Positions 1-6,052 of a stretch of DNA of 6,052 nucleotides are shown here, piece by piece (positions within the stretch are counted from its first letter, which is position 1; each line of letters opens with the position of its first letter). The stretch comes from a virus, in IMG/VR virus record IMGVR_UViG_3300020030_000055, positions 1-6,052 of that record; one strand, written 5' to 3'. The notes beneath the pieces were generated by a model, which saw only the letters and a program-made list of their open reading frames with translations, was not told where the DNA came from and did no database searches. A program made the translations under genes and the position numbers.

Positions 1-121
1 GGGTTTGCGAAATAATACCTTTAGAACCAAGCAAATTCGAGTCCGGATAGGCAGTAGCAACAGGGTAGCCATCGGTGGAGGCGCTGCCACTCTTTAAATC
101 AGAACGGATAATCTGAAAAAA
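1..121. repeat. Terminal redundancy, copy 1 (identical to 5932..6052); marks circular closure of a 5,931-nt genome
   Basis: Base-by-base comparison: gggtttgcgaaataataccttt...cagaacggataatctgaaaaaa is identical at 1-121 and 5932-6052 (offset 5931). The match runs to the last base of the window. Confidence 0.95.
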
Positions 122-859
122 GAGGTTACCGCGATTGTACGTATTATTAGAGGACGCCACAGCAGACGGATAAAATTGGCTCTCGAAATAAGCGTCGAGA
201 AACTCAAGATTACCATAGCACTGTGTGAAGAATCTGGAATCACCCGAATTATCGGGATCAAGAGTATACGCGTCGCTCGAAAATATCAGCTTGTTCGCAA
301 AAGGCCACGCGAAAGAATAAAGACCCCACTGTGAATAGCCGTAATAATTTCGAACGATGTCCCAATAAGCCAAATACGTATCGGCGTTAGACCACTGACT
401 AATAGTAGCAGTCGATGGAAGAGCGACCGAAACCAAGGGGGTACCGCCGGTATTATACTTGTTGCCAATACGCAGCCAAGAAAAAAGCGAATTCGTATAC
501 GACGCACCAAAAAAATCGGCGTTCAAGGCACCAGCAGAAGGAAATGTACTACAAATCCAATTCAGACTCAAGTCGTTCATGTCAAACTTACTGCTATTTG
601 TCCTCAACTCAGGGTGATATAGCTGCAAGGGCACCCAAAAACGATGCAAGCGGATAGTGTAAGGGTTGAATGTCGGAACGGCAAGGGGATTACTCCGAAC
701 ATCGATGCCTTGCTCAATAGAAACACGGTCCCGAGCATTAATAAAATCGATGCGCACTGGATACAAAATACCCGGTGTGCACGTGAAAGCCTTACTCTCA
801 GGAACATCATAGCGAGAGTAGCCATTTACAACGTGAGAAATAAAAGGTTGTTTTCCCAT
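1..859 (-). CDS. VP1: Major capsid protein VP1 (Microviridae F-like), 5' portion (codons 1-286). It continues through the circular junction into 5931->4982, for 602 aa in total.
   Basis: Manual translation of the minus strand from ATG (859-857) has no stop down to base 1: MGKQPFISHVVNGYSRYDVPESKAFTCTPGILYPVRIDFINARDRVSIEQGIDVRSNPLAVPTFNPYTIRLHRFWVPLQLYHPELR...VATAYPDSNLLGSKGIISQT. The ORF is absent from the supplied track because it has no stop inside the window. Frame is continuous with ORF 4982..5965: the codon starting at base 1 equals 5932, and 5965-5932=33. The ATG is the first one after an in-frame TAA (865-863). Confidence 0.93.
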   Translation of the reverse strand, partial: MGKQPFISHVVNGYSRYDVPESKAFTCTPGILYPVRIDFINARDRVSIEQGIDVRSNPLAVPTFNPYTIRLHRFWVPLQLYHPELRTNSSKFDMNDLSLNWICSTFPSAGALNADFFGASYTNSLFSWLRIGNKYNTGGTPLVSVALPSTATISQWSNADTYLAYWDIVRNYYGYSQWGLYSFAWPFANKLIFSSDAYTLDPDNSGDSRFFTQCYGNLEFLDAYFESQFYPSAVASSNNTYNRGNLFFQIIRSDLKSGSASTDGYPVATAYPDSNLLGSKGIISQT

Positions 860-862
860 AAG

Positions 863-1933
863 TTAAATAATTAGTTGAAGTTTGTAATGATCTTGCCAGA
901 ATCGAATAACATCCAAATCCAGCCAAGTAGGAGGATCAAAGTCGGGTATCCTGCGAGAAGAGGCAGAAAAACGCATTATTTGCTTTTGCTCCCACGTATA
1001 TGCATCTCTACAGGATACGGCGGAATCGAGATTGAACCGCTTAACACACAAAGACACAATACGCTTAACCAAAGAAGACTTGCTGAAATGTGCATAAGCG
1101 TCAGCAGCGGTAATCGAGCGAACAACGTCGTCTTCCGGTTTAAGATATTTAAGATAGTATCGAGGAATCGAGTAGTTATAATTGACGCGCTTCTGAAAAT
1201 CGAAATAAGACCACGTCGAAACACGGGTAGAAGGGCGAGGCATATAACCAAGAAAATCGCCAACACAAGGAGATACGAATTTTCTCGTATAGCGGCGATG
1301 TTGAAGTACTGTAGACAAAGGTGTAGCTTTTCCATTTAAAGTAACAAACTTATCCGAGACATCCTCGGGGTTAAACTGAATTTGTTTAGTAACGTATTTA
1401 ACGACATATCGCGCGCGTTTATGGGTGCCCTTTCCTAACCAGATGAAACCGAGGTCACCGACGGCTGATCGAATCTCATTGTACAAACAATTTGTTCCGA
1501 AAAGAAAGCCGTGGAAGTGAAGACGCGGCTCCGAGCCTGCTTCTGGATGAATGCCAAACTCTTGGAAAAACGCGTGTTTAAAAGAATGACCTATCTTGTG
1601 ACGAACGCGCTCGTTCCATCGTCTGATAAAACCGGACGGATCAAGAAGTGCGTCGTCGTAATACTTCGGAGCAATAGTAATGGTAATAAATATGGCCTGC
1701 CGACCCTCAGCCTTGCAACGAGCAAGTTCGCGCTCTAAACGCACGAACCAGTCATTGCGCTGGCGGCGCAGGCAGTCTTCGCATTTTCCGCAAGGCACCA
1801 TGAGCCACTGACGAGCAATATCCCAGGGACGAAGGGCTAAAGCAGACTTAGCGACATCCGAACCATTGCGACAAGGATTCTTCTTATCGAAATAGCGTCG
1901 ATTACGTATCCATATAGGAGAAGAGCAGGGCAT
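863..1933 (-). CDS. VP4: Replication initiation protein VP4 (HUH rolling-circle endonuclease, phiX174 protein A-like), 356 aa
   Basis: - Motif I-like: FITITI.
- HUH motif: LHFHGFLF (His codons at 1519-1517 and 1513-1511).
- Motif III: RARYVVKYVTK, with two Tyr three residues apart (codons 1408-1406 and 1396-1394), as in phiX174 A.
- Cys cluster PCGKCEDC near the N-terminus, common in microvirus VP4.
- Start placed at ATG 1933-1931 (MPCSSPIWI...), not at the TTG at 1954 used by the ORF track. This ATG overlaps the upstream stop as TAATG.
- Stop: TAA at 865-863. Confidence 0.93.
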   Translation of the reverse strand: MPCSSPIWIRNRRYFDKKNPCRNGSDVAKSALALRPWDIARQWLMVPCGKCEDCLRRQRNDWFVRLERELARCKAEGRQAIFITITIAPKYYDDALLDPSGFIRRWNERVRHKIGHSFKHAFFQEFGIHPEAGSEPRLHFHGFLFGTNCLYNEIRSAVGDLGFIWLGKGTHKRARYVVKYVTKQIQFNPEDVSDKFVTLNGKATPLSTVLQHRRYTRKFVSPCVGDFLGYMPRPSTRVSTWSYFDFQKRVNYNYSIPRYYLKYLKPEDDVVRSITAADAYAHFSKSSLVKRIVSLCVKRFNLDSAVSCRDAYTWEQKQIMRFSASSRRIPDFDPPTWLDLDVIRFWQDHYKLQLII

Positions 1934-2133
1934 TAGAAGAGGCTTTCGAGGCAATCAAACTTAATGTAAGGATTACTGCGACGGCATAGGGCGAGGTAAT
2001 CATTCGCAGGAGACGCGTCGAGAAACCAAGCAATGACAACTCGCTTTTTGCCACGGTACGCAGCAACAGAGTAACGAAGCGGAACGCCATTAATAATAGG
2101 AGAAGCTTTAGGTTTGAAATCAAAATAATCCAT
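1933..2133 (-). CDS. Hypothetical small protein, 66 aa, mildly basic, translationally coupled to VP4
   Basis: ATG at 2133-2131. The stop TAA (1935-1933) shares one base with the VP4 ATG (TAATG). The ORF fills the space between the terminator region and VP4. I recognise no motif in MDYFDFKPKASPIINGVPLRYSVAAYRGKKRVVIAWFLDASPANDYLALCRRSNPYIKFDCLESLF. Confidence 0.6.
   Translation of the reverse strand: MDYFDFKPKASPIINGVPLRYSVAAYRGKKRVVIAWFLDASPANDYLALCRRSNPYIKFDCLESLF
1956..1963 (-). promoter_or_regulatory. Candidate Bacteroides-type -7 promoter box (TAAGTTTG on the coding strand), 22 nt upstream of the VP4 ATG
   Basis: Plus-strand caaactta equals minus-strand TAAGTTTG, matching TAnnTTTG. It lies downstream of the terminator at 2164-2197, at a spacing similar to the intergenic box at 2925-2932 (25 nt from its ATG). 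No -33 TTTG sits at the expected distance, and the box lies in frame over K-F codons of the 66-aa ORF. Confidence 0.3.
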
Positions 2134-2163
2134 AATTCAAAAAAAAATATTGCCTTGCATTTT

Positions 2164-2197
2164 AAAAAAAACCTGCAGGAGGTTTTCCTCCCGCAGG
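2164..2197 (-). terminator. Rho-independent (intrinsic) terminator on the coding (minus) strand
   Basis: The minus strand reads CCTGCGGGAGG-AAAA-CCTCCTGCAGG followed directly by TTTTTTTT. That is an 11-bp GC-rich stem, a 4-nt loop and a U8 tail (stem 2172-2197, A-run 2164-2171 on the plus strand). The single imperfect position is a G.U wobble on the minus-strand transcript but an A.C mismatch on the plus strand, so the structure favours the coding strand. Confidence 0.8.
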
Positions 2198-2206
2198 GTT
2201 AACAAA

Positions 2207-2281
2207 TTAGAGGACTCTTCCACCAAGCGGGCGGGTAACAATCTTAGTTCCCTTTCCCTTCTTCTTTCGTCGTGCCTTCAT
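2207..2281 (-). CDS. Candidate small, highly basic peptide (24 aa, MKARRKKKGKGTKIVTRPLGGRVL). Possible J/VP8-like DNA-binding packaging protein, overlapping the 3' end of the 107-aa gene in the +1 frame.
   Basis: ATG at 2281-2279 and stop TAA at 2209-2207, 9 nt before the terminator stem. 9 of 24 residues are K/R, with several G/P, which is a composition like phiX174 J. Caveat: the region is purine-rich (GAAGAAGG..), which yields E-rich and K-rich frames at the same time, so this may be a by-product. Confidence 0.25.
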   Translation of the reverse strand: MKARRKKKGKGTKIVTRPLGGRVL

Positions 2282-2567
2282 CGTCGCTAAGATTAAATTC
2301 AAATACAAGAACGATCGTATTATCGAAGAACTCGATGCTGAAACAAGGAAGATCACCGCAGGAGGCGATAAGATTAGTAATTTCCGAATGATCGATGTAA
2401 AGCGAATCACTAATATGTGAACTCCTCAGAAACTCTGCGATGGGAAGATCGGAGACAACGCTAAAAGGAAGAGATTCGAATTGGCGATCGTTGAGACGGC
2501 CTACCTGAACGAGGTCGATTTTGAGAGCCGGACTAACCCGGCGAATGACAACATGAATCTGTGACAT
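2244..2567 (-). CDS. Hypothetical acidic protein, 107 aa (net charge about -9, acidic tail SDDEGTTKEEGKGN). Function unknown; scaffold-like or accessory.
   Basis: ATG at 2567-2565 and TAA at 2246-2244. It is the second ORF of the block bounded by the candidate promoter (2925-2955) and the terminator (2164-2197), and starts 11 nt after the previous stop. I recognise no motif. Confidence 0.7.
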   Translation of the reverse strand: MSQIHVVIRRVSPALKIDLVQVGRLNDRQFESLPFSVVSDLPIAEFLRSSHISDSLYIDHSEITNLIASCGDLPCFSIEFFDNTIVLVFEFNLSDDEGTTKEEGKGN

Positions 2568-2578
2568 GATAATGTAAT

Positions 2579-2899
2579 TTAAAATTGTGTTCGAGACTCA
2601 GCGCAAAAACGCTTCCAAGCGGCAGACTGATTGCTCCAGAAATCAGAGCCTTCGGGCGTCCGAATGAACGGAAAGGCGGCGGAGATGAGGCAGCCTGGAC
2701 CTAAGGCAGGGCAGTCGAGGACGAGCTGAATGAGGAAACGTAATCGATCGCGAAAGCTCCTATGAGACGGGTTAGCGAACTCATAATTCTCCTTAAAAGC
2801 GGAAAAAATGCCTTGACGAACGAGCCACTCGGTAAAAGCGTACTCAACGACGTCGATCGATAGATCGTCAATTCTGGATCTTTTTTTTGACTTTTTCAT
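2579..2899 (-). CDS. Hypothetical protein, 106 aa, with a Lys/Arg-rich N-terminus (MKKSKKRSR) and a C-terminal FPFIRTPEGSDFW....W motif
   Basis: This is the track ORF 2579..3190 trimmed to the first ATG downstream of the VP2 stop (ATG 2899-2897, in frame since 3190-2899=291). The upstream 97 codons overlap VP2 or the T-rich intergenic region and look non-coding. A TAnnTTTG/TTTG promoter-like pair precedes the ORF. Stop TAA at 2581-2579. Confidence 0.7.
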   Translation of the reverse strand: MKKSKKRSRIDDLSIDVVEYAFTEWLVRQGIFSAFKENYEFANPSHRSFRDRLRFLIQLVLDCPALGPGCLISAAFPFIRTPEGSDFWSNQSAAWKRFCAESRTQF

Positions 2900-2924
2900 A
2901 GTAATGCGGTTATTGGTTACGACG

Positions 2925-2955
2925 CAAATGTACAATAAAAAACCGGAACTCCAAA
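2925..2955 (-). promoter_or_regulatory. Candidate Bacteroidota-type promoter (-33 TTTG, 19-nt spacer, -7 TACATTTG) in the VP2/106-aa intergenic region
   Basis: The minus strand reads TTTG(2955-2952)-gagttccggttttttattg-TACATTTG(2932-2925), with the ATG 25 nt downstream. This matches the Bacteroides fragilis primary-sigma consensus TTTG / TAnnTTTG. It sits in one of the only two sizeable non-coding gaps of the genome (2900-2978). Confidence 0.45.
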
Positions 2956-2978
2956 AAAAAAGCGAAAAAACAACACCT

Positions 2979-4346
2979 TTAACGAGTTCTACGAGTATTA
3001 TTATACGAGCTTGAATGACCACTACGAGACATCTCCGTTTTCGCATAACCAACAACATTTCCGCCCGAATCGTAACGCGTCGTGAGCGAAGTTCCGGCAG
3101 AGCTATTCGACGATCCTCCAGCAGAAATAGAGCTGGCGGCACGCGACATGCCTCCACGAATAATGCCGGCACCGGCGACACTGGCAGCAACGCCTATAAG
3201 AGCCTTCGAAATCTCAACATAAGGATCAAGCTTCGCATTACGAAGGGAAACGCGGGCCTGCTCGGGAAGAAACTCAGAAGCATTCGCTTGATTTATAACA
3301 GTCTTATCGTGAAAATCCTTAAGAGACAGCGAGACTTTGAAAGAAGGAGGGCCGGGGTTGGCGCGAACGATAGGATTAGAGCTTCGGAGATTCTTTTCGT
3401 ATTGAGGATTAGGAACTTCAACATCAAAGCGCTTATCCCAATTACGCGAAAGCTCGTTGGCGGTGTCGAGATTATCAAGGCGAAGCGATTGAATCACCTC
3501 ACGAGCTTGTTCGCCAAGAGTATGATTGAGTGCGCCCTGCGTATTCATCATAAAAGACTGAGCAGACATCAACTTGCCTAAATTCTCGTTTTCGATACCC
3601 AAACGCTTAACCTCTGCGGCAACTAAGGCGGCTTGATTTTTTTTCTCATCGATAGCACTCAGAAGGGTAGCATCGGAAATAAATCGATTATTTTTTTCTA
3701 TATCCTCCTGAACCTTAAGAACATCGCGGGCGGCTAAATTATGTTTAGTAATCGCTTCATCAAGAGCCACGCGAGCTTGAGCCATAAGGGTATATAGTTG
3801 ATTTCCGACGTTTTGATCATTAATCGATTGAGCCTCGGCGTTATCACGATTAGCGGCGGCGGCATTACGATCGACAGTGGACTGCGCAACCATGTTTTGT
3901 GCAATGGCAGTGGGGTCAACGACAGGAGCGGCGCCGGCGCCGACAAGGGAGCCGCCGGAAGGGCCGGAAGCAGAGGGCATGGGGGCGGAACCACCTGACA
4001 TAGTAGCGTTTACGCCAACACCTGAAGATCCAAGAACAGCGGCGGGTGTTACACCGGCTTTCAAATAACGATCGAAAACCTTCGAAGGATCATTATAGGA
4101 GTTTTCATAATCAAACTGTTTCTGCCAATTAGCATAGGAAAGCTCAGATTGTTTTTGCATTTGCTCTAAAGCATACCTCTGCTGAAGAGCCATTTGTTTT
4201 TGCTGAAATCGCCACTGACGGCGAGCATTCATGCCTCCGAAAAGCTGGCCGAGGGCGCCGGAGATTAAACCGGAAGTACCGGTAGACGCAGCCGACTGGC
4301 CGAGAGCCTGGCCGAAGGAAGCGGCAGCAGCAACAGGAACAGGCAT
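2979..4346 (-). CDS. VP2: VP2-like minor capsid / DNA pilot protein (phiX174 H analogue), 455 aa
   Basis: ATG at 4346-4344 and TAA at 2981-2979.
- N-terminus is Gly/Ala-rich and hydrophobic: MPVPVAAAASFGQALGQSAASTGTSGLISGALGQLFGG.
- The block YENSYNDPSKVFDRYLKAGVTPAAVLG resembles the AG(L/V)NP-type block I associate with microvirus VP2.
- A long Gly/Ser/Ala/Pro linker follows.
- The central part is Q/N/A/E/K-rich and looks helical.
- The C-terminal segment is Gly/Ala-rich: ALIGVAASVAGAGIIRGG.
Position (downstream of VP1) and size fit VP2 of Alpavirinae-like phages. Confidence 0.82.
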   Translation of the reverse strand: MPVPVAAAASFGQALGQSAASTGTSGLISGALGQLFGGMNARRQWRFQQKQMALQQRYALEQMQKQSELSYANWQKQFDYENSYNDPSKVFDRYLKAGVTPAAVLGSSGVGVNATMSGGSAPMPSASGPSGGSLVGAGAAPVVDPTAIAQNMVAQSTVDRNAAAANRDNAEAQSINDQNVGNQLYTLMAQARVALDEAITKHNLAARDVLKVQEDIEKNNRFISDATLLSAIDEKKNQAALVAAEVKRLGIENENLGKLMSAQSFMMNTQGALNHTLGEQAREVIQSLRLDNLDTANELSRNWDKRFDVEVPNPQYEKNLRSSNPIVRANPGPPSFKVSLSLKDFHDKTVINQANASEFLPEQARVSLRNAKLDPYVEISKALIGVAASVAGAGIIRGGMSRAASSISAGGSSNSSAGTSLTTRYDSGGNVVGYAKTEMSRSGHSSSYNNTRRTR

Positions 4347-4347
4347 A

Positions 4348-4650
4348 CTACATGTGAGTTAAATTATTAGAACGAATAATGTAATCAACGCGAACTGTGT
4401 CGATATGAACGCCACTACGCTGCATTCTGGCTTGGGCCGAACACGAAGCGAGGAAGAAGGCGGCCAATGCAGCAATGATGGACGAAACGAGCGTCCAAAA
4501 AGCCTTCGACTTGTAAAAAGGCTGTTTAGTATCAGGCATGGTAGTAAAATTTAAAGAACGATAGAAAAATGCGCGACCTCTCCCGCAGTCGTTACCAATA
4601 ACCTCAAGCAATTCACGCACTCTTGCAAGAGGGGTTCGCGCACGTAGCAT
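4348..4650 (-). CDS. Small membrane protein with a lipoprotein-type signal (lipobox LAS|C). 100 aa from ATG 4650, or a 63-aa prolipoprotein from ATG 4539 giving a 31-aa mature peptide.
   Basis: Verified translation from ATG 4539-4537: MPDTKQPFYKSK-AFWTLVSSIIAALAAFFLAS-CSAQARMQRSGVHIDTVRVDYIIRSNNLTHM. It shows a positively charged n-region, a hydrophobic h-region and an L-A-S-C lipobox ([LVI][ASTVI][GAS]C). The stop TAG (4350-4348) lies 1 nt before the VP2 ATG. This is the only long open frame in this non-overlapping slot. The upstream 37 codons (from ATG 4650-4648) are Arg-rich and GC-rich, and their coding status is uncertain. Confidence 0.6.
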   Translation of the reverse strand: MLRARTPLARVRELLEVIGNDCGRGRAFFYRSLNFTTMPDTKQPFYKSKAFWTLVSSIIAALAAFFLASCSAQARMQRSGVHIDTVRVDYIIRSNNLTHM

Positions 4651-4672
4651 ATATCGTCAAGTAAAGGATATA

Positions 4673-4969
4673 CTATTTTTCTTCAGGGTTGGTAGGATTC
4701 GAAGTAGGTTTTGACTTATCGAGCTGAGAATCAATAAGTTCCTGACCGACCTCGAGACCGTCAAACTTATCCATACGAGAAAAGGAGTTAGGATCAAAAT
4801 CAATCTCGGGGTTAAACTTTTCACCCTTATCGAAATCAGAGGAGGAAGCCTCGACGTCTGGGCGACCGGGGAGAACGTCGACGGATCCTGAACCATCAAG
4901 AACGGACAAAATACGCTGACCACGCGAAATATACGCGGGAGTATCCTCAAGGAGCCAATCAAGTGCCAT
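4673..4969 (-). CDS. Hypothetical strongly acidic protein, 98 aa; possible internal scaffolding (VP3-like) protein
   Basis: ATG at 4969-4967, 12 nt after the VP1 stop, and TAG at 4675-4673. About 21 D/E against about 10 K/R residues (MALDWLLEDTPAYISRGQRILSVLDGSGSVDVLPGRPDVEASSSDFDKGEKFNPEIDFDPNSF...). An ATG start and sensible composition favour it over the overlapping 116-aa TTG-initiated frame. The scaffold assignment rests on composition and position only. Confidence 0.65.
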   Translation of the reverse strand: MALDWLLEDTPAYISRGQRILSVLDGSGSVDVLPGRPDVEASSSDFDKGEKFNPEIDFDPNSFSRMDKFDGLEVGQELIDSQLDKSKPTSNPTNPEEK

Positions 4970-4981
4970 AGAATCAATAGT

Positions 4982-6052
4982 TTAGCGATTAGACAAACGG
5001 GTCGCAAAGGTTTTATTAATAAGACTCTTCTTTTGTACCGAGTAGGACATATTCACAAAGAAATTATCCTCCACTTTAGAGAAAAAAGGAGAGTTAACCT
5101 GCGCCATATCAGTAAAAAGTATCGGATAGTAGTAAGATTCGGGCAGGGAGCCAGTACCACTGGAGGTCATAACAGCACGCTGTTGGATCCAATAGGCGTA
5201 AAGAGGAATACCAGAGCCTCCTTCAGCGGCGCTTTTATGATAGGCTTGGAGTTGACCAAGAGCCTCGTCATAAGAGGAGCGAAACTCATTAAAGCATGGC
5301 TCGGTAGCAAAACTACTGCCAGGATTAGCATTAAACGCTATACGAAAGCTCGGGATGTCCTGATAACCAATATCATTGTAAATGGGATTGAAGTAATCTG
5401 AGCCCATATAATTAAGATAGTCCGGCTTAATGAAACTCCAGTAGTAAACAGGCCTAATGCTCAACATATCAATCATGTAGCCAGGCTCGCGGAAATAATA
5501 AGACTGACGACGGCCGAGGCGATCGTTAAAGGCTATAGCACCACCTTGCTGGCCAAGAGGCGGCAGACTGTAAGTATCTCCTTCAAAGTTGTTCGCACCT
5601 GATTGATTCATAATAATCTGAACGTTAATCGTCTGCGAGGCGGAAAATAAAAGCTTCGGCCTATCGACATGTTCGATTTTTGAAGCAAAAAAAGTCTCCA
5701 ACCAATCGCTATAACGAGAACCTCCAGCGCCAAGCAAGTCTTTATACTCCTGAAGACGAGAGGCAATAGCCAACTGCGGGATAGTATTAACACCCGACAT
5801 GGAAACGGCCGAAGTCGAACCTACGGGGATAAGACGACTAAACCGGTCGGGATTCGAGGGTATAACGGCCATTGGGTGCGCCACTAAAAAATAAGCCAAA
5901 GCTGAAGCGGCGGTAGAACTGGTAGTGGGAAGGGTTTGCGAAATAATACCTTTAGAACCAAGCAAATTCGAGTCCGGATAGGCAGTAGCAACAGGGTAGC
6001 CATCGGTGGAGGCGCTGCCACTCTTTAAATCAGAACGGATAATCTGAAAAAA
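4982..6052 (-). CDS. VP1: Major capsid protein VP1, 3' portion (open at the right window edge; 5932-6052 duplicates 1-121); stop TAA at 4984-4982
   Basis: The track ORF 4982..5965 begins at an internal TTG, and the frame stays open upstream to 6052. Segments resemble conserved blocks of Microviridae capsid proteins as I recall them: RLQEYKDLLGAGGSRYSDWLETFF (cf. the ..GG.RY.E...FG block), FREPGYMIDMLSIRPVYYW, and EPCFNEFRSSYDEALG. The combined length of 602 aa suits the larger (Alpavirinae-like) VP1 proteins. Confidence 0.93.
   Translation of the reverse strand, partial: FFQIIRSDLKSGSASTDGYPVATAYPDSNLLGSKGIISQTLPTTSSTAASALAYFLVAHPMAVIPSNPDRFSRLIPVGSTSAVSMSGVNTIPQLAIASRLQEYKDLLGAGGSRYSDWLETFFASKIEHVDRPKLLFSASQTINVQIIMNQSGANNFEGDTYSLPPLGQQGGAIAFNDRLGRRQSYYFREPGYMIDMLSIRPVYYWSFIKPDYLNYMGSDYFNPIYNDIGYQDIPSFRIAFNANPGSSFATEPCFNEFRSSYDEALGQLQAYHKSAAEGGSGIPLYAYWIQQRAVMTSSGTGSLPESYYYPILFTDMAQVNSPFFSKVEDNFFVNMSYSVQKKSLINKTFATRLSNR
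5932..6052. repeat. Terminal redundancy, copy 2 (identical to 1..121); assembly overlap of a circular genome
   Basis: Same comparison as copy 1: 121/121 identical. The repeat lies inside the capsid ORF and keeps its reading frame. Confidence 0.95.

Follow-up and report, generated by a model that had tools for sequence, protein, structure and literature searches.

A conserved 24-codon gene overprinted on the acidic tail of a microvirus protein, a probable counterpart of the J/VP8 DNA-packaging peptides

Does the reading frame that runs in the +1 frame through the end of a 107-codon microvirus gene, beyond its stop codon and up to a terminator-like hairpin, encode a protein, and if so, which part of the frame is real and what might its product do? 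Microviruses are among the most abundant phages of the gut, yet most of their lineages are represented by metagenomes only and many of their genes are unnamed. Small basic DNA-binding peptides of the J/VP8 kind, which are core components of the virion, are missed by gene callers. The locus considered here lies in a window of 6,052 nt, by which is meant the whole stretch of DNA that was analysed. This window represents a complete circular microvirus genome of ~5.9 kb in a circularly permuted record, the two ends of which repeat each other (positions 1-97 and 5936-6028) and divide the VP1 capsid gene between them. The minus strand carries all genes of the window, in the order VP1, two genes of ~100 aa, the VP2 pilot protein (4346-2979), a ~106-aa gene (2899-2579), an acidic 107-aa gene (2567-2244) that hosts the overlap discussed below, a hairpin with a T-run, a 66-aa gene and Rep/VP4 (1954-863). 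An earlier note, made from the letters of this DNA, had described a 67-aa minus-strand product that is read from a GTG at 2410 to 2207 in the +1 frame relative to the 107-aa gene, and had pointed to an in-frame ATG at 2281 that opens its last 24 codons. The coordinates, frame and translation of the long reading all check out and the ATG is present. The note had likened the hydrophobic head of this product to lysis protein E of phiX174 and its basic tail to J and VP8, and these two halves of the proposal met with opposite outcomes.

The nearest GenBank records to the window are unclassified Microviridae from the faeces of pig, musk deer, civet and rodent. The same accessions are placed in "Family 18" in the supplement of Kirchberger et al. 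2022, with Alistipes (Bacteroidales) as the predicted host; in the accessible parts of that publication VP8 is annotated by jackhmmer in some families, and no corresponding statement on Family 18 was found there. A tblastn search with the 107-aa protein returned 14 GenBank relatives with identities of 32-52%. In total, 18 GenBank relatives were examined, comprising 13 with a homologue of the 107-aa protein and five siblings (Dulem virus 225, MG945564, bajarodmic virus 608, bajarodmic virus 416 and MG945170) that share other regions with the window and possess no detectable 107-aa homologue.

The 24-codon ORF (2207..2281, minus strand) begins with the ATG at 2281-2279 and ends with a TAA at 2209-2207, which sits 37 nt beyond the stop codon of the main frame. 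Its product, MKARRKKKGKGTKIVTRPLGGRVL, a candidate DNA-binding and packaging peptide of the J/VP8 type, is a peptide of 24 aa and 2,679 Da (2.68 kDa), with a pI of 12.0 and a net charge of +10 that reflect ten K/R residues and a complete absence of D/E. In all 13 of the examined GenBank relatives with a 107-aa homologue (32-52% identical), an ATG-started ORF of 23-26 codons occupies the same +1 frame, the consensus of the GenBank peptides being M-[KS]-x-R-[RK]-K-K-K...G...V-V-x-R-P-[LV]-G-G-x-V-L-stop. The ORF is likewise intact in four closer IMG/VR relatives, with the same outcome in 80 further IMG/VR loci, and it is preserved in 94/94 related loci that reach past the gene, a count that leaves aside four loci cut off by a contig edge. 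When the C-terminus of the peptide was back-translated into a DNA pattern, at least 114 IMG/VR stretches were matched, and the 80 matches listed all lie on contigs of 4.4-6.3 kb. In each of the five siblings that lack a detectable 107-aa homologue, the coding strand holds a single small basic ORF of this type. In four of them it shares 32-35 nt with the upstream gene, in the part that encodes an acidic tail and again in the +1 frame. In the fifth, bajarodmic virus 416 (PQ006533.1), the peptide gene MSKKKSRRRGRRVITRPLLGPVL (4427-4515) stands alone, 17 nt past the upstream stop codon and in another frame relation to the upstream gene, and is preceded by a T-rich leader with a T8 tract; this arrangement may represent the ancestral, non-overprinted state. 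No record among the 18 GenBank relatives annotates the peptide ORF, a collection of 15 billion predicted proteins contained none of the three exact variants of the peptide that were looked up, and a literature search found no paper on this peptide in this lineage.

Whether the ORF is maintained for its product can be read from the pattern of variation among 83 unique, gap-free relatives. Across codons 2-95 of the 107-aa gene, nucleotide diversity at the three main-frame positions is 0.33/0.18/0.48, a normal coding pattern. This periodicity flips at precisely the position of the ATG, codon 96, from which point main-frame positions 2 and 3, equivalent to alternative-frame positions 1 and 2, are near-invariant and position 1 is variable. 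Expressed by alternative-frame position, the overlap has a diversity of 0.07/0.04/0.37 and the stretch past the main-frame stop one of 0.065/0.033/0.37; the periodicity disappears directly behind the alternative stop, where diversity is uniform at ~0.6. Constraint, in other words, moves to the alternative frame at the ATG and lasts to the alternative stop. The peptide has a pN/pS ratio (Nei-Gojobori) of 0.10, compared with 0.38 in the 107-aa host gene; within the overlap the ratio is 2.7 for the main frame (last 11 codons) and 0.09 for the alternative frame, whilst the +1 frame of codons 2-95, used as a control, gives 0.88. On a tree built from the non-overlapping part only, changes counted by parsimony within the peptide ORF are distributed 51/35/292 over its own codon positions (binomial P 2e-68 against equal shares), such that 77% fall at alternative-frame third positions. 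The ATG shows no change in the 83 sequences, whilst the main-frame codon lying over it, NAT, varies between D, H, N and Y. The same 83 sequences contain 64 distinct main-frame tails and 28 distinct peptides, and a strongly basic, acid-free composition is maintained in 28/28 of the latter. Conservation of the 24-codon part overwhelmingly exceeds chance and, judged by these substitution patterns, the ORF at 2281-2207 is a real protein-coding gene under strong purifying selection.

This gene shares 38 nt with its host (2244..2281, minus strand), over which the basic head of the peptide is read in the +1 frame and codons 96-107 and the stop codon of the 107-aa gene, encoding the acidic tail, in the main frame. 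The host gene (2244..2567, minus strand) was modelled with AlphaFold2 as a compact alpha/beta domain (mean pLDDT 86.5), in which residues 97-104 of the tail are predicted to be disordered (pLDDT <50). Foldseek found no PDB match to this model at an E value of 0.001 or better; the best PDB structural match, GFRP (E 0.065, TM 0.33), was judged to be noise. Matches in BFVD were confined to uncharacterised Microviridae proteins, including one of the marine 'Microvirus mar42'. From its model, the 107-aa protein appears to represent a widespread microvirus protein family with no assigned role. The earlier note had compared the locus with phiX174, where J follows the scaffold gene and precedes a terminator; the terminator-like hairpin is indeed present, whereas the scaffold label is unsupported, the fold of the 107-aa protein matching nothing other than these uncharacterised proteins. 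In the arrangement proposed here, the overlap would be confined to the tail of the 107-aa protein, which is acidic and disordered, and the sequence of that tail would be a by-product of the peptide frame, with AAG and AAA read as GAA one base earlier. A modest twist is that the host sequence overprinted by the gene is a disordered acidic tail and that selection acts on the overprinting, younger-looking frame in place of the host frame, which makes the locus a clean case of this kind of overprinting. A more elaborate proposal, in which the overlap goes beyond mere compression of the genome and has a function, the acidic tail serving as a built-in mimic of DNA or as a chaperone and holding the peptide, or filling the interior of the procapsid, until displaced by the genome, is considered distinctly unlikely; were it true, the 107-aa tail and the peptide would constitute a charge-complementary, co-encoded assembly switch.

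To which class of protein might such a peptide belong? Peptides of the J/VP8 type are 25-40 aa long, and other Bacteroidetes microviruses are described as having no apparent J/VP8 (Krupovic & Forterre 2011; PMC3091885). The cryo-EM study of SpV4 reports structural conservation across microviruses for the C-terminal four residues of J/VP8 alone, which lie buried in a hydrophobic capsid-protein pocket, with the basic N-terminal part contacting DNA (PMC11281519). The C-terminus of the window peptide (...TRPLGGRVL) was compared with reference J and VP8 proteins taken from GenBank records, namely phiX174 J (38 aa; ...ARLWYVGGQQF), G4 J (25 aa; ...ARLWYVGGTQY), SpV4 VP8 (...NPRGGRRF), Chp2 ORF8 (...MRGGIRF) and EC6098 VP8 (...MRGGIRL). 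In a joint alignment of 23 sequences, Gly at -4 is the sole invariant column, and all of the aligned sequences consist of a basic head followed by an x-G-G-x-x-hydrophobic carboxyl end, with three siblings possessing L-G at -5/-4 in place of G-G. At 24 aa the peptide is close in size to the members of the J/VP8 class (~25-45 aa), G4 J having 25; its composition is basic, it ends in the G-G-x-x-hydrophobic anchor (GGRVL), a shared motif that is short, and its gene is conserved on the coding strand beside morphogenesis genes. Significant similarity to a described J/VP8 family was not detected. Pfam and PHROG scans of the 24-aa peptide with E values up to 10 gave no match, nor did a PDB sequence search, and an hhalign comparison with J/VP8 yielded a non-significant probability of 5.5%, in a setting where short, low-complexity sequences afford little statistical power.

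The resemblance to the J proteins of the Bullavirinae extends to the tiny size, the K/R-rich and acid-free N-terminal part, a pI of 11-12 and the hydrophobic-G-G-x-x-hydrophobic end (LGGRVL here, VGGTQY in G4 and VGGQQF in phiX174). The gene also lies at the end of a unit of small genes and is followed by a terminator hairpin, as phiX174 J is followed by TJ, although the analogy with the phiX174 D-J unit goes no further than position. On the assumption of 60 copies, borrowed from phiX174, the positive charge supplied per nucleotide amounts to 0.10 here, compared with 0.075 in G4 and 0.13 in phiX174. Unlike J, however, the peptide has an aliphatic V-L end, not an aromatic one, lacks an LWY segment and shows no significant similarity; its gene overlaps its neighbour by 38 nt, whereas in the GenBank annotations position 848 is both the end of phiX174 D and the start of J, and G4 J begins 33 nt after E; and the gene that comes next is not the coat gene. 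The VP8 proteins of the Gokushovirinae, Arg/Lys-rich DNA-binding proteins observed within the capsid, are similarly basic with an x-G-G-x-x-hydrophobic end, the Leu terminus being the same as in EC6098, and the Chp2 genes VP3-ORF8-ORF4 present small morphogenesis-side genes, peptide and Rep in the same order as here. In contrast, VP8 is 38-44 aa long and Arg-rich, where the present peptide has 24 aa and is Lys-rich, the VP8 genes compared are annotated as stand-alone, and homology between them and the peptide is undetectable.

The ORF at 2281-2207 is an independent gene and most likely encodes the counterpart of phiX174/G4 J and gokushovirus VP8. The J/VP8-like basic tail of the earlier note has held up, with purifying selection in its own frame, a matching size, charge and C-terminal end, and, in 99% of relatives, a hairpin behind it. 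That the peptide binds DNA, is part of the virion and is anchored to the capsid is inferred by analogy with the characterised proteins. In this scheme, the peptide would be translated from its own ATG, which falls within the final 12 codons of the host gene and is read in its +1 frame. Its K/R-rich N-terminal half would bind and neutralise the single-stranded genome at packaging, the conserved C-terminal R-P-L-G-G-x-V-L would anchor it to the inside of the capsid protein VP1, in a hydrophobic pocket, and the hairpin terminator would close the unit behind the gene. Peptides of this kind are an already known and expected component of microviruses, and the finding leaves the accepted picture of how microviruses work unchanged. 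Its recognition would complete the structural gene set of the Bacteroidota-associated "Family 18" lineage and provides a simple search rule, in which a basic head is combined with a G-G-x-x-hydrophobic end and the frame often lies +1 to that of an acidic tail. A more modest version of the unlikely assembly-switch proposal takes the G-G-x-x-hydrophobic carboxyl end as a universal anchor, which could be used to find 'missing' J/VP8 genes hidden in overlapping frames in other microvirus families.

The alternative that survives best accepts that the peptide is real and translated and denies it a role as a DNA-binding component of the virion, casting it instead as a regulatory or leader peptide, a cationic, membrane-active helper of lysis or a non-structural single-stranded DNA chaperone in replication. 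Composition, position and a short C-terminal motif are the sole basis on which the function was assigned, the profile comparison with J/VP8 falls short of significance, and an ORF that ends 9 nt before a terminator hairpin has a layout common to attenuation leaders. Against this, leader peptides are seldom conserved in amino acid sequence beside such divergent neighbours, as this one is (pN/pS 0.10), and its invariant end, R-P-x-[GL]-G-x-V-L with a G-G-x-x-hydrophobic terminus, matches the structurally characterised anchors of J/VP8. An amphipathic or hydrophobic segment, moreover, is lacking. A search for a competing DNA-binding peptide found no other small basic ORF on the coding strand, which leaves the genome without another candidate for the DNA-binding peptide of microviruses and gokushoviruses. 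A non-virion role is therefore regarded as unlikely, and a J/VP8-type packaging peptide is the preferred reading.

A second alternative holds that the basic sequence is not an independent product and is instead appended to the 107-aa protein as a C-terminal extension by programmed +1 ribosomal frameshifting. The two frames share a strand and, in most relatives, overlap, and slippage is conceivable on the purine-rich run CGA AAG AAG AAG GGA AAG within the overlap. However, the ATG is unchanged throughout the 83 sequences beneath a main-frame residue that changes freely, and purifying selection begins exactly at it. In ten relatives, an alternative-frame stop codon stands two codons before the ATG. 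The siblings bear on the same point, in that the coexistence of one stand-alone copy, 17 nt past the upstream stop and in another frame relation, with four overlapping copies argues for an independently initiated gene and not a frameshift extension. Frameshifting is accordingly rated as very unlikely.

If the gene is initiated independently, signals for initiation might be sought in front of the ATG. No Shine-Dalgarno motif is found upstream of it, and the same is true of the other genes of the window. Such an absence is expected for a Bacteroidota host. Present instead is an A/T-rich stretch 4-25 nt upstream of the ATG (2285..2306, minus strand), a candidate initiation region of the Bacteroidota type, and across the 83 relatives the 22 nt upstream of the ATG have a mean A+T content of 0.74 versus 0.57 for the gene. 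Initiation at the ATG at 2281 is inferred, and the A/T-rich stretch would serve it. Within this region, the third positions of the TTT codons for F89 and F91 of the 107-aa gene (2293-2301, minus strand), 15-20 nt upstream of the ATG, have a diversity of 0.05 and 0.09, compared with 0.37-0.52 at the third positions of the other Phe codons of that gene. These near-invariant positions may form part of the initiation region of the peptide.

A third alternative is the long form itself, a 67-aa protein from the GTG at 2410 that joins a Pro-containing hydrophobic head, like that of lysis protein E, to the basic tail. Lysis protein E of phiX174 is overprinted in gene D. The parallel consists of a same-strand, +1-frame ORF within a small gene on the morphogenesis side and of a hydrophobic, Pro-containing N-terminal stretch, the latter in this genome alone, and the frame is open over all 67 codons in the window and in its closest relative. 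Unlike E, however, the head (2282..2410, minus strand) shows no conserved ORF, no conserved start, no selection in its own frame and no family match. The 43 codons from the GTG to the ATG are free of stops in 35/83 relatives and interrupted in 48/83, a start codon occupies the place of the GTG in 11/83, and a start together with an open frame is found in only 6/83. Besides the stop two codons upstream of the ATG in ten relatives, 22 have one ten codons upstream. Changes in 2282-2410 are distributed 174/734/387 by alternative-frame position, falling mostly at main-frame third positions and so tracking the 107-aa frame, in keeping with the control pN/pS of the +1 frame, whilst Pfam and PHROG scans of the 67-aa product with E values up to 10 gave no match. 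Since the 43-codon stretch is stop-free in as many as 35/83 relatives without any sign of selection, an open frame there is unremarkable. The caution attached to the original proposal, that +1 frames tend to be hydrophobic by default, proved well founded: in a beta-rich protein, T at second codon positions is expected to make this frame hydrophobic, and the head is best described as a chance open frame, not a conserved coding one. The E-like part of the proposal is therefore not supported, and a 67-aa protein is extremely unlikely.

That the conservation reflects not coding but an element acting as nucleic acid, for instance a terminator, a signal for packaging or the structure of an origin, might be suggested by a DNA identity of ~79% here, where the surrounding gene is far more diverged, and by the structured element directly downstream, yet the strict three-base periodicity of the substitutions rules out a purely nucleic-acid element as its cause, and conservation ends at the stop codon, beyond which the hairpin region varies freely.

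The structured element itself is the strongest terminator-like site in the window and begins 9 nt past the stop codon of the peptide gene, as had been claimed. It comprises a hairpin of 11 bp, eight of them G-C pairs, with a 4-nt loop (stem 2197-2172), followed by a T8 tract (2164..2197 in all, minus strand). A fold at this place is a general feature of the relatives: the 80 nt past the peptide stop fold with z < -2 in 99% of the 83, with a mean MFE of -31.8 kcal/mol versus -15.5 inside the gene, and the sequence of the fold differs among lineages. In many relatives (L001-L009 and many IMG/VR loci; e.g. L001:1062-1140), the hairpin and T-run are replaced by a longer, Y-shaped, GC-rich fold that contains ...GGCCACCGCGAAGCGGTAAGG... 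and GAA-looped mini-hairpins and is without a clear T-run. This Y-shaped fold might be more than a terminator, for example an origin for the complementary strand.

Elsewhere in the window, a small ORF at 4348-4650 on the minus strand encodes a signal-peptide-like hydrophobic stretch with a lipobox-like LASC motif (...AALAAFFLASCSAQ...), features that mark its product as a candidate lipoprotein.

Follow-up and report, generated by a model that had tools for sequence, protein, structure and literature searches.

A small, strongly conserved lipoprotein-type gene upstream of VP2 in gut microviruses: a candidate lysis or release effector

The described systems closest to the gene considered here are the colicin lysis proteins (BRP; Lysis_col, PF02402). 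These are tiny prolipoproteins of enterobacterial plasmids, encoded at the operon end behind a terminator-like hairpin; their lipopeptides of ca. 28–33 residues act on the envelope and release macromolecular cargo, and the signal peptide itself matters for activity. Entericidin B, an enterobacterial bacteriolytic lipoprotein, has a precursor of less than 50 aa and an envelope-toxic mature part of ca. 25–30 residues; it is chromosomal, amphipathic, and helical. In phages, the Rz1-type o-spanins and the u-spanin gp11 of T1 are small outer-membrane lipoproteins that take part in lysis and require an inner-membrane partner or a C-terminal transmembrane domain, as well as an endolysin. Llp of T5 and Cor of phi80, T1, and N15 are small, phage-encoded, periplasm-facing lipoproteins as well; their genes are linked to host-recognition genes, and they form folded domains of roughly 60 residues. 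Among microviruses, phiX174 encodes E, a single-gene lysis protein that inhibits MraY. E is small and membrane-targeted, has a highly conserved transmembrane helix and no lipobox, is overprinted in gene D, and works from the membrane via its N-terminal transmembrane domain, in a genome without a muralytic enzyme. An earlier note on the DNA analyzed here held that microvirus lysis genes are essentially unknown outside the phiX174 group. This is too strong, as M15 peptidases or endolysin-like proteins are the predicted lysis factors of several microvirus families and of phiHBP1, a microvirus of Bacteroides fragilis (PMC9239249, PMC11499846, PMC13064476).

The analyzed stretch of 6,052 nucleotides (hereafter, the window) is a single circular microvirus genome, a unit of 5,931 nt read with a terminal repeat of 121 nt. 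All genes are on the minus strand, and the genome follows the Microviridae plan, a circle of ca. 6 kb with genes for an F-type capsid protein, a pilot protein, and Rep (Table 1). The acidic 98-aa protein had no family match in Pfam, PHROGs, or NCBIfam, and three small ORFs are listed between VP2 and Rep. In the same three collections, no ORF of the genome matched a peptidase, endolysin, or holin family. The claim that the genome encodes no endolysin or holin thus stands for recognisable families; in its general form it is weakened by a possible rival membrane ORF in Rep codons 200–318, considered below. The genes lack Shine-Dalgarno sequences, which we infer to fit a Bacteroidales host. A scan for sigma-70 promoters gave chance-level hits only. 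The full Bacteroides-type promoter motif occurs in a single copy, at 2955..2925 and not upstream of the lipoprotein gene, and the Bacteroides −7 box alone is not enriched, with seven found against four expected.

The gene of interest had been placed at positions 4348–4650, corresponding to a protein of 100 aa. At first sight, databases agree: the first protein search yielded 423 homologues, and the best 120 of them were all annotated as 100 aa, a pattern that reflects gene-caller and ranking bias. The substitutions in residues 1–37 of these homologues looked radical. In 31 distinct related loci, the variability at the three codon positions is flat over the 37 upstream codons (0.19/0.24/0.27), with no coding periodicity, whereas from Met38 onward it is 0.17/0.08/0.97, with dN/dS of 0.04. 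In 65 related whole genomes, the entropies at the codon positions of the 63-codon gene are similarly distributed (0.26/0.13/1.08). The nominally synonymous divergence of the upstream codons is only 0.13–0.14, compared to pS of ca. 0.6 in the flanking genes, and their dN/dS is 0.5–0.6. Moreover, the in-frame ATG at −37 is present in only about 30 of the 65 genomes, and in 22 of them a stop is found four codons upstream of Met38. More distant relatives begin at the equivalent of Met38. The 100-aa form also breaks a PROSITE-type lipoprotein rule, as its Cys is at position 70. Taken together, the codon signature, the loss of the upstream frame, and the starts in distant relatives define the coding region as 4539..4348. 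Given the strong coding signature of the 63-aa part, we consider it hardly credible that the 100-aa ORF (4650..4348) is the true product, or that the ORF is a chance open frame. The 100-aa proteins in databases are gene-caller artefacts, and annotations that give this form, or call the protein hypothetical, need correcting whichever role the protein has.

The gene comprises 192 nt. Its product consists of MPDTKQPFYKSK, AFWTLVSSIIAALAAFF, and the lipobox LAS-C, at whose Cys the predicted mature peptide of 31 residues would begin. The n-region MPDTKQPFYKSK has a net charge of +2 and is probably long and amphipathic; the next 20 residues are uncharged. The mature peptide is basic, and hydrophobic and polar residues alternate in it. 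This is the lipoprotein signal described by the earlier note, and in the 63-aa form, with Cys33 and a K among the first seven residues, it passes the PROSITE-type rule ([LVI][ASTVI][GAS]-C, Cys within residues 15–35, K in the first 7 residues). The genome contains one ORF satisfying this rule, while shuffled genomes contain 0.14 on average. Since the signal is also kept in hundreds of homologues, it is not a chance occurrence. In all 65 genomes, the 63-aa ORF is intact, Cys33 is present, and a single nucleotide separates the stop of the ORF from the ATG of VP2; MT135342 and LT986678 have the same junction layout. Judging from these sequences, the 63-codon ORF is a true gene, and strong purifying selection maintains its product as a lipoprotein-type precursor. 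VP2 follows it within one transcription or translation unit, and the spacing suggests that translation of the two may be tight or coupled.

Table 1. Positions of features in the window and selection on the genes
Feature	Position	Strand	dN/dS (65 genomes)	Observations
Prolipoprotein gene, 63 codons and TAG stop (4350..4348)	4539..4348	-	0.062	ATG at 4539, intact in 65/65 genomes
Signal peptide, codons 1–32	4444..4539	-		12-residue n-region, then 20-residue hydrophobic region ending L-A-S
Lipobox L30-A31-S32-C33	4441..4452	-		PROSITE-type rule; Cys33 in 65/65 genomes
Predicted mature 31-residue lipopeptide CSAQARMQRSGVHIDTVRVDYIIRSNNLTHM	4351..4443	-		dN/dS 0.06
Junction TAG-T-ATG, lipoprotein gene/VP2	4344..4350	-		1-nt spacing in 65/65 genomes
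37-codon upstream open frame, outside the gene	4540..4650	-		no periodicity; stop codons close it in roughly half of the 65 genomes
Conserved structured non-coding element	4550..4690	-		near-zero variability without periodicity
VP1, 603 aa	862 across junction to 4982	-	0.10	Phage_F, phrog_514
Acidic 98-aa protein, probable scaffold	4969..4673	-	0.085	coding periodicity
VP2, DNA pilot protein	4346..2979	-	0.25	phrog_8689, E = 4.8e-6
Rep/VP4	1954..863	-	0.04–0.06 (outside codons 200–318)	REP_ORF2-G2P, phrog_942
+1-frame ORF in Rep, 119 aa, two hydrophobic segments	1335..976	-		intact in 64/65 genomes
J-like peptide			0.09	
o66			0.16	
o107			0.21	
o106			0.29	

A profile search over 1.84 billion representatives (E ≤ 1e-3) shows that the lipoprotein belongs to a family of ca. 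80 clusters at 50% identity. In a second subfamily, the mature peptide is TTRHYVVQSASS..GDTTRTTITYEQVGNFKRP, and the signal peptide is nearly the same residue for residue. In an alignment of 17 members across types A and B, the invariant residues are S11, K12, F14, W15, T16, L17, A24, L25, A27, and F29, and also C33, D47, and Y53; hence, the type A and type B mature peptides are homologous. The n-region and the mature type recombine among members (P0137, P0145-7), and distant members combine unrelated, equally long signal peptides with the same mature peptide and a lipobox of a small residue and Cys. Overall, the [AGS]-C lipobox is retained in 217 of 226 family members, with S, G, and A at position −1 in 187, 22, and 8 cases, respectively. 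The remainder comprises one member with a C-to-S replacement, fragments that are truncated or frameshifted, two members of doubtful status, and P0215, which has a PSC lipobox outside the search pattern used for this count. The residue at position +2 is S, T, or A and never acidic. Mature peptides are most often 31 residues long (135 members), followed by 35 residues (25 members). The contigs of the ten members examined in this respect do not exceed ca. 6 kb.

The family has no counterpart in the collections that we searched. The protein and the 17-member alignment gave only noise or signal-peptide-level matches in Pfam, PHROGs, NCBIfam, PADLOC, and PDB sequences, and for the 17 members Pfam returned nothing at E up to 10. 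In particular, no homology to the BRP, Rz1, Llp/Cor, or entericidin families was detected by Pfam, PHROG, NCBIfam, and PDB-sequence searches. Automatic names in nr include 'MAG TPA: lipoprotein [Microviridae sp.]' for one entry and 'chitin synthase regulator' for another, and our literature search found no paper on a microvirus lipoprotein or on a protein of this family. This is a previously undescribed family of strongly constrained, horizontally mobile small lipoproteins, confined to microviruses from animal gut samples.

Constraint on the signal peptide equals or exceeds that on the mature part (dN/dS of 0.03 and 0.06, respectively, in the 31 loci). This, the ten invariant residues of its helix and n-region, and an AlphaFold2 model built with the alignment, which has a helix over residues 12–33 (pLDDT > 90), would be expected if the protein were an uncleaved, bitopic inner-membrane signal anchor, the conserved helix acting like an amurin or holin and the Cys carrying no lipid. 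A signal region of 32 residues with a hydrophobic stretch of 20 is also long for signal peptidase II. We nevertheless regard such an anchor as improbable, because virtually all intact members, those with unrelated hydrophobic regions among them, retain Cys and a small residue at −1, and because the conservation across these members extends to the mature peptide. The latter has no confident fold in the AlphaFold2 model (pLDDT < 50).

The earlier note proposed to test whether a lipobox ORF is conserved upstream of VP2 in related gut microviruses; it is, also beyond the 65 genomes. The gene is directly upstream of VP2 in all 44 GenBank microviruses whose VP1 shares at least 53% identity with that of the window, where it is often unannotated; weak tblastn cases among these were confirmed by ORF inspection. 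One relative with 45% identical VP1 also carries it. By contrast, three relatives with VP1 of ca. 40% identity lack the gene while keeping the gene order and the element upstream of it, so the gene is not indispensable to this genome design. No recognisable lysis domains were found in the small ORFs of the relatives lacking the lipoprotein. In addition, a copy that is 67–75% identical is found in a distant lineage, whose VP1 is 28% identical in a partial alignment; there it is just upstream of Rep rather than beside VP2. A copy in so distant a lineage, and at another position, shows the gene to be a self-contained module that has passed from one microvirus lineage to another. The distant lineage includes a prophage integrated in Alistipes montrealensis, and at least one host of the family is therefore a diderm of the Bacteroidales, the one identified host group. 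For the clade of the window itself, a VP1-based search of 185,579 species genomes found no prophage.

Purifying selection on the lipoprotein, another point raised beforehand, proved strong, with dN/dS of 0.04–0.06. Among the genes of the genome, only Rep is more constrained, and VP1 and VP2 diversify (Table 1). None of the observations that were to speak against a functional lipoprotein (a non-conserved Cys, a disrupted ORF, no purifying selection) was made.

These data bear on the possibility that the protein masks a receptor or excludes superinfection in the manner of T5 Llp or Cor. The lipopeptide would then bind an outer-membrane receptor or a DNA-entry protein, thereby preventing re-infection and the loss of progeny on debris or vesicles. 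A small phage lipoprotein with no surface-export signal suits such a function, and its gene behaves like an accessory one, being missing from the sister clade, transferred between lineages, and present in the integrated Alistipes prophage. Moreover, it lies between the capsid and pilot genes, whose products set the host range in phiHBP1 (PMC13064476). On the other hand, the lipoprotein is nearly invariant while VP1 and VP2 diversify, and identity of 67–75% between lineages with 28% identical capsids is not what one expects from a receptor-specific blocker. Llp and Cor are twice as large as the mature peptide, for which no fold is predicted, and no prophage of the clade of the window was found in the 185,579 species genomes. 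Microvirus exclusion, too, is said to have been mapped by Kirchberger and co-workers to hypervariable parts of the pilot protein. Considering both sides, we find a masking or exclusion role, as deduced from such comparisons, rather unlikely, and we favour a lysis or release effector over it.

The 37 codons excluded from the gene overlie a non-coding element at ca. 4550..4690 that is conserved above any coding sequence. In the window, it consists of the box CTTTACTTGACGATATATGCTACG (4666..4643), a hairpin (4643..4569) whose GC stem has 8 bp, a T-run, and TCTATCGTTCTTTAAA. The consensus comprises the box CTTTACTTGA(CG/TA)ATATATGCTACG, a hairpin of ca. 75 nt closed by GTGCGCGR/YCGCGCAT, a T-run, and TCTATCGTTCTTTA. 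In GenBank microviruses, the element stands out with 83–88% DNA identity in otherwise diverged, unannotated stretches. Compensatory changes are seen in 12 of 20 predicted pairs, and the closing stem of the window itself has a compensatory A-T in place of G-C. The z-scores of single-sequence folding are weak, ca. −1.6, and the element had no match in Rfam and no tRNA by ARAGORN. It directly precedes VP2 in relatives without the lipoprotein gene and is missing from the lineage with a very different Rep. The hairpin with the T-run has the appearance of a terminator or of a complementary-strand start, and the ACTTGAT(A) core resembles the nick region of the phiX174 origin. From its sequence and predicted pairing, we consider the element a candidate origin or attenuator.

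How would the lipoprotein act? From established lipoprotein biogenesis, the precursor would be inserted by Sec into the inner membrane of the Bacteroidales host, Lgt would attach diacylglycerol to Cys33, and signal peptidase II (LspA) would cut before this residue. The outcome would be a basic lipopeptide of 31 residues tethered on the periplasmic side. In Bacteroidota, acidic residues after the lipobox Cys mark surface export; here, no such acidic signal follows the Cys, consistent with a periplasm-facing peptide. As the gene lies behind the hairpin and T-run and is translationally abutted to VP2, it would be expressed late and at a modest level. We propose that the lipopeptide, possibly together with the conserved helix of the signal peptide, would then act like a colicin lysis protein: it would target a conserved component of the host envelope and weaken the envelope for virion release, rather than block a specific receptor. 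A conserved target is suggested by the gene being core in its clade, more constrained than the capsid, and nearly unchanged across unrelated capsids.

The likeness to BRP extends to several features. Both are tiny prolipoproteins with a gene behind a terminator-like hairpin at an operon end, and the mature length predicted here falls within ca. 27–35 residues. The signal peptide, which matters for activity in BRP, is here more conserved than the mature part. Action on the envelope that releases macromolecular cargo is, for the present gene, our proposal. The two differ in that the lipoprotein has no sequence similarity to BRP and no PF02402 match, is encoded by a microvirus of Bacteroidales rather than by enterobacterial plasmids, and has a much longer signal peptide. 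To entericidin B, a small envelope-toxic lipoprotein that would be comparable, no similarity was detected. Like the o- and u-spanins, the protein may be a small phage outer-membrane lipoprotein in lysis. Unlike them, it has no recognisable inner-membrane partner, C-terminal transmembrane domain, or endolysin; in particular, no ORF of the genome resembles an i-spanin, with an N-terminal transmembrane domain and a periplasmic coiled coil. Unlike Rz1, the peptide is not proline-rich and has no Pfam Rz1 match. With Llp and Cor it shares a probable periplasm-facing location and linkage to host-recognition genes, but not sequence similarity or a confident fold in its 31 residues, and its conservation does not track capsid divergence. 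Finally, it resembles E of phiX174 as a small, membrane-targeted microvirus protein with a conserved hydrophobic helix in a genome with no recognisable muralytic enzyme, although its gene occupies its own genomic space and retains the lipobox Cys invariantly. By analogy, colicin lysis proteins and Llp-type blockers are the closest models for how the family would work, the family itself belonging to neither group.

A second candidate for an envelope effector is contained in Rep. At Rep codons ca. 197–318, variability at third positions collapses, with pS of 0.24 compared to 0.68 elsewhere, while conservation at the first and second positions is, if anything, reduced. The boundaries of the region with suppressed synonymous divergence (codons 200–318) match those of the 119-aa ORF in the +1 frame, and long +1 ORFs are present in the Rep genes of all wider-clade relatives. 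However, an open frame of this length was reached in 378 of 2,000 synonymous-codon shuffles. Openness is thus not significant and is expected from codon usage, and only the synonymous suppression counts as evidence for this ORF. Its alternative-frame dN/dS, 0.71, likewise speaks against a gene. The suppression could reflect an overprinted membrane gene or, equally, a cis-acting DNA element.

Given this suppression, it is less safe to presume that the phage could have no envelope effector other than the lipoprotein. The suppression is compatible with main lysis proceeding via the +1-frame ORF, or via host autolysis, and with the lipoprotein being an accessory envelope factor involved in an outer-membrane step, vesiculation, or gut fitness. 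The existence of relatives without the lipoprotein is in line with this, and phiX174 provides a precedent for overprinted membrane proteins, with E in gene D and K in genes A/C. Conversely, the very strong constraint on the lipoprotein speaks for more than a marginal role, and the +1 ORF itself is uncertain for the reasons given above. A purely accessory function thus seems unlikely.

For the lipoprotein as the envelope-directed lysis or release effector of the phage, the reading that we favour, we estimate a probability of roughly 0.4, relying on sequence comparisons. It is suggested by the lack of a recognisable muralytic enzyme, the BRP-like mature size, and the functional-looking signal peptide. 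Several facts count against it. There is no homology to any lysis family, and the sister clade with the same genome plan manages without the gene. The mobility of the gene and its prophage copy would equally fit an accessory exclusion gene, Rep codons 200–318 may hold a membrane effector similar to E or K, and AlphaFold2 yields no structure for the mature peptide. More tentatively, the lipopeptide, possibly with its signal-peptide helix, might represent a new class of single-gene lysis proteins, a lipoprotein 'amurin' that would attack a conserved machine of the Bacteroidales envelope from the periplasmic side and, as a self-contained cassette, would have spread between microvirus lineages with capsid identity as low as 28%; this seems possible, though doubtful.

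Microviruses outside the phiX174 group count among the commonest phages of the mammalian gut, and the gene, with its 192 nt and its core status in a large gut clade, is a very small and concrete object for testing how they exit their hosts. Should it prove lytic, it would be the first single-gene lysis protein of the lipoprotein type, and it may serve as a probe of, or an antibacterial lead against, a process in the Bacteroidales envelope. Should it instead act in exclusion, it would be the first such lipoprotein in an ssDNA phage.

The VP2 (pilot protein) gene is preceded by a non-coding element more strongly conserved than any gene of the genome (see the table). It consists of the box CTTTACTTGACGATATATGCTACG, a hairpin of ca. 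75 nt, a T-run and TCTATCGTTCTTTAAA; compensatory changes are seen in the hairpin. Relatives without a lipoprotein gene also carry this element ahead of VP2. The element may serve as a replication origin, as a terminator-attenuator separating the VP1-scaffold unit from the VP2 unit, or as both.

Synonymous variation collapses in a part of Rep/VP4, and a +1-frame ORF of 119 aa with two hydrophobic segments, unbroken in 64/65 related genomes, coincides exactly with this stretch. A TAAGTTTG box lies immediately 5' of its ATG, and another is found upstream of Rep. However, codon-shuffle tests showed that the openness of the +1 frame in Rep is not surprising, and hence an overprinted gene and a cis element both stand as candidate readings of the region. 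The Bacteroides-type promoter consensus (TTTG..TAnnTTTG) has its sole full match in the window between the VP2 stop and a 106-aa ORF with a basic N-terminus. Neither this match nor the count of TAAGTTTG boxes was statistically enriched.

The mini-ORF MKARRKKKGKGTKIVTRPLGGRVL overlaps the end of a 107-aa ORF, is kept in PQ006896, and carries no annotation in the related GenBank records inspected. Its product resembles the phiX174 protein J, a small basic DNA-binding protein.

Features of the window and of related loci (pS, synonymous divergence)
Feature	Location	Strand	Remarks
Non-coding element	window 4550-4690	-	conservation above that of any gene
Hairpin of the element	4643..4569	-	closing stem 8-bp GC
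Low-pS stretch, Rep/VP4 codons ~200-318	window 976-1335	-	pS 0.24 vs 0.68
TAAGTTTG box, +1 ORF	1352..1345	-
TAAGTTTG box, Rep	1963..1956
Promoter match	window 2925-2955	-
106-aa ORF	2902..2579
Mini-ORF	window 2207-2281	-	coding periodicity 0.22/0.17/0.92, dN/dS 0.09
Extended lipoprotein ORF	L085 (PQ006845) 4688-5320; L091 ~5974-6585		proteins P0153-P0204
Integrated microvirus prophage L091	NZ_JAGYXY010000001.1 ~125.5-137.7 kb		Alistipes montrealensis

Within the lipoprotein family, the n-region types MSDTKQPFYKSKAF.. and M..K..L.SKKF.. are found with the mature peptide types A and B in every combination (P0137, P0145-P0147 vs window 4348-4539), implying that recombination has taken place within the 190-nt gene. 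In MG945498, MG945680, MG945683, and MG945716, features labeled "similar to VP2" begin upstream of the lipoprotein ORF and engulf it, while many other GenBank records leave it unannotated; thus, the family has been systematically mis-annotated or missed.

In another microvirus lineage, the mature peptide is not followed by a stop. The putative extension comprises ∼140 S/L/P-rich codons, runs across a gene in another frame, and terminates in a J-like basic tail, ..RRGGRRGKGRPKxKxIPLGGSHL. This form of 172-223 aa falls into ∼25 clusters at 50% identity. One of its loci is the Alistipes prophage, with the gene order lipoprotein-Rep-VP1-acidic-VP2. As the sole match for the family in bacterial genomes (185,579 species genomes searched), it provides the lipoprotein family with a host, Alistipes montrealensis.
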